Positions 1 through 64,000 are shown, numbered from the stretch's first letter. The stretch: 64,000 bases of DNA from Desulfobacteraceae bacterium (GCA_011042305.1 DQXI01000012.1:23984-87983); one strand, 5' to 3'. Notes: generated from the letters alone by a model not told the origin. A program made the numbers and translations.

Positions 1-1
1 C

Positions 2-688
2 ATGACGTATCCTATCCTCCTCGATGTGCGGCGCCGCCAATGCTTGGTGGTGGGCGGCGGCCGGGTGGCCGAACGCAAGGTGCGCGGCCTGCTGGCCGCC
101 GAGGCCGCCGTCACCGTGGTGAGCCCCTCGGCGAGTCCAGCCCTGGCCCAACTGGCCCTCGAAGACGCCATCGCTTGGCACCGGCGCGCTTACCGCGCCG
201 ATGATCTCGCCGGGATGTTGCTGGCCATCGCCGCCACCGACCAGCCCGAGGTCAATCGGCAGGTTGCCGCCGACGCTCGCGGTCGAGGCGTCCTGTGCAA
301 CGTGATCGACCAGCCGGCCGCAGGGGATTTCACCCTGCCGTCGGTCGTCCGCCGCGGCGACCTGCTGCTCACCGTTTCCACCTCGGGCCAGAGCCCGGCG
401 TTGTCGCGGCATCTAAGAAAAAACCTTGAAGCTCGCTTCGGCAATGAATATGAAGTGTTTTTGCGCATCATGGGAGCGGTCCGCCGACGTTTGCTCGCCT
501 CCCAAAACGACTCCGAAACCCGGCGGGAGCTGTTCGCCCGCCTGGTGGCGGCGGACCTTCCCGAGGCCATCCGACAGGGACGCCGAGACGAGGTGCAGCG
601 CCGTCTGAGCGCCATTCTTGGAGCGGCCTACGATGCCTCGCTGCTGGAACTCATCGACGAAGCGCCGCAGCGCCAAGGACAGCCCTGA
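2..688 (+). CDS. sirC: Precorrin-2 dehydrogenase / sirohydrochlorin ferrochelatase (SirC/Met8, CysG N-domain type)
   Basis: 228-aa ORF. It has an N-terminal Rossmann motif (LVVGGGRVAERK) and overall siroheme-synthase N-domain character. It overlaps the next gene by 1 nt (TGATG) and lies in a heme cluster with hemA. Confidence 0.8.
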   Translation: MTYPILLDVRRRQCLVVGGGRVAERKVRGLLAAEAAVTVVSPSASPALAQLALEDAIAWHRRAYRADDLAGMLLAIAATDQPEVNRQVAADARGRGVLCNVIDQPAAGDFTLPSVVRRGDLLLTVSTSGQSPALSRHLRKNLEARFGNEYEVFLRIMGAVRRRLLASQNDSETRRELFARLVAADLPEAIRQGRRDEVQRRLSAILGAAYDASLLELIDEAPQRQGQP

Positions 689-1509
689 TGCAGATCCTGC
701 TTTTGACAACCATCGCCGCCTACCTGCTGAGCACCGCCGGCTACCTGGCCTTCCTCTTCCTGCAGCGCAAGCCGCTGCGCCAGGCGGCGCTGGCCCTGCT
801 CGGGCTCGGGTTCGTGGGGCACACCGTGCTGCTGGTCGCCGGCGTCTTCGCCTCGGGGCATCTGCCGGTGCACCATCTGCACGGGACCCTGGTGGTGGCC
901 GGATGGGCCGTGACGGGCGTGTTCCTGGTCATTTACGGGCGCTACCGGCTACAGGTGCTCGGGGTCTACGCCGCCCCCCTGGCCCTGGTGATCCTCATCG
1001 CCGCCAGCCTCACCCCCAGCGCCCCGGCCGCCGACAAAACCCTGTTCAACAGCTTCTGGCTCATCAGCCACATCGCGGCGGTTTTCCTCGGCGACGCGGC
1101 CCTGGCCCTGGCCTGCGGCATCGGCATCCTCTACCTGCTCCAGGAAAACGCCATTAAGAGCAAACGCCACGGCTTCTTTTTTCGCCGCCTGCCGTCGCTG
1201 GACCGCCTTGATGCCGCCGGCTACGCCTGCATCGCCTCCGGTTTTGCCCTGCTGACCAGCGGGCTGATCACCGGCTTCGTCTACGCCCATGCCGTCTGGG
1301 GCCGGTTCTGGAGCGCCGACCCCAAGGAGATCTGGTCGGTGATCACCTGGCTGATCTATGCCGCCCTGCTGCACCAGCGCCTCACCGTCGGCTGGCGCGG
1401 ACGGCGCTCGGCGGTGATGGCCATCGTCGGCTTTGCCTTGATTTTGTTCACTTTTTTGGGCGTCAACTTTTTGCTCAAGGGACACCATGGGGTCTTTACC
1501 GGACAGTGA
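688..1509 (+). CDS. Cytochrome c assembly family membrane protein (CcsA/HemX-like)
   Basis: 273-aa polytopic membrane ORF with a Trp-rich segment (WGRFWSADPKEIWSVITWLIY) typical of the CcsA/ResC heme-handling family. It sits directly upstream of hemA, the HemX-like position. Confidence 0.75.
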   Translation: MQILLLTTIAAYLLSTAGYLAFLFLQRKPLRQAALALLGLGFVGHTVLLVAGVFASGHLPVHHLHGTLVVAGWAVTGVFLVIYGRYRLQVLGVYAAPLALVILIAASLTPSAPAADKTLFNSFWLISHIAAVFLGDAALALACGIGILYLLQENAIKSKRHGFFFRRLPSLDRLDAAGYACIASGFALLTSGLITGFVYAHAVWGRFWSADPKEIWSVITWLIYAALLHQRLTVGWRGRRSAVMAIVGFALILFTFLGVNFLLKGHHGVFTGQ

Positions 1510-2806
1510 TCAAACCACCACGCCCAACCGCGCCCCGGGAAAGCCCCGCATTTTGCTGGTGGGACTCAACCACCAGACGGCGCCGGTGGCGTTGCGCGAA
1601 TGCCTCGCCTTCTCGCCGGAAGAGACGGAGGCCGCCCTCGAGGCCCTGGTTCGCCGGCCGTGCCTCCGCGAAGCCCTGCTGCTGTCCACCTGCAACCGGG
1701 TGGAGGTGCTCGTCACCTGCGACGACCCGGCCCGGGCCATCGCCGAGCTGGAAGCCTTCATCAGCGAATTCAAACACCTGCCCATCGAGGAGTTCAGATC
1801 GGCCCTCTATCGTCACGTGGACGAAGACGCGGTGCGCCACCTTTTTCGCGTGGCCTCCAGCCTCGACTCGATGGTGGTGGGCGAACCCCAGATCCTTGGC
1901 CAGATCAAGGCCGCCTACGCCAAAGCCACCCACCGCCGTGCTTCCGGAGTGATCCTCAACCGGCTGCTGCACCGCACCTTTTTCGTGGCCAAACGGATCC
2001 GCACCGAAACGGGCATCGGCGACCATGCCGTGTCCATCAGCTATGCCGCCATCGAGCTGGCCCGCAAGATCTTCGGCGCCCTGAACGGGCGCCGGGTCCT
2101 GCTCATCGGCGCCGGCGAGATGGCCGAGCTGGCCGTCGAGCACCTCCTCCGCCACCGGGCCGGCGAGATCCTGGTGGCCAACCGCACCTTCGCCCACGGG
2201 GTGGCCCTGGCGCAGCGCTTCGGCGGCCAGGCCATCCGCTTCGAAGAGATCGAAGCGCGCCTCACCCAGGCAGACATCATCATCAGCTCCACCGGGGCTC
2301 CGGGCTTCGTCGTGGTCCCCGCCCAGGTGAGCGCCGTGCTGCGCCATCGGCGCAACCGGCCCCTCTTTTTCATCGACATCGCCGTCCCCCGAGACATCGA
2401 TCCCCGGATCAACCGGCTCTCCAACGTCTACGTCTACGACATCGACGATTTGAAGGGCGTGGTGGAGGAAAACATCCAGGACCGGCGACAGGAGGCCCTC
2501 AAGGCCGAACGGATCATCGACGAGGCGGTGCTGCGCTTCTCCCAGTGGCGCCAGAGCCTGGATGTGGTTCCCACCATCGTCGCCCTGCACCGCAAGCTGG
2601 AACTGATCGCCGAGGCCGAGATCAAGAAAACCCTCCAAGGGGGAAAAGCGCCCCCGGACGAGGCGGCCCTGCGGCGCATGGCCGCCGCCATGATCAACAA
2701 GTTTCTCCACGACCCCACCCAGATCCTCAAAAGCGAGGGCCACCGCGGCCACCGCCAGGACCTGCTGGATGTGGTGAGGCGCCTTTTCAACCTCGACGCG
2801 CCCTGA
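1487..2806 (+). CDS. hemA: Glutamyl-tRNA reductase
   Basis: 439 aa. Motifs seen: LLVGLNHQTAPVALRE, the catalytic-Cys motif LSTCNRVE, and the NADPH-binding loop IGAGEMAEL. Confidence 0.95.
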   Translation: MGSLPDSDQTTTPNRAPGKPRILLVGLNHQTAPVALRECLAFSPEETEAALEALVRRPCLREALLLSTCNRVEVLVTCDDPARAIAELEAFISEFKHLPIEEFRSALYRHVDEDAVRHLFRVASSLDSMVVGEPQILGQIKAAYAKATHRRASGVILNRLLHRTFFVAKRIRTETGIGDHAVSISYAAIELARKIFGALNGRRVLLIGAGEMAELAVEHLLRHRAGEILVANRTFAHGVALAQRFGGQAIRFEEIEARLTQADIIISSTGAPGFVVVPAQVSAVLRHRRNRPLFFIDIAVPRDIDPRINRLSNVYVYDIDDLKGVVEENIQDRRQEALKAERIIDEAVLRFSQWRQSLDVVPTIVALHRKLELIAEAEIKKTLQGGKAPPDEAALRRMAAAMINKFLHDPTQILKSEGHRGHRQDLLDVVRRLFNLDAP

Positions 2807-2928
2807 CCGGCCGCTTGCCTTTCCCGCCGGCGAGCTTATTATTTGGTCTTTACAGCAAGATGCCGTTGTGCTAGATGTTTTTGTCTTATGAACAAAATCG
2901 AGGACTCCCATCACAGGCAGGGTTCACG

Positions 2929-3291
2929 ATGAAAAAAAAAGACATCGAGTTTTTCAAGACGCTGCTGGAAAACCAGCTCCAGGAGTTGTTGTCCCAGGCC
3001 GATGACACCGTTTCCGGCATGACGATTCCCAAGGAGAATTTTCCCGACCCCACCGACCGGGCCTCGCTGGAGGCGGATCGCAATTTCATGTTGCGCATCC
3101 GCGACCGGGAACACAAGCTGATCAAGAAAATCAAGCTCGCCCTGGAACGGATCGAAAACGGCACCTTCGGTATCTGCGAAACCTGCGGTGAAGACATCTC
3201 CATCGAACGTCTCAAGGCGCGGCCGGTGACGACCCAGTGCATCGAGTGCAAGATGAAGGAAGAAGCGTTGGAAAAGGCACTGGGAATTTGA
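2929..3291 (+). CDS. dksA: DksA/TraR family C4 zinc-finger protein
   Basis: C-x2-C...C-x2-C finger (CETCGEDI ... CIECK) after a coiled-coil N-terminus. Start set at ATG 2929 (MKKKD) rather than the upstream track start. Confidence 0.85.
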   Translation: MKKKDIEFFKTLLENQLQELLSQADDTVSGMTIPKENFPDPTDRASLEADRNFMLRIRDREHKLIKKIKLALERIENGTFGICETCGEDISIERLKARPVTTQCIECKMKEEALEKALGI

Positions 3292-3298
3292 AGCCGTT

Positions 3299-4192
3299 TT
3301 GAACATCGATCTTCATATTCACTCCACCGCTTCCGATGGAACGCTGACGCCGCTCGAAATCCTCTCTCTGGCCCGCCGACTCGGCCTGGCCGCCATCGCC
3401 ATCACCGACCACGACACGCTGGCCGGAAGCCGCGAATTGCTGGAGCGCTCGGCTCGCCTCGGCATCAAAGCCGTCTCCGGGGTGGAAATCAGCGCCGCGC
3501 CGCCATCCCTTTGCCCCCAGCGGGGAAGCTTTCATGTCCTGGGCTACGGCATCGCTTTTGACCATTCCCGCCTCAACCAGATCCTCGAACGCCTGCAAAA
3601 CGCGCGCAGCGAGCGCAATCCGAAAATCATCCAACGACTCAACGACCTCGGCTTCGCCCTGGACCTGGCGGAGGCGGCCGAGCTGGCCGGCGGCCTTGAC
3701 GGACTGGGTCGCCCCCACATCGCCCGCCTGATGAAACACAAGGGCTACGTGGCGAGCATCGACGAGGCTTTCGACCGCTACCTGGGACACGGCAAGCCGG
3801 GTTACGTGGACAAGTTCCGCGTGCCGTGCCAGGAGGCGATGCGCCTGATTCGGGATGCCGGGGGCATCCCGGTCCTGGCGCATCCAGGAGTCACGCTGGA
3901 TGACGGTCTCGACCTGGATCGGCTGCTGGCCGACCTGGTTGCCATGGGGCTGGGAGGCATCGAAGTCTACTATCCGGACCACGACGCCGTCCAAACGGCC
4001 CGCTTTGCCGGGGCGGCCCGCCGCCACGGCCTGCTGATGACCGGAGGAAGCGATTTTCACGGCAGCCTCAAGCCGGAAATTCAAATGGGGGTCGGCAGCG
4101 GCACGCTGGCGGTCCCCTATACGCTTTACGAGGCGCTGGCGGCGGCGCTGGCGGCAAGGCGCGGCCACGTTGCCGCCAGCGCCCGGGAATAG
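3299..4192 (+). CDS. PHP-domain phosphoesterase (TrpH/YciV family)
   Basis: PHP metal motifs NIDLHIHSTASDG and ITDHDT, plus C-terminal GGSDFHG. TTG start; no in-frame ATG nearby. Confidence 0.85.
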   Translation: MNIDLHIHSTASDGTLTPLEILSLARRLGLAAIAITDHDTLAGSRELLERSARLGIKAVSGVEISAAPPSLCPQRGSFHVLGYGIAFDHSRLNQILERLQNARSERNPKIIQRLNDLGFALDLAEAAELAGGLDGLGRPHIARLMKHKGYVASIDEAFDRYLGHGKPGYVDKFRVPCQEAMRLIRDAGGIPVLAHPGVTLDDGLDLDRLLADLVAMGLGGIEVYYPDHDAVQTARFAGAARRHGLLMTGGSDFHGSLKPEIQMGVGSGTLAVPYTLYEALAAALAARRGHVAASARE

Positions 4193-4199
4193 ACGCGCC

Positions 4200-4904
4200 A
4201 TGGCCGGCGATCCGCGCACCGCTTTCTGCCGACGTCTCGGGTACCGCTTCAAAAACCCTGCGCTTCTCGATGAAGCCCTGCGCCACAGCAGCTTTGTCAA
4301 CGAGCAGGGGGCGTTGGACCTGCGCGACAACGAGCGCTTGGAGTTTCTCGGTGACGCCGTGCTGAGCCTGGTGATCGGTTCGATGCTGATGGCGCGCTAT
4401 CCCCAGAGCCCCGAAGGCCAACTGTCACGCATGCGGGCGGCCCTGGTCAACGAGAAGGAGCTGGCCCGCCTCGCCGACGGCATCGGTATTGGAGAGCACC
4501 TGAAGCTGGGAAAAGGCGAAGACCAGGACGGCGGCCGCGGCAAACCGTCGATTCTGGCGGACGCCTTCGAAGCGCTGGTGGCAGCCGTCTTCCTTGATGG
4601 CGGCTTCGGGGCGGCCCGGCGGGTGGTGCAGAAGCATTTCGCCGCACCCCTGGAACAGGTGGGTACGCCGGAAGGGGAGCGGGATCCCAAGTCCCGCCTC
4701 CAGGAGTTGATCCAGTCCACCCGGCACACCGTTCCGCGCTACCGGCTGCTGGCCAGCACGGGCCCCGACCACGACAAGACGTTCCAGGTGGAGCTGCGGC
4801 TGGACAACCTCGTGACCCTGGGAACCGGCAAATCCAAGAAGGCCGCCGAGCAGGACGCGGCCCGCCGGGCCCTTGCCCGGCTCAGTGCCGACGACTCGCC
4901 ATGA
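4200..4904 (+). CDS. rnc: Ribonuclease III
   Basis: RNase III signature ERLEFLGDAVL and a C-terminal dsRBD (GTGKSKKAAEQDAARRAL). Start set at ATG 4200, 8 nt after the PHP gene stop. Confidence 0.93.
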   Translation: MAGDPRTAFCRRLGYRFKNPALLDEALRHSSFVNEQGALDLRDNERLEFLGDAVLSLVIGSMLMARYPQSPEGQLSRMRAALVNEKELARLADGIGIGEHLKLGKGEDQDGGRGKPSILADAFEALVAAVFLDGGFGAARRVVQKHFAAPLEQVGTPEGERDPKSRLQELIQSTRHTVPRYRLLASTGPDHDKTFQVELRLDNLVTLGTGKSKKAAEQDAARRALARLSADDSP

Positions 4905-6001
4905 GCATCTGCCGCGGCGCGTCACCCTCTCCCGTCGCCAGCACGGCGGTCTGGATCGACCTGCCGCCGAATCCGGCGCCGTTCCGCCGCCCCACCATCG
5001 TGCCGGTGTTTCTGCCCCATGCCGGCTGCCCCCATCGCTGCGTTTTCTGCAACCAAAAAACCATCACCGGCCAGGCGGGCCGCGATTCGTCACCCGATTT
5101 GCCCGCCCTGGTGGCCCGTTTTCTCCGGGAAAAACCCCCGTCTCCCCAACACGTCGAACTGGCGTTTTACGGCGGCAATTTTCTCGGGCAGCCGCCGGAT
5201 CACGTCCAATTCCTGCTCGCCGAAGCCCAGCACCTCGTGCGTCGGGGCTGGATCGGCTCGGTGCGCTTTTCCACCCGGCCCGACACCATCGACGCCCAGC
5301 GGCTCCGGTGGATCGCCGACAGCCCCGTGGACACCGTGGAATTGGGGGGGCAATCTATGGACGATGCGGTACTGTCGGCCGCTGGCCGCGGTCACTCGGC
5401 CCAGGATACGGCCCTGGCGGTGGACCGACTGCGCCAGGCAGGATTGCGGGTGGGCATCCAGACCATGATTGGCCTGCCGGGCCAAGACGCGCGCAGCGCC
5501 CTGGTCAGCGCCGTCCGCTTCGCCGACCTGAAACCTGATTTCGTTCGCATTTATCCGTGCCTGGTCCTCGCCGGCAGCCCTTTGGCGGCGGCCTACCGTC
5601 GGGGGGCGTATCAGCCCCTGTCCCTGGAGGCGGCCGTCGCCACCTGCGCCCGGCTTTGGCGGTTGTTCGCCCGCCGCAACATCCCCGTGATTCGCATGGG
5701 GCTTCAGGCCTCTGACGAGCTCTCCGACAGCGCCCACGTCCTGGCCGGTCCCTATCACCCGGCCTTCGGCCACCTCGTCTTCAGCGCCTTGTGCCGCCAG
5801 GCGATCGCACGCGGCCTGCACCGACTGCCGGCGGTCGGGCGGACGGTACGCATCACCGCCCATCCCCGGCGCCTGTCCCAGGTGCGCGGGCTTGGCAATA
5901 CCAATCTCACCGCCTTGACAGAGCGCTTCGCCTTGGCCGGGATCCGAATTTCAGGAGATCCCGACGTTGCGCTCCACCGCCTGGGGGTCGCCCTGGACTG
6001 A
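4901..6001 (+). CDS. Radical SAM protein (ELP3/HemN-like core, no acetyltransferase domain)
   Basis: CxxxCxxC motif CPHRCVFCNQ near the N-terminus and a GGN motif (AFYGGNF). ATGA overlap with the rnc stop suggests translational coupling. Confidence 0.85.
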   Translation: MSICRGASPSPVASTAVWIDLPPNPAPFRRPTIVPVFLPHAGCPHRCVFCNQKTITGQAGRDSSPDLPALVARFLREKPPSPQHVELAFYGGNFLGQPPDHVQFLLAEAQHLVRRGWIGSVRFSTRPDTIDAQRLRWIADSPVDTVELGGQSMDDAVLSAAGRGHSAQDTALAVDRLRQAGLRVGIQTMIGLPGQDARSALVSAVRFADLKPDFVRIYPCLVLAGSPLAAAYRRGAYQPLSLEAAVATCARLWRLFARRNIPVIRMGLQASDELSDSAHVLAGPYHPAFGHLVFSALCRQAIARGLHRLPAVGRTVRITAHPRRLSQVRGLGNTNLTALTERFALAGIRISGDPDVALHRLGVALD

Positions 6002-6103
6002 GGGCCACGCCTCGCCTGCCCAAGCCAGCGCTTCTTTGTCGCAAGGGGCGCGGTGGTTGCGCCCCCAAAAGAGAAGCATCATCCGGCAGGAGCGGGAAAA
6101 CGA

Positions 6104-8482
6104 TCAGATGTCGGACTTGAAGAAGCTTTCCGGCTCGACGACCTCCTCGGGCCGGCTGCTGTAGGTGGTCGGTTCGGTGCCTTCCTTGAAGCACTCGAAG
6201 CGGGTTTCCTTGGACTCGGCGATGGCCAGCAGGCCGGTTTCGGCGTCGATCTTGGCGAAGACCACCCCCTCGGGCACGGGGAACACCTCCGCCGGGCGGT
6301 CCTTGAGCAGGGTCTGCATGAAGCCGAGCCAGATGGGGCTGGCGGCCTGTGCGCCGGTTTCACCGTCGCCCAGGGGAGTGTCATCGTCAAAGCCGACCCA
6401 AACCCCGGTGGTGAACCCGGGCGTGTAGCCGACGAACCAGGCGTCGTGCAAGTCGTCGGTGGTGCCCGTCTTGCCGGCCACCGGCCGACCCAGGGCCTTG
6501 ACGCGCTGCCCGGTACCCTCCTGGACCACGCTTTCCAGCAGGCTGGTGACGATGTAGGCCGTGGCGGGGGAAATCACCGGCTCCCGTCGGTGTTCGGCCT
6601 CCTCAAGGACGTTACCGTCACGATCGACGATCCGGGTGACAAAGATCGGTTCCGCCCGCTGGCCCTGGTTGGCAAAGACCGAATAGGCCTTCACCAGCTC
6701 CAGCAGCGACACCCCCGAAGATCCCAGGGCAAGGGAAAGGTTGGGCGCCAGGGGAGAAGCGATGCCTAGGCTGCGGGCATAGTCGATGACATATTGGACC
6801 CCGATGTCGCGCAGCAGCTTCACCGTCACCACGTTGCGCGACTTGGCCAGGGCCCGGCGCAAGCTGGTGGGACCGTGAAAACGCCGCCCGTAGTTGCGCG
6901 GCTTCCAGGTAAAATCACGCTCCTCGTCATGGTAGATGATCGGCGCATCGATGAGCATCGAGGCCGGGGTGTAGCCCTTGTCGATGGCTGCGGCATAAAT
7001 GATCGGCTTGAAGGCGGACCCCGGCTGGCGGCGGGATTGAACCGCCCGGTTGAACTGGCTGGCGGCAAAGTCCCGGCCGCCGATCATCGCCCTGACCTCG
7101 CCGGTTGCATTTTCCAGGCAAAGCAGGGCCGCCTCGACCTGGGGCACCTGCTCGAGCGCCAGGATGCAAGGGTCGGTGTCTTCGACCCGCACCTGGACTA
7201 GGTCATTGACCGCCAGAATCTGGCTGGGCTTCTCCAGCCGTCCTTTGACCTCGCCCGAAACCGGATCCATCGGGCGCGCCCACTGCATCCCCGCCATCTG
7301 AATGACGCCTGACCGGGGGCCCAGATTCACCTCTACCTTGCCGGAGCGGTCGTCCACCGCCGTCACCACCGCCTCCCGGATTTCTCCCGGGACGGCAGCG
7401 GCAGCGGTGGCCCGGTGGGCGATCCATTCCTTGGCGCCTTCAGGGGTCAACGATTCCAGGGGGCCGCGGTATCCCCGGCGCTTGTCCAGGGCCCGGAGCC
7501 CCTTGTCGATTTCGCTGCGGGCGGCCTTCTGGGCCTCCGTATCAACGGCGGTATAGATCTGTAGCCCGTCGTTGAGCAGCCGCTGCTCGCCGTAACGCTC
7601 GATGACGTAGCGCCGCACGTGCTCGGTGTACACCGGCGCTTCTTCGAAAAACCAGTTGCGCCGGGGCTTGATCTCCAGTTCCGTCTCTGCCGCCGCCCGG
7701 GCTTCGGCCGGGGAGACCATCCCTTCTTCCACCATCCGGTTCAACACGTAGCGCTGCCGCTGCCGGGCACGCTCGGGGTGGCGGAACGGACTGTAGCGGC
7801 TCGGGGCCTGGGGCAGCCCGGCCAGCATGGCGCACTCGGCCAGATTGAGATCCGTCACGCGCTTGCCGAAGTAGTTCTCCGCCGCGGCTGCCACGCCGTA
7901 GGCCCCGTGGCCCAGGTAGATTTGGTTGAGGTACAGGTAGAGGATTTCATCCTTGGACAAAACCTGGTCGATGCGGTAGGCCAGGATGGCCTCCTTGATC
8001 TTGCGGGCGTAGGACCGCTCGGGGGTGAGCAGAAAGCTCTTGGTGACCTGCTGGGTGATGGTGCTGCCGCCCTGAACGATGGTTCCGGCCTTCAGGTTCT
8101 TGAAAAATGCCCTGGCGATGCTGGTCAGATCGATCCCCCGGTGCTGGTAGAAGCGGGAGTCCTCGGCGGCGACGAAGGCCTGGCGCAGTTTTTCGGGAAT
8201 CTGATCCATGCCCACCACGATCCGCCGCTCGGTGTAAAATTCCCCGATCTTGCGCCCGTCTTCGGCATAGACCCTGGAAACGATCGGCGGCCGGTAATCG
8301 ACGAGCGAATCAATGCGCGGCAAATCGGCGGACAGGTGCCGGTACAGCCCAACGGCACCGGCGGCAGCGGCCGCCAGCACCACCATTGCGGCCGCCATGC
8401 CCCACCACCCCCACCGCACCCGGCGGCGTGGTGGGGCGGTGGAGGTGGTTTGTTTTCGGCGTGGGTCCTTGATTTCTTTCAC
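6104..8482 (-). CDS. mrcA: Penicillin-binding protein 1A (bifunctional glycosyltransferase/transpeptidase)
   Basis: N-terminal TM segment, GT51 motifs (EDSRFYQHRGID, GGSTITQQ) and transpeptidase motifs SAFK, SRN and KTGT. Confidence 0.93.
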   Translation of the reverse strand: MKEIKDPRRKQTTSTAPPRRRVRWGWWGMAAAMVVLAAAAAGAVGLYRHLSADLPRIDSLVDYRPPIVSRVYAEDGRKIGEFYTERRIVVGMDQIPEKLRQAFVAAEDSRFYQHRGIDLTSIARAFFKNLKAGTIVQGGSTITQQVTKSFLLTPERSYARKIKEAILAYRIDQVLSKDEILYLYLNQIYLGHGAYGVAAAAENYFGKRVTDLNLAECAMLAGLPQAPSRYSPFRHPERARQRQRYVLNRMVEEGMVSPAEARAAAETELEIKPRRNWFFEEAPVYTEHVRRYVIERYGEQRLLNDGLQIYTAVDTEAQKAARSEIDKGLRALDKRRGYRGPLESLTPEGAKEWIAHRATAAAAVPGEIREAVVTAVDDRSGKVEVNLGPRSGVIQMAGMQWARPMDPVSGEVKGRLEKPSQILAVNDLVQVRVEDTDPCILALEQVPQVEAALLCLENATGEVRAMIGGRDFAASQFNRAVQSRRQPGSAFKPIIYAAAIDKGYTPASMLIDAPIIYHDEERDFTWKPRNYGRRFHGPTSLRRALAKSRNVVTVKLLRDIGVQYVIDYARSLGIASPLAPNLSLALGSSGVSLLELVKAYSVFANQGQRAEPIFVTRIVDRDGNVLEEAEHRREPVISPATAYIVTSLLESVVQEGTGQRVKALGRPVAGKTGTTDDLHDAWFVGYTPGFTTGVWVGFDDDTPLGDGETGAQAASPIWLGFMQTLLKDRPAEVFPVPEGVVFAKIDAETGLLAIAESKETRFECFKEGTEPTTYSSRPEEVVEPESFFKSDI

Positions 8483-8672
8483 GATTTCAATTCCTTGCGT
8501 CCCACCGCAACGCGCCTGAACAACTGCGGGAAAGCCATGCGGGAACTATTGAAATTAACAAAGATGCCCAGCCTTGGCAAGGCGGCCCGGGTTGAAAAAA
8601 GATTGACTTTCGATCAAGCGGCCGATAAAAGCATAGTTTTTGATAATTTCCAACCCCGGAGGCGGGTTGCTC

Positions 8673-9050
8673 ATGGTGGAACCGGATTTTGACAAATGTG
8701 GCGGGCTGGTGCCGGCCATCGCCCAGGACGCCCAAAGCGGCGATGTGCTGATGATGGCCTACATGAACCGAGAAGCCTGGCGGGCGACGGTGACCAGCGG
8801 CCAAGCCACTTACTGGAGCCGTTCGCGGGGCGAGCTGTGGGTCAAGGGGCAAAGCTCCGGCAACCTCCAGAAAGTCCACGAAATCTGGCTCGACTGTGAC
8901 AATGACACCATTTTGCTCAAGGTGACCCAAATCGGCGGCGCCGCCTGCCACACCGGTCACCGCTCGTGTTTTTACCGTCGGCTGGACGGCGATCACTTCA
9001 CTGTGGTCGGCAAGCCGCTGTTCAACCCCCAAGAGGTCTACGGCAAGTGA
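8673..9050 (+). CDS. hisI: Phosphoribosyl-AMP cyclohydrolase
   Basis: Conserved [22 protein letters not shown] and CHTGHRSCF motifs. ATG 8673 is preceded by a GGAGG-like RBS. Confidence 0.9.
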
Positions 9051-9922
9051 GCACTCCGCTAAAACTCGGTATCCCCAAGGGCAGCCTCCAGGAAGCTACC
9101 CTTGCCCTGTTCAAGCGCAGCGGCTGGAACATTCGCGTCAACGGCCGCAGCTATTTTCCCGAAATCGACGACCCGGACATCTCCTGCGCCATCTGCCGCG
9201 CCCAGGAGATGAGCTGCTACGTGGAAAACCAGACCCTGGACGCCGGGCTCACCGGGCGGGACTGGATCGCCGAAAACGCCTCGGACGTCCACCTGGTCTG
9301 CGACCTGGTCTACTCCAAGGTGAGCAGCCGCCCGGCGCGCTGGGTGCTGGCGGTGCCGTACGACTCTCCCATCCGCCGCCCCGAGGATCTGGTCGGCAAG
9401 AAGGTGGCCACCGAGCTGGTGGGCTTCACCCGGCGCTACTTTAGCGAACGCGGCATCGACGTAAAGGTCGAGTTTTCCTGGGGCGCCACCGAGGCCAAGG
9501 TAATCTCCGGCCTGGCCGATGCCGTCGTGGAAGTCACCGAGACCGAAAGCACCATCAAGGCCCACGGGCTGCGGATCATCCAAGAGCTGATGCAGACCAA
9601 CACCCAGCTCATCGCCAACCACCAGAGCTGGGCCGACCCAGTCAAGCATAAAAAGATCGAGCAGATCGCCCTGTTGCTCAAGGGAGCACTGTTGGGCGAA
9701 AAGCTGGTGGGCCTGAAGCTAAACGTGTCGGCGGAACACCTGGAAAAGGTGGTCAAGTTGCTGCCGAGCCTCCAGGCCCCAACGGTGGCGTCGCTGTACC
9801 AGAGCGACTGGTTTTCGGTGGAGTCGGTGGTGGCGGCCGACCGGGTGCGGGACCTGATTCCCGAGCTGCTGCATGCCGGGGGAGAGGGAATCATCGAATA
9901 TCCGCTCAACAAGGTAATTTGA
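9047..9922 (+). CDS. hisG: ATP phosphoribosyltransferase (long form)
   Basis: N-terminus [15 protein letters not shown]. About 291 aa, so it includes a C-terminal regulatory domain. GTG start 9047 overlaps the hisI stop (GTGA). Confidence 0.88.
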
Positions 9923-9948
9923 CAGGCTGCCGAGGCAGGGAAAACGCC

Positions 9949-11100
9949 ATGACCACATCACGACTGCGCCGCATGACCTCGTTTATCGTCTTGGACGTGC
10001 TGGAAAGGGCCCAGGAACTGGAGCGCCAGGGAATCGACGTGGTCCATCTGGAGGTGGGCGAGCCGGATTTCGACGCGCCGGCCTGCGTCAAGGCGGCCAT
10101 GTGCCGGGCCCTGGAAGACGGGCATACCCACTACACCCACAGCCTGGGGGTGCCGGCGCTGCGGGAGGCGATCTGTGCCGACTATCACCGGCGCTACGGC
10201 GTGCGGGCCCAGCCGGAAAACGTCATCGTCTTCCCCGGCACGTCCCCGGCCATGATGGCCCTGTTTGCCGCCCTGCTCGAGTCCGGCGATGAAACCATCA
10301 TCCCCGATCCCCACTACGCCTGCTACCCCAATTTCATCAAGTTCGTCGACGGGGTTCCGGTGACGGTGCCCATTTACGAAGCCGACGGGTTCCAGTATCG
10401 TCCCGAGGCCATCGCCGCCAGGATCACGCCCCGTACCAAGGCCATTTTCATCAATTCGCCGTCCAATCCCACGGGCAACCTGCTGTCAGCCGAGCGCATG
10501 GCGGCTATCGCCGAACTGGGGCCCTACGTGATCTCCGACGAGATTTACCACGGGTTGGTCTACGAGGGCGAGGCCCGTTCGATCCTCGAGTTTACCGACA
10601 AGGCCTTCGTTCTCAACGGCTTTTCCAAGCTCTACGCCATGACCGGTTTCCGCCTCGGTTATCTCATCGCGCCGCCGGCCTTCGTGCGCGCCATCCGGAA
10701 AATCGCCCAGAATTTTTTCATTTCGACCAACACCGCCGTTCAATACGCCGGCTTGGCAGCCCTGACCGACCCTTCCGTCGCGGCGGAGACGGCCCGGATG
10801 CGCGAGGTCTACAACCAGCGACGGCTGTTCATGATCAAACGCCTCCAGGAAATGGGGCTGGGAATCACCGTCCCGCCCACCGGCGCCTTTTACGTGTTCG
10901 CCAATGCGCGGCACATCAGCGCCGATTCCTACAAGCTGGCCTTCGACATCCTGGAAAAGGCCCACGTGGGCGTGACCCCCGGCATCGATTTCGGCCAAGG
11001 CGGCGAGGGCTACCTGCGCTTTTCCTACGCCAACTCGATGGAACGCATCGCCGAGGGAATGGATCGGCTGGAGCGATATTTGAAAATGGAAACAACATGA
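9949..11100 (+). CDS. Class I/II PLP-dependent aminotransferase (aspartate aminotransferase-like)
   Basis: PLP-lysine context NGFSKLYAMTGFRLGY and the INSPSNPTG motif. ATG 9949 is in frame with the track ORF. Confidence 0.9.
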   Translation: MTTSRLRRMTSFIVLDVLERAQELERQGIDVVHLEVGEPDFDAPACVKAAMCRALEDGHTHYTHSLGVPALREAICADYHRRYGVRAQPENVIVFPGTSPAMMALFAALLESGDETIIPDPHYACYPNFIKFVDGVPVTVPIYEADGFQYRPEAIAARITPRTKAIFINSPSNPTGNLLSAERMAAIAELGPYVISDEIYHGLVYEGEARSILEFTDKAFVLNGFSKLYAMTGFRLGYLIAPPAFVRAIRKIAQNFFISTNTAVQYAGLAALTDPSVAAETARMREVYNQRRLFMIKRLQEMGLGITVPPTGAFYVFANARHISADSYKLAFDILEKAHVGVTPGIDFGQGGEGYLRFSYANSMERIAEGMDRLERYLKMETT

Positions 11101-11152
11101 AGGGCGAAAAAAGACCTGACAGACCAAGTTCAAATTTCGCAACCCAAAATTC

Positions 11153-11782
11153 ATGATCGTCAAATCGGCCACCTTTGTCAAAAGCGCCGTCACCCCGGCA
11201 CATTATCCCCCAGCCGACCGCCCCGAGGTCGCTTTTGCCGGCCGCAGCAACGTGGGCAAGTCGTCCCTGATCAACCGCCTGGTCAACCGTCGGCGACTCG
11301 TCAAGACGAGTTCGACCCCCGGCCGGACCCAGCTGATCAACTTCTTTTTGGTCAACCAAAACCTGTATTTCGTCGATCTGCCCGGTTACGGCTATGCCAA
11401 GGTGCCAGCGAAGGTCCAGCGCACGTGGGCGCCGATGGTCGAAGCCTACCTCGGCGCCCGCCCCACCCTGCAGGCCGTGGTGGTAATCATCGACATCCGC
11501 CGACTTCCGGGCCGCGAGGAGCATGATCTGCTTGCCCGGCTCCGGCAGCAGCATGTGGCGACCCTGCCGGTGCTCTCCAAGGCGGACAAGCTCCCCCGGA
11601 TGCACCAGCTGACCCGTCAGCGCACGATTGCCGAATCGCTGGGCCTTGCCCCTGCCGATTTGATTCTCTTTTCGGCCAAGTCCGGCCAGGGCCGCCGCGA
11701 ACTGTGGCAGGCCATCGAAAGGCGTATCGGCCTTGACGATGCGCCTTCCAGCGATCATCCCCGCCGCTCCGGCGGTGAGTGA
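11153..11782 (+). CDS. engB: Ribosome biogenesis GTPase YsxC/EngB
   Basis: G1 GRSNVGKSSLIN, G3 DLPGYG, G4 SKADK. Confidence 0.9.
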   Translation: MIVKSATFVKSAVTPAHYPPADRPEVAFAGRSNVGKSSLINRLVNRRRLVKTSSTPGRTQLINFFLVNQNLYFVDLPGYGYAKVPAKVQRTWAPMVEAYLGARPTLQAVVVIIDIRRLPGREEHDLLARLRQQHVATLPVLSKADKLPRMHQLTRQRTIAESLGLAPADLILFSAKSGQGRRELWQAIERRIGLDDAPSSDHPRRSGGE

Positions 11783-11794
11783 AAGGTTCTTGCC

Positions 11795-12700
11795 ATGTCT
11801 GCCCCATTGCCTTCCGCCTTCCGCTGCGGCTACGTCGCCATCCTGGGAGCGCCCAACGCCGGCAAGTCCACCCTGCTCAACCGTTTGCTGGGCATGAAGA
11901 TCGCCATCACTTCCAAGCGGCCCCAAACCACCCGGACCCGGATCCTCGGGGTGGTGCAACGGCCCGGCGCCCAGATGATCCTCCTGGACACCCCGGGCAT
12001 CCACCAGGCCAGGGGGCCCCTCAACACCAGGATCGTGGCGGCCGCCCTCACCGCCATGGAGGATGTCGACCTGCTGCTTTGGCTGGTGGACGCCGAGCGG
12101 CCGGATCCGGAGGCGGAGGGCTTTTTGCTCGAACGGCTGCCCTCCGCCGGCCCGCCGGTGCTGCTGGCCATCAACAAGATCGACCGGGTGGCCAAGGCGC
12201 AGGTCCTGCCGCTGATCGACGCCTGGCGCCGGCGGCACCCCTTTGCCGCCATCGTGCCCATCAGCGCTCGTTACGGAACCCAGCTCGAGGCCCTGGAAGA
12301 GGAAATGACCCGGCTGCTGCCGGAGGGCCCGGCCCTGTTTCCCGAGGACCAGGTCACCGACCAGCCCGAACGGGTCATCGTCACCGAGATGATCCGCGAA
12401 AAGGTCTTTCGCCTCACCGGCGCGGAGATCCCCTACAGCACCGCCGTCACCGTCGAGCAGTTCAAGGCCCGGCCGGATCGCGCCCTGATCGACATCCACG
12501 CCACCATCCACCTGGAACGGGATTCGCAAAAGGCCATCGTCATCGGCAAGGGCGGGGCCAAGCTGCGCCAGATCGGCGAGGCGGCCCGCATGGACATCCA
12601 ACGGCTTCTGGGGGCAAAGGTTTTTTTGAAGCTCTTCGTGCGCGTCCAGAAAAACTGGACCAGGGATGCCAAGGCAATGGAGCGCTTCGGCTATCCATGA
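11795..12700 (+). CDS. era: GTPase Era
   Basis: G1 GAPNAGKST, DTPG, NKID, and a C-terminal KH domain (VIGKGGAKLRQIG). Confidence 0.95.
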   Translation: MSAPLPSAFRCGYVAILGAPNAGKSTLLNRLLGMKIAITSKRPQTTRTRILGVVQRPGAQMILLDTPGIHQARGPLNTRIVAAALTAMEDVDLLLWLVDAERPDPEAEGFLLERLPSAGPPVLLAINKIDRVAKAQVLPLIDAWRRRHPFAAIVPISARYGTQLEALEEEMTRLLPEGPALFPEDQVTDQPERVIVTEMIREKVFRLTGAEIPYSTAVTVEQFKARPDRALIDIHATIHLERDSQKAIVIGKGGAKLRQIGEAARMDIQRLLGAKVFLKLFVRVQKNWTRDAKAMERFGYP

Positions 12701-13530
12701 TTCTTTCCTACCATCCGATGTTCGTCGGCGACCAAAACCGCCTGTGCGCCGGACGTCGTCCAGACGCCGCCGACCGGGCCGCCATGCGCCGGGCAGCGGC
12801 GGTGATCCTTCCCCAGGGGACCTACCGATCCCTGTATGAAATGGCCCGTGAAAGTTGTCCAAACGTCTTTCCCGGTCAGGACCGCCGCTTTTCCCATCCC
12901 GGCAAGAGCGGCCAGGCACGGCTGTTCGCCGAGGCGGCGGTGCCCCACCCGAAGACGCGGATCTATGCCGGCAGCAACGATCTGGACGGCGAACGGCCGC
13001 CGGGCCCGTTTCCCTTCGTGCTCAAGCTCGACTGGGGCGGCGAAGGGCGAAACGTCTTCTTGATCGACTCGCCGGCGGCCTGGACTTCGGCGCTCGCGCG
13101 GCTGCGCGCCTACGAAGCCACTGGGCAGGGGGGCTTCTTGGTCCAGGAGCTGATCCCCGCGGCCGGCCGGGCCCTGCGCGTGGCGGTGATCGGCACCCGG
13201 GCCGTGGCCTATTGGCGGGTGCGGCCGGATGGCGGCTTTGCCGCCAACCTGGCCCACGGGGCGACCCTCGATCACCACAGCGACCCGCAACTGATCAAAG
13301 CCGGCGTCGAGGCAGCGCTGCAGTTTTGCCGGCACCAGCACATCGACCTGGCCGGGCTGGACTTGTTGTTCGACGCCCGCAAGGCCGCTGCCGAGCCGCT
13401 CTTTTTGGAAATCAACTGGGTCTTCGGCCGCCGCGGCCTGGGCGGATCCGAAGGGTTTTACCGCCTGCTGATCCCCGAGATTCACCGCTGGCTGGCCCGG
13501 CGCCACCTCGCCGTGCGCCATGCGGGTTGA
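12697..13530 (+). CDS. ATP-grasp domain protein (RimK-like ligase, unknown substrate)
   Basis: 277-aa C-terminal part of track ORF 11779..13530. The part upstream of 12697 is a shadow of era. ATP-grasp-like strands: FVLKLDWGGEGRNVFLI, GFLVQELIP, AGLDLLF, LEINWVFG. ATGA overlap with the era stop. Confidence 0.7.
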   Translation: MILSYHPMFVGDQNRLCAGRRPDAADRAAMRRAAAVILPQGTYRSLYEMARESCPNVFPGQDRRFSHPGKSGQARLFAEAAVPHPKTRIYAGSNDLDGERPPGPFPFVLKLDWGGEGRNVFLIDSPAAWTSALARLRAYEATGQGGFLVQELIPAAGRALRVAVIGTRAVAYWRVRPDGGFAANLAHGATLDHHSDPQLIKAGVEAALQFCRHQHIDLAGLDLLFDARKAAAEPLFLEINWVFGRRGLGGSEGFYRLLIPEIHRWLARRHLAVRHAG

Positions 13531-13603
13531 GGGCCAGATCGGTTGCTTCGCCGCCGCCGATGGCGTAAGAGAGGGGCAATTGGGTTCAACCGCGGTGCAG
13601 ACC

Positions 13604-16600
13604 ATGAAACGCGAAGACGATTGCATCCTGGGAATCGATTTCGGCACCACGGCCATGGGGGTCGTGGCGGTCTCTGCCTCGGGCGCGCTCCGCGCCAGCG
13701 CCTACCACCAGCACCAGGGACAGCTGGCGGACATACTGGAAAGCGCATTGGCCGCATTCGATCTGCCGGCAATGGGACCGGTGGCGGCGGTGGCCTCGAG
13801 CCCGCGGGCGTTGCGCGCCGATGGCCGCATCGATCCCCAGGTGGCGCTCATCACCGCCGTGCGCCAGCGCCACCCCGACGCCCGGGCCATCCTGTCCGTG
13901 GGCGGCCAGAATTTTTGCCTGATCCGCCTGGACGCCAACGGCGGATACCTCGGCAGCCACAGCGCCACCTCCTGCGCCGCCGGTACCGGGGCTTTTCTCG
14001 ACCAGCAGGCCCGACGTCTCGAGCTGTCCTCGGCGGCCGAGCTGAGCCGCGTGGCCCTGTCCAACCGATCCGATCGGCCCCGCATCGCCTCACGCTGCGC
14101 CGTTTTCGCCAAGACCGACCTGATCCATGCCCAGCAGCAGGGTCACGACCTGGCCGCCATCTGCGACGGACTGTGCCACGGGTTGGCGCGCAAGATCGTC
14201 GATACCCTCTTTGCCGACGACCTGCCGGAGGGGGACATCGTGTTTTGCGGCGGCGTGGCGCGCAACACCGCGGTGCGCCGACACATCGAAGCGCTGCTGG
14301 GCCGGCGTCTGATCGTCTCCCCCGAATCCCACCTCTACGGGGCGCTGGGCGCCGCCCTGGCCTTGAAGTCCGCCGGCCTCAAAGCCCACGCAACCTCTCG
14401 CCCCCGCCGCCCTGGCGACCTGCTGGAGCCCACCCCGCAGGGCCGGGGCTTCACTTATCCCCCCCTGGCGTTGCAGCTTTCGCCGTATCCGACCTTCGAC
14501 AGCCTCGAGCGCTATCTCGACCCGGGGGAAAATGGAGCCGACATCGAGGTGGACCACTACGCGGCCCTTGCCCCGCACCAGCCAGCCTACCTGGGCCTGG
14601 ACATCGGCTCCACCAGCACCAAGGCCGCCCTCGTGGCGCCGGACGGCACGGTCCTGGCCGGTTTCTACACCCGCACCGCCGGCCATCCCCTGGCAGCGGT
14701 GCAACGTCTTTTCAGATCTGTTCGCCGCTTCGCCGAACGCCACGACGCCCAGCTGCAATTCTTGGGCGCCGTCACCACCGGTTCCGGCCGTCAGTTCATC
14801 GGCGCCATCGTCGGGGCCGACCTGGTGCTGGATGAAATCACGGCCCACGCCCGGGCAGCCTGTCAGCTTGACCCAGAGGTGGACACCATCATCGAGATAG
14901 GCGGCCAGGACGCCAAATTTACCCGGCTGCAAAACGGCCGCGTCGTCTCGGCGGTGATGAACACCGTTTGCGCCGCCGGTACCGGCAGCTTCATCGAGGA
15001 GCAGGCCGCCAAGCTCGGCTGCCCCCTGGACGAGGTGGCCCAGCGCGCCTTGGGTCGCCGGGCCCCCCTGGTTTCGGATCGCTGCACCGTGTTCATGGAG
15101 CGGGACCTGAACCACTACCTAGCCGAGGGATGGCCGGTGGACGAGATTCTGGCGGCAGTGCTGCACGCCGTGCGGGAAAACTACCTGCTCAAGGTGGGCG
15201 CCGAAAACCGCATCGGCCGCAGGATTTGCTTCCAGGGGGCCACGGCCAAGAACCGGGCCCTGGTGGCAGCCTTCGAGCAGCGTCTCCGGAAGCCGATCGC
15301 CGTATCGCCGTTTTGTCATCTCACCGGCGCCATCGGCGGTGCCCTGACCCTCATGGACGCCCGACGGGAAACCAACGCCGAACCCGCCACGCGCTTCCGC
15401 GGCCTGTCGCTCTGGCGCCATTTTATCCCGGTGCGCACCGAAGTCTGCGACCTTTGCGCCAACCACTGCAAGCTGAGCGTGGCCGAAGTCGACGGAGAGA
15501 CGGTGGCCTGCGGCTTTCTCTGCGGCCGCGACTACGACACCCGGCGCCGGGTGCACGTGGCCCCACACACCTTCGATCCCCTCGCCGTACGGCGCCGGGT
15601 CATGTCCCGTCGGCCGCCGGCCGCCCCGGCCCGCCGTCGGCCCATCATCGGGCTGCCGGCGGCCGGCCACCTAGTGGAGGATTTGGGCCTGTGGCAGGTC
15701 TTTTTTCAGCAGCTCGGCTTTGAAACCGTCTCCAGTGAAAACTGCCCGGCCCCCCTGGCAACGGGAAAGCGGATCGCCGGGGCCGAGTTCTGCGCCCCCA
15801 TCACCGCCTTGCATGGCCACGCGGCCTGGCTGGCGGAACGCTGCGACCACATCTTTTTGCCCGTCTACCTGGAAGAGCGCACCGGCCGGCGGACTTTGCG
15901 CCGTCACTACTGCTACTATACCCAGTTCGCACCCGTGCTGGTGGGAAACGCCCTGCCCGACCTCGCCAAGCGGATTTGCGCCCCCCTGGTGCGCTACCTC
16001 TACAGCGACTTTCACACCCAGCGGGAGATTTATCGGGCGCTGAAAACGTTTGGCGGCCCGGCGCCAGGATTTATCGAGGTGGCCGGCGCCCTGGAAAAGG
16101 CCCAGCAATGGCAGCGGGAGCGGCGGCGGGAGCTCGTGAGCCGGTGGCAGCACCGCCAGCGGCCCGGGGACACTTTGCAAGTCCTGCTGCTCGGCCGCCC
16201 CTACACCCTGCTGTCGCCGTCGCTGAATCGGGGGATTCCCGAACGGCTGCGCCGCCTGGGCATCGACTGTTGCCTGCCGGAAATGCTGGAACCGACCCCG
16301 GCGCAGAGAGCCGTCGTGGCGCCGTTGCTCGAGACGCTCCACTGGCGCCACGCGGCCGAGATCATGACCGCCGCGGCGGTGGCCGCCGTCCGCCCGGGCC
16401 TCTACCCGGTGCTGGTCACCTCCTTCAAGTGCTCGCCGGACAGTTTCACCGCCGAATATTTCAGGCGCCTGATGCACGACTACGACAAGCCCTACCTGAT
16501 CCTGGAGCTGGACGAGCACGATTCTCCGGTGGGCTACGAAACCCGCATCGAGGCGGCGGTGCGCGCCTTTCGCAACCACTGGCAGGCGGACTCGCCCCCT

Positions 16601-17848
16601 GCCCCGGTGACGCCTCGGCGGGTCAACCCGGCGCCCGGCGCCCGGCGCCGCGGCAAGACCATCGTGCTGCCCAACTGGGACCGGCTCTCGGGTCGACTGC
16701 TCACCGGCGTACTCCAGCACGAGGGCCAGCCGGCGGTGCTGATCGAAGAGACCGCCACCACCATCGCCAAAAGCCTGCGTTCCAACACCGGCCAGTGCAT
16801 TCCCATCAACGCCATCGTCGAGGGCTTCGCCGAGTGCCTCCAACAGCACCGGATCGATCCCCGGAACGCCGTCCTGTGGGTCGGGCGGGCCAACATCGCC
16901 TGCAACGTGGCGCTCTATCCCCACCACATGCGGTGGCTGCTGGCGGAGCGGGGCGGCGGGTTGGAACGGGCCGGCGTCTACACCGGCGACGTCTTCTTTA
17001 CCGACATTTCCACGCGGGCAGCCATCAACGCCGTGCTGGCCTACATGTTCGGCGGCCTGTTGAGACGGGTCGCCTGCCGCCTGCGCCCCTACGAGAGGAT
17101 CCCCGGCGAAACCGACCAGGTGCTCGATTGGGCCGTGGCACGGCTTCATGCCGCTTTTGCCACCGGGGAAAGCAAGGATGCGGCCCTGGATGAGGTCATC
17201 CGACGCTTTGAAAAGATTCGCATCCGGCCCGAACAGCGGCCCAAGGTGGCCATCTTCGGCGATCTTTACAGCCGGGATAACCGGGCGATGAACCAGGACC
17301 TGGTGCGCTTCATCGAGGCCCACGGCGGTGAAGTGGTCTCCACGCCGTACAACGAGTACGCCCGCATGATCGCTTTTCCCTATCTGCGCAAATGGTTCAC
17401 CGAGGGCCGCTATCTCACCGCGCTCACCAACCGCACCCTCATGGCGGTGGTCGGCCTCCTGGAACGCCATTACTACCGCTACTTCCAGCGCATTTTAGGC
17501 GAACCGATGGCGGTCTTCGACGACGATCTCAACGCCATTCTCGCCCCCTACGGGGTCCGCCAGGAGCATGCCGGCGAGTCTCTGGACAACCTGATCAAGG
17601 TGCACTACCTGAAAAAGCACCACCCGGACCTCTCTCTGTTCGTCCAGGCCAGCCCGGCCTTGTGCTGCCCCTCGCTGGTCACCGAGGCCATGGCCCGTCG
17701 CATCGAGGCGGTCACCGGCGTTCCGGTGGTCAGCATCGTTTACGACGGCACCGGGGACGCAAAGAACGCCCCCATCATCGCCCACCTCCAGTACCCCCGC
17801 CGCGCCCCGGCACCGACGGAGGCCGGCCTTCGCGGCCGATCCGCTTGA
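13604..17848 (+). CDS. Giant fusion protein: two BcrAD/BadFG (HgdC-type) activase ATPase modules plus 2-hydroxyacyl-CoA-dehydratase-like/DUF2229-type C-terminal modules
   Basis: 1414 aa from ATG 13604. There are two actin-fold ATPase modules (ILGIDFGTT.. and YLGLDIGSTSTK..). Each keeps the HgdC-type Cys pair (SCAAGTG/SRCAVFA and VCAAGTG/DRCTVFM). A Cys-rich linker (CDLCANHC...CGFLC) follows. The C-terminal half resembles HgdB/BcrC (SFKCSPD, ILELDEH, SPALCCPS). Confidence 0.85.
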   Translation: MKREDDCILGIDFGTTAMGVVAVSASGALRASAYHQHQGQLADILESALAAFDLPAMGPVAAVASSPRALRADGRIDPQVALITAVRQRHPDARAILSVGGQNFCLIRLDANGGYLGSHSATSCAAGTGAFLDQQARRLELSSAAELSRVALSNRSDRPRIASRCAVFAKTDLIHAQQQGHDLAAICDGLCHGLARKIVDTLFADDLPEGDIVFCGGVARNTAVRRHIEALLGRRLIVSPESHLYGALGAALALKSAGLKAHATSRPRRPGDLLEPTPQGRGFTYPPLALQLSPYPTFDSLERYLDPGENGADIEVDHYAALAPHQPAYLGLDIGSTSTKAALVAPDGTVLAGFYTRTAGHPLAAVQRLFRSVRRFAERHDAQLQFLGAVTTGSGRQFIGAIVGADLVLDEITAHARAACQLDPEVDTIIEIGGQDAKFTRLQNGRVVSAVMNTVCAAGTGSFIEEQAAKLGCPLDEVAQRALGRRAPLVSDRCTVFMERDLNHYLAEGWPVDEILAAVLHAVRENYLLKVGAENRIGRRICFQGATAKNRALVAAFEQRLRKPIAVSPFCHLTGAIGGALTLMDARRETNAEPATRFRGLSLWRHFIPVRTEVCDLCANHCKLSVAEVDGETVACGFLCGRDYDTRRRVHVAPHTFDPLAVRRRVMSRRPPAAPARRRPIIGLPAAGHLVEDLGLWQVFFQQLGFETVSSENCPAPLATGKRIAGAEFCAPITALHGHAAWLAERCDHIFLPVYLEERTGRRTLRRHYCYYTQFAPVLVGNALPDLAKRICAPLVRYLYSDFHTQREIYRALKTFGGPAPGFIEVAGALEKAQQWQRERRRELVSRWQHRQRPGDTLQVLLLGRPYTLLSPSLNRGIPERLRRLGIDCCLPEMLEPTPAQRAVVAPLLETLHWRHAAEIMTAAAVAAVRPGLYPVLVTSFKCSPDSFTAEYFRRLMHDYDKPYLILELDEHDSPVGYETRIEAAVRAFRNHWQADSPPAPVTPRRVNPAPGARRRGKTIVLPNWDRLSGRLLTGVLQHEGQPAVLIEETATTIAKSLRSNTGQCIPINAIVEGFAECLQQHRIDPRNAVLWVGRANIACNVALYPHHMRWLLAERGGGLERAGVYTGDVFFTDISTRAAINAVLAYMFGGLLRRVACRLRPYERIPGETDQVLDWAVARLHAAFATGESKDAALDEVIRRFEKIRIRPEQRPKVAIFGDLYSRDNRAMNQDLVRFIEAHGGEVVSTPYNEYARMIAFPYLRKWFTEGRYLTALTNRTLMAVVGLLERHYYRYFQRILGEPMAVFDDDLNAILAPYGVRQEHAGESLDNLIKVHYLKKHHPDLSLFVQASPALCCPSLVTEAMARRIEAVTGVPVVSIVYDGTGDAKNAPIIAHLQYPRRAPAPTEAGLRGRSA

Positions 17849-17891
17849 AACCCCCTGGCGCGCCCTCCCGCCGAGATCATCGCTTGGCCTA

Positions 17892-18224
17892 GTGACGGGA
17901 ATTGGATATAGTCAGCCTGTGAAAGATTTTTCCTTCCACATCGAAGCCGAGGACATCCGCCGCGAGCGGGCCAAGGCCCGTGACTTGCGCCACAGCCAAT
18001 GGTGGAAACGCCGGCTGGCCAAGGGGGTGTGCCATTGGTGCGGACGGCGCTTCGCCGCCGCCGAGTTGACCATGGACCACATCGTGCCCATCGCCCGGGG
18101 CGGCCTGAGCACCAAGGGCAACGTGGTGACCTGCTGCAAGGAATGCAACAACCGGAAAAAGCAGCTTCTCCCCATGGAGTGGGAGGCTTACCTGGAAGGC
18201 TGGCGCGTCGGGCAGAAGCCGTGA
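17892..18224 (+). CDS. Small HNH endonuclease family protein
   Basis: HNH core CHWCGRR...MDHIVPIARGG...N..TCCKECNNRK. GTG start, with uncertain start position. Confidence 0.8.
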   Translation: MTGIGYSQPVKDFSFHIEAEDIRRERAKARDLRHSQWWKRRLAKGVCHWCGRRFAAAELTMDHIVPIARGGLSTKGNVVTCCKECNNRKKQLLPMEWEAYLEGWRVGQKP

Positions 18225-18278
18225 GCGCGCTTCGCCCTGGACGCGGCCTCATCGGATGCGGCGTCCGCCGCATTGCAA

Positions 18279-18307
18279 TTGACACGAATCAAGACCTCTC
18301 ATTATAA
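18279..18307 (+). promoter_or_regulatory. Sigma-70-type promoter of the BMP/ABC operon
   Basis: TTGACA (18279-18284), 17-nt spacer, TTATAA (18302-18307). An approximately 90-nt leader runs to ATG 18404. Confidence 0.55.
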
Positions 18308-18403
18308 GCGGCTAACGTTGCCAAAACTGTTTCTTCAACCTAGCGCCGTCGGCCTGGCCGGAAACCGCGGGCGAGACCATCGGCCCATCGAGGAGGATGA
18401 TTG

Positions 18404-19474
18404 ATGCGAAAGGGATGCTTGCTGCTGGGGATGATCTTTCTGGTATGGATGGTGGGAGCTGGCGGGGCTGGCGCCGCCGACGAGGCGCTCAAAGTGGGAT
18501 TCATCTACGTGTCGCCGGTGGGCGACGCCGGCTGGTCCTATGCCCACGAACAGGCCCGCCTGGCCGTCGAGGCTCTGGAGGGCGTGCGCACGGCCTTTGT
18601 GGAAGACGTCCGCGAGGGGCCGGACTCCGAGCGGGTGATGCGCAACATGGCGCGCAAGGGCTATGACCTGATCTTTGCCACCAGCTATGGTTACATGGAT
18701 TCCATGCTCAAGGTGGCCGGCGAGTTTCCCGATACGGTCTTCATGCACTGCTCGGGCTACAAGCTGGCCCCCAACATGGGCAATTATTTCGGTCGCATCT
18801 ACCAGGCCCGCTACCTGAGCGGCATGGCCGCCGGCGCCATGACCCGGGGCGGCCAGATCGGTTACGTGGCGGCTTTTCCCATTCCCGAGGTGATCCGGGG
18901 CATCAACGCTTTCACCATCGGCGTGCGCGCCGTCAATCCCAAAGCCACGGTGCGCGTGGTCTGGACCAAGACCTGGTACGATCCGGCCACCGAGAAAGAG
19001 GCCGCCAAGAGCCTGCTGGATGTCGGCTGCGACGTCATTGCCCAGCACCAGGACAGCCCGGGCCCCCAGGAAGCCGCCCAGGAACGCGGGGCTTACTCGG
19101 TGGGCTACAACACCGACATGTCGGCCTTCGCTCCCAGGGCCCACCTCACCGCCGCCGTCTGGAACTGGGCGCCCTTCTACCTGGAAGTGGTGGAAAGCGT
19201 GCGCAACGGCACCTGGAAAAGCACCGCCGCCTGGCCGGGGATGGAAAAGGGCATCGTGGGCCTGGCGCCTTTCGGCCCCATGGTGCCCGAGTCGGTCAAG
19301 ACCCGGATCGAGCAGGAAAAAGCGCGCCTCATCAACGGCGAGACTCGGGTTTTTGCCGGACCGATCAAGGACCAACAGGGGAACTTGAAAATCGCCGCCG
19401 GTGAAACGGCCTCGGACGAAGCCCTCCTTGGCATGACCTGGCTGGTCGAAGGGGTGGTGGGCACCACCGAGTAG
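18404..19474 (+). CDS. BMP-family (PnrA-like) ABC transporter substrate-binding lipoprotein
   Basis: Signal peptide followed by VGFIYVSPVGDAGWSY, typical of Bmp/PnrA nucleoside-binding proteins. AGGAGG lies 7 nt upstream of ATG 18404. Confidence 0.9.
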   Translation: MRKGCLLLGMIFLVWMVGAGGAGAADEALKVGFIYVSPVGDAGWSYAHEQARLAVEALEGVRTAFVEDVREGPDSERVMRNMARKGYDLIFATSYGYMDSMLKVAGEFPDTVFMHCSGYKLAPNMGNYFGRIYQARYLSGMAAGAMTRGGQIGYVAAFPIPEVIRGINAFTIGVRAVNPKATVRVVWTKTWYDPATEKEAAKSLLDVGCDVIAQHQDSPGPQEAAQERGAYSVGYNTDMSAFAPRAHLTAAVWNWAPFYLEVVESVRNGTWKSTAAWPGMEKGIVGLAPFGPMVPESVKTRIEQEKARLINGETRVFAGPIKDQQGNLKIAAGETASDEALLGMTWLVEGVVGTTE

Positions 19475-19558
19475 CGGCTTCCGCGGCGGCCCCCAGCGGC
19501 CGCCGCGAGGCTTTCCCTTGTCTTCCCGCCGTCTTGTCGGCGGCGGCGCGGCGATCAC

Positions 19559-20623
19559 GTGAACCCCATCAGTGTCCATAAAAGAACCGACCCCTTGACC
19601 TGGCCCGCAGCCTTGATCCTCGGGCTGGCCATCGTCCTGTCCCTGTCGGTCAGCGCCCTGTTGCTCCATTGGCAGGACAAACCGGCCCGCGACGCATTGG
19701 TCATCTTGTTCCAGGGGGCTTTCGGATCGTGGCATGCCCTGGAAGACTGCACCATCAAGGCCGTTCCCATCTTCCTGTGCAGCCTCGGCGTGGCCGTGGC
19801 CTTTCGGCTGCAGGTCTGGAATATTGGCGCCGAGGGGCAGTTCGCCATGGGGGCTATCGGCGCCACCTGGGTGGTCCTCCAGTTTCCCCAGTGGCCGGCT
19901 TTCCTGCTCCTGCCGGCCATGATGGCCGCCGCGGCCCTGGGCGGCGGGTTCTGCGGCCTGATTCCCGCCCTGCTCAAGGTCCGTCTCAGGGCCAACGAAA
20001 TCATCGTCTCGCTGATGCTCAACTACGTCTGCATCCTGTTCTTGGAATACCTGGTCTACGGTCCCTGGAAGGACCCGGTCAGCTTTGGTTTTCCCATGAC
20101 AATGGTCTTCCCCCCCGCCGCGATTGTGGGCGCCATCGGCTCCAGCCGCCTGAACTGGGGGTTGGTGCTGGCCCTGGCCTGCGCTGTCGGGTTCTGGATT
20201 TTTTTCCGTTTCAGCCGCCTGGGCTACGAGCTGAAGGTCTGCGGGGAGAGCCCCCGCGTCGCCGGCTACGCCCGCCTACCATACCACGGCCTGGTAATCG
20301 CGGTGATGGTGACCGGCGGCGCCCTGGCCGGCTGGGCCGGTTTTCTTGAGGTCTCCGCCACCCTCAACCGGCTTCAACCGAGCATCATGGTGGGCTACGG
20401 GTACACCGCCATCGTGGTCGCCTGGCTTGCCCGGCTCAGCCCGGCCAGTATCGCGGCCGCCAGCCTTCTGCTTGCCGGGCTGCGGGTCGGGGTGGAGAAC
20501 CTGCAGCTTGAAATGCAGGTGCCGGCGGCCTTCGGTGGCATCATGGAGGGCGTCCTCCTGCTGACGGTGCTGGCAGGCGGTTTTTTTGTCCGCTACCGTG
20601 TCCGCTGGCGGGGGTTCTCATGA
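19559..20623 (+). CDS. ABC transporter permease (nucleoside/simple-sugar type)
   Basis: 354-aa polytopic membrane ORF with a GTG start. It follows the BMP binding protein. Confidence 0.88.
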   Translation: MNPISVHKRTDPLTWPAALILGLAIVLSLSVSALLLHWQDKPARDALVILFQGAFGSWHALEDCTIKAVPIFLCSLGVAVAFRLQVWNIGAEGQFAMGAIGATWVVLQFPQWPAFLLLPAMMAAAALGGGFCGLIPALLKVRLRANEIIVSLMLNYVCILFLEYLVYGPWKDPVSFGFPMTMVFPPAAIVGAIGSSRLNWGLVLALACAVGFWIFFRFSRLGYELKVCGESPRVAGYARLPYHGLVIAVMVTGGALAGWAGFLEVSATLNRLQPSIMVGYGYTAIVVAWLARLSPASIAAASLLLAGLRVGVENLQLEMQVPAAFGGIMEGVLLLTVLAGGFFVRYRVRWRGFS

Positions 20624-21540
20624 CCGCCGAACTGCTTCTGCCGCTGCTGGCGGCCGCCGTGCAGACCGGCACCCCGATCCTCTACGCCACCTTGGGAGAA
20701 ATCCTCACCGAGCGGGCCGGGGTTCTCAACCTCGGCGTCGAGGGGATCATGATGGTGGGAGCCCTGGCCGCCTACGTCACCGCCCTGGCCACCGGCCATG
20801 CCGGGCTGGGATTTGCCGCTGGCGCCGGCTGCGGGGCACTGCTGGCGGCCGTCCACGCCCAGGTGTGCGTCGGCTTTCGCGGCAACCAGGTGGTCTCAGG
20901 GTTGGCCTTGACAATCCTGGGCACGGGGCTGGCCAACTACCTCGGGACACCTTACATCGGCCAGAGCATTCCCGGGTTCCAGCGTACCGCGTTACCCCTG
21001 CTCGACCAGATACCGATTCTAGGGCCGGTCTTTTTCCGCCAGGATCCGCTCGTCTACCTTTCCTACCTGGCGCCGGTGTTCGTCTGGGTCGCCTTGAAGC
21101 GGACCACCTGGGGACTGAACCTGCGTGCCGCCGGCGAGGCCCCGGAAGCGGTGACCGCCGCCGGACTTTCCTTCGCCCGATTGCGATGGAGCGCGGTAGT
21201 GCTCGGCGGCCTGCTGATGGGCTGTGGTGGGGCCTACCTCTCGCTGGCCTACACCCACCTGTGGAGCACGGGCCTGGTGGCCGGCCGGGGGTGGATCGCC
21301 GTGGCGCTGGTCATTTTCGCCTTCTGGCATCCCGGCCGGGCCGTGCTCGGCGCTTACCTGTTCGGCGGGGTCATGGCCTTCCAGTTCCGTTTGCAGGCGC
21401 TGGGCACCCACCTGCCATCGTCGCTGCTGCTCATGCTGCCCTACCTGCTGACCATCTTCGTTCTGGTGGCCGCCAGCGTGCGCCGTCGAGGCCAGGCGCC
21501 CCCGGCCGCCCTTGGCGTCAACCATGAACCACCGGATTAA
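20620..21540 (+). CDS. ABC transporter permease (second subunit)
   Basis: 306-aa polytopic membrane ORF. ATGA overlap with the previous permease. Confidence 0.88.
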   Translation: MTAELLLPLLAAAVQTGTPILYATLGEILTERAGVLNLGVEGIMMVGALAAYVTALATGHAGLGFAAGAGCGALLAAVHAQVCVGFRGNQVVSGLALTILGTGLANYLGTPYIGQSIPGFQRTALPLLDQIPILGPVFFRQDPLVYLSYLAPVFVWVALKRTTWGLNLRAAGEAPEAVTAAGLSFARLRWSAVVLGGLLMGCGGAYLSLAYTHLWSTGLVAGRGWIAVALVIFAFWHPGRAVLGAYLFGGVMAFQFRLQALGTHLPSSLLLMLPYLLTIFVLVAASVRRRGQAPPAALGVNHEPPD

Positions 21541-21570
21541 CCTGATCAGATTCGGAAAAAGGAGGCGATC

Positions 21571-22062
21571 ATGGAGCCTCAGCCGCCCTATCGCAAAACC
21601 TTTCCCATCTCGTGGGAGCAACTTCACCGCGACAGCAAGGCCCTCGCCTGGCGTCTGTTGGACAACAGCTACTTTCAGGGCATCGTGGCCGTCACCCGCG
21701 GCGGACTGGTGCCGGCGGCCATCGTTTCGCGGGAGCTGGGCATCCGCCTGGTGGACACGGTTTGCCTGTCCAGCTATGATTGGCAGGACCACAAGGGGGA
21801 CGTTGAGGTGCTCAAACGCATCGAGGGGGATGGCAAGGGGTGGCTGATCATCGACGACCTTGTCGACACGGGAAAGACCGCCCGGGTGGTGCGTGACATG
21901 CTCCCCCAGGCCCATTTTGCTACCGTCTATGCCAAGCCCGCCGGCCGCCCCCTGGTGGACACCTTCATCACCGAGGTGAGCCAGGACACCTGGATCCTGT
22001 TTCCCTGGGACAGCGAGGTGCAATTCGTCCAACCGCTGGTCGACCGGCGCCAGGTAGGCTGA
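21571..22062 (+). CDS. gpt: Xanthine-guanine phosphoribosyltransferase
   Basis: 163 aa. N-terminus [19 protein letters not shown] and PRPP-binding loop [14 protein letters not shown], as in Gpt. Confidence 0.9.
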
Positions 22063-23546
22063 TGGAGACAGCGCCAGAACCCCTCGTCCGGCTGGAAGGC
22101 ATCGACAAGCGCTTCGGCGCCGTGCACGCCAACCGGCGCATCGACCTTAAGATTAACTCTGGCCGGATCAAGGCCCTGCTGGGCGAAAACGGTGCCGGAA
22201 AAAGCACCTTGATGAACATCCTGGCCGGACGGATCAAGCCGGACGGAGGCCGCATCCACATCGGTGCGGCGGTGCATGCCCACCTGACTCCCCGCAGGGC
22301 CATCGCTGCCGGCATCGGCATGGTGTACCAGCATTTTACCCTTGTCGATGCGCTGACCGTTGCCGAAAACGTCTGCCTGGGCCAAGCCGCCGGGATCTGG
22401 CACCACCCGCGGCGCAGCCAAGAACAGGTGGCCCGCCTGGCTGCGGCAGTGGGGCTGGACATCGACCCGGGGGCGACGGTGGCCGGCCTTTCCATGGGCG
22501 AGCGTCAGCGTGTCGAGATTCTCAAACTGCTCTATCGGCGCAGCCGGATCCTGATCTTCGACGAGCCGACATCGGTGCTCACCCCGCCGGAAATCCGGCA
22601 GCTTTTCAGTGCCCTGCGGCAGATGGCCGATCAGGGCAAGGCGATCGTCTTCATCAGCCATAAACTCGGCGAAGTGCTTGAAATAGCTGACGAAATAGCA
22701 ATATTGCGACATGGCCAAATCATCGACGAACGACCTGCCAAAGCCTTTGGTGCACGGGAGGAACTGGCCCGTCGCATGATCGGGCGCGATGTCCTGCTGG
22801 AGATCGATCGCCCGGTGGTGGAGTTGCGGCAACCTGTCTTGCAGGTCGAACAGCTCGACGGTGGGGGGCTCCAGCAGATCAGTTTCCAACTCCGGCAGGG
22901 GGAAATCCTCGCCCTGGTGGGTGTTGCCGGCAACGGCCAGTCGGCCATGGTGCGAACCATCTGCGGGCTGGCTGCCCCCGTCGCCGGTGTGGTGCGCCTT
23001 CTCGGGCAGCCGTGGGCCGATTTCTTCTCCGGTGCTGCATCCGGGCTGGTCTACATCCCCGAGGACCGGGTTGGGCTGGCCACCTGTCATCATCTCGATC
23101 TGGTGGACAACTTCCTCCTGACCACCCGGCGCCGCTTCTGCAAGGGCCCGTGGCTCCAGCGCGCTTCGGCCACCGCCTGCCTCGAGGCCTTGATGGTCGA
23201 CTTCGACATCCGCCCCGCCGATGCCCGCCTGAGGGCGAGACAGCTTTCCGGCGGCAATCTCCAGAAACTGGTACTGGCGCGGGAATTCCATCGTCGCCCC
23301 AAGCTCATCGTGGCCGAACAACCTACCCAGGGCCTCGACATCGGCGCCACGGAAGATGTTTGGCGGCTGCTGCTCAAAGCCCGAGAGGAAGCCGGCATTC
23401 TGCTCGTCACCAGCGACCTGAACGAGGCGCTGGCGCTGGCCGACCGGCTGGCAGTGATGTACCGGGGACGCATCGTGGATCTTTTCTCCGTTTTCGACAA
23501 GGAAAAGCTCGCGCGCATCGGCCAGATGATGGCAGGCATCGATTAA
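22062..23546 (+). CDS. ABC transporter ATP-binding protein (duplicated ATPase)
   Basis: Walker A GENGAGKST, signature LSMGERQRVEI, and a second degenerate cassette (LSGGNLQKLVLARE). The start overlaps the gpt stop. Confidence 0.93.
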   Translation: METAPEPLVRLEGIDKRFGAVHANRRIDLKINSGRIKALLGENGAGKSTLMNILAGRIKPDGGRIHIGAAVHAHLTPRRAIAAGIGMVYQHFTLVDALTVAENVCLGQAAGIWHHPRRSQEQVARLAAAVGLDIDPGATVAGLSMGERQRVEILKLLYRRSRILIFDEPTSVLTPPEIRQLFSALRQMADQGKAIVFISHKLGEVLEIADEIAILRHGQIIDERPAKAFGAREELARRMIGRDVLLEIDRPVVELRQPVLQVEQLDGGGLQQISFQLRQGEILALVGVAGNGQSAMVRTICGLAAPVAGVVRLLGQPWADFFSGAASGLVYIPEDRVGLATCHHLDLVDNFLLTTRRRFCKGPWLQRASATACLEALMVDFDIRPADARLRARQLSGGNLQKLVLAREFHRRPKLIVAEQPTQGLDIGATEDVWRLLLKAREEAGILLVTSDLNEALALADRLAVMYRGRIVDLFSVFDKEKLARIGQMMAGID

Positions 23547-23615
23547 CCCAAGCCTGTCGCCAAAACCGAAAGGGGTCCGTTCCATGCCGGCAAACTTCCC
23601 CGTCCAGAGCCATAG

Positions 23616-23653
23616 CCAAAAAAGGCGCGGTCTCTCCCTCGGTCGACCGCGCC
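23616..23653 (-). terminator. Rho-independent terminator (minus strand, downstream of the prmA-like gene)
   Basis: Stem GGCGCGGTC/GACCGCGCC (23624-23653), followed on the minus strand by a TTTTTT run (plus-strand A-run 23618-23623). Confidence 0.55.
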
Positions 23654-23666
23654 CCTGAAACAAGCG

Positions 23667-23717
23667 ACCAAGCTTGCAGACGGGATCGCCGTCACCTGCA
23701 AGCTTGGTCCAATTTTT
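23667..23717 (+). terminator. Rho-independent terminator of the ABC operon
   Basis: 13-bp arms ACCAAGCTTGCAG/CTGCAAGCTTGGT with an inner GACGG/CCGTC extension, followed by CCAATTTTTC. Confidence 0.65.
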
Positions 23718-23854
23718 CAAACTTCCCCCTCAAAAAACCGACCGCGCCAAATCGCGTATTTTGAACGATCTCCCCCCGACGAAGGTTTAGCGTCGCACCT
23801 GTGCCACAAAGGCCATATACAGCGCCTGAGGGCCCCTGGAGCCGGGCCTTCTTC

Positions 23855-24676
23855 TCAGCCGGTTGTTGAACCGCGGCAAAAACCCGCACCCATCCAGCCC
23901 TGGCGCTCTTTTATCCAGCAAGGCGTCAGTCCAAGGCCGGACCAGCGCTCGAACAGTTCGGCGGCTTCCTCGGGCCGAATTCCGGACACCACCGCGGCCC
24001 CCTCTTCGCTAAGCAGGCGGCTAAACACCGGGGTGAGGCGTAGCAAGGAGGGTAGCCGGAGGTTGGCCAGCACCAAGTCGAAAGACCCGACCAAATCCTC
24101 CACCGGGTCAGCGCACACCCGGATGCAGTCCGCCAAACCGTTGAGCACAACGTTGGCCCGGGCCTCCCACAGCGCGTTCGGGTCGATATCCAGCGCCAGG
24201 GCTTCATCGGCGCCGAGCCGTACCGCGCCGATGGCCAGCACCCCGGTGCCGGTGCCCACGTCCAGCACCTTGGTGCCCGGCACGATGCGGTTTTCCGCAA
24301 ACATCGCATCCAGGGCTTGCAAGGCCAGGCGTGTAGTGGGATGGTCTCCAGCGCCGAAAGCGGCCCCGCCGGCGATGCGCAGCACAACGGCGCCCTTTTT
24401 GGCTGGTGGGCTTGACCCCGTTTCCGGTGGGGCAAGCATGATCCGAGGGCTCACCCAATGCGGCCGGGACCAGGCCAAGCTCACCTGGGTGGCACCAAAC
24501 AGGTTCGTGTATTGGATCCGGCCGGCATCCGCCAAGCGCCTCAAGGCCGCCTGAACGGTGGCCCGGCCTACGCACCGCTCGCGCACGCAGCGTCGGATCA
24601 GGTCGGTCGCACAGATCCGGACCGTCGAACGCTCAAGATAGCCAACAATGAAGCTTTCCAGGGGTTCGCCCGCCAC
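23855..24676 (-). CDS. PrmA-like class I SAM methyltransferase with an N-terminal winged-helix-like domain
   Basis: PrmA core motifs FGAGDHPTTRLAL, VLDVGTGTGVLAI and LDIDPNA. The first approximately 75 aa look like a wHTH domain rather than the PrmA L11-binding domain. Confidence 0.8.
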   Translation of the reverse strand: MAGEPLESFIVGYLERSTVRICATDLIRRCVRERCVGRATVQAALRRLADAGRIQYTNLFGATQVSLAWSRPHWVSPRIMLAPPETGSSPPAKKGAVVLRIAGGAAFGAGDHPTTRLALQALDAMFAENRIVPGTKVLDVGTGTGVLAIGAVRLGADEALALDIDPNALWEARANVVLNGLADCIRVCADPVEDLVGSFDLVLANLRLPSLLRLTPVFSRLLSEEGAAVVSGIRPEEAAELFERWSGLGLTPCWIKERQGWMGAGFCRGSTTG

Positions 24677-24704
24677 CGCGCCTCCCCGTCCTGCTCGCGC
24701 AGCT

Positions 24705-25067
24705 CTAGTCCAGGTTTAGGTGGAGCCCCTCTGCTTCCAGCAGCGTTTGGTACCAGCAGGAAAATTCGTACATCGCCACGATCCGGTCATCCCCCCGGAT
24801 CAATCCCGTCACCATGTCCAGCACGCCCTGATGATACGCATCGGAGCAGTCCTGACGGTCCCGGCTGGCAAGGAAATCCTGGACCAGTTGCCCCAAGGTC
24901 CGCTGGGTGACATCGCGGCGGATTTCAATCGGGTCCTTCGGCGCCTGGAAGGGGTCCCAGTTCTCGTAGCCGCGCTTTTCGATCCGGCGCCTGCGCCGCG
25001 GCGACATCGCCTCGAAAACAGCTCGCTTGCGCTCCGCCTGCTCCTCGGGCGAGAATTCATCCATCAC
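24705..25067 (-). CDS. Hypothetical protein (120 aa)
   Basis: The ORF overlaps the stop of the upstream YkgJ-like gene and has the same orientation as its neighbours. No recognisable motif. Confidence 0.55.
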   Translation of the reverse strand: MMDEFSPEEQAERKRAVFEAMSPRRRRRIEKRGYENWDPFQAPKDPIEIRRDVTQRTLGQLVQDFLASRDRQDCSDAYHQGVLDMVTGLIRGDDRIVAMYEFSCWYQTLLEAEGLHLNLD

Positions 25068-25734
25068 GCTTCTCCTCCTGCGGATCCTCCCCTTCGCCCA
25101 CCCCCAAATAGGCGTCGTCGTAATCGGTCAGCAGGGCCATTGACAGCGGTACCAGCAGATCGGCCAACTTGATATGGCGTGAACGAATATCCCGCAGCAA
25201 GGTCGCCGAAATCTCCTGGAGCCTCGCCTGGATCTGGTCCAACTGAACCGTTGGATAGGACTTTCCCGGTTCGAAACCGCTCAGGCCGCAGGTATACCCC
25301 TTGCCGCCGATGGCGGTTGGAATGCCGTAGAGACGACAAGTGATGGGACGATACGGGTAAAGATCGCAAAGATTTTCATCGTTGAGCAGGGGGCAACGGA
25401 CCCGCTCGCTGGCCAGCTCCTCCAGCACCTCCTCCTCATCGCGCCCCGCCTTCAACGCCTTGGCGGCGTCGCGCTTGATGCGGGCCAACCGCCGGTCCGT
25501 CCGGTTGGCCTTTTCCAGCAGCGCCTCGCGCGCCGCCCCATGAAAGGTCTCACGAAAATGGTGGTTGATGTACAGCGCTTCAATCAGGGAAAGATCAAAG
25601 AGAGCGTAGCAGCAATCCGCACACTCCCGGCGACATCGCACGCACTGCGGAAACGCCTCCCTGACCTGCTCGAAAGCTGCATCGGCCTTTTTTACCAGTG
25701 CCTCGTAGGCCTCAAAATACGTCGTCAGATCCAT
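25057..25734 (-). CDS. YkgJ-family (UPF0153) cysteine-cluster protein
   Basis: CxxCxxxCxxCC motif (CVRCRRECADCCY) plus downstream Cys residues. ATG 25734, with an upstream AAGGGA, is preferred over GTG 25779. Confidence 0.78.
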   Translation of the reverse strand: MDLTTYFEAYEALVKKADAAFEQVREAFPQCVRCRRECADCCYALFDLSLIEALYINHHFRETFHGAAREALLEKANRTDRRLARIKRDAAKALKAGRDEEEVLEELASERVRCPLLNDENLCDLYPYRPITCRLYGIPTAIGGKGYTCGLSGFEPGKSYPTVQLDQIQARLQEISATLLRDIRSRHIKLADLLVPLSMALLTDYDDAYLGVGEGEDPQEEKRDG

Positions 25735-25797
25735 CTCGGTTTTCCCTTCTCGCAGCAGTCCGCCACCGAATTGTTTCACGTGGAACTTGCCGCCGCC

Positions 25798-27204
25798 TCA
25801 TTTCCCGATACAAAATCGCCGGAACACCTGGTCCATAACGTCCGAACCCTCCCGCCGACCTAGGATTTGATCAAGGCAGCCCACCGCCTCTGCCAGCTCG
25901 ATACTGGCCAATTCCCCGCCGCCGCCAGCTTCCAAGCGCTCGGCGGCGGCGTTCAATCGCTCCAGGCAACCGGAAAGCAACTCACGCTGCCTCAGGTTGG
26001 GAACGATATCATCATCGGCACTTTCTTCCCCTTTCTCAAACGCTTGGACCAGAAGCGTTTCCAGCTCGTCGAGGTTCTCGTCGCAACGCGCCGAGATCGC
26101 GGCCACCGGCCACCGCGCCCAGCTTTCCGGCGGCTTCGGCCGTTTTCCTGGCGCCACCAAATCCATCTTGTTGAAGACGACCAGCACTTTTCGCTGCTGC
26201 AAAAATTCTCCGATACAGAGATCCTGCGCCCCGATACCGGCGGCGGCATCGACCATGAAAACCACCAGTTCGCATTCATCCAGATAGCGCTGGGTCCGCT
26301 GGATCCCGATGCGTTCCACCGGGTCCCGGCTTTCATGCAATCCCGCGGTATCGGTGAAAGTCAGCGGCATTCCCCCAAGGTTTACCGACACTTCCACCAA
26401 GTCCCGCGTGGTCCCTGGGATTTCGGTGACGATGACCCTCTCCTTTTTCGCTAACCTATTGATTAAACTTGATTTTCCAACATTCGGGCGCCCGACGACC
26501 GCTACCTTGAACCCTTCCAGGTAACCCCTGGCCGCGTCGTAGTGCGCGATCCAGCGCCCGAGTCGCGGCGCCATTTGCTCCCGAATTAACACTCCCAGCG
26601 CTTGCAGGTCGCTTTCTTCCTCCAACTGTTCTGCGAAGTCGATCTCCGCCTCGATGCGCGCCCGCACATCGAGCAGTTCCTGCCTCATGGCCTCGACTTG
26701 CCGTCCCAGCTCGCCTTCCAGGCGACGACCGGCAATGCGCAAGGCCCTCTGGCTACGCGCGTCGATCAGGTCCGCCACCGCTTCGGCCTGGGTCAGGTCA
26801 ATGCGTCCGTTAAGCAGCGCCCGCCGCGTAAACTCCCCCGCTTCCGCCAACCGGGCACCGGCGGACAGCACCGCTTCCAGCAGCGCCGTCAGGGCTTGCC
26901 CGCCCCCATGTCCATGGATCTCGACCACGTCCTCGCCGGTGTAACTGCGTGGGCCGGGCATCCATACCGCCAGCACCTCGTCGATGCGCTCCCCGCTATC
27001 GGGATGCCGAATCCAGCCGTGGCAAAGACGCCGCGCTTCATTGACACCAGCGGCGGCGGAGCCTCCACCACCGCTTGGCTTAAAAAGCCGGTGGAGAATC
27101 CTTAAGGCATCCGGACCGGAAACCTTGACGATCCCGATGGCGCCGCGCCCCCGGGCGGTTGCAATCGCTGCGATGGTGTCGCCGATGGGAAAACCGGTCG
27201 CCAA
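25798..27204 (-). CDS. mnmE: tRNA modification GTPase MnmE
   Basis: N-terminus DTIAAIATA, G-domain GRPNVGKSSLIN/DTAG/NKMD, and the C-terminal CIGK motif. Confidence 0.95.
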   Translation of the reverse strand: MATGFPIGDTIAAIATARGRGAIGIVKVSGPDALRILHRLFKPSGGGGSAAAGVNEARRLCHGWIRHPDSGERIDEVLAVWMPGPRSYTGEDVVEIHGHGGGQALTALLEAVLSAGARLAEAGEFTRRALLNGRIDLTQAEAVADLIDARSQRALRIAGRRLEGELGRQVEAMRQELLDVRARIEAEIDFAEQLEEESDLQALGVLIREQMAPRLGRWIAHYDAARGYLEGFKVAVVGRPNVGKSSLINRLAKKERVIVTEIPGTTRDLVEVSVNLGGMPLTFTDTAGLHESRDPVERIGIQRTQRYLDECELVVFMVDAAAGIGAQDLCIGEFLQQRKVLVVFNKMDLVAPGKRPKPPESWARWPVAAISARCDENLDELETLLVQAFEKGEESADDDIVPNLRQRELLSGCLERLNAAAERLEAGGGGELASIELAEAVGCLDQILGRREGSDVMDQVFRRFCIGK

Positions 27205-27311
27205 GGGCTCCCTCCACCTCTACTCGGCTCCGCCCCACCCTTCAAGAGAGGGAGACGACCCGGCCCGTGCCCCAGGGCACCGAAAAAGGGCCCGGGGCAC
27301 GCCGTTTCGCG

Positions 27312-28991
27312 TCAAGCCTTTTTGTAGACATAGTATTGCTGGGCGATGGATGCCAGGTTGTTCACCAACCAGTACAACACCAGGCCCGAGGAGAAATTGA
27401 TGAAAATGAAGGTAAAAATCAGTGGCATAAAGGTCATCATTTTGGCCTGGGTGGGGTCTCCCGGGGTGGGCGTCATCTTCTGCTGCAAGAACATGGTGGC
27501 GCCCATGATGATGGTCAGCACCGGTATGCCGTAGGGCGGCTCCATCAGCGGGATACTGAAATCGAAGGAAAAGAGACGGTCCGGTGCCGACAGGTCGTTG
27601 ATCCACCCGAAGAAGGGCGCATGACGCAGCTCGATGGCCTCGTAGAGCATTCGGTACAAGGCGAAAAACACCGGCAACTGAACCAGCATCGGCAAGCATC
27701 CCCCCAGCGGGTTGACCTTGTAGACTCGATACAGGTTCATCATCTCTTCGTTCATCTTCTTCTTGTCGTTCTTGTATTTCTCCCGAATCTCGGCCATCAG
27801 CGGCTGCATCCGCCGCATCTCGCTCATCGACTTGTAGCTCTTGTTGCCCAGCGGCCACAGCAACACTTTGGTCAGAATCGTCAAAATGATGATGGCAATG
27901 CCGTAGTTGGGGATGAAGCCGTAGATCCAGTTCATGAACCAGAGGCAGGGCTTGGCGATGAAATCGAACATGCCGAAATGCACCGCCCGCTCCAGCTCCA
28001 GCCCGTAGGTCTTGAGCACTTCTCCGCGCTTGGGGCCAAAAAAGACGCGGTAGGTGTAGGTGCGCGCCTGGCCGGGCGCCAGGGTTTCCGCCGGCAGTAC
28101 GAGGGCGTTTTGAATCACCGCGTCCTGATGAGCAAGTTGGACCGTTGCCTCCGCCACAGGCGGGGGAACCAGGGCGGACAAAAAATACCGATCCTGGATG
28201 GCGATCCAACCGACCTTTCCCTCAAGGAGGTTCTGGTCCTCGATGTCGTCAAGGTCGATTTGCGACAAGTGGTCGTCGAGAAGCACGCTGGGACCGCTGA
28301 ATCCGTAGCTCCGCCCCTTGTGGTGCTCTTCCTGTTGCAAGAGCGCCAACCGGAGCTGCGGATTAGACACCTTGGTGCCGTTGTTTTTTAAGGTCACGTC
28401 CAGGTCGATGAGGTAGCTGTCCGGCCGGAAGGTAAAACGCTTTTCGATGCCGATGCCGTCGCTGCGCCAGTGGGTGAGCACAAGGCTCTGGGGCCCCTGG
28501 TCGACGACAATGTTATCCTTCTGCGTATCGGCGTTAAACACCGCCTGAGCGACCTCTGCGTCGCCCGGCGACAGGGTCAACTGCAACGTTCCCCCGGCCA
28601 AATCTTCCCCCACCAGCCGGTAGGCGGGGGCGTCTTTTCCCACGCTTTGACGATACTTCCTCAGTTCGACGCTGCGCACGGTGCCGCCGCGTTCGTCGAT
28701 GACAAGGCGATAGTAGGGGGTTTCAACCCTGATCGTTCTCGCCGCTGGCGCGAGGGCCGGCTGGGCGGTGGCAGCCGCGCCGCTCATGTCAGCCGGCGTC
28801 GTTTGGGCGGTGCGGCTGCCGGCCTGCTCAACCGGGTTCTCAGGCGACGGTTTGCCGGTGCTGGTCTCTGCCTGGCCGGCGGGTTGCGCAACCGGCGGGC
28901 GAACCGCTTCATGGGCGCCAAAAAACATCTCCCAGACAAAAAACACGAGAAAGGAAAGCAGAATGGCAATGAAAATCCGCGCTTGTTCCAT
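27312..28991 (-). CDS. yidC: Membrane protein insertase YidC
   Basis: 559 aa with an N-terminal TM segment, a large periplasmic domain and the conserved C-terminal core (GGCLPMLVQLPVFFALY). Confidence 0.95.
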   Translation of the reverse strand: MEQARIFIAILLSFLVFFVWEMFFGAHEAVRPPVAQPAGQAETSTGKPSPENPVEQAGSRTAQTTPADMSGAAATAQPALAPAARTIRVETPYYRLVIDERGGTVRSVELRKYRQSVGKDAPAYRLVGEDLAGGTLQLTLSPGDAEVAQAVFNADTQKDNIVVDQGPQSLVLTHWRSDGIGIEKRFTFRPDSYLIDLDVTLKNNGTKVSNPQLRLALLQQEEHHKGRSYGFSGPSVLLDDHLSQIDLDDIEDQNLLEGKVGWIAIQDRYFLSALVPPPVAEATVQLAHQDAVIQNALVLPAETLAPGQARTYTYRVFFGPKRGEVLKTYGLELERAVHFGMFDFIAKPCLWFMNWIYGFIPNYGIAIIILTILTKVLLWPLGNKSYKSMSEMRRMQPLMAEIREKYKNDKKKMNEEMMNLYRVYKVNPLGGCLPMLVQLPVFFALYRMLYEAIELRHAPFFGWINDLSAPDRLFSFDFSIPLMEPPYGIPVLTIIMGATMFLQQKMTPTPGDPTQAKMMTFMPLIFTFIFINFSSGLVLYWLVNNLASIAQQYYVYKKA

Positions 28992-29054
28992 GGCTTCTCC
29001 GGGTTGGCGAGGGGCTCCTGTAGATTTTTTGGGACGGTCGCGCGACGCGGCCCC

Positions 29055-29264
29055 TCAAGGCACCGGGTCGTACCCACCCGGGTGGAACGGATGGCATCGC
29101 AGTAGGCGTTTGAAGGCCATCAGCCCCCCGCGCACCGCGCCGTAACGCGATACGGCTTCATAGGCGTATTGGCTGCACGTCGGCGTAAAGCGACAGCTCG
29201 GCGGCAGGACCGGCGAAACCAGCAACTGATAGGCGCGAATAAGGATTTTGGCCAGAGAACTCAC
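29055..29264 (-). CDS. yidD: Membrane protein insertion efficiency factor YidD
   Basis: 69 aa. [11 protein letters not shown] and HPGGYDPVP motifs. Confidence 0.9.
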
Positions 29265-29270
29265 TGCACA

Positions 29271-29630
29271 TCAACCTTTTAGCGTCCTGAACAAGCAGCC
29301 CAGCGATCGCCGGAGAGTCTCGTTGTCGCTGGCGGCGGCCTGTTTTTTGGCAATCAGCAGCAGGTCGCGGCCGCCCGCGATCCGGTGCCCCTGAAGGCGA
29401 AAGAATTCGCGGCACAACCGTTTGATGCGGTTTCGCACCACAGCGCCGCCGACCCTGCGCGATACGGTGATCCCCAGTCGAGCCGTTGCGCTTTGCCCCG
29501 GTGTAAAACAAAGGATGAAATGGGCATCCTGGACGCGCCGTCCCGTCCGCGAAAGTCGCAGAAAATCCCTGCGCTTCAGCAGCCGGTGGGCCCGCGGAAA
29601 GCCGAACCGGGTGTCTTTTAGTGGCGTCAC
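29271..29630 (-). CDS. rnpA: Ribonuclease P protein component
   Basis: 119-aa basic protein with the RNR-like motif (AVVRNRIKRLCRE). It lies between rpmH and yidD. Confidence 0.9.
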   Translation of the reverse strand: MTPLKDTRFGFPRAHRLLKRRDFLRLSRTGRRVQDAHFILCFTPGQSATARLGITVSRRVGGAVVRNRIKRLCREFFRLQGHRIAGGRDLLLIAKKQAAASDNETLRRSLGCLFRTLKG

Positions 29631-29694
29631 GGCGCCCGCTCTTGGCTTCCCCGGCTAAGGGCACCCCCTGCCCGGCGAAGCACCTCCGTTTTGC

Positions 29695-29829
29695 TCAGAC
29701 GCCGAGCCGCTTGCGTCCCTTGGCCCGCCGCCGGTTGATCACCTTCCGGCCCGCCTTATTGGCCATTCGGGAAAGAAAACCGTGGGTTCGCACCCGCCTA
29801 AGACGATGGGGTTGATAGGTCCGTTTCAT
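29695..29829 (-). CDS. rpmH: 50S ribosomal protein L34
   Basis: Not in the ORF track because it is under 60 aa. Manual translation of the minus strand gives [44 protein letters not shown] (44 aa), the canonical L34 sequence, directly upstream of rnpA. Confidence 0.92.
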
Positions 29830-29942
29830 GATCGCTCCCCTTGAAAATGGTTGACCGCACGCCCTTCTTGCCTGCCGGCGCCGGTATCATGTCGAAAACA
29901 TCCCACAAAAATGGGATAACTAATCACAGCAGCGACCGGATG

Positions 29943-31547
29943 TCAAGCTTCATCGCGCCAGTCCGGATCCGCCTCTGATGAAACGGGCAGGGCCTTGCCG
30001 CCAATCTCGTAGACATCGAATTGTTGCAGGTGAAACTGAGGATTGGGATAGATGATGATCTGTTTTCCCAGGCGGCTTTCCAGCGACACCATCAGTTGAT
30101 TTTCCTCGCCGTGGAGCCGCTCGGCGATCTCCGGGTTGACCCGCAGCATCAGGCGCCCGCCGGCCATGTCCCGGCCCTCGCGCAGGATCTGGCGGTAGAC
30201 GTCGTAGCAGATGGTCTTGCGCGAGATGAGCTGCCCTTCTCCGTCGCAGTAGAAGCACGGCTCGCACAGGACACTGGTGAGGCTCCGGCGGATCCGCTTG
30301 CGCGTCATCTGCACCAGCCCCAGCTCGGAGATCGGCAGGATGTGGGTTTTGCTCCGATCCCGGCGAACGGCTTCCTGTAGGGCGTTGAAAACCTTTTCCT
30401 GGTGGCTCTTTTTTTCCATGTCGATGAAATCGATGACGATGATGCCGCCGATGTCCCGCAGCCGCACCTGGTAGGCGATCTCCTTGACGGCCTCCAGGTT
30501 GGTCTTGAAAATCGTTTCCTCCAGGTTGTACTTGCCCACGTAGCGACCGGTGTTGACATCGATGGCGCATAGCGCCTCGGTCTGTTCGATGACGATGTAT
30601 CCGCCCGATTTGAGCCACACTTTTTTTTTCAGCGCCCGGGAAATGTCTCCTTCCAGGTGAAACGCGTCGAAGATCGGCTCTTCTCCCTGGTAGAGCTCCA
30701 CGCTGCGCTTCAGGCCCGGGGCACACGTGTCCAGGAAGGCCATCACCTGATCGTAACCGGTGCGCGAATCGATGACCACCTTGTCCGCCTCCTGGGTAAG
30801 CAGGTCGCGCACCGCGCGCAGGCTGACGTTGAGCTCCCGGTGCAGCAGGGCCGGCGCCGAGCTTTGCTGGCACTTCTTCTTGATGTTGCTCCAGAGCCTT
30901 TCGAGAAACTCCATCTCCGAGGCGAGCACGTCGGCCTGGATCCCCTCGGCGGCCGTGCGCACGATATAACCGAAACTCTTCTTGCGCAGGGCCTGCACCA
31001 ACCCCTTGAGACGGCTGCGCTCTGCCTCGTCCTCGATCTTGCGCGACACCCCAATGTGCCGCGAGTTGGGCATCAGCACCAGGAAACGGCCCGGCAAAGA
31101 GACGTGGCAGGTCACCCGGGCGCCCTTGGTGCCGATGGGCGATTTGGCCACGTGCACCAGAATCTCCTGCCCCTCGGTGAGCAGATCCTCGATGTTGGAG
31201 CGCGGCGCCTTGCCCTCGGCAGACCCGTTGGTTTCGACGCCGCTTCCGTCTCCGCTCTCCGGCGGCGCGTCGACCGCTTCATCTTCATCCATCCAGGCGG
31301 CCGCCACGCCCTCCACCGCGTCACTAAGCACGTCATCAACGTAGATGAACGCCGCCTGGCTCAACCCGATGTCCACGAAGGCCGCCTGCATTCCCGGCAG
31401 GACCCGCTGCACCCGCCCCTTGTAGATGTTGCCGGCAATATCCGACTCGTCCTGGCGGTGGATAAACAGCTCAACGATAGTCCCGTCTTCCAGCATGGCC
31501 ACCCGCGTTTCGTGCTTGGCCGTGTTAATGATCAGTTTTCGAAACAT
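29943..31547 (-). CDS. rng: Ribonuclease G/E family (Rng/CafA-like)
   Basis: N-terminal S1 domain (NIYKGRVQRVLPGMQAAFVDIG), the DNase-I-like catalytic core (IDVNTG) and a Zn-link CPxCxGxG-like motif (CEPCFYCDGEG). Confidence 0.9.
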   Translation of the reverse strand: MFRKLIINTAKHETRVAMLEDGTIVELFIHRQDESDIAGNIYKGRVQRVLPGMQAAFVDIGLSQAAFIYVDDVLSDAVEGVAAAWMDEDEAVDAPPESGDGSGVETNGSAEGKAPRSNIEDLLTEGQEILVHVAKSPIGTKGARVTCHVSLPGRFLVLMPNSRHIGVSRKIEDEAERSRLKGLVQALRKKSFGYIVRTAAEGIQADVLASEMEFLERLWSNIKKKCQQSSAPALLHRELNVSLRAVRDLLTQEADKVVIDSRTGYDQVMAFLDTCAPGLKRSVELYQGEEPIFDAFHLEGDISRALKKKVWLKSGGYIVIEQTEALCAIDVNTGRYVGKYNLEETIFKTNLEAVKEIAYQVRLRDIGGIIVIDFIDMEKKSHQEKVFNALQEAVRRDRSKTHILPISELGLVQMTRKRIRRSLTSVLCEPCFYCDGEGQLISRKTICYDVYRQILREGRDMAGGRLMLRVNPEIAERLHGEENQLMVSLESRLGKQIIIYPNPQFHLQQFDVYEIGGKALPVSSEADPDWRDEA

Positions 31548-31549
31548 CG

Positions 31550-34063
31550 TTACCTTTCTGTTTCCTGCGCCGGCGCCACCCCGGTCTTACATACCCGGAC
31601 CCGTGCCGCCTGGTCCGGCGCCAAGCCAAACACCGCCGTGAGCACGTCGACCGGCCGAACGCTGGGACCGTCGGCTTGGCGAATGCCCATGCTCATCCCG
31701 CCGTCGCCGTCAAGGGCCATTTCGCAAACGGCCTGCTTCAAGTCGATGCGCTGAAGGCGCCCCTTGGCCGAGCGCCGCTCCATCGGCCAAGCGTGGGCCA
31801 GATTGAACCGCGCCATCGGCTCGGCCACCGCAATCTCCTCCGGCAGCCGGACCCGGTAACGGTATATCGTCGCACCGCCGCCCGGCCCGTTGCCCTCCCA
31901 GGCCGCCAGCACGGTCAACCCCTCGGGAAGCTGCCGGTTGAGCCCCGCGATGATGTCCGCCGGCGACCGCCGCCGCTCCAAATGCACCGTGACAAACTCC
32001 GCCTCGCTTTCCAGCCCGAGAGGCAAGGCGTCATCAAAGGCCATCTTGGGCTTGGGGTGGAACCCGCCCCCGTGGACCACCGGCAGCCCCGCGCGGCGCA
32101 AGGCCCGCTGAAAAATGGCGGCAGTTTCCAGGTGCCCGAAAAACCGGGCCGGCCCGGCCTTGCGAAAGCGGAGGCGAAACACGGCCGGCGCTCCCGGCGG
32201 GACCGCCTGGACGGCGGTATCCAGGGCGGCAGCGTCCCTTTCCGCGTGGACCACCGGCGCCAAGGCGGCAAAATCGCAGACCCCGCAGCCCTGGCACTCT
32301 CCCTGCCGGCAATCGTCGGTGAGGGTCGTCGCCTGGGCCCGTCGCCATTCGCGTTGCAGGAAGTCCTTGTCCACGCCGACGGATACATGGTCCCAAGGCA
32401 GCGGCTCGTCGAGGCCGCGGGGACGCATGGTGAAAAATTCCAGGTCGATGCGGCAGGCGGCGATGGCCTCTTGCCAACGGTCGAAGCGAAAGTGCTGGCT
32501 CCACCCGTCCAGCCGGCATCCGCGTCGGTAGGCCTCCTCCAGCAGGGGGGCCAGCCGCCGGTCGCCGCGGGCCCAGAGCCCCTCCATCAGGCTGACCTGT
32601 GGGTTTTGCCACTTGAACTGGATGCCGGGGCGCGTCAACTGGCGTCGCAACCGGCTGATCTTGGCCTGGGCGGCCTCCAGCCGCTCCTGTCCGGCCCACT
32701 GGAACGGGGTGTGGGCCTTGGGGATGAAGGTGGCCACGCTGACGTTGAGCTGGCCGCGGCGTTTTCCCGGCGGCCTTAGCTTGCGCAAGCGCCCCACCAG
32801 GGACACGATGGCCTCGATGTCCGCCTCGGTCTCGGTGGGCAGGCCGATCATGAAGTAGAGCTTGACGGTCTGCCAGCCAAGGTCGAAAGCGTCCTGGAGG
32901 GTCTGGAAGACCTCCGCCTCGGTGATGTTCTTGTTGATCACGCCCCGCAGCCGCTGACTGCCAGCCTCCACCGCGAAGGTGAACCCGGTCTTGCGCACCC
33001 GCCGGATCTGTTCCATCAGTGTCGGGCTGAGACTGCCGATCCTCAGGGAGGGCAGCGAGACGGCGACATGCCGCGGGACGCACTCGGCCATCAGGGCGGC
33101 GGTCAGACCGTTGATGCCGCTGTAGTCGCCCGTGCTCAGCGAAAGCAGTGACACGTCCTCGTAGCCGGTGGTGGCCAATCCCCGGCGCACCATCTCCATC
33201 AGCCGGGCCGGCGAACGCTCGCGAACCGGACGATACAGCATCCCGGCTTGGCAGAAGCGGCAGCCGCGGGTGCAGCCCCGGGCAATCTCCAGGCGCAGCC
33301 GGTCGTGCACCGGACGGCCGAAGGGCACCACCGGCCGTTCGGGAAACGTCGCCCGGTCCAGGTCGGTCACCACGGCCCGGCGCACCGCCATGGGGGCGCC
33401 GGCGACAGGCGCCAGGTGCTGAAATCCCTGTTCGTCGTAGTGGGCCCGGTAAAAGGAGGGAACATACACGCCTCCGATCCGGGCCCAGGCCTCCAGCAGG
33501 TCGCGGCGGTGGCGCCGATTCCAGGCCAGCCAGGCTTCGGCCATGGCAAGCACCACTTCCTCCCCGTCGCCGATGACCATGGCGTCGAAAAACGGTGCCA
33601 GCGGCTCGGGGTTGCAGGTGCACGGCCCGCCGGCGATGACCAACGGCTGCCGCTGGTCGCGTGCCGCGGCCCGCGGGGGGATGCCGGCTCTTTCCAACAT
33701 GGCCAGCACGTTGGTATAGTTGAGTTCGTAGAGCAGGGAAAAGCCGACGATGTCGAAGTCTGCCAGGGGGCGGCGGTTTTCCAGGCTGACCAGGGGCAGG
33801 CCCCGGGCGGCCAAGGCGCGGTCCATGTCCGGCGCCGGGGCGAAAACCCGCTCGGCGCCGATGCGCGGGTCCCGGTTGAGCACTTCGTAGAGGATCTGCA
33901 TGCCGAAATGGGACATGCCGATCTCGTAGAGATCCGGGAAAGCCAGGGCCACGTTCAGGCGGACACGCGCCGGATCCTTGCGCACGCTGTTCGTCTCGCC
34001 GCCGAGGTAGCGGCTGGGCTGCTCGACGCTTTCAAGGACGCCTTGAAGCAGATCGGGGGTCAT
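31550..34063 (-). CDS. B12-binding-domain radical SAM protein fused to a DUF2344-type radical-SAM-linked domain
   Basis: Start set at ATG 34063 (MTPDLLQGV...). Radical SAM motif CTRGCRFCQAG. The C-terminal approximately 230 aa resemble the radical-SAM-linked (DUF2344) family. It ends 3 nt before the rng start. Confidence 0.85.
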   Translation of the reverse strand: MTPDLLQGVLESVEQPSRYLGGETNSVRKDPARVRLNVALAFPDLYEIGMSHFGMQILYEVLNRDPRIGAERVFAPAPDMDRALAARGLPLVSLENRRPLADFDIVGFSLLYELNYTNVLAMLERAGIPPRAAARDQRQPLVIAGGPCTCNPEPLAPFFDAMVIGDGEEVVLAMAEAWLAWNRRHRRDLLEAWARIGGVYVPSFYRAHYDEQGFQHLAPVAGAPMAVRRAVVTDLDRATFPERPVVPFGRPVHDRLRLEIARGCTRGCRFCQAGMLYRPVRERSPARLMEMVRRGLATTGYEDVSLLSLSTGDYSGINGLTAALMAECVPRHVAVSLPSLRIGSLSPTLMEQIRRVRKTGFTFAVEAGSQRLRGVINKNITEAEVFQTLQDAFDLGWQTVKLYFMIGLPTETEADIEAIVSLVGRLRKLRPPGKRRGQLNVSVATFIPKAHTPFQWAGQERLEAAQAKISRLRRQLTRPGIQFKWQNPQVSLMEGLWARGDRRLAPLLEEAYRRGCRLDGWSQHFRFDRWQEAIAACRIDLEFFTMRPRGLDEPLPWDHVSVGVDKDFLQREWRRAQATTLTDDCRQGECQGCGVCDFAALAPVVHAERDAAALDTAVQAVPPGAPAVFRLRFRKAGPARFFGHLETAAIFQRALRRAGLPVVHGGGFHPKPKMAFDDALPLGLESEAEFVTVHLERRRSPADIIAGLNRQLPEGLTVLAAWEGNGPGGGATIYRYRVRLPEEIAVAEPMARFNLAHAWPMERRSAKGRLQRIDLKQAVCEMALDGDGGMSMGIRQADGPSVRPVDVLTAVFGLAPDQAARVRVCKTGVAPAQETER

Positions 34064-34148
34064 GGTAGGGACCCTCTCATTTATCCGGAATTCGGCACCG
34101 ACCACTCGGCTACGCACGGAGTTGGTCAACCCGCCCGAGGAGGAATCA

Positions 34149-35555
34149 ATGACCGGTCGTTTTGGAAGCAACAAGGCCTGCCGGCACTTTGGGCTCGCCT
34201 TTTGGGTGGCTGTTTTCACCATCTTTGCGCCGCAGGCCAACGCCGAACATTATAACCGCGAAACCCCTGTTGTCAAAGCGGTCCGGGCGGTGAGCCCCGC
34301 GGTGGTCAACATCAGCAGCCAGATCCAGGTGCGCCAGGCCCAGCATCCTTTTTCAGGCATGGCGCCCCCTCACCTCGAATGGTTTTTCCGGGATTTTTTC
34401 GACCCGGGCTGGGAGCGCCGCTACCGCAGCACCAGTCTCGGCTCCGGTGTCATCATCGACGGCGAGCGTGGCTTCATCCTCACCAACGCCCACGTAGTGG
34501 CCCGGGCCGGCACCATCACCGTGACCCTCATGGACGAGCGGCAGTTCGAGGCCCAGCTGGTGGGCTCGGACCCCGACAGCGACTTGGCCGTGCTGCGCAT
34601 CGAGGCTGACGAACCTCTGCCGGCGGTGGCCATGGGCCGCTGCGACGACTTGATGATCGGCGAAACGGTGATCGCCATCGGCAACCCCTTCGGCTTTTCC
34701 CACACCGTGACCACCGGGGTGATCAGCGCGGTGAACCGCAGTTTTCGCGCCGACGACCGCGAATACTACGACTTCATTCAGATCGACGCCTCCATCAATC
34801 CGGGCAACAGCGGTGGACCGCTGCTCAACATCAACGGGGAACTCATCGGCATCAACACCGCCATTTACGCCAAGGCCCAGGGGATCGGCTTCGCCATTCC
34901 CATCGACAGGGCCCAGCGGATCATCAACGACCTCATCAACTTCGGGGAAGTGATCCAGGCCTGGATCGGCCTGCGGGTCCAGGATCTGGACGAGCGCCTG
35001 GCCGCCTACCTCGGCCTGCCGGACAGCGAGGGGGTCCTGGTGCGGACGGTGGAAAAGGACAGTCCGGCTGAAAAGGCGGGGATCGTCTCCGGCGACGTGA
35101 TCCGCTCCCTGAACGGAAACCGCATCGCCGACACCGAGGCCTATGGTCGTGCGGCGGCGGCCACCGCCCCCCGCCAGCCGCTGGACGTCGAGGTGTGGCG
35201 CGAAGGGCGTGTGCTAAAAAAGACAGTGCGCACCTCGGTCTACCCGCCGGAAAAAGCCGCCCGGCTGGCCGAGGCGCTGCTCGGCATCACCGTTGCCGAC
35301 ATCACGCCGGAGCTGAGGCGGCGCTACCGCCTGGCCGTTTCCAGCGGGGTGGTCATCACCTCGCTGGCCCCGGACACGTTCCTGGCCCAGACCGGGATCA
35401 AGCCCGGAGACGTGATCCGCCAGGTGGGCGACAAACCGGTGAGGAATCGCCAGGATTTTGAAAAGGCCCTGGTGAAGCAGCGGCTCCAGAGCGCCGTGGT
35501 CCTCCTGGTGCAACGCGGGCGCCAGGGCTACTACATCACCGTGGAGCTTTACTGA
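34149..35555 (+). CDS. Periplasmic serine protease DegP/DegQ (HtrA family, two PDZ domains)
   Basis: Signal peptide, catalytic triad contexts (TNAHVV, DLAVL, GNSGGPL) and two PDZ-like segments. ATG 34149 follows GAGGAGGA. Confidence 0.9.
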   Translation: MTGRFGSNKACRHFGLAFWVAVFTIFAPQANAEHYNRETPVVKAVRAVSPAVVNISSQIQVRQAQHPFSGMAPPHLEWFFRDFFDPGWERRYRSTSLGSGVIIDGERGFILTNAHVVARAGTITVTLMDERQFEAQLVGSDPDSDLAVLRIEADEPLPAVAMGRCDDLMIGETVIAIGNPFGFSHTVTTGVISAVNRSFRADDREYYDFIQIDASINPGNSGGPLLNINGELIGINTAIYAKAQGIGFAIPIDRAQRIINDLINFGEVIQAWIGLRVQDLDERLAAYLGLPDSEGVLVRTVEKDSPAEKAGIVSGDVIRSLNGNRIADTEAYGRAAAATAPRQPLDVEVWREGRVLKKTVRTSVYPPEKAARLAEALLGITVADITPELRRRYRLAVSSGVVITSLAPDTFLAQTGIKPGDVIRQVGDKPVRNRQDFEKALVKQRLQSAVVLLVQRGRQGYYITVELY

Positions 35556-35585
35556 GCCGGGGCCGGCCATCCGCCCCGACGACGC

Positions 35586-35879
35586 TCAAATCAGCGTCTC
35601 CGCCGGCCAGGAGAAGACCTTGAGCCCCTTGCCCCCCAGGCGCTGGTGCAGACGGGAGAGGGCCTCCCTGACATCCTCCAGCTGCGGGCCGTCTTCCACC
35701 GCGGCTAACAGCACGTTGTTGTACCCGGGCCAGACGCTGTCGTCCATGCGGGGATCCGAGCGGCGGCCCCTTCCCGACACCCGCTTCCAGCGGGTGAATC
35801 CCGGGGCGTCGCATTCGGCCAAAATTTCCAGCACCTCGTCGTCGCAGGCGGCGTCGTAGGCCACCATCAGCATTTTCAT
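35586..35879 (-). CDS. Small PII-like-fold protein, last gene of the RND operon (hypothetical)
   Basis: 97 aa. Beta-alpha-beta pattern MLMVAYDAACDDEVLEILAE...GFTRW. ATGA overlap with the RND pump stop. Confidence 0.6.
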   Translation of the reverse strand: MKMLMVAYDAACDDEVLEILAECDAPGFTRWKRVSGRGRRSDPRMDDSVWPGYNNVLLAAVEDGPQLEDVREALSRLHQRLGGKGLKVFSWPAETLI

Positions 35880-38800
35880 CGGCCGCTCCTTTTTTCCCTG
35901 CGCCGCTCGAAAAGGTAGTAGGCCGTCGGCACCAGCACCAGGCTGACGAGCATCGACACCGACAAGCCGCCCAGCATGGTCACCCCCAGCGGGTTCCAGG
36001 CCTCGGCGCCCACCGTGTCCGAGACGGCCATGGGCACCATGGCGAAAAGGGTCGTCAAGGTGGTCATCAGCACCGGCCGCAGGCGGTGGCTTCCCGCCTC
36101 CACCACCGCCGCCCGCAGGGGGCGCCCCCGCTTTTGCAGCAGGTGGGTGTAATCCAGCAGCACGATGGCGTTGTTGACCACGATGCCCATGAGCATGATC
36201 ACCCCCATGAAGGGAACCATGCCCAGGCTGGTGCCGGTGAGGTAGAAGGCGTAGAGCACGCCGGTAAAGGCAAAGGGCACGGAAAACATGACGATCAGCG
36301 GATCGCGCAGGTTGCCGAAAAGCGATGCCATCACCATGTACACCAACATGATGCCCAGGATCAGCAAGAGCGTCAGGTCGGCGAAGGCCTCTTCTTGCTC
36401 CTCCATGTCCCCGCCGAAATGAACCCGGATCCCCGCCGGGATCTCCATGGCACCGACGACCCGGCGCAGGTCGGCGCTCACCGCCCCCAGGCTGCGGCCG
36501 GCGGTTTCGGCCTCCACCCGGATGATGCGCTGGCGGTTCTTGCGCTCGATCTCGATGGGACCGCGCCCCTCGACGATGCGCGCCACGGCCTGCAGCCGCA
36601 CCTGGCGGCCGTCCGGGGTGAGGATCGGCACCTCGGGCAGGTTGCTCAACCGGTCGCGGTCAACCTGGCGAAAGCGGGTGAAAATGTCGAAACGATCGCC
36701 GGCGTCCTTGTACTCGGTGGCCTCGACCCCGTAGAAATAGTTGCGCAGGGTGCCGGCAATCGTGGCCACGTTCAGCCCGAGGCTGGCGGCCTTGGTGCGA
36801 TCGATCTGAACCCACACCTCCGGCCGCGGATCCTTCAGCGAGAGGGTCGCGTCCACCAGGCCGGCAATGCCCCTGGTTTCCCGGAGCAGCGCTCGGGCGA
36901 AGGCCTCGCTTTGCGCCAGGTCGTAGCCCAGGACCTCCAGGGAAATCGGCTTGCGCCCGCCCATGATGGCGCTGTCCAGTCCGCTCTCGGTGCTCACCCG
37001 GAACTTGGCTACCCCGGGAATTTTTTCCACCTCGGCGCGCAACCGCTGAGCCACCGCTTCGACGGTGAGATCCCGCTGGTCGCGATCCACCAGCTTGAAG
37101 CGCACCTCGCCGACGTTGGGCCCCTGATCGAAGCCCAGGGCCACCTGGTAGCCCTTTTCATCCTCGCCGGTCTTGGCATAGGTGAACAGGATCCAATCCC
37201 GCGGCACGATGCGCGGCATGATGGCCAGCATCTGCATGGCGACACGCTCGGTCTCCTCTATGCGCCTCCCCTCGTCAAGACGAAAGGAGACCGACACCTC
37301 GCCGGTGTCCACCCGTGGAAAAAAGGAGGTGGAAATAAACGGCACCAGGGAAAGCCCGGAGATGAAGATGGCCACGGCGAGCACCAACACGGTGCGCGTA
37401 TGGCCCAGGGCCCAGGCGAGCAGGCGGCCGTAGGCCCGCTCCAGGATCTCGAAGCCGGCCTCGCTGCGGGCGTAGAGCCGCCCTATCAGCCCCTTTCGCT
37501 CTTTCAGGGCTTTCGGCGTGGCGCGCACCCAGCGGCTGGCGAGCATGGGCGTGAGCATCAGGGCGGTAACCAGCGAGGCCAGCAAGGTGATCACCACCAC
37601 GAAACCGAGCTGCTTGAACAGGATCCCCGCCAGGCCGCTGAGGAACATCAGCGGCACGAAAACCACCACCGTGGTCATGGTGGAGGCGGTGATGGCCAGG
37701 GCCATTTCGCCGGCGCCGTGCCTGGCCGCCGCGCCCACCCGCGCTCCTTTTTCCACGTGCCGGATGATATTTTCCAGCACCACCACGGCGTTGTCCACCA
37801 CCATCCCCGAGGCGATGGCCAGGGCCATGAGCGAGACCACGTTGATGGTGTAGCCGAACAGATTGAGGAAGATGAAGGCGATGACCAGCGAGCAGGGAAT
37901 GATGAGCACGATGATGAAGGTGGTGCGCAGCCGGCGCAGAAACACCCCGGTGACCGTCACGATGAAAAAGATCCCCCACAGCAGGGTGACGCGCAGGTTG
38001 GAGACCGAATCAATGATGTCCTGTGAGGTGTCGATGGGAATGCGCACGGTAACATCGGCGGGTAGAAGCGGTGTGATCTCGGCCAGGCGCGCCTTGACCG
38101 CCTTGATCACGTCCACCGTGTTCTTGCCGGTTTGCTTCTGCAGCATCAACAGAATCGAGGGCCTGCCGTTGCTGTGAACCCGCTCGTCCATCGGCTTGTA
38201 GCCGTCTTCGACGCGGGCCACGTCGCCCAGGTGCACCGGCCGTCCTTCGTGGTAACCGACCACGGTCCGGCGGATCTCCTCGACGGACTGAAAGCGTGCC
38301 GGCACCCGGACGAAGTACTTCTGGTGACGGGTGTGGATATGGCCGGCAGGAACGTTCATGTTCTCGGCCTCCAGCACCCGGTTGATCTGGGGCAGCGACA
38401 GGTGGAAACCCTCCACCTTCTGCATGTCGAAATCGATGTTAATACGCCGGCGCAGCCCCCCGTTGAGCACCACGGCGCCCACGCCCGGCACGCGCTTGAG
38501 TTCGTCGGCGATCTGCTTGTCGACAATGTGAAACAGCCGCGGCCAACTGCGCTCGCCGGACACGGTGAGAAACAGCACCGGCGCCATGGCGCTGGAAAAC
38601 TTGAACAGCACCGGCGTTTCGGCGTCATCGGGCAGGTAGCGGCGGGAGAACTCGAGCTTGTCGCGCACGTCCTTGCCCGCCACGTCCAGGTCGGTGCCCC
38701 AGTCGAACTTGCAGCTGATCAGGGACAGGTTGTCCATGCTCTTGGACGTCAGGGTGTCGAGATTGTTCACCGAGTTGACCGAATCTTCAATGACTTCGGT

Positions 38801-38989
38801 AACCTCGGTTTCCACGTCCGAGGCACTGGCCCCGGGCCAGGCGGTCAGGATCGAGATCACCGGCGGCTCGATTTCCGGGTACATGTCCGTGGAAAGGCGC
38901 AGGGCGGAAAAAATCCCCAGCACGCCCAGCGCAAGAAACAACATGGCGGTGGCCACCGGTTGGCGTACGGAAAATTCGGGCAGGTTCAT
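35876..38989 (-). CDS. RND efflux transporter permease (AcrB/HAE-like)
   Basis: 1037 aa with 12-TM RND architecture. TM4 motif ASGMVVDNAVVVLEN. Confidence 0.93.
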   Translation of the reverse strand: MNLPEFSVRQPVATAMLFLALGVLGIFSALRLSTDMYPEIEPPVISILTAWPGASASDVETEVTEVIEDSVNSVNNLDTLTSKSMDNLSLISCKFDWGTDLDVAGKDVRDKLEFSRRYLPDDAETPVLFKFSSAMAPVLFLTVSGERSWPRLFHIVDKQIADELKRVPGVGAVVLNGGLRRRINIDFDMQKVEGFHLSLPQINRVLEAENMNVPAGHIHTRHQKYFVRVPARFQSVEEIRRTVVGYHEGRPVHLGDVARVEDGYKPMDERVHSNGRPSILLMLQKQTGKNTVDVIKAVKARLAEITPLLPADVTVRIPIDTSQDIIDSVSNLRVTLLWGIFFIVTVTGVFLRRLRTTFIIVLIIPCSLVIAFIFLNLFGYTINVVSLMALAIASGMVVDNAVVVLENIIRHVEKGARVGAAARHGAGEMALAITASTMTTVVVFVPLMFLSGLAGILFKQLGFVVVITLLASLVTALMLTPMLASRWVRATPKALKERKGLIGRLYARSEAGFEILERAYGRLLAWALGHTRTVLVLAVAIFISGLSLVPFISTSFFPRVDTGEVSVSFRLDEGRRIEETERVAMQMLAIMPRIVPRDWILFTYAKTGEDEKGYQVALGFDQGPNVGEVRFKLVDRDQRDLTVEAVAQRLRAEVEKIPGVAKFRVSTESGLDSAIMGGRKPISLEVLGYDLAQSEAFARALLRETRGIAGLVDATLSLKDPRPEVWVQIDRTKAASLGLNVATIAGTLRNYFYGVEATEYKDAGDRFDIFTRFRQVDRDRLSNLPEVPILTPDGRQVRLQAVARIVEGRGPIEIERKNRQRIIRVEAETAGRSLGAVSADLRRVVGAMEIPAGIRVHFGGDMEEQEEAFADLTLLLILGIMLVYMVMASLFGNLRDPLIVMFSVPFAFTGVLYAFYLTGTSLGMVPFMGVIMLMGIVVNNAIVLLDYTHLLQKRGRPLRAAVVEAGSHRLRPVLMTTLTTLFAMVPMAVSDTVGAEAWNPLGVTMLGGLSVSMLVSLVLVPTAYYLFERRREKRSGR

Positions 38990-40188
38990 TCCGTTGGCCC
39001 CTCCGTGCTCTCTGCTTCGTCGACGACGATACGGACCCGCTCTCCATGTCTCAGGCTCCCCTGGCCCTCCACCACCACCGGCACGCCGGGCTCCAGGCCC
39101 CGCACGGCCACGAAGCGGTCCTGGCGCATCCAGGTCTCCACGTTGACCTGTACCGCCCTGCCGTCCGCCACGACAAAAACGTAGTCGCTGCCGGTGCCCG
39201 GCAGGCGCAGGATGGCATCACGCTCCACCGCGATCACTTGCCGGGAGCCAAGATCGAGATTGACCCGGGCATACATGCCGGGCTGAAGCAAACCATCGGG
39301 GTTGTCCAAATGTACTTCGATGTCGGCCGAGCGGGTGGCAGGGCTCAGGGCCGCGTTCACCAGTGATACGGTCCCTTCGAAACGAAGCGTCGGGTGAGCG
39401 TCGATTCGCACCGTAGCGGGGAGACCGGGGTGAATGTCCGGCAGCTGGGCCTCGGTAACGAAAGCCGTCACCTTGACCCGGGAAATGTCGGCCAGCTTCA
39501 GCAGGGGGTGGGCAGTGCTGGAGAGGTTTCCGGGATCGAAAAACCGCCCCGTCACCACGGCATCCATGGGCGCTTCGATGCGGTGATCAGCCAAGGCCAA
39601 CGACAGCTGCTCGACCACCGCCCGGGCCTGTTCGGCCTGGAACCGGGCCGTGCTGCGGGCCGCCTCGGCGGCCTCGGTTTCTGCCACGATATGATCCCGT
39701 TGCCGCCGGGCCACGGCCTTCTCCTGGTACAGGGCCTCGAAGCGCTCGCGATCCTTTTGCAGCACCGCCAAGTTGGCGTCGATGCGTTTGATGTTGGCTT
39801 CGGCGGCCGCCAGGGCCGAACGCGCCCCCCTGAGTCGGGCGCGCACGGTGGCCTCGTCCAGTTGCACCAACGTCTGCCCCGCCGTCACGACGTCTCCCGT
39901 CTGCACGGCAACCGCTTCGATGCGCTGACCGGGGACCTTGGGAAATACCAGCACTTCGCTCCAGGGCCGCACCTCTCCGGTGAGCTCGAGCCGTTGGGCC
40001 ATCTCCATCTGCCGGGCCGGCGATACCCGCACCGGCCGAATCTTTTCGACTTCGGCCCGCTCTTGCGTCCGGTCCCTGAACCGGCAGAGGTTGAAGCCGG
40101 CAAAGGCGAGAAATCCAACCACCGCCAATGCGGCGATAGCCATTCCGGTGCGCTTTGGGCGGGCGTTGGCGCTATCGTTGCCGCTCAT
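38986..40188 (-). CDS. RND efflux periplasmic adaptor (membrane fusion protein)
   Basis: HlyD/AcrA-like with an N-terminal anchor, a coiled-coil hairpin and beta-barrel segments. ATG 40188 (MSGND) is preferred over TTG 40203. Confidence 0.88.
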   Translation of the reverse strand: MSGNDSANARPKRTGMAIAALAVVGFLAFAGFNLCRFRDRTQERAEVEKIRPVRVSPARQMEMAQRLELTGEVRPWSEVLVFPKVPGQRIEAVAVQTGDVVTAGQTLVQLDEATVRARLRGARSALAAAEANIKRIDANLAVLQKDRERFEALYQEKAVARRQRDHIVAETEAAEAARSTARFQAEQARAVVEQLSLALADHRIEAPMDAVVTGRFFDPGNLSSTAHPLLKLADISRVKVTAFVTEAQLPDIHPGLPATVRIDAHPTLRFEGTVSLVNAALSPATRSADIEVHLDNPDGLLQPGMYARVNLDLGSRQVIAVERDAILRLPGTGSDYVFVVADGRAVQVNVETWMRQDRFVAVRGLEPGVPVVVEGQGSLRHGERVRIVVDEAESTEGPTE

Positions 40189-40199
40189 AACCCTTCCTT

Positions 40200-41582
40200 T
40201 CAAGATATTGCGCCGGTGGCGCCCACGGCACGCTCAAGTTCGGCCTCGGCCTTCAGGGCGGCGTAGCGAGCGGCGTGATAATTGGTATGCGCCTGGCTTC
40301 TGGCCAGCGTGGCATCGAGGACCTCGGTGGTAGTAGCCATCTGTTGCCGGTAACGCAGGCGGGTGATGCGCAGGTTCTCTTCGGCCTGCTCCAGGGCGGT
40401 TCGCGCCGTTTCAATGTTGACCAGGGCCACCGAGAGTTTTACCGCGGCGTCCTTGACTTCCAGGCGGATGCTGTCGCGCACCCCGTCGGCCTTGGCGGCC
40501 AGGGCTTCGTAGTCGCGCCGCTGCTTGGCCACCTCGGCCCGGGTCTTGCCCCACTCGAAGAAGGTCCATTCGGCCTGGAGGGCCACCGTGGTGTTGTAGC
40601 TGTTGCGAAAATCATTTTCGCTGGCCCGCCAATCGTCTCCCTCCTGCTCGTAGCGGCCCACCAGGGCCACGGTGGGATAGTAGCGACTGGCCGCCAGGCG
40701 GGCCGCCGCCTCCAGTTGGGCCAGGGAGAGATCGAGCCTTTGCAGCTCCGGCCGAAGGTTTTCCGCCCGGTTGATGAGGCGATCCAGGGGTGGGGGCGCC
40801 GACGGCAGGGCAACCTTCTCCACCAGCGTCACCGGCGTTTGCAATTGCCTGCCGATGACGGTGTTGAAAGCCGCGCAGGCCATCTCGACGGCGGCTTCGG
40901 CACGGGTCCGTTGCTGGACGGCGTCCGCCAGAGCCACCTCGCTCTGGAGCAGATCGTTGTAAGCGATGAGCCCCTGCCCGTAGAACTGCCGTGCGTCGGC
41001 GGCATGGGCGGCCAGGGTGGCTTCGGCTTCCCGGGCGGTGGCGAGCATCTTGCGGGCCATCAGCACGTCAAAAAAAGCCAGTTTGGCTTGCTTGACCACA
41101 TCCGCCACCGCCTGTTCCTCCTGCAGGGCGGCGATGTCAATGCCCAGCTCTGCCATTCGTACCCGGGTGGTGAGGGCGAAGCCGGTGAACAGCGGCTGCG
41201 TCAAGCTCGCTTCCCAGCGAAAGTTGTCCCGCGACCCGGTGGGCGCCTCGACACGTTCGCTGCCGGTAACCACATAAAACGGCGCTACGCGGGAATCCGG
41301 ACCAACCGTTGTGCGCGTAAAATACATAAACGGCGTCTCTTTGAGATGGGCGTAGCCGTAAGCCGCCGACGCCTTGGGAAACAGGTCCGCCCGGGTGGCG
41401 CGGTAGGCTTCCACGGCCGCCCGGCTGCGGGCCGTCGCCTCGCGGATCAGGGCATTGTTGGCCTTGGCCATCTCCACGGCCTGATCGATGGTGAGCCGCT
41501 GGTTGTCATCGGCCGCTGCTGTACCGGCCAAGCCGATCCAGACCGCGGCGGCCAGCAGCCATACTCGTTTTTTGACCCTCAT
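40200..41582 (-). CDS. TolC-family outer membrane efflux protein
   Basis: Start at ATG 41582 (MRVKKRVWLLAAAVWIGLAGTAAA signal peptide). Two OEP repeats. Confidence 0.9.
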   Translation of the reverse strand: MRVKKRVWLLAAAVWIGLAGTAAADDNQRLTIDQAVEMAKANNALIREATARSRAAVEAYRATRADLFPKASAAYGYAHLKETPFMYFTRTTVGPDSRVAPFYVVTGSERVEAPTGSRDNFRWEASLTQPLFTGFALTTRVRMAELGIDIAALQEEQAVADVVKQAKLAFFDVLMARKMLATAREAEATLAAHAADARQFYGQGLIAYNDLLQSEVALADAVQQRTRAEAAVEMACAAFNTVIGRQLQTPVTLVEKVALPSAPPPLDRLINRAENLRPELQRLDLSLAQLEAAARLAASRYYPTVALVGRYEQEGDDWRASENDFRNSYNTTVALQAEWTFFEWGKTRAEVAKQRRDYEALAAKADGVRDSIRLEVKDAAVKLSVALVNIETARTALEQAEENLRITRLRYRQQMATTTEVLDATLARSQAHTNYHAARYAALKAEAELERAVGATGAIS

Positions 41583-41687
41583 GGTCTCCCCCTGAAAAAA
41601 TTGAAGCCAATTTCGTGAACAAAGGTTCATATGTCCGAGAAAAAAAACTGTCAATATTTTTGGCCGCACTGTCTTAATCGATGCGTC

Positions 41688-41716
41688 TTGAAGGTCCTCC
41701 CTTCCGATGCTATGGT
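41688..41716 (+). promoter_or_regulatory. Sigma-70-type promoter upstream of asnS
   Basis: TTGAAG (41688-41693), 17-nt spacer, TATGGT (41711-41716). Confidence 0.45.
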
Positions 41717-41793
41717 GCGCCTCAATCGCCGGTAACGGTTCGGGAGGTCTTTCAAGCGGCGTTTTTAAAACCAGACACAGAAAGAGACGGCAG

Positions 41794-43167
41794 ATGCAAC
41801 GCACCAAGATCATCGACTTGCTTGGCAGCGATACCCCGCGTCGCCAGGTGCTGGTCAACGGTTGGCTCCGCACCCGGCGCGACAGTAAGACGTTTTCATT
41901 CCTCGAAGTCAACGACGGCTCCTGCCTGGCCAACCTTCAGGTGGTGGCCAACGACACCCTGCCCAACTACGAGGAGCTGCGCAAGCTGACCACCGGTTCG
42001 GCCCTGGCGGTTGCCGGCGACCTGGTGGCTTCCGGCGGCAAGGGACAGCGCTGGGAAGTGACGGCCTCGGCGGTTGACATTCTCAGCGTGGCCCCGGAGA
42101 CGTATCCGTTGCAGAAAAAGCGCCACAGCGACGAATACCTGCGCTCCATCGCCCACCTGCGGCCGCGCACCAACAAGTACGGGGCCCTGTTTCGCATCCG
42201 CGCCGACACCGCCTGGGCCATTCATCGCTTTTTTCGCCAGCGCGGCTTTCGCTGGCTCCATTCTCCCATCATTACAGCTTCGGACTGCGAGGGCGCCGGA
42301 GAACTGTTTCGCGTCACCACTCTGCCGCCCGGCGATAATGGCGGAAGCGATCCTTTTTCGAAGGATTTTTTCGGCGCCCGGGCCAACCTGACGGTGTCCG
42401 GGCAGCTCGCCGCCGAGATGCTGGCCTTGGCCCTGGGGGACGTATACACCTTCGGACCCACCTTCCGGGCGGAAAATTCCAACACCCGCCGCCACGCAGC
42501 CGAGTTCTGGATGGTGGAGCCTGAGATGGCCTTCTGCGACCTGTCGGGCAACATGGACCTCGGCGAAGCCCTGATCAAGGAAATGTCCCGCTTCGTGATG
42601 GAGGAATGCGCCGCAGACCTGGAGCTTTTTTCCCGTTTCGTGGACCCGGGGTTGAAATCCACTCTGGCGGGGACCATCGAAAAGCCCTTTGTTCGGATCC
42701 CTTACGTCGAAGCGGTGACGATTCTGCAACGATCGGGCCAACGTTTTAGTTTTCCGGTGGAATATGGCAGCGACTTGCAGACCGAGCACGAACGCTACCT
42801 CACCGAGGTGCATTTCAAGGCCCCGGTGATCGTCTACGATTATCCCAAGCAAATCAAGCCGTTTTACATGCGCGTCAACAATGACGGACAAACGGTGGCC
42901 GCCATGGACGTGCTGGTGCCGGTGATCGGCGAGATCATCGGCGGCAGCCAACGCGAGGAGCGTCTCGATGTGCTCGAAGCGCGGATGCAGGAGTGTAACA
43001 TCGACCCGTCGGCCTATGAATGGTACCTGGATTCACGCCGCTACGGCTCGGTGATCCACAGCGGCTTCGGCATGGGATTCGAACGACTGCTGATGATGCT
43101 CACCGGGGTGGCCAACATCCGCGATGTGATCCCCTTTCCTCGCACGCCGGGGAATATCGCCTTCTGA
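41794..43167 (+). CDS. asnS: Asparagine--tRNA ligase
   Basis: Class II motifs. FRAENSNTRRHAAEFWMVEPEMAF is diagnostic for AsnRS. Start at ATG 41794 (MQRTKIIDL). Confidence 0.93.
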   Translation: MQRTKIIDLLGSDTPRRQVLVNGWLRTRRDSKTFSFLEVNDGSCLANLQVVANDTLPNYEELRKLTTGSALAVAGDLVASGGKGQRWEVTASAVDILSVAPETYPLQKKRHSDEYLRSIAHLRPRTNKYGALFRIRADTAWAIHRFFRQRGFRWLHSPIITASDCEGAGELFRVTTLPPGDNGGSDPFSKDFFGARANLTVSGQLAAEMLALALGDVYTFGPTFRAENSNTRRHAAEFWMVEPEMAFCDLSGNMDLGEALIKEMSRFVMEECAADLELFSRFVDPGLKSTLAGTIEKPFVRIPYVEAVTILQRSGQRFSFPVEYGSDLQTEHERYLTEVHFKAPVIVYDYPKQIKPFYMRVNNDGQTVAAMDVLVPVIGEIIGGSQREERLDVLEARMQECNIDPSAYEWYLDSRRYGSVIHSGFGMGFERLLMMLTGVANIRDVIPFPRTPGNIAF

Positions 43168-43188
43168 GGCCCCCATACCACCTGCCCC

Positions 43189-43217
43189 TTGACACCGGCG
43201 CTGCGGCTGGATATGGT
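43189..43217 (+). promoter_or_regulatory. Orphan sigma-70-type promoter in the asnS/thyA-like convergent gap
   Basis: TTGACA (43189-43194), exactly 17 nt, TATGGT (43212-43217). No annotated gene lies downstream. Confidence 0.45.
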
Positions 43218-43223
43218 TAAAAC

Positions 43224-43453
43224 AATCATCGTCACCCAACCGCAAACACCAAAAATTAACCACCGGCCGTGCCGCGGGAGCTCGTACCGGTCACCGCTGG
43301 ACGCCAAGGGTTAAACTTGAAAAAAGAGGTTTGGGGTGACATGATCGGAACGTCTTGGGTGCACGTGCATCTCGTGTAAAAACGGCACCAAAAAGATGTT
43401 CCACCCGTAAAAAGGCAGGAGTCGCCCCCCTCGCGACGCCTGCCTTTATTATT
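43224..43453 (+). ncRNA. Candidate small structured RNA (or leader carrying a 12-codon ORF at 43341..43379)
   Basis: Bounded by the promoter above and the terminator at 43413-43453. A long-range 12-bp helix with one bulge pairs 43225-43237 with 43334-43345. Inner helices are TTAACC/GGTTAA and ACCGG/CCGGT. Confidence 0.3.
43413..43453. terminator. Bidirectional rho-independent terminator
   Basis: Stem AGGCAGG-GTCGC / GCGAC-CCTGCCT. It is flanked by AAAAA upstream and TTTATTATT downstream, so it has a U-tract on both strands. Confidence 0.6.
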
Positions 43454-43561
43454 CGAGCCGCTGAACACGGATTCCTGTTCAGGGTGAGAAACGCCGGAAG
43501 AAGGCCTGACATATCCGGGATTCTTCCACCGTCTTCATCCCGGCCGGCATTTCAACAAAAC

Positions 43562-44365
43562 TCACTCCCGCAGACAACGCAGCCTGGCCAAGTTTTCGGC
43601 GTACCCGTACAGGTGCAACCCCTTGCTCTCCACGACCATTTCCCCGTCAGCCACCCCGATCTGGTCGGCCATGTATTCCTTCAGGTTCTGAATCCCCGCT
43701 AAGTTGGCAGGCATCCCCCCCCACAAGTCCCAAGAGCGGAAATAGACGAAAAAGTGCAGGGCGTTGTCCTGGATGCGGGTGTCGATGTGACGAAGGCAGG
43801 GCGGATCCACCAACACCAGGTCGCTGGGATGGGCCACCTGGAGCACCATCTGGTTGTTGCGGCCGCCGAATCGCTTGTAAGTATCGATGACCCACTCGAT
43901 CTGGTTGAGATAAAGCCGACCGTTTTCCTCGAAGACGATGCGCCCATCCACATCGCGGATATCAACGATCTCGCGCTGACCGTCGTTCCACCAAGCGAGT
44001 TTTTCTCCGTTTAGCGGGGCCTTTGTCAGCCGCTCGCCATAGGTGTAGGATTCTCCCGGCGCCTTTTCTCCGGTCATCAAGTACTCAATGTAGGACCGCT
44101 CGTAACCAGGCCCGCCATAGATGTAGGCCTCTTCCACCGGGTTGGGGATGCCGCAGGCGGGCGGGATATCCGGCAAAAGGGGCCGGGTGCCGGGAAATTT
44201 CACCCGGCCGGTGAAATAGTCGTACTCCAGGCGCGTCTGGCCGGCGTAGGAGCCCCGGTCGATGACGAAGCGCCGGCCGTGGTCGAGAATATCGTAGACG
44301 GCCTGAAACCATAGGTCCGGCAGATCCCGGGCCTCCAGCCGATGCAGCGAGAGTTGGTTTGGCAT
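43562..44365 (-). CDS. thyA: Divergent thymidylate synthase (ThyA family, archaeal/methanogen-like type)
   Basis: Catalytic Cys in DPPCLRH, the RSWDLWGGMPAN motif (RSxDxxxGxPxN), HLYGY, YTYGERL and an N-terminal DRGSYAGQT loop. It lies 31 nt downstream of gyrB on the same strand. Confidence 0.72.
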   Translation of the reverse strand: MPNQLSLHRLEARDLPDLWFQAVYDILDHGRRFVIDRGSYAGQTRLEYDYFTGRVKFPGTRPLLPDIPPACGIPNPVEEAYIYGGPGYERSYIEYLMTGEKAPGESYTYGERLTKAPLNGEKLAWWNDGQREIVDIRDVDGRIVFEENGRLYLNQIEWVIDTYKRFGGRNNQMVLQVAHPSDLVLVDPPCLRHIDTRIQDNALHFFVYFRSWDLWGGMPANLAGIQNLKEYMADQIGVADGEMVVESKGLHLYGYAENLARLRCLRE

Positions 44366-44396
44366 GAAAAGGCTTTCCTAAAACGTTTCGAAACCA

Positions 44397-47938
<3,542 letters not shown>

Positions 47939-48178
47939 GACGGCACCCCTTTCTTCCTTTTCTAAATCAAATAATAAAAATAGTTAGGAAAGGCTGTGCA
48001 TATCGTTAATAACTTTATAGTTATCTGATTTTTAAGAAAAAATTACATATCCAGACTGTTAAAAAATTGTTAGCGTTCCGCTTATTCGATCCACAGTTAT
48101 CGTCCGTGCGGTTTCTTTTTGTTGATAAACGGGTGGGTTATCAACAAGCTTTGCACCGGTTTTCGACATAGGCGGGGT
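47939..48178. other. Putative oriC / DnaA-box cluster and AT-rich unwinding region upstream of dnaN
   Basis: This is the most AT-rich stretch I noticed in the window. DnaA-box-like 9-mers (consensus TTATCCACA): TGTTGATAA 48119-48127 and TTATCAACA 48137-48145 (8/9 each, a perfect inverted pair); CGATCCACA 48086-48094 (7/9); ATATCCAGA 48043-48051 (7/9); TGTGCATAT 47994-48002 (7/9). A/T tracts lie at 47960-47985 and 48025-48070. Confidence 0.45.
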
Positions 48179-48712
48179 TCAGCCCTCTTTGGTGCTGATC
48201 CAGACCTGGATAGCCGGCAGCACCGCCGACTGCCACCGGGGATCCAGGCGCTGCTCGAGGAAGTGGCTAAACAGGGACTGCACCAGGTCCGTCACTCGGC
48301 GGTAGAGATGATATTTTTCGATGGCGGCTCCCTCGATGTCTTCGCTGGTTTCCACCCGTCCGGTCTTGGGCGTCTTTACCGAGGAAGGATCCAGGGTTTC
48401 TCCCTTGATGCTGAAGTGCCAGCTCTCGTTCCCGGAGCGGTAGATCAGGCTCATCTCGGCCACCAGGGCGCCCTTGCGCAGGGCCAATATGCCTTCTTCC
48501 ATGCCGGCGGAGTCGCCGCGGATGGTCACCGTCTCGGTGCTCTGCTGGTTCTTGTTGTGCAGCACGAGACGATTGCCGATCTCCAGGGCTGCCATCTCGG
48601 GATCGATGCGCCGCAAGGTGTCCGGTTGATTCTCCACGGCGTACCAGAGCCAGGTGAGAAACTCTTTTCCCAAGAAATCGAAGCGCTTTAGCGCGTAGGC
48701 GATATCCATCAT
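48179..48712 (-). CDS. RdgC-like protein, C-terminal-part homolog
   Basis: 177 aa from ATG 48712 (MMDIAYALKRF...). By eye it resembles the last third of E. coli RdgC (FLTWLW, VTIRGD..., ALRKGALVAEMSL). The start overlaps the stop of the upstream RdgC N-part gene. Confidence 0.6.
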   Translation of the reverse strand: MMDIAYALKRFDFLGKEFLTWLWYAVENQPDTLRRIDPEMAALEIGNRLVLHNKNQQSTETVTIRGDSAGMEEGILALRKGALVAEMSLIYRSGNESWHFSIKGETLDPSSVKTPKTGRVETSEDIEGAAIEKYHLYRRVTDLVQSLFSHFLEQRLDPRWQSAVLPAIQVWISTKEG

Positions 48713-49335
48713 GATCCGTCTCGCTTGGCAAACGAACTGGGCGTCAGCTTGTTGAGCAAATCGCGCCGGGCATCGGTGAGCCCGGGGTGAAACGCGGCCA
48801 TAGTGTAGGGGAAAAGACGCACCAGGGAGAGGTTGAAGGACTTGGCAAAGAGGGATTCCAAAGCTTCGCCCACCGCCTTCTGGGTGGAAAAAAGCCACAG
48901 CTCGTTTTCCGGGTAAGCCCAAAGAATGTCATGAACACTTGGCGCAGCAGGAATTCTCAACGCCAGCACGTTGAGTACATGCTCCTTGAGCATTTTTTTT
49001 TCACTGCGCGACAAGAAGTCACGGCCTGTTTCCGCCTTGCGCTTGACCGAGGCCTCGGCCAAGTGCTTCTGGATCACCTTGGCAGGAATCGTTTTCTTAT
49101 CGATGCGCAGGGCGAAGAGGAAAAAATCGGCAATAGCAAAATTGCCATCCTCGAACGACGGCGCGTAAGGGCGATCCACGCAGGTCCAACCGATGGCGCG
49201 TTCCTCGGCCTGCTGGTCGATATCGCGGATGGCATAGCGCTTGAGCCCCTCGCGCACCGTTTCCAGCAGGGACCCGTCGGTTTGTCCCTCGACCCGGTAG
49301 CGGCTGATGGCCGCACTCGAACTAAAAAATCCCAT
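48709..49335 (-). CDS. rdgC: RdgC-like recombination-associated protein, N-terminal-part homolog
   Basis: 208 aa. It aligns by eye with RdgC residues 1 to about 190 (IGWTCVDRPY vs MGWVPPMGSH; KKTIPAKVIQKHL vs EKILPSPVIKQAL; SEKKMLKEHVLNVLALR vs TEKDSLKDEVLHSLLPR). Confidence 0.7.
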   Translation of the reverse strand: MGFFSSSAAISRYRVEGQTDGSLLETVREGLKRYAIRDIDQQAEERAIGWTCVDRPYAPSFEDGNFAIADFFLFALRIDKKTIPAKVIQKHLAEASVKRKAETGRDFLSRSEKKMLKEHVLNVLALRIPAAPSVHDILWAYPENELWLFSTQKAVGEALESLFAKSFNLSLVRLFPYTMAAFHPGLTDARRDLLNKLTPSSFAKRDGS

Positions 49336-49385
49336 TGGTCAAAAAGCTTTCTCCGCGGCGAACCTCCGTCGCGGCATCCAGGTAT

Positions 49386-49414
49386 TTGAAACCCCAAAAG
49401 AATCTTTATATACT
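49386..49414 (+). promoter_or_regulatory. Sigma-70-type promoter of the EndoQ-UvrD/HEAT unit
   Basis: TTGAAA (49386-49391), 17-nt spacer, TATACT (49409-49414). An approximately 165-nt leader contains the hairpin TTGCCCC/GGGGCAA at 49501-49519. Confidence 0.5.
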
Positions 49415-49581
49415 TCTTATTGTCTAAAATCTCAAGGAAAATTAGAAACTTTCCCCTTTCGTTGCTCCCATCGGGGTTTAGCGGTATAACCAAGGTGGTT
49501 TTGCCCCTGCCCGGGGCAACGGAAGCGGTTCAAACGATCCGGCCCTGGGTTAAAACTGTATCTGTCTTAATCCAATAGGTA

Positions 49582-52500
49582 ATGAAATTTATAGCTGATC
49601 TTCATGTTCATTCCCGTCACTCGCGAGCCACCTCCCGCGACCTGAACCTCGAGAGCCTCTATATCGGCGCCCAACTCAAGGGAATTCAGGTGCTGGCCAC
49701 CGGAGATGCCACCCATCCGGCCTGGTTCGACGAGTTGGAGAACCGATTGGAACCGGCTGAAGCGGGCCTGTATCGCCTGCGGCCAGAGGTGGCCCGGGTC
49801 TGTGACCAGTCGGTGCCCGAGCGATGCCGGGGGCCGGTGCGGTTTGTCATCGGCACCGAGATCAGCAACATCTATAAAAAGGACGGCCGCACCCGCAAGA
49901 ATCACAACCTCGTCTTCATGCCGGACCTTGAAAAGGCCGCACGCTTCAACCGGCGGCTGGAGAAAATCGGCAACATCCACAGCGACGGCCGCCCGATCCT
50001 GGGCCTCGATGCCCGGGATCTGCTGGAGATCGTGCTGGAAACCGACCCCGCCGCCTACCTGGTGCCCGCCCATATCTGGACGCCCTGGTTTTCCATGCTC
50101 GGCAGCCAGTCCGGCTTCGACAGCCTGGATGAGTGCTTCGGCGACCTGAGCGGCCACGTATTCGCTGCCGAAACCGGCCTTTCCTCCGATCCACCGATGA
50201 ACTGGCGCGTCTCCGGCCTGGATCGGTTGACGTTGATTTCCAACTCCGATGCCCACTCGGCAGCCAAGCTGGGCCGGGAGGCCAACCGTTTTGACACCGA
50301 GCTCTCCTTTCTCGGCATCCGTCGCGCCATGGCCCAGGGCGTGGCCGGCGGCTTCCAGGGCACCATCGAGTTTTTTCCCCAGGAGGGAAAATACCACCTG
50401 GACGGCCACCGGGCCTGCGGCGTGTGTCTTACACCTGACGAAACCCGGCGCCTCAACGGCATCTGTCCGGCGTGCCACCGGCCGTTGACCCGCGGCGTGC
50501 TCCACCGGGTTACCGACCTGGCGGATCGGCCCGAGGGGGCGCCGGGGCCAACGGGTTCGGCCCCGTTTTGTCACCTGTTGCCCCTGGACGACATTCTGGC
50601 CGAGGTGTTGCGCTGCGGTCCGGCGACCAAGAAGGTGGCCAAGGCCTACCGCCAAGCGCTGGAGCGTCTCGGCAGCGAACTGAAAATCCTCATGGAACTG
50701 GATCGGGAGGCCATCGAGGCCGCCGATATTCCCCTGCTGGCCGAGGCTGTCTGCCGGATGCGACGGGGCCGGGTGACCATCGATCCCGGCCATGACGGCG
50801 CTTACGGCCGAATCCAGATTTTCTCCGCAGGCGAAAGGGGCCGGCTGTTGGGACAGCAGACCCTTTTTTCCCTTTCGACCGCCGCCAGCGATTCGGATTC
50901 GGGTTTGGCCCGCGTGGCGAAGCCGGCGCCATCGCCCCAACGCCAAGAGAGCCTGAAATTTGCCGGTCCGGTGCCCGATCCGCCGGCGCGGCTCAACGAG
51001 CCCCAGCGCCTAGCGGTGGAAGCGCCGGACGGGCCCCTGGTCATCGTGGCCGGCCCCGGCACAGGTAAGACTTTCACCCTGACCCGGCGCATCGCCAGGT
51101 TGATTTCCGTCCGAAAGGTTCCCGCCCGTCAGATCCTGGCGGTGACCTTCACTCGCCAGGCCGCTGATGCCCTGCGCCATCGCATTGTCGGCCAACTCGG
51201 TCCGGGGGTTGACCTGCCGGAGATCGGCACCTTTCATGGCCTTTGCGCCAAGTTTCTCGCCGAGCTGGGCGACGGCCCCGCGGCCATCGCCGACGACGCC
51301 TGTCGTCTGGCCCTGGTGCGGGACGCCATCGTGCAGGTCTCCGATGGTGGGCGACGGCCTGTGTCCACCCGTCGAGCGGCCGCTTTCATCGAGGCCCGCA
51401 AACAGGCGGACGCCAGCGTTTTTCAGGGCGACCCGGCAGACGGGTTTTTGGAGCGCGTCTACGAAAGCTACCAGCGGCTGCTGGCCGCCGACGGCTGGGC
51501 CGACTATGACGACCTGATCGCCCGCATGGTTGAAATCCTGGAAAGCGGCGACGCGCGGGCCAGTTCGCTGAAGGCACGCTTTACCCATGTTTTCGTCGAC
51601 GAGTTCCAGGACATTAACCCGGCCCAGTACCGCCTGGTGCGCACCCTGGCCCCGCCGGGGGCCAACCTGTTCGCCATAGGCGACCCGGACCAGTGTATCT
51701 ACGGTTTCCGCGGATCCGACCCGGCCCTGATGGACCGGCTGCGTCGCGACGACCCCGGCATGCAGGTGATCCGTCTGACCCGAAGCTATCGGTGTCCCCA
51801 GAGGATCCTGGAAGCCGCCGGCGAGGTCTTGGCCGCCGCTGCACCTCAACGCCCGCTTCTGGAGGGCGCCGGTTGCGGACCCAAGGTGGCTGTGGTGAAG
51901 GCTCCGAGCGAAAAGGCCGAGGCGGTGGCCATTGGCCGCATCATCGAACAGCGGGTGGGCGGCAGCGGTTTCGAGACCGTCAACTTCGGCGTGCTGAATG
52001 CCGGGAACGGACCCTGTCGGGACAGTTTTTCCGACTTCGCGGTCCTTTTTCGCACCCACGCCCGGGGCCAACGCATCGCCCAAGTGCTCCAGGCCGGCGG
52101 CATTCCTTGCCAATTTGCCAGCCGGAGGCGCGTGAGCGACGACCCTGCCGTGGCCGGCCTGATGGCCTTGCTGCGGTTGGTGGACGGGCGCGCCGGGCTC
52201 ATCGATCTGCAGCAGTCCTTGGCCTGGCTGCCCGAGGCGCCGGGGCGCAAGGCGTTGGAAATTTTCAAGCACTGGTGCTACCGCCGGGGCCTTAGCCTGG
52301 CGCAGGGCCTGCGCCAGGCGGTCCGGCTGCCGGTGGACGGTCTCAGCGTGTCTCGCCAGCGCCGCTTGGTGGCGGCCATCGAGCGCCTTCAAACCCTCGT
52401 GGAGGCGACAAAAGCCCTGCCGCTGGCGGAAAAAATCGTTTATCTTGTTGGAAAAACAAGGCTTTCGAAAATACTCGACCCATTGCCGGAAGCGCTCTCT

Positions 52501-52905
52501 CAACTGGTGCCAGCGTGCCGTGACACGGGCGAGTTTCTCACGCGGGTGGCACTGACCGCCGATGCGGACATCTACGACGCCCGGGCCGAACGGGTGACGC
52601 TGCTGAGCCTGCATGCCGCCAAGGGGCTCGAGTTCCCGGTGGTGTTCATCGCCGGCTGCGAAGACGGCCTGATTCCCCTCAAGCGGCCGGGGGTCACCGT
52701 GGATCTTGCCGAGGAGCGGCGCCTGTTTTACGTGGGAATGACCCGCGCCAGCCAGGCCCTCTACCTCTGTGCCGCCCAGGGGCAGGCGGGCCAGGGAAGG
52801 CTGTCTCCGTTTATCGGCGAGATCGGCGCTGGGCTCAAGTTCGACGAAACCCCTTCCCGCCCGGCGCCCAGGCGGCCGCGGCAGACCCAGATGTCTCTTT
52901 TTTGA
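49582..52905 (+). CDS. Fusion protein: Endonuclease Q-like PHP nuclease (N-terminal ~430 aa) + UvrD/PcrA-type SF1 helicase (C-terminal ~640 aa)
   Basis: EndoQ-type motifs: FIADLHVHSRHS, PAHIWTPWFS, SNSDAHS, GREANRF, GKYHLDGH, a Zn ribbon CGVC...CPAC, and GAYGRIQIF. UvrD motifs: AGPGTGKT, VFVDEFQD, GDPDQCIYGFRG, LTRSYRC, LHAAKGLEFPVVF, RRLFYVGMTRA. Confidence 0.9.
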   Translation: MKFIADLHVHSRHSRATSRDLNLESLYIGAQLKGIQVLATGDATHPAWFDELENRLEPAEAGLYRLRPEVARVCDQSVPERCRGPVRFVIGTEISNIYKKDGRTRKNHNLVFMPDLEKAARFNRRLEKIGNIHSDGRPILGLDARDLLEIVLETDPAAYLVPAHIWTPWFSMLGSQSGFDSLDECFGDLSGHVFAAETGLSSDPPMNWRVSGLDRLTLISNSDAHSAAKLGREANRFDTELSFLGIRRAMAQGVAGGFQGTIEFFPQEGKYHLDGHRACGVCLTPDETRRLNGICPACHRPLTRGVLHRVTDLADRPEGAPGPTGSAPFCHLLPLDDILAEVLRCGPATKKVAKAYRQALERLGSELKILMELDREAIEAADIPLLAEAVCRMRRGRVTIDPGHDGAYGRIQIFSAGERGRLLGQQTLFSLSTAASDSDSGLARVAKPAPSPQRQESLKFAGPVPDPPARLNEPQRLAVEAPDGPLVIVAGPGTGKTFTLTRRIARLISVRKVPARQILAVTFTRQAADALRHRIVGQLGPGVDLPEIGTFHGLCAKFLAELGDGPAAIADDACRLALVRDAIVQVSDGGRRPVSTRRAAAFIEARKQADASVFQGDPADGFLERVYESYQRLLAADGWADYDDLIARMVEILESGDARASSLKARFTHVFVDEFQDINPAQYRLVRTLAPPGANLFAIGDPDQCIYGFRGSDPALMDRLRRDDPGMQVIRLTRSYRCPQRILEAAGEVLAAAAPQRPLLEGAGCGPKVAVVKAPSEKAEAVAIGRIIEQRVGGSGFETVNFGVLNAGNGPCRDSFSDFAVLFRTHARGQRIAQVLQAGGIPCQFASRRRVSDDPAVAGLMALLRLVDGRAGLIDLQQSLAWLPEAPGRKALEIFKHWCYRRGLSLAQGLRQAVRLPVDGLSVSRQRRLVAAIERLQTLVEATKALPLAEKIVYLVGKTRLSKILDPLPEALSQLVPACRDTGEFLTRVALTADADIYDARAERVTLLSLHAAKGLEFPVVFIAGCEDGLIPLKRPGVTVDLAEERRLFYVGMTRASQALYLCAAQGQAGQGRLSPFIGEIGAGLKFDETPSRPAPRRPRQTQMSLF

Positions 52906-52915
52906 GGCCACCCCC

Positions 52916-53812
52916 ATGACCAAGGACAACGTCATCCGTTTCGACAGCCAGGCGCGGTTGCACCAAAAGGCGCTGGCCTATTTAGAGGATCTCGATGCCT
53001 TTCTCTCGGATCTCGACCGCGCCGTGCCCCTGCTGCTGCAGGTGCTCAAGGGATCGGCGGACGACGATCTGAAACAGCAGATCATCATGCTGCTGGGCGG
53101 GTTCGCCAAGCGGCAGGTTGCGCGCCCGCTCCTGGAGCTGATGTGCGACGAGAACCAGAGCGACGAGGTGCGGCATCAGGCCGCCGTCCAGCTTTCGGTG
53201 ACCGCGTCTTTTCTCGAGGCCCCCGAGGCGGTTGTCGAGGCCCTCATCGCCCAGTTGAACCATCCGGACCCCCAGCACCGGGCCAACGCCACCTTCGCCC
53301 TGGGCTGGGAGGGCAACCACCGGGCCGCCGTGGCCTTGGTGGAAAAGCTTTTCGATCCCAGCGCCGAGGTACAGCAGGCGGCGGTCAACGCCCTTTCCAA
53401 CCTGCGCGATGACCGGATTCTCGACCTGCTCCTCGACCGGCTGGCCCACGGGTCCGTGGACCAGCAACGGGCCATCCTTTTTAACTTGTGGCGGTTTTAC
53501 AGCCGGCGCGAGCAGGTGCTGGCCGTTTACCGCGACTACCTGCGCCATCCGGATCCGGCCCTGCGCCTCGACGCCCTGGTGCTGATGGGCACTGTGAGCG
53601 AAACGGCGGACGAGGTGGACCGCTACCTGGAGCTGCTGCAGGACGAGCAGGAACGGATTCGCGAGCTGGTTCTGGAGAGGCTGGAGGATTTGCCTCCAGA
53701 GCACCTTGTCGCCGTCGCCGAGCCCGTTCGTTCGCTGCTTTCCGACCCTTCGGCCAAGGTTCGCCAGGCCGCCGTGCGGCTGTTGGCAAGAGTTGAAACG
53801 AAATTTTCTTGA
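52916..53812 (+). CDS. HEAT-repeat protein (PBS-lyase HEAT-like repeats)
   Basis: 298 aa from ATG 52916. Repeated approximately 30-aa helical units with D/N-P-x-x-x-V-R-x-x-A patterns (DEVRHQAAVQL, DPQHRANATFAL, SAEVQQAAVNAL, DPALRLDALVL, SAKVRQAAVRLL). It starts 11 nt after the fusion gene. Confidence 0.8.
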   Translation: MTKDNVIRFDSQARLHQKALAYLEDLDAFLSDLDRAVPLLLQVLKGSADDDLKQQIIMLLGGFAKRQVARPLLELMCDENQSDEVRHQAAVQLSVTASFLEAPEAVVEALIAQLNHPDPQHRANATFALGWEGNHRAAVALVEKLFDPSAEVQQAAVNALSNLRDDRILDLLLDRLAHGSVDQQRAILFNLWRFYSRREQVLAVYRDYLRHPDPALRLDALVLMGTVSETADEVDRYLELLQDEQERIRELVLERLEDLPPEHLVAVAEPVRSLLSDPSAKVRQAAVRLLARVETKFS

Positions 53813-53853
53813 CAACCGTTCGGGATGCGGTTTAATGACCAACCGTTTTTTTG

Positions 53854-53928
53854 GCGGGAATAACTCAGTGGTAGAGTGCGACCTTGCCAAGGTCGAAGTC
53901 GCGGGTTCAAATCCCGTTTCCCGCTCCA
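53854..53928 (+). tRNA. tRNA-Gly (anticodon GCC), CCA encoded
   Basis: GCGGGAATAACTCAGTGGTAGAGTGCGACCTTGCCAAGGTCGAAGTCGCGGGTTCAAATCCCGTTTCCCGCTCCA. This gives a cloverleaf with a 7-bp acceptor stem, anticodon loop CTTGCCAAG and T-loop GGTTCAAATCC. It is close to E. coli tRNA-Gly(GCC). Confidence 0.93.
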
Positions 53929-53939
53929 CGACACCCCCT

Positions 53940-53978
53940 AGACCCATCGGGCGCACCTGCCCGGTGGGTCTGTTCTTT
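53940..53978 (+). terminator. Rho-independent terminator after tRNA-Gly
   Basis: Stem AGACCCATCGGGC/GCCCGGTGGGTCT (one mismatch), followed by GTTCTTT. Confidence 0.6.
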
Positions 53979-54027
53979 GGTGCTAGGGCGAAGCACCGTG
54001 TCCACGCTCACCCCTTGATGTTGAACG

Positions 54028-54067
54028 CCAAAAAGCAAACCCCGCCGGGCAAGCACACCGGCGGGGT
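54028..54067 (-). terminator. Rho-independent terminator of the ZraP-like gene
   Basis: Stem ACCCCGCCGG/CCGGCGGGGT (54039-54067), followed on the minus strand by TTGCTTTTTGG. Confidence 0.65.
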
Positions 54068-54094
54068 GTCGGGTTCAGTGAACAGGGGTTTCGG

Positions 54095-54604
54095 TTACCT
54101 CCAGCAGAAGCCGCGGCCGCCCCGGCCGTGATGGGGCCCCGCGCCGTAGCCCATTCCCTGGCCGAAGCCGACCTCTGGGGCGATCTTGCGTAATTCCAGG
54201 TGATGGGCCAGGCGCTTGGCGTCCAGCTGGGCGCGCAGAGTGGAAATCTCGGCCTGGAGGGCCTGGGCCCTGGCGGTATCCGGCTCCTTCTTGGCGAGCT
54301 CGGCCTGAAGGCTCAGCTCTTTCTGGCGCAGGTCGGCGCGCAGGTCGGCCGTGGCGTCGTGAAAGTCGGTGCGCAGCTTGTCCAGCTGGGCGATCTGCTC
54401 GTCGGTCAAGTTGGCCGCTTCCCACCGGCCGCGGCCGTCGTGATAGCCGTCGTGATAGCGCGGACAGTCTCCGTAAGTGCCGGCACCTCTCTTGCCATGG
54501 CCTGACCCCGGACCGTAGGCATCGGCCAGGGCGATACCGGAAAAGCCCACCAGGGCGACGATGGCGGCAATCAGAATGCTGCGATGGATACGGTTGGTCT
54601 TCAT
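54095..54604 (-). CDS. Periplasmic Spy/CpxP/ZraP-family chaperone (ZraP-like, His/Gly-rich ends)
   Basis: Signal peptide, LTxxQ motif (LTDEQIAQL), and Gly/His-rich N- and C-terminal tails (GSGHGKRG; GAGPHHGRGGRG). Confidence 0.85.
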   Translation of the reverse strand: MKTNRIHRSILIAAIVALVGFSGIALADAYGPGSGHGKRGAGTYGDCPRYHDGYHDGRGRWEAANLTDEQIAQLDKLRTDFHDATADLRADLRQKELSLQAELAKKEPDTARAQALQAEISTLRAQLDAKRLAHHLELRKIAPEVGFGQGMGYGAGPHHGRGGRGFCWR

Positions 54605-54677
54605 GGTTACCTCCTGTTGAGTTGAAAAAGTTTCCGGATCGTCAAATCCGTCGTTCAGCTTTGTTCGCTTCGTTTAA

Positions 54678-54693
54678 AGCAACCGGCGTGCCA
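54678..54693 (-). promoter_or_regulatory. Sigma-54 (RpoN) promoter of the ZraP-like gene
   Basis: The minus strand reads TTGGCACGCCGGTTGCTT, a perfect TGGCACG-N4-TTGCT -24/-12 element. It lies about 75 nt upstream of ATG 54604, which has an AGGAGG RBS. Confidence 0.7.
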
Positions 54694-54779
54694 AGCGGTT
54701 GCAAAGAAAGATAACCGCCGGAAATAAAAAACAAATTTTTTTGTTCGGAAAAGATGAAGTTTTAGGCGCAAAAAAAGAC

Positions 54780-54836
54780 GGGTAAAAAATACACGCTTTT
54801 AGTGGGTGTTTCGACGTGGGTGGGTAAAAATTACAC
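54780..54836. repeat. Direct repeat pair GGGTAAAAA(A/T)TACAC, candidate enhancer (UAS) for the sigma-54 promoter
   Basis: Copies at 54780-54794 and 54822-54836 are 42 nt apart (about four helical turns). They lie roughly 90-145 nt upstream of the -24/-12 element. An A/T palindrome (AACAAATTTTTTTGTT, 54730-54746) lies in between. Confidence 0.4.
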
Positions 54837-54917
54837 ACCAAAACGCTTCGAGCCCCTCACCGTGCCGGGAAGGAACGGATGATGGGGCTCGCAAGCGGTT
54901 GGAAGAGGGCTGAATTT

Positions 54918-55379
54918 TCAACGGCGATGGTTGAAGGCGCCGCGCCGCCACAGCCGCGAGAGGCCAAGTTCAGGGGCGACCTGCTTGGCCTGCAAGAGGT
55001 GCTGAAGCCGCTGTTGCGCCAGTTCGGTGCGCAGCGCGGAAATGGATTTCTGAATCCGGCCGGCTTTGGCCGCATCAGGGACCTTCTTGGCCAGCTCGGC
55101 GGCCAGGGCCAGGCGCCGCTGGCGCAGCTCCCGGCGCAGGTCGCGGGTCTCGGCCCGGAAGTCTCGGCGCAGTTGCCTGAGCCGGGCCACCTGGTCCTCG
55201 GTCAGATCCGCCGTCCAGCCGGCCAACGCCCGTTGGGGATGCGGACCACGGAGCCATCTCTCCTGCGTATCCTGCATCGGCCCCGGACGGGGACCGGCGG
55301 ACGCCGGTCCGGCCGTGAAAGCGACAGCGGCAAAAAACAGCAGCATGGCGATAGGGGCGCAACGATTCATGGATTTCAT
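54918..55379 (-). CDS. Periplasmic Spy/CpxP-family protein (second paralog)
   Basis: Signal peptide and LTxxQ motif (LTEDQVARLRQL). It has the same helical-hairpin pattern as the neighbouring paralog. Confidence 0.8.
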   Translation of the reverse strand: MKSMNRCAPIAMLLFFAAVAFTAGPASAGPRPGPMQDTQERWLRGPHPQRALAGWTADLTEDQVARLRQLRRDFRAETRDLRRELRQRRLALAAELAKKVPDAAKAGRIQKSISALRTELAQQRLQHLLQAKQVAPELGLSRLWRRGAFNHRR

Positions 55380-55427
55380 AGCAGATCTCCTTTTTTGGCG
55401 AAGCGGTTCAAGGCAGCCTCTATCAGG

Positions 55428-55547
55428 CTATAAATGGATCCACTGTATCAGCCCGCTGGCCATTGTTTCGTTCACCCCGGAGTAGATCACCAGCGCCAGT
55501 CCGCCGAGCCAGAGGATCGTTTTGAGCACTTCGCTGATCTGTTTCAT
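55428..55547 (-). CDS. Candidate 39-aa small membrane protein
   Basis: Not in the track. Manual translation gives MKQISEVLKTILWLGGLALVIYSGVNETMASGLIQWIHL, with one hydrophobic helix. It lies 48 nt upstream of, and co-oriented with, the second Spy-like gene. The RBS is weak (AAAGG). Confidence 0.3.
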   Translation of the reverse strand: MKQISEVLKTILWLGGLALVIYSGVNETMASGLIQWIHL

Positions 55548-55742
55548 CGGCCTGACCTTTCATCCAGTCGGGTTTTCTCCGAGGTCTTCACCTGTCGGCG
55601 CTCGCTTCTTAAGTCGCTTACGCCTGTCGGCCGGTTACATACTTCGGCGCTGCGGCTTTTCCCGGTGGCGGTTCCGTGGTAGATTCGATCAACCTTCCGG
55701 CATCATCCGACGCATTGCCAACCTCAAGACGGGGAGGACCCG

Positions 55743-56771
55743 ATGCGGCGCGACCAGCTCATTCGGCAGTGGTCCCTGCTCAGCCGGCTCGAATCCAGCC
55801 TGGCCGGTCTCACTGTGGCGCAGATGGCCGCCGCCGGCGGCGTCTCCGAGCGCACCATCTACCGCGACCTGGCCGATCTGCAGGCCGCTGGTTTTCCTCT
55901 GCACAGCGTCAAAGAGAAAGACGAAACCCGCTGGCGTTTCGTCGAAGGGTACGTGTTCAGGACCCCCCGGCCCATCCGCGCCAGCGAGCTGCTGGCGTTG
56001 CACCTGGCCCGTGACATGCTCACCGCCTTTCGCGGCACGGTGTTTCACCAGGAGCTCGAAGGTCTCTGGCAGACCATCGAGGCGGGGCTGGCGCCGGCCA
56101 CGCGGGATTTCTTGGAGGGCATCAAGGACCTGTATCGCATCGGTCCGGGCCCGGACCACCAGTACGTGGCCCGGGCCGAGATCGTCGCCCGGCTCAACCA
56201 GGCCCTGAGCGAGCGCCACTCGGTGGACATGGCCTACCATTCTCTGAAGAGCCCGGAGCGCCGGGTGCGGCGGGTGGACCCCTATGCCCTGTGGTTCAAG
56301 AACAACACCTTGTATTTGGTGGCATTCTGCCACCGGCGCGGCCAGGTGCGCATCTTCGCCGTGGACCGCATCAGCATGATCCAGGCCACCAGCGAGCGCT
56401 TTACCATCGCCGCCGATTTCGACCTGGACCGCTACCTGGCCGACTGCTTCGGGGTGATGCGTGGGGAGGCCTGCAACGTGCGCATCCGCATCAGCCCGGC
56501 CTGGGCGCGCTACGTGGCCGAGCGCACCTGGCACCCCAGCCAGCACATCCAGGGGCATATCGACGGCGGCATCGAGATCGCCTTCCGCGTGGCCGGGCTG
56601 GAGGAAATCCGGCAGTGGGTCCTCTCCCTGGGCCCCGAGGCCCGGGTGATCGAGCCGCCCGAACTCAAGGCAGAGGTGGTTCAAAGCCTGGCCGAAGCCC
56701 TGGCGCTCTACGACACCGGCGACCAGCGGGGCGAGGCGCCCCGGCAGGCCAGCTTGCCGGGGTTGGGTTGA
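55743..56771 (+). CDS. HTH-WYL-WCX transcriptional regulator (YafY/PafBC-like)
   Basis: N-terminal wHTH (VSERTIYRDLADLQAAGFPL), a WYL domain (VDPYALWFKNNTLYLVAFCHRRGQVRIFAVDRI) and a C-terminal WCX-like domain. Confidence 0.9.
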   Translation: MRRDQLIRQWSLLSRLESSLAGLTVAQMAAAGGVSERTIYRDLADLQAAGFPLHSVKEKDETRWRFVEGYVFRTPRPIRASELLALHLARDMLTAFRGTVFHQELEGLWQTIEAGLAPATRDFLEGIKDLYRIGPGPDHQYVARAEIVARLNQALSERHSVDMAYHSLKSPERRVRRVDPYALWFKNNTLYLVAFCHRRGQVRIFAVDRISMIQATSERFTIAADFDLDRYLADCFGVMRGEACNVRIRISPAWARYVAERTWHPSQHIQGHIDGGIEIAFRVAGLEEIRQWVLSLGPEARVIEPPELKAEVVQSLAEALALYDTGDQRGEAPRQASLPGLG

Positions 56772-56888
56772 GAGAACACCAGAAGCGCGGAGGAAACCAG
56801 GAGGTCCAGTTGTGGGAGGAAAGGCCGAGGCAGCCAAATTTTGGCGAACTTGGGTTAGGCAACGGGACCATCAAGCGGGTCAAAGGCT

Positions 56889-56935
56889 CAAAAAAAGGCC
56901 CGAACTCGTCGAAACGAGATCGGGCCCTTGATTTT
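56889..56935. terminator. Bidirectional terminator between the WYL regulator and csp
   Basis: Stem GGCCCGA-CTCGT / ACGAG-TCGGGCC (56897-56926), flanked by an A-run upstream and CTTGATTTTG downstream. Confidence 0.65.
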
Positions 56936-56953
56936 GCGGCGGCAAGCGCCGTC

Positions 56954-57151
56954 TTAGATCACTGTGACATTGGACGCGGAAGGCCCTTTGGGGCCTTGCG
57001 CGATGTCAAAAGAGACCCGGTCGCCATCGTTGAGCGTCTTGAAACCGGTCGCGTTGATCCCCGAGTGGTGAACAAACACATCCGGTCCGTCTTCCCGCTC
57101 GATGAAACCGAAACCCTTTTGTTCGCTAAACCATTTTACAGTTCCGTCCAT
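56954..57151 (-). CDS. cspA: Cold-shock protein (CspA family)
   Basis: 65 aa. RNP1 KGFGFI and RNP2 VFVHH motifs; [16 protein letters not shown]. Confidence 0.95.
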
Positions 57152-57154
57152 GCT

Positions 57155-57202
57155 AACATCCTCCTTTCTTCAGAATTTCAAGATTTCGTGCTGGAGGATG
57201 TT
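57155..57202 (-). promoter_or_regulatory. SD-sequestering hairpin in the csp 5' leader
   Basis: There is a perfect 10-nt inverted repeat. The mRNA reads AACAUCCUCC (from 57202-57193), a 28-nt loop, then GGAGGAUGUU (from 57164-57155). The second arm contains the Shine-Dalgarno sequence 3 nt before the AUG. Confidence 0.5.
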
Positions 57203-57281
57203 ACAGGTGAACCATGTATCATGCCTTCAGAAAGAAATCGCCCCACCCGATTTGCCGGGCGGGGCCGTATCGATAAAAAGT

Positions 57282-57310
57282 ACTATAATCGGCATTGGAC
57301 AGGAAAGCAA
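57282..57310 (-). promoter_or_regulatory. Sigma-70-type promoter of csp
   Basis: The minus strand reads TTGCTT (57310-57305), 17-nt spacer, TATAGT (57287-57282). This predicts a leader of roughly 125 nt. Confidence 0.5.
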
Positions 57311-57429
57311 GCTTTTTTTGAGGACCTTCCGTCGCACCGGGACCCGTTTCCATTTTATTGCCCGCCAACCTGGGCCGACAGGGAGCTGAGGGGCGTCTGC
57401 GCGAACCGGTAGCCGGCTCCTTTTTCCGT

Positions 57430-57485
57430 GATCCCGCGAGGGGCGGGATCGTTTTTGGCGGTCGATCCGACCGCCGTTATTTATT
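57430..57485 (+). terminator. Two stacked plus-strand terminator-like hairpins with no obvious plus-strand gene
   Basis: GATCCCGC-GAGGG-GCGGGATC followed by GTTTTT (57430-57456). GGCGGTC-GATCC-GACCGCC followed by GTTATTTATT (57457-57485). The U-tracts exist only on the plus strand. Confidence 0.4.
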
Positions 57486-57828
57486 CGCCGTACATAGCGG
57501 TGATGATCCTCCGTAGTTGGGCGGCCTTTTCTTCGGAGAGCCTGTCGATTTTCTTTTTCAACTGCTGCCGGCTGAGGGTGTAGATCTGGTCCGCGGCGAT
57601 CTCGGCATCCTTGTTCGCGCACCGGATCTGGAGCCGGGAGCGCCACCGGGGGTGCAGCTTGGAGGTCAGCGGGCAGACGACCACCGTGTCGAGATGACGG
57701 TTCATCTCGTCCTGGCTGACGACGACGACGGGACGGGTTTTTCGGATCTCGCTGCCGACGGTGGGATTGAGATCGGCAATGTAGATTTCATAGCGCCTAA
57801 TATCCAAAATCCTCGTCCTCCAGCCCAT
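57481..57828 (-). CDS. mazF: Type II toxin MazF/PemK family endoribonuclease
   Basis: YEIYIADLNPTVGSEIRKTRPVVVVS and CPLTS motifs. The start is uncertain: ATG 57828, TTG 57834 or TTG 57807. All three overlap the mazE 3' end. Confidence 0.85.
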   Translation of the reverse strand: MGWRTRILDIRRYEIYIADLNPTVGSEIRKTRPVVVVSQDEMNRHLDTVVVCPLTSKLHPRWRSRLQIRCANKDAEIAADQIYTLSRQQLKKKIDRLSEEKAAQLRRIITAMYGE

Positions 57829-58069
57829 CGGCAAGGGTGGCGTCCAAATCGTCCCAGCGTTCCTTTTCCGCCGCCATGGCCTTGTACGTCTCCTCCCAGG
57901 AAAACGTGTTCTCTTGCTTGTTGCGCAGCAGCAGTCCTTTTTCCGTCTCTTCGATCAGAATGGGGTTTTTTAGCCCGTATTTCTGAAGCAGGGCCTTGGG
58001 GATGCGCACGCCTTTGGAGTTCCCGATGGCAATCAGCTTGGCATCCCGCACCCGTGGTTGTGTTTCCAT
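57797..58069 (-). CDS. mazE: Type II antitoxin MazE/AbrB (SpoVT) family
   Basis: 90 aa from ATG 58069. Swapped-hairpin motif IAIGNSKGVRIPKALL and an acidic C-terminal tail (DGLEDEDFGY). Confidence 0.85.
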   Translation of the reverse strand: METQPRVRDAKLIAIGNSKGVRIPKALLQKYGLKNPILIEETEKGLLLRNKQENTFSWEETYKAMAAEKERWDDLDATLADGLEDEDFGY

Positions 58070-58109
58070 GACGATCCTCAGTGGGGTGTGTCGAACAAAG
58101 AGCGTAGTT

Positions 58110-58138
58110 ACTGTAATTACATTAGGCGTCGGTGTCAA
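58110..58138 (-). promoter_or_regulatory. mazEF promoter with overlapping palindromic operator
   Basis: The minus strand reads TTGACA (58138-58133), 17-nt spacer, TACAGT (58115-58110). A perfect 10-bp palindrome TGTAATTACA (58112-58121) overlaps the -10 element. Confidence 0.5.
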
Positions 58139-58493
58139 CAGCAGAAGGCACCCTTGCCGCGAAGAGGTCCAGCCAGGCGGCAGACCCTCAAGGGGCTGGA
58201 TGTATTTCTTTAGTCGTTGAAACATCAGGCGGAGCGCCGCGTCTCTTGGGCCCGGGTCATCTGTTCGGCCGGTGTGCCGGTGAAACCGGCTCTTTCTTCG
58301 CGGACGAACCCGTCGGGGGCGATGAAGCCGTGCGTAAGGCTTGCGGGAAAGCTATCTTTCCGGTATTTTCCCCACCTTGCCGAAAAGATCCGCGGCCTGA
58401 AGCCAAGCGCCTGGTCCGGCGCCTCGAAAGTGCCTTTGTCGAGCCGATGCCGATGGCCATTTACCGTTGAACCAGGAGAAAGGAGCAGCCCGA

Positions 58494-60320
58494 ATGAACG
58501 CCGCCGCTGGTATCCCTGCCCCGCTGACCATTCCCGATGTACCAAATTTCGCCGCCATCGTGCGGCAGAATGTCCGCAAATTCGGCGCCAAGCCGGCCCT
58601 GCGTACCCGCCGCCAAGGTCAGTGGATCGAGATCGACTGGAACGGACTCGGCGAGCAGATGCAGCAGGCCGCCCGAGGGCTGCTGGACCGTGGCGTGGCG
58701 GAAGGCGAGATGGTGTGCATCTTTTCGCCCAACAAGCCCGAGTGCACCATTGCCGACGTGGCCGCCCTGAGCATCCGCGCCGTGCCGGTGTACATCTATC
58801 CCACCAACACCGCCCGGCAGGCCGAGTACATCGTCAAGCATTCGGGGGCGCGCATCTTGTTTGCCGGCACCCAGGAGCAGTTCGACAAGGCCGCCGCGAT
58901 GTTGAAAGAAGGGCCGCTGCATACCCTCGTCGCCTTTGACGATGCCATCGATCTGCGGGGCCTGGAGGGTGCCATGTACTGGTCGGCGTTTCTCGATCGG
59001 GCCAAGGGTGCGGATCTCGATGCCGAGATCGACAGACGCTTGGCGCGAGCAACGGTGGACGACTTGCTGACGCTGATCTACACGTCGGGGACCACCGGCG
59101 AGCCCAAGGGGGTCATGTTGACCCACGCCAGCTTGCTCCACAGCGCCGCGGGCCACGACCTGCGCCTTCTGCCCGTCGGCCCGGACGACGTGTCGCTGTG
59201 CTTTTTGCCCCTGTCCCATGTCTTTGAGCGGACCTGGACCTACTACGTCCTCTACAAGGGGATAGTGAACAATTATCTTGAAGATCCCAAGCAGATCATC
59301 GACTTCATCCAGGAGGTCAAACCGACGATCATGTGCGCCGTGCCACGCTTCTACGAAAAGATCTACGCCGCCATGATGCATCGCCTGGAGTCGGCCTCGC
59401 CGGTCAAGCAAAAGCTCTTCCACTGGGCCGTGGCCGTGGGCCGGGAGCGAAATGGCCGGGTCAAGGACGAGTTACCGGTACCCTTTGGGCTGGCCATGCG
59501 CTATCGCCTGGCCGATCGGCTCGTGCTGAGCAAGCTGCGCGCCCTCGTCGGCGGCCGGATCCGTTTTTTCCCCTGTGCCGGGGCCCCGCTGGGCGAGGAG
59601 ATCGAGGCCTTTTTCCACGCTGCCGGTCTTTTTATCTGTTACGGCTACGGCCTGAGCGAAACCACCGCCACTGTCACCTGCCACGAACCGACCCACTACC
59701 GCTTCGGCCTGGTGGGCAAACCCCTGCCCGGGGTGGAGGTGAAGATCGCAGAAAACGATGAAATCCTGGTGCGCGGGGCCACGGTGATGAAGGGCTACTA
59801 CAAGAACCCCCAGGAAACGGCGGCTGTCTTCGAGGACGGTTGGTTCAAAACCGGCGATACCGGTTGCTTCGAGGACAACGGCGAGCTACGCATCACCGAC
59901 CGGATCAAGGACCTGATGAAGACTTCCGGGGGCAAATACATTGCGCCGCAGTACATCGAGGCCACCATCGGCACCGACCTGTACATCGAGCAGATCGCCG
60001 TGGTGGCCGACAACCGCAAGTTCGTCTCGGCCCTCATCGTACCGGAGTTCGAGGCCCTGAGCGAATACGCCCGCAACCACGGGATCGCTTTTTCCAGCCG
60101 CGAGGAGCTGGTCGCCCACCCGGAGATCGTCGGCTTGTTCGAAAAGCGGATCCAGGAGCGTTCCCGGGAGCTGGCCAACTACGAGCGCATCATCCGTTTC
60201 ACCCTTCTGGCCGAACCCTTCACCATTGACCGCGGAGAGATCACCCCCACTATGAAGCTCAAGCGCAAAGTGATCAACGAGAAGTTCAGCCAGGCCATAG
60301 ACGCCATGTACGACGAGTAG
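58494..60320 (+). CDS. Long-chain fatty acid--CoA ligase (AMP-forming)
   Basis: AMP-binding motifs YTSGTTGEPKGV, GYGLSETT, TGD and GGKYIAPQ. ATG 58494 follows GGAGAAAGGAG. Confidence 0.9.
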   Translation: MNAAAGIPAPLTIPDVPNFAAIVRQNVRKFGAKPALRTRRQGQWIEIDWNGLGEQMQQAARGLLDRGVAEGEMVCIFSPNKPECTIADVAALSIRAVPVYIYPTNTARQAEYIVKHSGARILFAGTQEQFDKAAAMLKEGPLHTLVAFDDAIDLRGLEGAMYWSAFLDRAKGADLDAEIDRRLARATVDDLLTLIYTSGTTGEPKGVMLTHASLLHSAAGHDLRLLPVGPDDVSLCFLPLSHVFERTWTYYVLYKGIVNNYLEDPKQIIDFIQEVKPTIMCAVPRFYEKIYAAMMHRLESASPVKQKLFHWAVAVGRERNGRVKDELPVPFGLAMRYRLADRLVLSKLRALVGGRIRFFPCAGAPLGEEIEAFFHAAGLFICYGYGLSETTATVTCHEPTHYRFGLVGKPLPGVEVKIAENDEILVRGATVMKGYYKNPQETAAVFEDGWFKTGDTGCFEDNGELRITDRIKDLMKTSGGKYIAPQYIEATIGTDLYIEQIAVVADNRKFVSALIVPEFEALSEYARNHGIAFSSREELVAHPEIVGLFEKRIQERSRELANYERIIRFTLLAEPFTIDRGEITPTMKLKRKVINEKFSQAIDAMYDE

Positions 60321-60492
60321 CGCAGGACGGCCTTTCCACGATCCGCCGATTCGCCTTTCGGCTCAACGCTTGACGGGAGGCGCAGAAGCATGTTCTGTTT
60401 TTTGACAATTGGTGATAAATGATGGCAATGTTTTTCCTGCTATCGCTTCAGCCGTTCCGGCTCAACTTCATCAACGGCCGAAAAGAGAAGAA

Positions 60493-61329
60493 ATGATGAA
60501 AAGAAAGCTTGTTGCAGTTGTGGTCGTCACCTTGGTCGGCTTTTTCCTGGCCGCGGGCGGAGTTTTGGCCACCAGCCTCAGCGAACGCTACTATCAAAGG
60601 CACCCGCTGAAGGCGTCCGAGCTGGAAAAAACTTGGGGAAAGCCGGTTCTGACCGAAACCCTGGACAACGGCTTGGAGCGAAGGGTTTATGAGATCGCCA
60701 AGCCCTACCCGGAGACCATGCGTTACCGTTTTTTCATTATTCGTGACGGAATGGTGGTGTCCAGTGGAATTTCGGACCAGAAGGGGGGAAGGGCCGATAT
60801 TAAGCCCAGCCAGAGCGGGGAGTTGCCAGCGGGCCGGCTCAGCCAATCCTACTACGCCAAATTCCCCTTGAGCGCCGAGGAAGTGGAAAAAACCTGGGGG
60901 GCCGCCGTGCAGGTAAAAGACCTCGGAGACGGCCTGGAGACGCGGGTCTATGAAATCCGCAATCCCTACCCGGCCAATCTCAAGTACCGCTACTTTCTCA
61001 TTCAAGACGGCAGGGTATTGGCCAGCGGGGTCACCGACATCATCGGCACCCAGGAAAAAGCCGACACCTGCGGGGTCACCGGTCCGCCGGTGGGCCGGCT
61101 CAGCAAGCTCTACTACCAGCGGTACAGCTTGACCGTGGATGAAGTGGAAAAGGTCTGGGGCAAGCCCATTGCAGTGCAGAAAATCGACAACGGGATGGAA
61201 AACCGCGTCTACGAGATTCCCAACCCCTATCCGGCCGACATGAAATACCGCTATTTTCTCTCCAAGGATGGCAAAGTCGTTGCCAGCGGCATTTCTGAAA
61301 CGGTGATTTGCGACATCGGGATCAATTGA
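60493..61329 (+). CDS. Secreted/lipoprotein-like protein built of three tandem 66-aa domains
   Basis: Signal/anchor MMKRKLVAVVVVTLVGFFLAAGG, followed by three repeats of the pattern YY-x-PL-x4-EK-WG-x17-RVYEI-x-PYP-x3-YR(Y/F)F-x3-G-x4-G. Confidence 0.75.
   Translation: MMKRKLVAVVVVTLVGFFLAAGGVLATSLSERYYQRHPLKASELEKTWGKPVLTETLDNGLERRVYEIAKPYPETMRYRFFIIRDGMVVSSGISDQKGGRADIKPSQSGELPAGRLSQSYYAKFPLSAEEVEKTWGAAVQVKDLGDGLETRVYEIRNPYPANLKYRYFLIQDGRVLASGVTDIIGTQEKADTCGVTGPPVGRLSKLYYQRYSLTVDEVEKVWGKPIAVQKIDNGMENRVYEIPNPYPADMKYRYFLSKDGKVVASGISETVICDIGIN
60580..61299 (+). repeat. Three in-frame tandem repeats (period 87 codons: 66-aa domain plus 21-aa linker)
   Basis: The repeats start SERYYQRHPL..., SQSYYAKFPL... 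and SKLYYQRYSL.... Both linkers end in GRL. Confidence 0.8.
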
Positions 61330-61401
61330 GGGGATTGAAATTTACGTCGATCCACGATAGGAAAATCAGGATTTTTGGTGCCCATTGCGACCTATGACTC
61401 C

Positions 61402-61977
61402 ATGACGCGCCTGTTCGAAACCCCCATATCGCGACGAATCCTGATCAAACGCGCGCTGGCCGGCGGGGCGTCGGCTCTGTTGCTCCCGTGGTGGGCAGCC
61501 CTCCCCGCCCAGGCCGGCATCCCGGCCGAAGAGGTTTCCGGCCGCATCGCCGTCGTCAACCTTCACACCAACGAGAGCTTGCGGATCCGCTACCGGGAAA
61601 AAGACGGCCGCTTCCTTCCGCAGGCTCTCGCCCGGCTCAATCACCTGTTCCGCTGCCATTACGATAACAAGGAAAAGCCCATCGACCCGGCCCTGTATGT
61701 CCTGCTGGACCGGATCCACACCCGTCTCGGCGCTGGCCAGCGCCCCCTGCTGCTCATTTCCGGGTACCGTTCGCCGGAATACAACCGCCTGCTGCGCGCC
61801 CGCTCAATCGGCGTCGCCAAGCAGAGCTATCATCTCAAGGGCATGGCCGCCGACATCCGGATCAGGGGCATCGGCCTCCACAAGGTCCGCGAGGAGGCCG
61901 TCACCCTGGCCCAGGGCGGGGTGGGTGCCTACGACCGGTTCATCCACGTCGACCTCGGTCCGGTTCGGACCTGGTAG
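61402..61977 (+). CDS. DUF882/YcbK (MepK-like) peptidase M15A family, Tat-exported
   Basis: Twin-arginine signal ISRRILIKRALAGGA. Motifs SGYRSPEYN, SYHLKGMAADI and FIHVDLGPVRTW. The start could instead be TTG 61375 or GTG 61378. Confidence 0.85.
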   Translation: MTRLFETPISRRILIKRALAGGASALLLPWWAALPAQAGIPAEEVSGRIAVVNLHTNESLRIRYREKDGRFLPQALARLNHLFRCHYDNKEKPIDPALYVLLDRIHTRLGAGQRPLLLISGYRSPEYNRLLRARSIGVAKQSYHLKGMAADIRIRGIGLHKVREEAVTLAQGGVGAYDRFIHVDLGPVRTW

Positions 61978-61986
61978 AAAACCGCT

Positions 61987-63732
61987 TCAACCCGCCGGAT
62001 CCACCTCCGTGTTGGGATCGGCCTCGGGCCGCACCCGGGCCGGCGGCGGGGAGGCTGCCGGCGTGGTATTCAACGCGTTCCAGAGCACCCCGTCCCGGTT
62101 GTAGATATCCTTTCGGTACTGGGGCTCGCCCTCGTCGCCGATCCAGAAGGTCCAGTACTGCAAATGGACCGTCACCGGGTTTTTCACCGGAATCGTTTTC
62201 GGTCCACCCTCCGCCAGCACCCGTTCCAGGCGCTCCCGGTCCCAGGCGGGGTCGTCTTCCAGGACAAACAACGCCAACTCGATGGGCTTCTTCACCCGGA
62301 TGCACCCGCTGCTGAAGGCCCTGGCCGTGCGCTCGAAGAGGTGCCGGTCGGGGGTGTCATGCAGGTAGACGGCAAAATCGTTGGGAAAGATGAACTTGAT
62401 GCGGCCCAGGGCATTCCAGGGGCCCGGCCGCTGACGCAGCCGGCCGGGAAAGTTGCCCGGGTGCACCGTGGACCAGTCGATGAGACGGGGATCCAAGACC
62501 TCGGCCGCCTGCTTCCAACCGCGCAGCAACTCGAAGTGGTTGGCCGCCAGGTAGCCGGGATCCTTCTTGATCTTGGGCAGAATCTTGCGCGCCAACACCC
62601 CGGGGGGAACATTCCAGTAGGGGTTGACCACCAGGGAGGTCATGTTTTGGCTGAAAACCGGTGTCCGGGTGTAGGTCTCGCCCACGATCACCGGCATCTC
62701 CAGCACCTTTCGCCCCTCGCGGAAGGCGGCCAGCTCGAAGGCGGCCGAATTGACGATGATGTGGCGCCGCCCCAGGTCCCGGGGAAGCCAGCGCCAGCGC
62801 TCCAGGTTGACCAGCACGCAGCGCAGCTGGTCCCGGGGAGAACGGTTGAGGGCCGCCAGGGTCTGGGGACCGACGATTCCGTCGGCGGAGAGGCCGTGAC
62901 GGTTTTGAAACCGTATCACTGCCTGGAGCAACGCGTCATCGAACAAGGTTTCATCCAAAAGCGGGTCTCCGGCGGGCGGAAGATCCCCCTGGTTCGCCAG
63001 TCGTGCCCGCACCTGGGCCACCCGGGGCGAACGGTCGCCGGGGCGCAGGGTTGCCCCGGGGGCAATCTCCTGCCATTTTCCCGCGGCGATCTGCCGCCGC
63101 AGACGGCGGGCCTCGATCATCGCGGTGCGGTAGCCCCGGCTGTTCGGGGCCAGCTCATCGAAGAAGAGGCCTAGATCCTCGGAGGCTGTAATGCCGTCCA
63201 GCCAGCGGAAGACTTCCGTTTTTTTCTTCGGAGAGATCCACTGGGGGTGGATGGTTTCCGGGTCGACCTTGCCGGCGGCCAGGTGGGTGGCGAGGTTGAC
63301 GAAGGCATCCGAGAGGACGATTTCCAGGCCTGCCAGCCCCTTGGCGGCCGTCGCAAGCGATTGTTGGGCCGAGGGGTGTTTCAGCCATTCGGAAAGGCAG
63401 GAAAAGTGGTAGTCCTGGGGAGACAGGCCGTGCTGCGCGGCGTTTGCGATGGCGGCCACCAGCTCCCGGGCCGCCTGGGAGGGACCGCCGGGAGACACCC
63501 AGACCGGCTGGTTGCCACGGTTGCGGTAGAACTCGACCAGGTCCTTGCCGGCATAGACCGGCTCGCAGCCGACAAAGGCTTGCTGGCTGCGAGAGGCGAC
63601 ATCAAGCCAGTCTTGCAAGGCCCGGGAAACCGCTTCACCGCTCACCGCGGCAGGCGCCGGGCCGGCGGCTGAAGCAACGAGGAAAACGAGACCCAGGAAA
63701 ACGACGGGAAGCCGGTGGAATCGGTGCTTCAT
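61987..63732 (-). CDS. L,D-transpeptidase (YcbB/LdtD-like) with a peptidoglycan-binding domain
   Basis: Start at ATG 63732 (signal peptide MKHRFHRLPVVFLGLVFLVASAA). PG-binding domain (FQNRHGLSADGIVGPQTLAAL) and YkuD catalytic motif YLHDTP...SSGCIRV. Confidence 0.9.
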   Translation of the reverse strand: MKHRFHRLPVVFLGLVFLVASAAGPAPAAVSGEAVSRALQDWLDVASRSQQAFVGCEPVYAGKDLVEFYRNRGNQPVWVSPGGPSQAARELVAAIANAAQHGLSPQDYHFSCLSEWLKHPSAQQSLATAAKGLAGLEIVLSDAFVNLATHLAAGKVDPETIHPQWISPKKKTEVFRWLDGITASEDLGLFFDELAPNSRGYRTAMIEARRLRRQIAAGKWQEIAPGATLRPGDRSPRVAQVRARLANQGDLPPAGDPLLDETLFDDALLQAVIRFQNRHGLSADGIVGPQTLAALNRSPRDQLRCVLVNLERWRWLPRDLGRRHIIVNSAAFELAAFREGRKVLEMPVIVGETYTRTPVFSQNMTSLVVNPYWNVPPGVLARKILPKIKKDPGYLAANHFELLRGWKQAAEVLDPRLIDWSTVHPGNFPGRLRQRPGPWNALGRIKFIFPNDFAVYLHDTPDRHLFERTARAFSSGCIRVKKPIELALFVLEDDPAWDRERLERVLAEGGPKTIPVKNPVTVHLQYWTFWIGDEGEPQYRKDIYNRDGVLWNALNTTPAASPPPARVRPEADPNTEVDPAG

Positions 63733-64000
63733 GGCAAGGGGGGCGCCTTTCTTTTTTCTTGTTGGTGACGACCTGGAAAAGCCGTTATCCATAAACTTCA
63801 AATGACCATTCCCGTCACCCACTGGATCAAGCCGGCCATACCGGCGGCAGGCGGCCGTGCGATATGGCGCAAGGCATTCCGTTTCGTTCGCCGGTGCCCT
63901 GAATGGTCTTAATATGCCACGATTTTTCCCGGCTCACTACCAAAAGGCGCCTTGACTGGTCTGATGAGTATGCTATGTGGATTTTCCATGCAAACCAAGC

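Follow-up and report, generated by a model that had tools for sequence, protein, structure and literature searches.

Layout of the locus

The window analysed in this work, a stretch of 64,000 nucleotides from Desulfobacteraceae bacterium (GCA_011042305.1, DQXI01000012.1:23984-87983), contains a string of genes that opens with engB/ysxC and era and continues with an ATP-grasp ligase gene, a giant gene encoding a fused activase-reductase of 1414 aa and a small HNH gene (Table 1). The engB/ysxC gene has the same position in the related loci L087-L098. As an earlier note on this DNA had described, the ATG of the ATP-grasp gene overlaps the stop codon of era (ATGA, 12697-12700). The ATP-grasp gene is separated from the fusion gene by 73 nt, and the latter from the HNH gene by 43-70 nt. 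The fusion ORF extends over 4245 nt without interruption; its start was placed at ATG 13604, which is conserved in the relative L091, whereas ATG 13520 is not.

Table 1. Genes, protein modules and predicted sites of the locus (positions in the window).
Feature	Position	Strand	Evidence
engB/ysxC ribosome-biogenesis GTPase, context gene, opens the engB-era-ATP-grasp string	11153..11782	+	TIGR03598 5.6e-63, above cut-off
era GTPase, context gene	11795..12700	+	NF000908 7.9e-109, above cut-off
ATP-grasp ligase, RimK superfamily, 277 aa	12697..13530	+	Pfam RimK 1.3e-11
Fused activase-reductase, PlsA/PlsR-Ger architecture, 1414 aa, intact	13604..17848	+	Domain matches, Cys conservation, homology
Act1, first BcrAD/BadFG ATPase module, residues 1-265, more divergent	13604..14398	+	phmmer against 4EHT, 1HUX
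Act2, second BcrAD/BadFG ATPase module, residues 326-585, canonical	14579..15358	+	phmmer against 4EHT, 1HUX
Cys-rich linker, CX2CX3C...X17C, presumed extra Fe-S site	15431..15538	+	Cys conservation; cluster role inferred
Red1, DUF2229 module with weak HGD-D tail, residues 680-995	15641..16588	+	PF09989 2.8e-34
Red2, second HAD/BCR/DCCP-like catalytic module, residues 1011-1400	16634..17803	+	AF2 model and Foldseek
Sigma-70-like promoter site TTGGCC-17-TATAGT, predicted	17884..17912	+	Consensus scan
Small HNH protein, 101 aa from conserved GTG	17919..18224	+	HNH_5 1.8e-13

The HNH gene had been reported as encoding 110 aa (start at 17892) and lying 44 nt downstream of the fusion gene. Its presence was confirmed, but its start is more likely GTG 17919, 70 nt downstream, because this start is conserved and the additional 5′ stretch of the longer version contains a promoter-like site. 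This predicted site immediately precedes the conserved start, and L087 and L091 share both of its hexamers amid diverging flanks.

Two activase modules in a single chain

The HMM scan confirms the proposal that the giant ORF carries two BcrAD/BadFG modules in tandem, as PF01869 (214.9 bits for a cut-off of 31.5, Pfam E-value 2e-63) and TIGR00241 (244.6 bits for a cut-off of 125.4, E-value 1.1e-72) each match two stretches of the protein. With phmmer, residues 330-606 (Act2) align with HadI (4EHT, 4.9e-31) and HgdC (1HUX, 4.3e-28), and residues 84-259 (Act1) align with the same two proteins (3.7e-21 and 1.4e-19, respectively). In HgdC, the bridging [4Fe-4S] cluster is bound by Cys127 and Cys166. 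These two positions are matched by C124 and C165 in Act1 and by C456 and C494 in Act2, and all four residues are invariant in 45 homologues; each module has thus kept the Cys pair that it was said to have. Act2 displays the motif IGGQDAKF, as in HgdC. Where Act2 has GGQDAK, Act1 has VGGQNF (family consensus VGGEKF); being devoid of the GGQD motif, it may be unable to hydrolyse ATP. The AlphaFold3 models published for PlsA include Act1, Act2 and a [4Fe-4S] cluster.

Cys-rich linker and catalytic half

The Cys-rich linker expected after the ATPase modules was found, with four Cys (C615, C618, C622 and C640) that are all invariant in the 45 homologues. The first three, which form a CxxCxxxC motif, align with Cys of the Listeria homologue, which has a further Cys one column off C640. 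These residues would be candidate ligands of an additional Fe-S cluster.

The linker had been described as followed by two DUF2229-type modules. This holds for Red1, which gives the single PF09989 match of the protein (residues 682-894, 119-121 bits for a cut-off of 29.4), but Red2 is related to such modules by fold resemblance only. The HGD-D domain (PF06050) matches Red1 as a weak tail (13.2 bits, 0.068); it was matched in all 28 homologues out of 28, with a best value of 3.7e-5. Invariant Cys were found both in Red1 (C730, C770 and C943) and in Red2 (C1065, C1100, C1158, C1354 and C1355). The HMM scan gave no match in the last ~400 aa, which correspond to Red2, and a profile comparison of Red1 with Red2 did not reveal any significant similarity. 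The best solved matches of the AF2 model of residues 1011-1414 (pLDDT 77) are DCCP (6ENO) and HadC (3O3N_B), with E-values of ~5e-4 and TM-scores of 0.40-0.46; the top Foldseek matches are 6ENO, 3O3N_B, 7YYL and 3O3M_B (5e-4 to 1.6e-3). For the model of the whole C-terminal half (pLDDT 83), only subunits of DCCP, BzdNO, HadBC and MbdON rise above background, and they make up all of the top 13 Foldseek PDB matches (E-values 2e-5 to 4e-3, TMt 0.36-0.46). Judged from these models, Red2 is recognisable as HAD/BCR/DCCP-like by its fold only, and the likeness is distant. Taken together, HMM matches, Cys alignments and fold matches agree with the earlier view of an activase fused to catalytic partners of the BCR/HAD/DCCP type, with a predicted intramolecular pseudo-dimer. 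The domain matches and the fold likewise place the protein among the ATP-dependent low-potential electron-transfer enzymes.

An accessory gene in a conserved era string

The best solved relatives of the ATP-grasp protein are RimK proteins (5ZCT and 4IWX, E-values ~1e-7). RimK proper was rejected as an identification, since the scores are below every NCBIfam cut-off (61 bits versus 143.4 for TIGR00768 and 33.7 versus 331 for NF007764); according to these matches, the protein is a member of the RimK superfamily but not RimK.

The tight spacing of the genes (the ATGA overlap, then gaps of 73 and 43-70 nt), their location on the same strand and the lack of a terminator-like site between them could suggest that the ATP-grasp ligase, the fusion enzyme and the HNH protein constitute one module appended to engB-era. 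Comparison with other genomes makes this extremely unlikely. ATP-grasp, HNH, era and engB genes were found near none of the fusion homologues in 84 loci (43-63% identity). Conversely, Desulfobacterales-type genomes harbor a conserved string, engB-era-ATP-grasp, usually followed by HNH, and the ATP-grasp gene directly follows era in five of the six other lineages examined. HNH homologues (69-81% identity) adjoin or lie near the ATP-grasp gene in L087-L089, L090, L095 and L098. The place of the fusion gene in this string is variable: (i) L087-L089 and L098 carry era-ATP-grasp-HNH without it, the stretch corresponding to 13511-17919 being missing from L087-L089, (ii) L090 has a radical SAM gene at this place in its era-ATP-grasp-HNH string, (iii) L095 has a 660-nt spacer there in the same string, and (iv) L091-L094 retain only a remnant (13604-13704, 15714-15843 and 17582-17850) beside an intact ATP-grasp gene. 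In the nearest relatives, the fusion gene is therefore either absent or represented by a deletion remnant of ~500 nt at the equivalent spot. Furthermore, the HNH gene is preceded by a conserved promoter-like site of its own. The ATP-grasp gene is thus part of the era string and not a partner of the fusion gene, and its partner in relatives is the HNH gene. The fusion gene is an accessory gene located between these two members of the string, and their adjacency is fortuitous. The claim that ATP-grasp, fusion and HNH genes form a meaningful combination is not supported, because the neighbours of the fusion gene are not conserved with it, whereas era and these neighbours are conserved together in its absence.

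This whole or partial loss in the closest relatives raises the question of whether the gene is a decaying relic here too, intact by chance and no longer functional, all the more since five positions that are invariant elsewhere have changed in the protein (E102Q, N197K, T441R, T448V and P1393A). However, the ORF is uninterrupted over its 4245 nt, the protein retains every Cys and almost every invariant residue, and two other full-length homologues have the same number of private changes, a number within the range of the other homologues. We consider such decay very improbable.

Relationship with PlsA/PlsR and Ger

The earlier note stated that the substrate of this class of fusions was unknown. 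This is out of date, as the architecture is shared by PlsA/PlsR, the anaerobic plasmalogen synthase (2021), and by Ger, the glycerol ester reductase (2022), both of which turn the acyl ester at position sn-1 of phospholipids into an ether. In their fused form, they comprise two PF01869, PF09989 and PF06050, and their lipid products were established by heterologous expression (PMC13159169, PMC8788747, PMC12838417, PMC11150832). In the published architecture, two PF01869 are combined with PF09989, and optionally with PF06050, either within a single protein of ~1400 aa or across adjacent genes; the 1414-aa protein has two PF01869, PF09989 and a weak PF06050 in a single chain. PMC13159169 and a bioRxiv supplement give this architecture for PlsA of E. 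faecalis and for the Ger proteins of T. maritima and D. alkenivorans. The plsA gene of E. faecalis is 4248 bp long, and the predicted parts of its product are called Act1, Act2, Red1 and Red2 (PMC12838417). By its sequence, the gene is assigned to the fused activase-reductase family that includes PlsA/PlsR and Ger, the validated enzymes being compared by published architecture only. The enzyme class would therefore already be known. For similarity to the validated enzymes (Q8XL48/Q8XL47, Q835P9, AGL49404 and SHJ90043), the literature uses DIAMOND thresholds of E <= 1e-50 and coverage >= 30%. According to the field, Ger and PlsA are indistinguishable by sequence (PMC13274423).

Active pls orthologues have been reported in Listeria (PMC9702350). 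A BLASTP search with the 1414-aa protein retrieved WP_014600632.1 of L. monocytogenes, with an end-to-end collinear alignment that spans residues 10-1245 at 25% identity (E-value 2e-86), which we infer to be the pls orthologue of the literature because it is the sole match in the 2.9-Mb chromosome record. Compared with the fused PlsA/PlsR of Firmicutes, the order of the parts is common (two BcrAD/BadFG modules, each with its pair of cluster Cys, CxxCxxxC linker, DUF2229 and a second reductase part) and the length is alike (1414 aa versus 1415-1475 aa). However, identity to the Listeria homologue is limited to 25%, the host is a Desulfobacterales-type obligate anaerobe, and the TetR regulator described for pls of facultative anaerobes (PMC9702350) does not occur upstream. 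Within Firmicutes, PlsA/PlsR is fused in E. faecalis (EF1327/Q835P9) but split in C. perfringens (Q8XL48 and Q8XL47). Ger, described as a "modified PlsA" (Desulfatibacillum alkenivorans SHJ90043; Thermotoga maritima Tmari_0479/AGL49404), is likened here by description: it has the same Pfam core of two PF01869 and PF09989 in one chain of ~150-160 kDa and its hosts are also anaerobes, but the small C-terminal Pfam matches read BBD and one weak H here, compared to BBDHDDH and BBDHDHDH in published Ger.

The fused activase-reductase family comprises 2348 clusters at 50% identity, in at least three tiers. The 1414-aa protein belongs to a separate subfamily, with 40-63% identity among its own relatives, while the Listeria protein is ~23-29% identical to all representatives compared. 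Its nearest relatives are from Desulfobacterota and include a homologue from a Desulfatibacillaceae MAG (47% identity). No member of this subfamily is linked to an experiment in this analysis.

Proposed function

Overall, the product of this intact gene is probably an oxygen-sensitive radical reductase that belongs to the PlsA/PlsR-Ger family and is driven by ATP; the gene is accessory in the era string and without functional tie to it. Act1 and Act2 would form an intramolecular HgdC-like pseudo-dimer with a [4Fe-4S] cluster bridged by C124/C165 and C456/C494. A low-potential electron would then be transferred in an ATP-driven manner, probably via the Fe-S site of the linker, to the two C-terminal HAD/BCR-like modules, where reduction and dehydration would turn the acyl ester at position sn-1 of a membrane glycerophospholipid into an ether. 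Two products are conceivable, between which sequence cannot discriminate: a plasmalogen, with a vinyl ether, or a saturated alkyl ether of the Ger type known from sulfate reducers.

Alternatively, the clade from Desulfobacterota, Nitrospirota and Spirochaetota could share only the chassis with PlsA/Ger and consist of uncharacterised radical enzymes, either reductases or dehydratases, that depend on ATP and act on a non-lipid substrate. The low identity to the Listeria pls-type protein, the depth of the family and the lack of lipid genes beside most homologue loci would fit this. Furthermore, D. alkenivorans Ger2 and proteins of T. geofontis and Kuenenia, all with the same architecture, did not give ether lipids in E. 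coli; however, published work ascribes these failures to inclusion bodies. Moreover, over ~1240 residues the domains and every Cys motif follow one another as they do in the pls-type protein. One validated Ger comes from a Desulfobacterota species, and many deltaproteobacterial homologues of Ger are reported by the same authors (PMC13159169). In addition, MlaFEDC phospholipid-transport genes (in 7-9 of 80 loci) and an AMP-binding gene (acyl-CoA synthetase-type) recurrently adjoin the homologues. A non-lipid substrate thus appears unlikely, and an ether-lipid function remains our preferred reading of this sequence.

Among solved proteins, DCCP:DCCP-R (7YYL/6ENO) and 2-hydroxyisocaproyl-CoA dehydratase HadBC with its activator HadI (3O3M, 4EHT) are the best relatives, in structure and sequence, of the catalytic half and the ATPase modules. 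They work by the same logic as the 1414-aa protein would, in which ATP drives the injection of electrons from a [4Fe-4S] cluster bridged by Cys. They have a separate homodimeric activator and separate catalytic subunits, whereas all parts are joined here in one chain with a Cys-rich linker. The match of the catalytic modules to DCCP and HadBC is at fold level only (TM ~0.4, 9-14% identity), and the substrates of those enzymes are CoA thioesters or small molecules.

Assignment of the fusion protein

The earlier note regarded the 1414-aa activase-reductase protein encoded in the window (hereafter the fusion protein) as a member of a class whose substrate is unknown. However, this class was given a substrate in 2021-2022, with the anaerobic plasmalogen synthase (PlsA/PlsR) and the glycerol ester reductase (Ger), which both turn the sn-1 acyl ester of phospholipids into an ether. 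In Clostridium perfringens, plsA and plsR convert diacyl phospholipids into plasmalogens, the two being one gene in many bacteria (PMC9702350, PMC12838417); plsA of E. faecalis (4248 bp) is predicted to encode two activase modules (Act1, Act2) and two reductase modules (Red1, Red2), with [4Fe-4S] clusters (PMC12838417). The "modified PlsA" proteins of Thermotoga maritima and of the sulfate reducer Desulfatibacillum alkenivorans, renamed Ger, led to the formation of 1-O-alkyl glycerol ethers in E. coli, in anoxic conditions only (PMC13159169), and the D. alkenivorans Ger also gave diethers in a later study. The published architecture of Ger combines a pair of PF01869 domains with a single PF09989 domain and small PF06050/PF09989 matches (PMC13159169; bioRxiv supplement). 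The proposed chemistry consists of two one-electron reductions of the ester, followed by protonation and dehydration. Ger2 of D. alkenivorans was inactive on expression, as were the T. geofontis and Kuenenia homologues. The Ger authors state that Ger and PlsA are at present indistinguishable by sequence (PMC13274423). Since the public annotation of these proteins is still "acyl-CoA dehydratase activase", readers unaware of the 2021-2022 literature will go on reporting them afresh as unknowns.

The full fusion protein matches more than 7800 database clusters (E <= 1e-20), and its best matches (50-62% identity, about 1400-1450 aa) originate mainly from Desulfobacterales and Desulfobulbales. With the C-terminal half as query, an exhaustive HMMER search retrieved 2348 clusters (defined at 50% identity) at E <= 1e-3, including 364 at E <= 1e-30, and a genome scan identified 80 full-length homologues (43-63% identity) in Desulfobacterota, Nitrospirota and Spirochaetota. 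According to their identity to the window protein, the full-length representatives of the HMMER clusters fall into two tiers, 40-55% versus 29-38%. The first one includes a protein from a Desulfatibacillaceae MAG (47%); a homologue search that used this Desulfatibacillaceae representative as query did not retrieve D. alkenivorans.

WP_014600632.1 (1475 aa, two BcrAD domains and a DUF2229 domain), the single homologue in the Listeria record, is collinear with residues 10-1245 of the window protein (25% identity, E 2e-86), and the first three cysteines of the linker motif (CxxCxxxC) align with cysteines of the Listeria protein. Since the latter is about 23-29% identical to each representative compared, the window protein is clearly homologous to the Firmicutes pls type but belongs to another subfamily. 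It should also be emphasized that the PLSDB "plasmid" records NZ_CP030101.1 (2.9-Mb Listeria), NZ_LR134399.1, NZ_CP154629.1 and NZ_CP084075.1 are chromosomes or fragments, a caveat for plasmid statistics.

Because of its host lineage and of the many Ger homologues reported in deltaproteobacteria (PMC13159169), the window protein is likely orthologous to Ger. Its clade (Desulfobacterota, Nitrospirota and Spirochaetota) shows 40-63% identity within it and only about 25% to plasmalogen synthase, and the subfamily would make either alkyl or alkenyl ethers, or possibly something else. In an alternative reading, which we hold to be rather unlikely, this clade would have no part in ether-lipid synthesis but would consist of single-chain radical reductases, driven by ATP, that act on a so far undiscovered substrate and, separately, the conserved engB-era-RimK-like ligase-HNH genes would form an undescribed module modifying a ribosomal or ribosome-assembly component. 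If the lipid function expected of a Ger orthologue is true, this organism would convert ester lipids into ether lipids, a capacity relevant to the origin of the non-isoprenoid alkyl glycerol ethers found in anoxic sediments, as well as to the "lipid divide" debate.

Domain architecture

Pfam and NCBIfam found two BcrAD_BadFG/acyl-CoA dehydratase activase modules, in agreement with the earlier note, which had also attributed to each of them the cysteine pair of the HgdC cluster. Indeed, C124/C165 of module 1 and C456/C494 of module 2 sit at HgdC Cys127/Cys166 when the modules are aligned to HadI (4EHT) and HgdC (1HUX), module 2 (residues 330-606) matching 4EHT with 4.9e-31 and module 1 alone matching the 4EHT and 1HUX chains with 3.7e-21 and 1.4e-19. 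Across 45 aligned homologues, these four cysteines do not vary, nor do another four located in the linker (C615, C618, C622 and C640), three of the DUF2229 module and five of the C-terminal one. Module 1 is more divergent than module 2 and carries GGQNF (residues 99-104, about 13898-13915; family consensus GGEKF) in place of the GGQD of module 2 and HgdC, so that it may be a non-hydrolysing partner. The sequences suggest that the pseudo-dimer would be asymmetric, with one degenerate nucleotide site, throughout the subfamily.

In the catalytic half, Pfam and NCBIfam detected a single DUF2229 domain (residues 682-894). The only HMM match of the C-terminal 520 residues or so is a weak HGD-D tail (0.068 in the window protein), which all of 28 homologues match as well (3.7e-5 for the best one); phmmer against PDB sequences gave no match to the C-terminal half and profile-profile comparison detected no internal duplication between Red1 and Red2. 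Residues 595-1414 were modelled with AlphaFold2 (28 sequences, pLDDT 83, pTM 0.83) and the model was compared to the PDB with Foldseek: the first 13 matches (E 2e-5 to 4e-3, target-normalised TM-score about 0.36-0.46) are all catalytic subunits of ATP-dependent radical enzymes, namely DCCP (7YYL, 6ENO, 7YZM), BzdNO (8S02, 8S2R), HadBC (3O3M, 3O3N) and MbdON (9GAI, 9G87). When residues 1011-1414 were modelled on their own (pLDDT 77), the first matches were again of this kind (6ENO, 3O3N_B, 7YYL and 3O3M_B). Therefore, the proposal of two catalytic modules was right by fold, but the second one is not a DUF2229 module by sequence. The mechanistic class put forward, ATP-dependent low-potential electron transfer, was right as well.

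Neighbours of the fusion homologues

Homologues of the ATP-grasp, HNH, era and engB genes were found within about 8 kb of the fusion homologue in none of 84 loci (tblastn, E <= 1e-5). Other neighbours are recurrent (see table). A 158-aa protein devoid of Pfam match, whose N-terminus looks ribbon-helix-helix-like by eye, is encoded directly upstream of the fusion homologue on the same strand in about 20 of 80 loci and is absent from the window. MlaFEDC phospholipid-transport genes are located upstream in divergent orientation in 7-9 of 80 loci, a modest lipid-related association. Furthermore, ComEC is a neighbour in 11 loci and an AMP-binding (acyl-CoA synthetase-type) gene in six.

Features of the window and of related loci
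Locus	Feature	Position	Strand
Window	hisG, then aminotransferase gene	upstream of engB/ysxC	+
Window	engB/ysxC	11153-11782	+
Window	era	11795-12700	+
Window	ATP-grasp gene (277 aa)	12697-13530	+
Window	fusion ORF	13604 (alternative ATG 13520) to 17848	+
Window	promoter-like site TTGGCC-17-TATAGT	17884-17912	
Window	small HNH gene	17919 (conserved start) to 18224	+
Window	Bmp-type ABC transporter genes	3' of HNH gene	
Window	Bmp lipoprotein gene	18401-19474	+
Window	466-aa ORF	18335-19735	-
Window	tRNA (sole)	53854	
L091	remnant of the fusion gene	8905-9401	
L005	158-aa protein (about 17 more loci besides L005, L015, L016)	5481-5957	
L015	158-aa protein	707-1183	
L016	158-aa protein	7315-7788	
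L020	MlaF, MlaE, MlaD, MlaC (example)	5538-7094	
L072	MlaF, MlaE, MlaD, MlaC (example)	4615-5262	
L083	MlaF, MlaE, MlaD, MlaC (example)	4923-5381	

The era operon and loss of the fusion gene

In Desulfobacterales-type genomes, engB, era and the ATP-grasp gene (product 50-84% identical) are tightly coupled, usually with a gene encoding a 101-118-aa HNH protein just downstream. In the window, era ends and the ATP-grasp gene begins within a shared ATGA. Among the relatives carrying ATP-grasp homologues (L087-L098), L087-89, which share 83-84% of their nucleotides with the window, show the order PBP-hisI-hisG-aminotransferase-engB-era-ATP-grasp-HNH, and L098 (Desulfobacteraceae Eth-SRB1, ATP-grasp 50% identical) carries engB-era-ATP-grasp-HNH with overlapping genes. 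The HNH gene lies 660 nt downstream of the ATP-grasp gene in L095, a radical SAM gene separates them in L090, and L096/97 carry engB-era-ATP-grasp alone. Thus, the conserved unit is engB-era-ATP-grasp, usually followed by HNH; the ATP-grasp-HNH gap differs between genomes and is filled by the fusion gene in the window genome. The combination of ATP-grasp, fusion and HNH genes that the earlier note found unusual is therefore a fortuitous placement in a conserved era operon.

The ATP-grasp protein has far closer relatives (up to 84% identity) than the fusion protein (63% at most). The segment 13511-17919 of the window is wholly missing in L087-89. L091-94, four independent assemblies (85% identity), are collinear with the window up to 13704 and keep a remnant of about 500 nt of the fusion gene (matching 13604-13704, 15714-15843 and 17582-17850), resulting from two internal deletions of 2009 and 1738 nt; their contigs end within about 300 nt past the remnant and the HNH gene was not found on them. 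The fusion gene is thus dispensable and undergoing loss in close lineages, which fits an accessory function in membrane tuning.

In the window itself, the 1414-aa version of the fusion ORF, as first described, is the better choice, since homologues start at the residue matching the ATG at 13604 and since this ATG, unlike the one at 13520, is kept in a relative with 85% nucleotide identity. This ORF is uninterrupted, retains every invariant cysteine and differs from all other homologues at five columns that are invariant among them, a count shared by two other homologues; no second copy was found in the 64-kb window. We take the gene as functional but dispensable in this lineage.

A reading of this region as a defence island or mobile element was dropped, the junctions being devoid of integrase, repeat and tRNA. 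PADLOC assigned neither the fusion nor the ATP-grasp protein to a defence system, and the small HNH protein obtained nothing but generic HNH matches.

The ATP-grasp ligase scores under every RimK, LysX and MptN cut-off, and we know of no described function for this era-linked ligase; the link with Era points to a target related to the ribosome. The sequence description in the earlier note was accurate except for the second reductase module, seen by fold only, and for the start of the 110-aa HNH product, the conserved start being downstream. The 75 nt or so preceding the HNH gene are homologous between L087, where they come after the ATP-grasp stop, and the window, where they come after the fusion stop; they include the conserved promoter-like site located just before the HNH start. 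In both cases, the end of its -10 hexamer is 6 nt upstream of the conserved start codon, so that the HNH mRNA might be leaderless. Further downstream, a 466-aa ORF overlaps the Bmp lipoprotein gene in antisense; it has no family match and is in all likelihood a spurious ORF of this high-GC sequence (about 65% G+C in the window).

Follow-up and report, generated by a model that had tools for sequence, protein, structure and literature searches.

Among the close relatives of the protein discussed here are the stand-alone forms of Endonuclease Q (EndoQ), represented by PF1551 of P. furiosus, TK0887 of T. kodakarensis, and the enzymes of B. pumilus and B. subtilis. EndoQ is characterised by cleavage of the phosphodiester bond directly 5' of dU, dI, dX or an AP site. 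Those stand-alone enzymes that have been studied target deaminated bases within ordinary duplex DNA, and the same substrate range is reported for the bacterial ones. PCNA stimulates archaeal EndoQ, which binds it through a PIP box at its C-terminus, and in 2015 a helicase step was proposed for the archaeal EndoQ pathway. A longer form has been recorded in bacteria: Shiraishi et al. (2016, Sci Rep, Suppl. Fig. S1) tabulated some bacterial "EndoQ homologs", about 34 in number and 950-1240 amino acids long, with related lineages such as Desulfobacterium, Desulfobacter, Desulfobulbus and Geobacter among their sources; the long homologs end in a QL[SD]LF-type motif, and one clamp motif is given per protein. 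Shiraishi et al. (2017) are cited as having sorted EndoQ into three families by domain organization. Our search of the literature found no biochemical study of a long-form EndoQ-helicase.

In mismatch repair, the clamp-activated MutL endonuclease works with UvrD. AddAB, RecBCD, AdnAB and Gabija GajB also bring together a UvrD-like motor and a nuclease, as does the fusion described below; their nucleases, however, are of the PD-(D/E)xK (RecB-type) or TOPRIM (GajA) kind and act on DNA ends or in defence, whereas the nuclease of the fusion is an N-terminal PHP enzyme, predicted to be lesion-specific and lacking a conserved partner subunit.

The window, a 64,000-nucleotide stretch of DNA from a Desulfobacteraceae bacterium (GCA_011042305.1 DQXI01000012.1:23984-87983), encodes an EndoQ module and a UvrD/PcrA-type helicase in one chain, laid out as follows.

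49582..52905, plus strand: EndoQ-UvrD fusion gene, uninterrupted, ATG start, 1107 amino acids and a stop codon
49582..50820, plus strand: EndoQ module, residues 1-413, with a PHP metal-binding domain, a Zn-binding domain and a C-terminal helical domain
50851..50868, plus strand: internal beta-clamp-binding-like motif G-Q-Q-T-L-F, residues 424-429
50869..50985, plus strand: linker, residues 430-468, predicted disordered and poorly conserved
50986..52854, plus strand: UvrD/PcrA-type SF1A helicase module, residues 469-1091, with all ATPase/helicase motifs
52888..52902, plus strand: predicted C-terminal beta-clamp-binding motif Q-M-S-L-F, residues 1103-1107, the last five of the protein

Homologs of the fusion are colinear with it over 98-100% of the ORF, at 46-100% identity and with lengths of 1105-1209 amino acids (120 matches listed), and a near-identical copy, different in one residue, is found on an independent JGI contig. 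Because of these 120 listed full-length homologs and the additional copy, sequence comparison identifies the 1107-aa ORF as a real gene and not a chance ORF in GC-rich DNA; the single uninterrupted frame claimed by the first-pass annotation is upheld, and no stop codon or frameshift splitting it was seen. The genome survey suggested by the same annotation places relatives of the fusion in at least 600 species genomes from more than 20 phyla, with 1070 clusters of relatives at E 1e-30 or better. The window protein (1107 aa, N-terminal EndoQ, QMSLF end) fits the published group of 950-1250-aa long homologs, having the same size and the same type of C-terminal motif. The fusion is a further member of a widespread bacterial family recorded in 2015-2017, and so is not new, contrary to what had been supposed: its size class was tabulated in 2016, and the 2017 paper is cited for families by domain organization. 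It has thus been described before, but not functionally.

The N-terminal part had been matched to archaeal EndoQ by eye along its whole length, and profile and structure comparisons agree. Residues 5-413 align with residues 5-382 of PfuEndoQ (PDB 5zb8/7k30) with E 2e-50; the predicted model of the module superimposes on both structures (5zb8, TM 0.87, rmsd 2.6 A; 7k30, TM 0.86). The module covers positions 2-374 of the 374 in NCBIfam TIGR00375, but, despite this whole-profile coverage, scores 150.8 bits against a curated equivalog cut-off of 326.6. It shares the three-domain fold of the stand-alone enzymes at about 30% identity, and all of their metal ligands and the pocket Gly and Ser are kept. 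The PHP ligands H8, H10, E76, H84, H139, D193 and H195 of the P. furiosus enzyme correspond to H8, H10, E93, H108, H164, D223 and H225 in the window protein, and the lesion-pocket residues H139, G169 and S171 to H164, G199 and S201, the latter three being invariant in the 120 listed homologs; H8, H10, H108 and D223 are likewise kept in 120/120, and E93 and H225 in 119. According to a review of published work, mutation of the equivalent PfuEndoQ residues abolishes activity, and the pocket residues block T and A.

All the EndoQ motifs named earlier were found at their places, with one correction. What had been called a Cys4 ribbon is His-Cys3 in the fusion family: the predicted Zn site H276/C279/C295/C298, all invariant in the 120 listed homologs, occupies the positions of Pfu C249, C252, C268 and C271, so that the putative first Zn ligand is His instead of the Cys of the stand-alone enzymes. 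Another cysteine, C282, is kept in just 21 of the 120. Taken together, the alignment and the model predict a full-length, catalytically intact EndoQ module.

Residues 469-1091 match UvrD, PcrA and Rep in the PDB with E from 1e-59 to 1e-71, score 203.9 bits with Pfam UvrD-helicase (gathering cut-off 23) and 119.7 bits with UvrD_C (cut-off 25.6), and give a model that fits 2is6, a UvrD-DNA complex, with TM 0.81. The observation that this part carries every SF1A motif is borne out: motifs I-VI were located as GPGTGKT (491-497), VDEFQD (672-677), GDPDQCIYGFRG (700-711), YR (736-737), HAAKGLEF (1011-1018) and VGMTRA (1051-1056), and Walker A G491-T497, D673/E674/Q676/D677, G700-G711, Y736/R737 and T1054-A1056 are invariant in 51 aligned sequences. 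This helicase has the four subdomains and every conserved motif in common with the 3'-5' SF1A enzymes UvrD, PcrA and Rep, with identity of 26-31% and TM of 0.8 to UvrD-DNA complexes. It is nevertheless not their ortholog, as it falls far under the equivalog cut-offs (PcrA, 306 bits against 911; UvrD, 271 against 1144; Rep, 254 against 951). Because each module scores under the NCBIfam cut-offs, the fusion appears to be a diverged paralogue of each of the TIGR00375, PcrA and UvrD families. The PDB alignments stop at residue 649 of 724 in PcrA and at residue 638 in UvrD, after which 16 mostly disordered residues of the window protein remain; the C-terminal domain of UvrD/PcrA (about 75 residues, PcrA ~650-724) is therefore missing, and a short disordered tail with a clamp motif stands in its place. 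The AlphaFold model of the whole fusion (pTM 0.59) gives no confident relative placement of the two modules, and linker residues 430-468, with pLDDT below 50, show low conservation and many gaps in the alignment.

GQQTLF and QMSLF are two conserved sequences that we predict to be beta-clamp-binding motifs. Of the 120 listed homologs, 119 keep the Q of the internal motif, 115 its L and all its F, and GQxxLF as a pattern is conserved in about 115-119 of them; among distant fusions it is kept in about half (29 of 58 complete fused genes, and 63 of 128 long cluster representatives). The C-terminal motif has Q in 119 of the same 120, either L or M as its second residue in 117, and L and F in 118 each, with Q[LM]xLF present in about 117-118 of these close homologs. 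It is found in 57 of the 58 fused genes that are complete, which come from many phyla, and in 87 (strict) or 109 (relaxed pattern) of the 128 long cluster representatives, against a background of 0.16% per 12-residue segment in the rest of these proteins. EndoQ proteins that stand alone or are split from the helicase have QxxLF immediately before the stop codon, i.e., at the position of the internal motif, and at three split loci (L059, L063 and L064) the EndoQ protein and the separate helicase both end in a clamp-type motif. The fusion has two motifs, it would seem, because each of the split proteins ends in one. In the AlphaFold model, the C-terminal motif lies in the disordered tail, and the internal one ends a helix leading directly into the disordered linker. 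A clamp-docking motif at the end of the EndoQ module is thus common to the window protein and the stand-alone enzymes, but in the former it is of the bacterial beta-clamp type, not a PIP box, and the module continues into a 640-aa helicase.

Clamp motifs in bacterial EndoQ homologs have been noted before (in the 2016 table of Shiraishi et al.), with one motif listed for each long homolog, whereas the window protein keeps a second, internal one; to the published table the present analysis adds this second motif, together with the split gene pairs that account for it. The two clamp motifs were overlooked by the first-pass annotation, and they are the features most informative on the probable deployment of the protein.

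The most reasonable reading, to which we give a probability of about 0.6 on the strength of the sequence and model comparisons, is an incision-then-unwinding role: the fusion would be a clamp-tethered, chromosomal housekeeping repair enzyme that nicks and then unwinds DNA at dU, dI and AP sites. A self-contained incision-plus-unwinding module had been predicted, and the retention of all key residues and motifs in both parts is consistent with an intact EndoQ hard-wired to an intact SF1A helicase. We infer the nicking specificity, the helicase polarity, the clamp binding and the order of events as follows. The fusion would dock on the beta clamp on clamp-loaded DNA, possibly filling both clefts of the dimer; the EndoQ module would nick immediately 5' of the dU, dI or AP site, leaving a 3'-OH; and the tethered 3'-5' helicase would load at the nick and peel off the lesion-bearing strand. 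A 3'-5' helicase on the nicked strand itself would travel away from the lesion, so that it must either load on the complementary strand or have a second nick to work with; in the latter variant, a second cut on the 3' side (made, for example, by EndoV) would let the helicase free a short oligonucleotide. Repair could then be completed by a clamp-bound polymerase, a 5' nuclease and ligase. Such a route would be glycosylase-independent, incision-first repair. By analogy, its logic is that of MutL and UvrD, with a nick that depends on the beta clamp and UvrD-type unwinding that starts there; EndoQ, however, is not homologous to MutL, and in the fusion the lesion itself, with no mismatch sensor, would direct the nick, both activities being in one chain.

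The genes around the fusion bear on this reading and on its competitors.

46820..47938, minus strand: dnaN (beta sliding clamp), three DNA_pol3_beta domains matched, 1.6 kb upstream of the fusion on the opposite strand
48179-48712, minus strand: conserved protein of 177 aa, no Pfam match, paired with the RdgC-like gene (the pair spans 48179..49335)
48709-49335, minus strand: match to the N-terminal half of RdgC, 208 aa, divergent from the fusion
49386..49414, plus strand: sigma-70-like promoter candidate by consensus match, TTGAAA-17 nt-TATACT, about 165 nt 5' of the start codon
52916..53812, plus strand: HEAT-repeat gene, 298 aa, starting 10 nt after the fusion stop codon
53854..53928, plus strand: tRNA-Gly(GCC) (Rfam 71 bits, ARAGORN), 42 nt after the HEAT stop codon
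53939..53972, plus strand: hairpin resembling a terminator (15-bp stem), where the transcription unit probably ends

The product of dnaN is the predicted docking partner of the fusion. The neighbours are of the housekeeping kind (thyA, gyrB, dnaN, RdgC, a tRNA gene and an aminoacyl-tRNA synthetase gene), and the pair of RdgC-like and 177-aa genes recurs in at least 10 related loci. The fusion had been placed beside RdgC genes and a putative origin; RdgC (its N-terminal half) and dnaN are indeed neighbours, but the only DnaA boxes upstream of dnaN are two with one mismatch each, and the boxes are not enriched in the window.

The proximity of dnaN, gyrB and thyA, kept in Desulfobacterales-like genomes, together with the two conserved clamp motifs, would also suit an accessory helicase of the replisome, comparable to Rep or PcrA, clamp-tethered and clearing obstacles or scanning new DNA behind the fork, in which the EndoQ module would remove misincorporated dUMP/dIMP from nascent strands instead of serving genome-wide deamination repair. 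The C-terminal domain of UvrD/PcrA contacts RNA polymerase and UvrB, and since the fusion lacks this domain, the classical UvrD roles are less likely, which again favours such a helicase. However, linkage to dnaN was observed in 7 of the 49 fused loci with enough upstream sequence, all of them Desulfobacterales-like, and is order-level synteny, not a property of the family; sequence cannot separate replication-coupled from general repair, and ordinary duplex DNA is where the studied stand-alone enzymes find their deaminated targets. We regard this explanation as unlikely.

The next explanation, which follows the first-pass annotation with its possible scaffold partner, holds that the fusion works in an obligate complex of two components, the other being the HEAT-repeat protein as scaffold or DNA-binding partner. 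The 298-aa gene is real enough (Pfam HEAT_2, E 1.6e-28) and lies just downstream, across a 10-nt gap with GAGG 8 nt before its start codon. The promoter candidate that the two genes were said to share matches 10 of 12 consensus positions, and no promoter- or terminator-like site was found between the genes, so far in line with the claim; as a promoter it is nonetheless a candidate from a consensus match, with 2 such sites in 6.5 kb against 0.7 expected. The genes are probably co-transcribed. They are adjacent only within the clade that the window itself belongs to (besides the window, L001-L007 and L090; the adjacent pairs include L001, L003, L004, L006, L007 and L090). Of 49 further fused loci whose downstream sequence extends for at least 1.5 kb, 2 have the HEAT gene after the fusion and 47 lack it, and it is missing beside the fusion in L089, which has a 56%-identical fusion and the same upstream genes, and likewise in L091, so that the linkage does not extend beyond close relatives. 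HEAT orthologs at about 50% identity are found in three unrelated contexts, the protein itself matches nothing but generic repeat profiles and designed alphaRep proteins, and no neighbour of any kind conserved across phyla was found in the surveyed loci. The HEAT gene is a lineage-restricted neighbour or accessory, outside the core machine, and an obligate complex is improbable.

A nuclease-helicase for anti-phage or foreign-DNA surveillance, acting for example against dU phage genomes or in the manner of GajB (Gabija), is very improbable, and had already been rated as less supported: the matches of the helicase half to many PADLOC GajB profiles (E down to 4e-68) reflect the generic UvrD fold and that part only, the WYL-WCX regulator 2.8 kb downstream is of a kind, WYL, that accompanies only 1 of 91 loci, and the suggestion, mentioned in a review, that bacterial EndoQ may join antiviral defence too is to be set against the absence of a GajA/OLD-family partner or other adjacent defence gene, a housekeeping neighbourhood conserved within the order and kept across relatives with only ~50%-identical fusions, as expected of a vertically inherited core gene, and no relatives in 2.9 million viral contigs and one in 72,556 plasmids.

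The reading as a clamp-tethered repair enzyme can be taken a step further, though tentatively. Through its two motifs, a single polypeptide may fill the two clefts of a beta-clamp dimer, which would restrict nicking and unwinding to clamp-loaded, newly replicated DNA; the family would then represent a replication-coupled pathway of dU/dI excision, with HEAT as an adaptor added in this Desulfobacterales lineage. Because about half of the distant fusions are without the internal motif, filling of both clefts would not be a universal design across the family. If the proposal is true, the fusion family would have built in the helicase step of the 2015 proposal on the archaeal pathway, and would provide a widespread, glycosylase-independent, replication-coupled excision of dU and dI, a 'MutL plus UvrD in one chain'.

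The fusion gene (49582-52905, + strand) opens with ATG and encodes 1107 residues with no interruption. The window is rich in G+C (about 0.65), which also yields long antisense ORFs over the same stretch (49567-50946 and 51010-52935, both on the − strand), so that the length of the frame alone is no proof of a gene. The case is made by homology: the best 120 database relatives listed, proteins of 1105-1209 residues, cover 98-100% of the fusion with identities of 46-100%, and a near-identical copy, with one residue different, is found on an independent metagenome contig. The fusion is therefore real, neither an assembly nor a frameshift artefact, and the single unbroken EndoQ-UvrD ORF of 1107 aa described in the first-pass annotation stands.

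Residues 5-413 align with residues 5-382 of the Pyrococcus furiosus enzyme, PfuEndoQ (PDB structures 5zb8 and 7k30), at E 2e-50 and with no large gaps. They also cover the whole NCBIfam profile TIGR00375, at 151 bits, which is below the equivalog cut-off of 327 bits; profile and structure searches thus bear out the earlier assignment of the N-terminal part to EndoQ. The metal ligands of PfuEndoQ, H8, H10, E76, H84, H139, D193 and H195, correspond to H8, H10, E93, H108, H164, D223 and H225 of the fusion, and G169 and S171 of the pocket to G199 and S201. These positions, the functional weight of which comes from published work, are all kept in 119-120 of the 120 homologs. The Cys4 ribbon that had been read into this module needs correction, as its first position, aligned with Pfu C249, is an invariant His (H276); the putative Zn site of the family is H276/C279/C295/C298, and C282 of the window's protein is kept in only 21 of 120 relatives. 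EndoQ is known to nick 5' of dU, dI, dX and AP sites and to leave a 3'-OH, and the stand-alone bacterial enzyme behaves in the same way.

The C-terminal module (residues 469-1091) matches the solved structures of UvrD, PcrA and Rep with E-values from 1e-49 to 1e-71, scores far over threshold with Pfam UvrD-helicase and UvrD_C, and has all helicase motifs, each of them invariant, in agreement with the initial claim of a complete SF1A motif set. The scores against the equivalog models (306 bits vs a cut-off of 911 for PcrA, 271 vs 1144 for UvrD) indicate that it is not an orthologous UvrD or PcrA, and, in contrast to these two, it lacks their C-terminal domain, the alignments ending at residue 649 of the 724 of PcrA. 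An AlphaFold2 model (mean pLDDT 83, pTM 0.59) consists of two well-folded modules, with the linker (430-468) and the tail (1096-1107) predicted to be disordered; the modules superimpose on UvrD-DNA complexes with TM 0.81 and on PfuEndoQ with TM 0.87 and rmsd of 2.6 Å.

Two conserved motifs of the type that docks on the β clamp, judged by their sequence, were overlooked in the first reading. The five final residues of the fusion are QMSLF, and the bacterial β-clamp-binding consensus is QL[S/D]LF (PMC4858679). In 120 close homologs, the last five positions have Q in 119, L or M in 117, any residue, L in 118 and F in 118. Of 128 long proteins representing clusters at 50% identity, 87 have the motif in their last 12 residues by a strict pattern and 109 by a relaxed one, against a background of 0.16% per 12-residue window elsewhere in those proteins, and it is present in 57 of 58 complete fused genes from genomes of many phyla. 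The internal motif, G-Q-x-x-L-F, occupies residues 424-429, exactly at the end of the EndoQ module, and is also conserved in the 120 close homologs (Q 119, L 115, F 120), with only about half of distant fusions retaining it. In the model, the C-terminal motif is part of the tail predicted to be disordered, and the internal one borders the linker, for which disorder is predicted too. We considered a programmed frameshift or slippage at the T6 run that follows the internal motif (ACC CTT TTT TCC, 50860-50871), giving a stand-alone EndoQ isoform, and rejected it: relatives do not share the run, and neither the +1 nor the −1 frame has a conserved stop nearby.

In unfused species, the EndoQ protein is 423-443 aa long and ends with ...GQxxLF right before its stop codon. 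At four such loci from other genomes (L050, L059, L063 and L064, with hosts in Elusimicrobia, Nitrospirae, Planctomycetales and Omnitrophota), a UvrD-type gene begins 4-167 nt after the EndoQ gene:

about 8001-11000 in L050, split EndoQ and UvrD-type genes
5577-8813 in L059, split EndoQ and UvrD-type genes
from 2216 in L063, split EndoQ and UvrD-type genes
about 8001-11000 in L064, split EndoQ and UvrD-type genes

The helicases of L059, L063 and L064, though not that of L050, end in QMGLF, QLKLF or QMTLF. These adjacent pairs represent the same system in a naturally "unfused" form, and, as the separate EndoQ and helicase proteins (apart from the L050 helicase) each end in a QxxLF-type motif of their own, the fusion has kept both. 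Archaeal EndoQ has a PCNA-binding PIP box at the equivalent C-terminal position, and PCNA stimulates its activity; where the archaeal protein has the PIP box, the fusion has its putative β-clamp motif, at the same end of the EndoQ module.

The long form is not new, contrary to what had been proposed. Supplementary Figure S1 of Shiraishi et al. 2016 lists putative clamp motifs, at about residues 940-1244, for roughly 34 "EndoQ homologs" of bacteria, from Desulfobacterium autotrophicum, Desulfobacter curvatus, Desulfobulbus japonicus, Geobacter metallireducens, Sorangium, Rhodothermus and Zymomonas among others, next to about ten short homologs ending near residues 405-464 (PMC4858679). Domain structures of EndoQ homologs from bacteria are drawn in the 2015 discovery paper, and the 2018 structure paper speaks of three EndoQ families, "based on the domain organization", as defined in 2017 work. 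We found no biochemical study of a long-form member in the full-text literature, the coverage of which stops short of the family-defining 2017 paper, and in databases the long homologs are named "UvrD-helicase domain-containing protein" or "TIGR00375 family". The window fusion is a further member of this known kind, and this copy adds nothing beyond membership in the long family, except for its lineage-specific HEAT neighbour.

A search with the EndoQ domain retrieved 1070 clusters, formed at 50% identity, with E-values of 1e-30 or below, and about 131 of the best 150 were 950-1370 aa long, i.e., fused. A scan of one genome per species gave at least 600 confirmed loci of EndoQ relatives in more than 20 phyla, of which 80 were retained for closer survey. 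These include Desulfobacterota, Myxococcota, Chloroflexota, Acidobacteriota, Gemmatimonadota, Planctomycetota, Bacteroidota, Actinomycetota, Nitrospirota, Alphaproteobacteria and one Firmicute (Neomoorella); about 60 are fused and about 16 split, stand-alone or broken. The long form accounts for nearly all closest bacterial relatives of the window's EndoQ domain in this survey. EndoQ papers have the enzyme in "a few" bacteria, or in "a limited number of" them, to be compared with the at least 600 genomes of bacterial species and the 1070 clusters of this survey, the best-scoring clusters being mostly helicase-fused. At nine loci in metagenome-assembled genomes (L017, L018, L029, L040, L045, L062, L069, L077 and L082), the fusion frame is interrupted or shortened, and in L018, L045 and L062 helicase pieces go on in other frames or past runs of N; these interruptions probably reflect errors of assembly or sequencing, or else pseudogenes.

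We favour, with a probability of roughly 0.6, a repair route suggested by the domain and motif content of the fusion. The protein would dock on the β clamp, its EndoQ module would nick 5' of the lesion, and its own 3'-5' motor would start from the nick and displace the strand with the lesion, or free a short oligonucleotide where a second enzyme, e.g., EndoV, had also cut on the 3' side; clamp-bound polymerase, a 5' nuclease and ligase would then complete the repair. Its logic would, by analogy, parallel that of clamp-activated MutL plus UvrD. The weakest steps are the choice of strand for helicase loading and the simultaneous use of both motifs. Of the earlier proposal of a novel incision-plus-unwinding repair module, the module is probable on these grounds, and the novelty falls with the homologs tabulated in 2016.

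A variant that differs from this route only in place and time of action, scanning coupled to the replisome, draws on the synteny with dnaN and thyA and appears unlikely. The features upstream of the fusion are:

43562-44365, − strand, thyA
44397-47938, − strand, gyrB-dnaN, directly beside thyA
48120-48146, two one-mismatch DnaA boxes (TTATCAACA), inverted, 10 nt apart, intergenic, upstream of dnaN
48179-49335, − strand, 208-aa RdgC-like gene and 177-aa gene, overlapping neighbours

The synteny with dnaN and thyA that would favour scanning is restricted by lineage: dnaN is linked in 7 of 49 loci, all in Desulfobacterales-like genomes. ORF clustering within 4 kb of the gene in more than 80 loci found no neighbour common to several phyla, so a conserved partner gene was rejected in favour of lineage-specific synteny groups (dnaN, gyrB, thyA, RdgC and the 177-aa protein). 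The 177-aa gene has no Pfam match, yet at least 10 related loci conserve it together with the 208-aa gene, and the pair invariably stands between dnaN and the fusion. Of the 298 positions of the RdgC profile, the 208-aa protein matches only 8-127, and RdgC in the window appears to be split or diverged. The putative origin once placed beside the fusion is not established: near-consensus DnaA boxes are not enriched in the 64 kb (6 found vs 4.7 expected), the intergenic region between RdgC and the fusion has none of them, the GC skew shows only a shallow minimum, and no dnaA gene was seen beside dnaN. Thymidylate synthase, the thyA product, limits dUTP supply, and thyA keeps its position by gyrB-dnaN, within 5-6 kb of the EndoQ fusion, in at least nine related loci; its proximity to a predicted uracil-nicking enzyme may be mere synteny.

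An obligate complex with the HEAT-repeat protein encoded directly downstream is still less likely. The relevant features are:

49386-49414, promoter-like site upstream of the fusion, with a leader of about 165 nt
49501-49519, + strand, perfect 7-bp GC-rich leader hairpin (TTGCCCC-TGCCC-GGGGCAA), with no T-run after it and no Rfam match
52916-53812, + strand, HEAT gene, 298 residues
53854-53928, + strand, tRNA-Gly(GCC), 42 nt past the HEAT stop codon
53939-53972, + strand, strong terminator-like hairpin with a 15-bp stem, right after tRNA-Gly

The HEAT gene starts 10 nt past the fusion stop, with GAGG 8 nt before its ATG and no promoter-like or terminator-like site in between, so that co-transcription from the shared promoter, as initially suggested, is plausible from the layout. 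An Rfam search of the whole leader gave no structured RNA. The tRNA-Gly gene, by its spacing from the HEAT stop and the hairpin directly behind it, may share this transcription unit. The synteny survey contradicts the proposed partnership. HEAT follows the fusion directly in the window's own clade (L001/L002, L003, L004/L005, L006, L007 and L090); it is absent from L089, where the fusion is 56% identical and the upstream gyrB-dnaN-177aa-RdgC genes are the same, from L091, a fusion locus of another genome, and, among the 49 other fused loci that have 1.5 kb or more of sequence downstream, from 47. Its orthologs (about 50% identity) turn up in three unrelated settings: behind RmuC, behind glutamate dehydrogenase, and flanked by a HAD hydrolase and a DinB-like gene. 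The protein itself is a generic HEAT_2 repeat protein, with Pfam matches to generic HEAT/Arm families and PDB relatives limited to designed alphaRep proteins and a phycocyanobilin lyase; a reading as an AlkD-type HEAT-like-repeat DNA glycosylase, or as another known DNA-binding family, finds no support. A link to the HTH-WYL-WCX regulator of PafBC type that lies 2.8 kb downstream of the fusion was rejected:

55743-56771, + strand, HTH-WYL-WCX regulator

Its counterpart stands next to the fusion in 1 of 91 loci only, L091, where a related WYL regulator (8412-9359) begins 31 nt after the fusion and a UvrA-like gene lies about 1.1 kb downstream.

An anti-phage or other defence role, already rated as less supported in the first-pass annotation, is very improbable, the matches to the profile of GajB, the Gabija helicase, being generic to the UvrD fold, and the housekeeping context and near-absence from mobile elements speaking against it. 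The wider window is chromosomal and housekeeping in content (an RND efflux system, a class II aminoacyl-tRNA synthetase, thyA, gyrB, dnaN, RdgC and an acyl-CoA ligase-type enzyme). No relative of the fusion was found among 2.9 million viral contigs and one among 72,556 plasmids (a 733-kb Brevibacillus plasmid), and a mobile or viral origin was rejected.

Repair that starts with EndoQ is understood for no more than the stand-alone enzymes of archaea and Bacillus, and the steps after the nick are still a model; in the 2015 paper, they involve either strand displacement by polymerase with Fen1, or EndoV with an unnamed helicase that removes the damaged stretch. The bacterial long form physically attaches a UvrD-type helicase, the step left unnamed in that model. 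The family is large and widespread, and the interest lies in it rather than in the window copy. One characterised member would provide a naturally coupled nickase-helicase as a biochemical model, and would show whether bacteria can remove uracil and hypoxanthine by a clamp-coupled route that needs no glycosylase.
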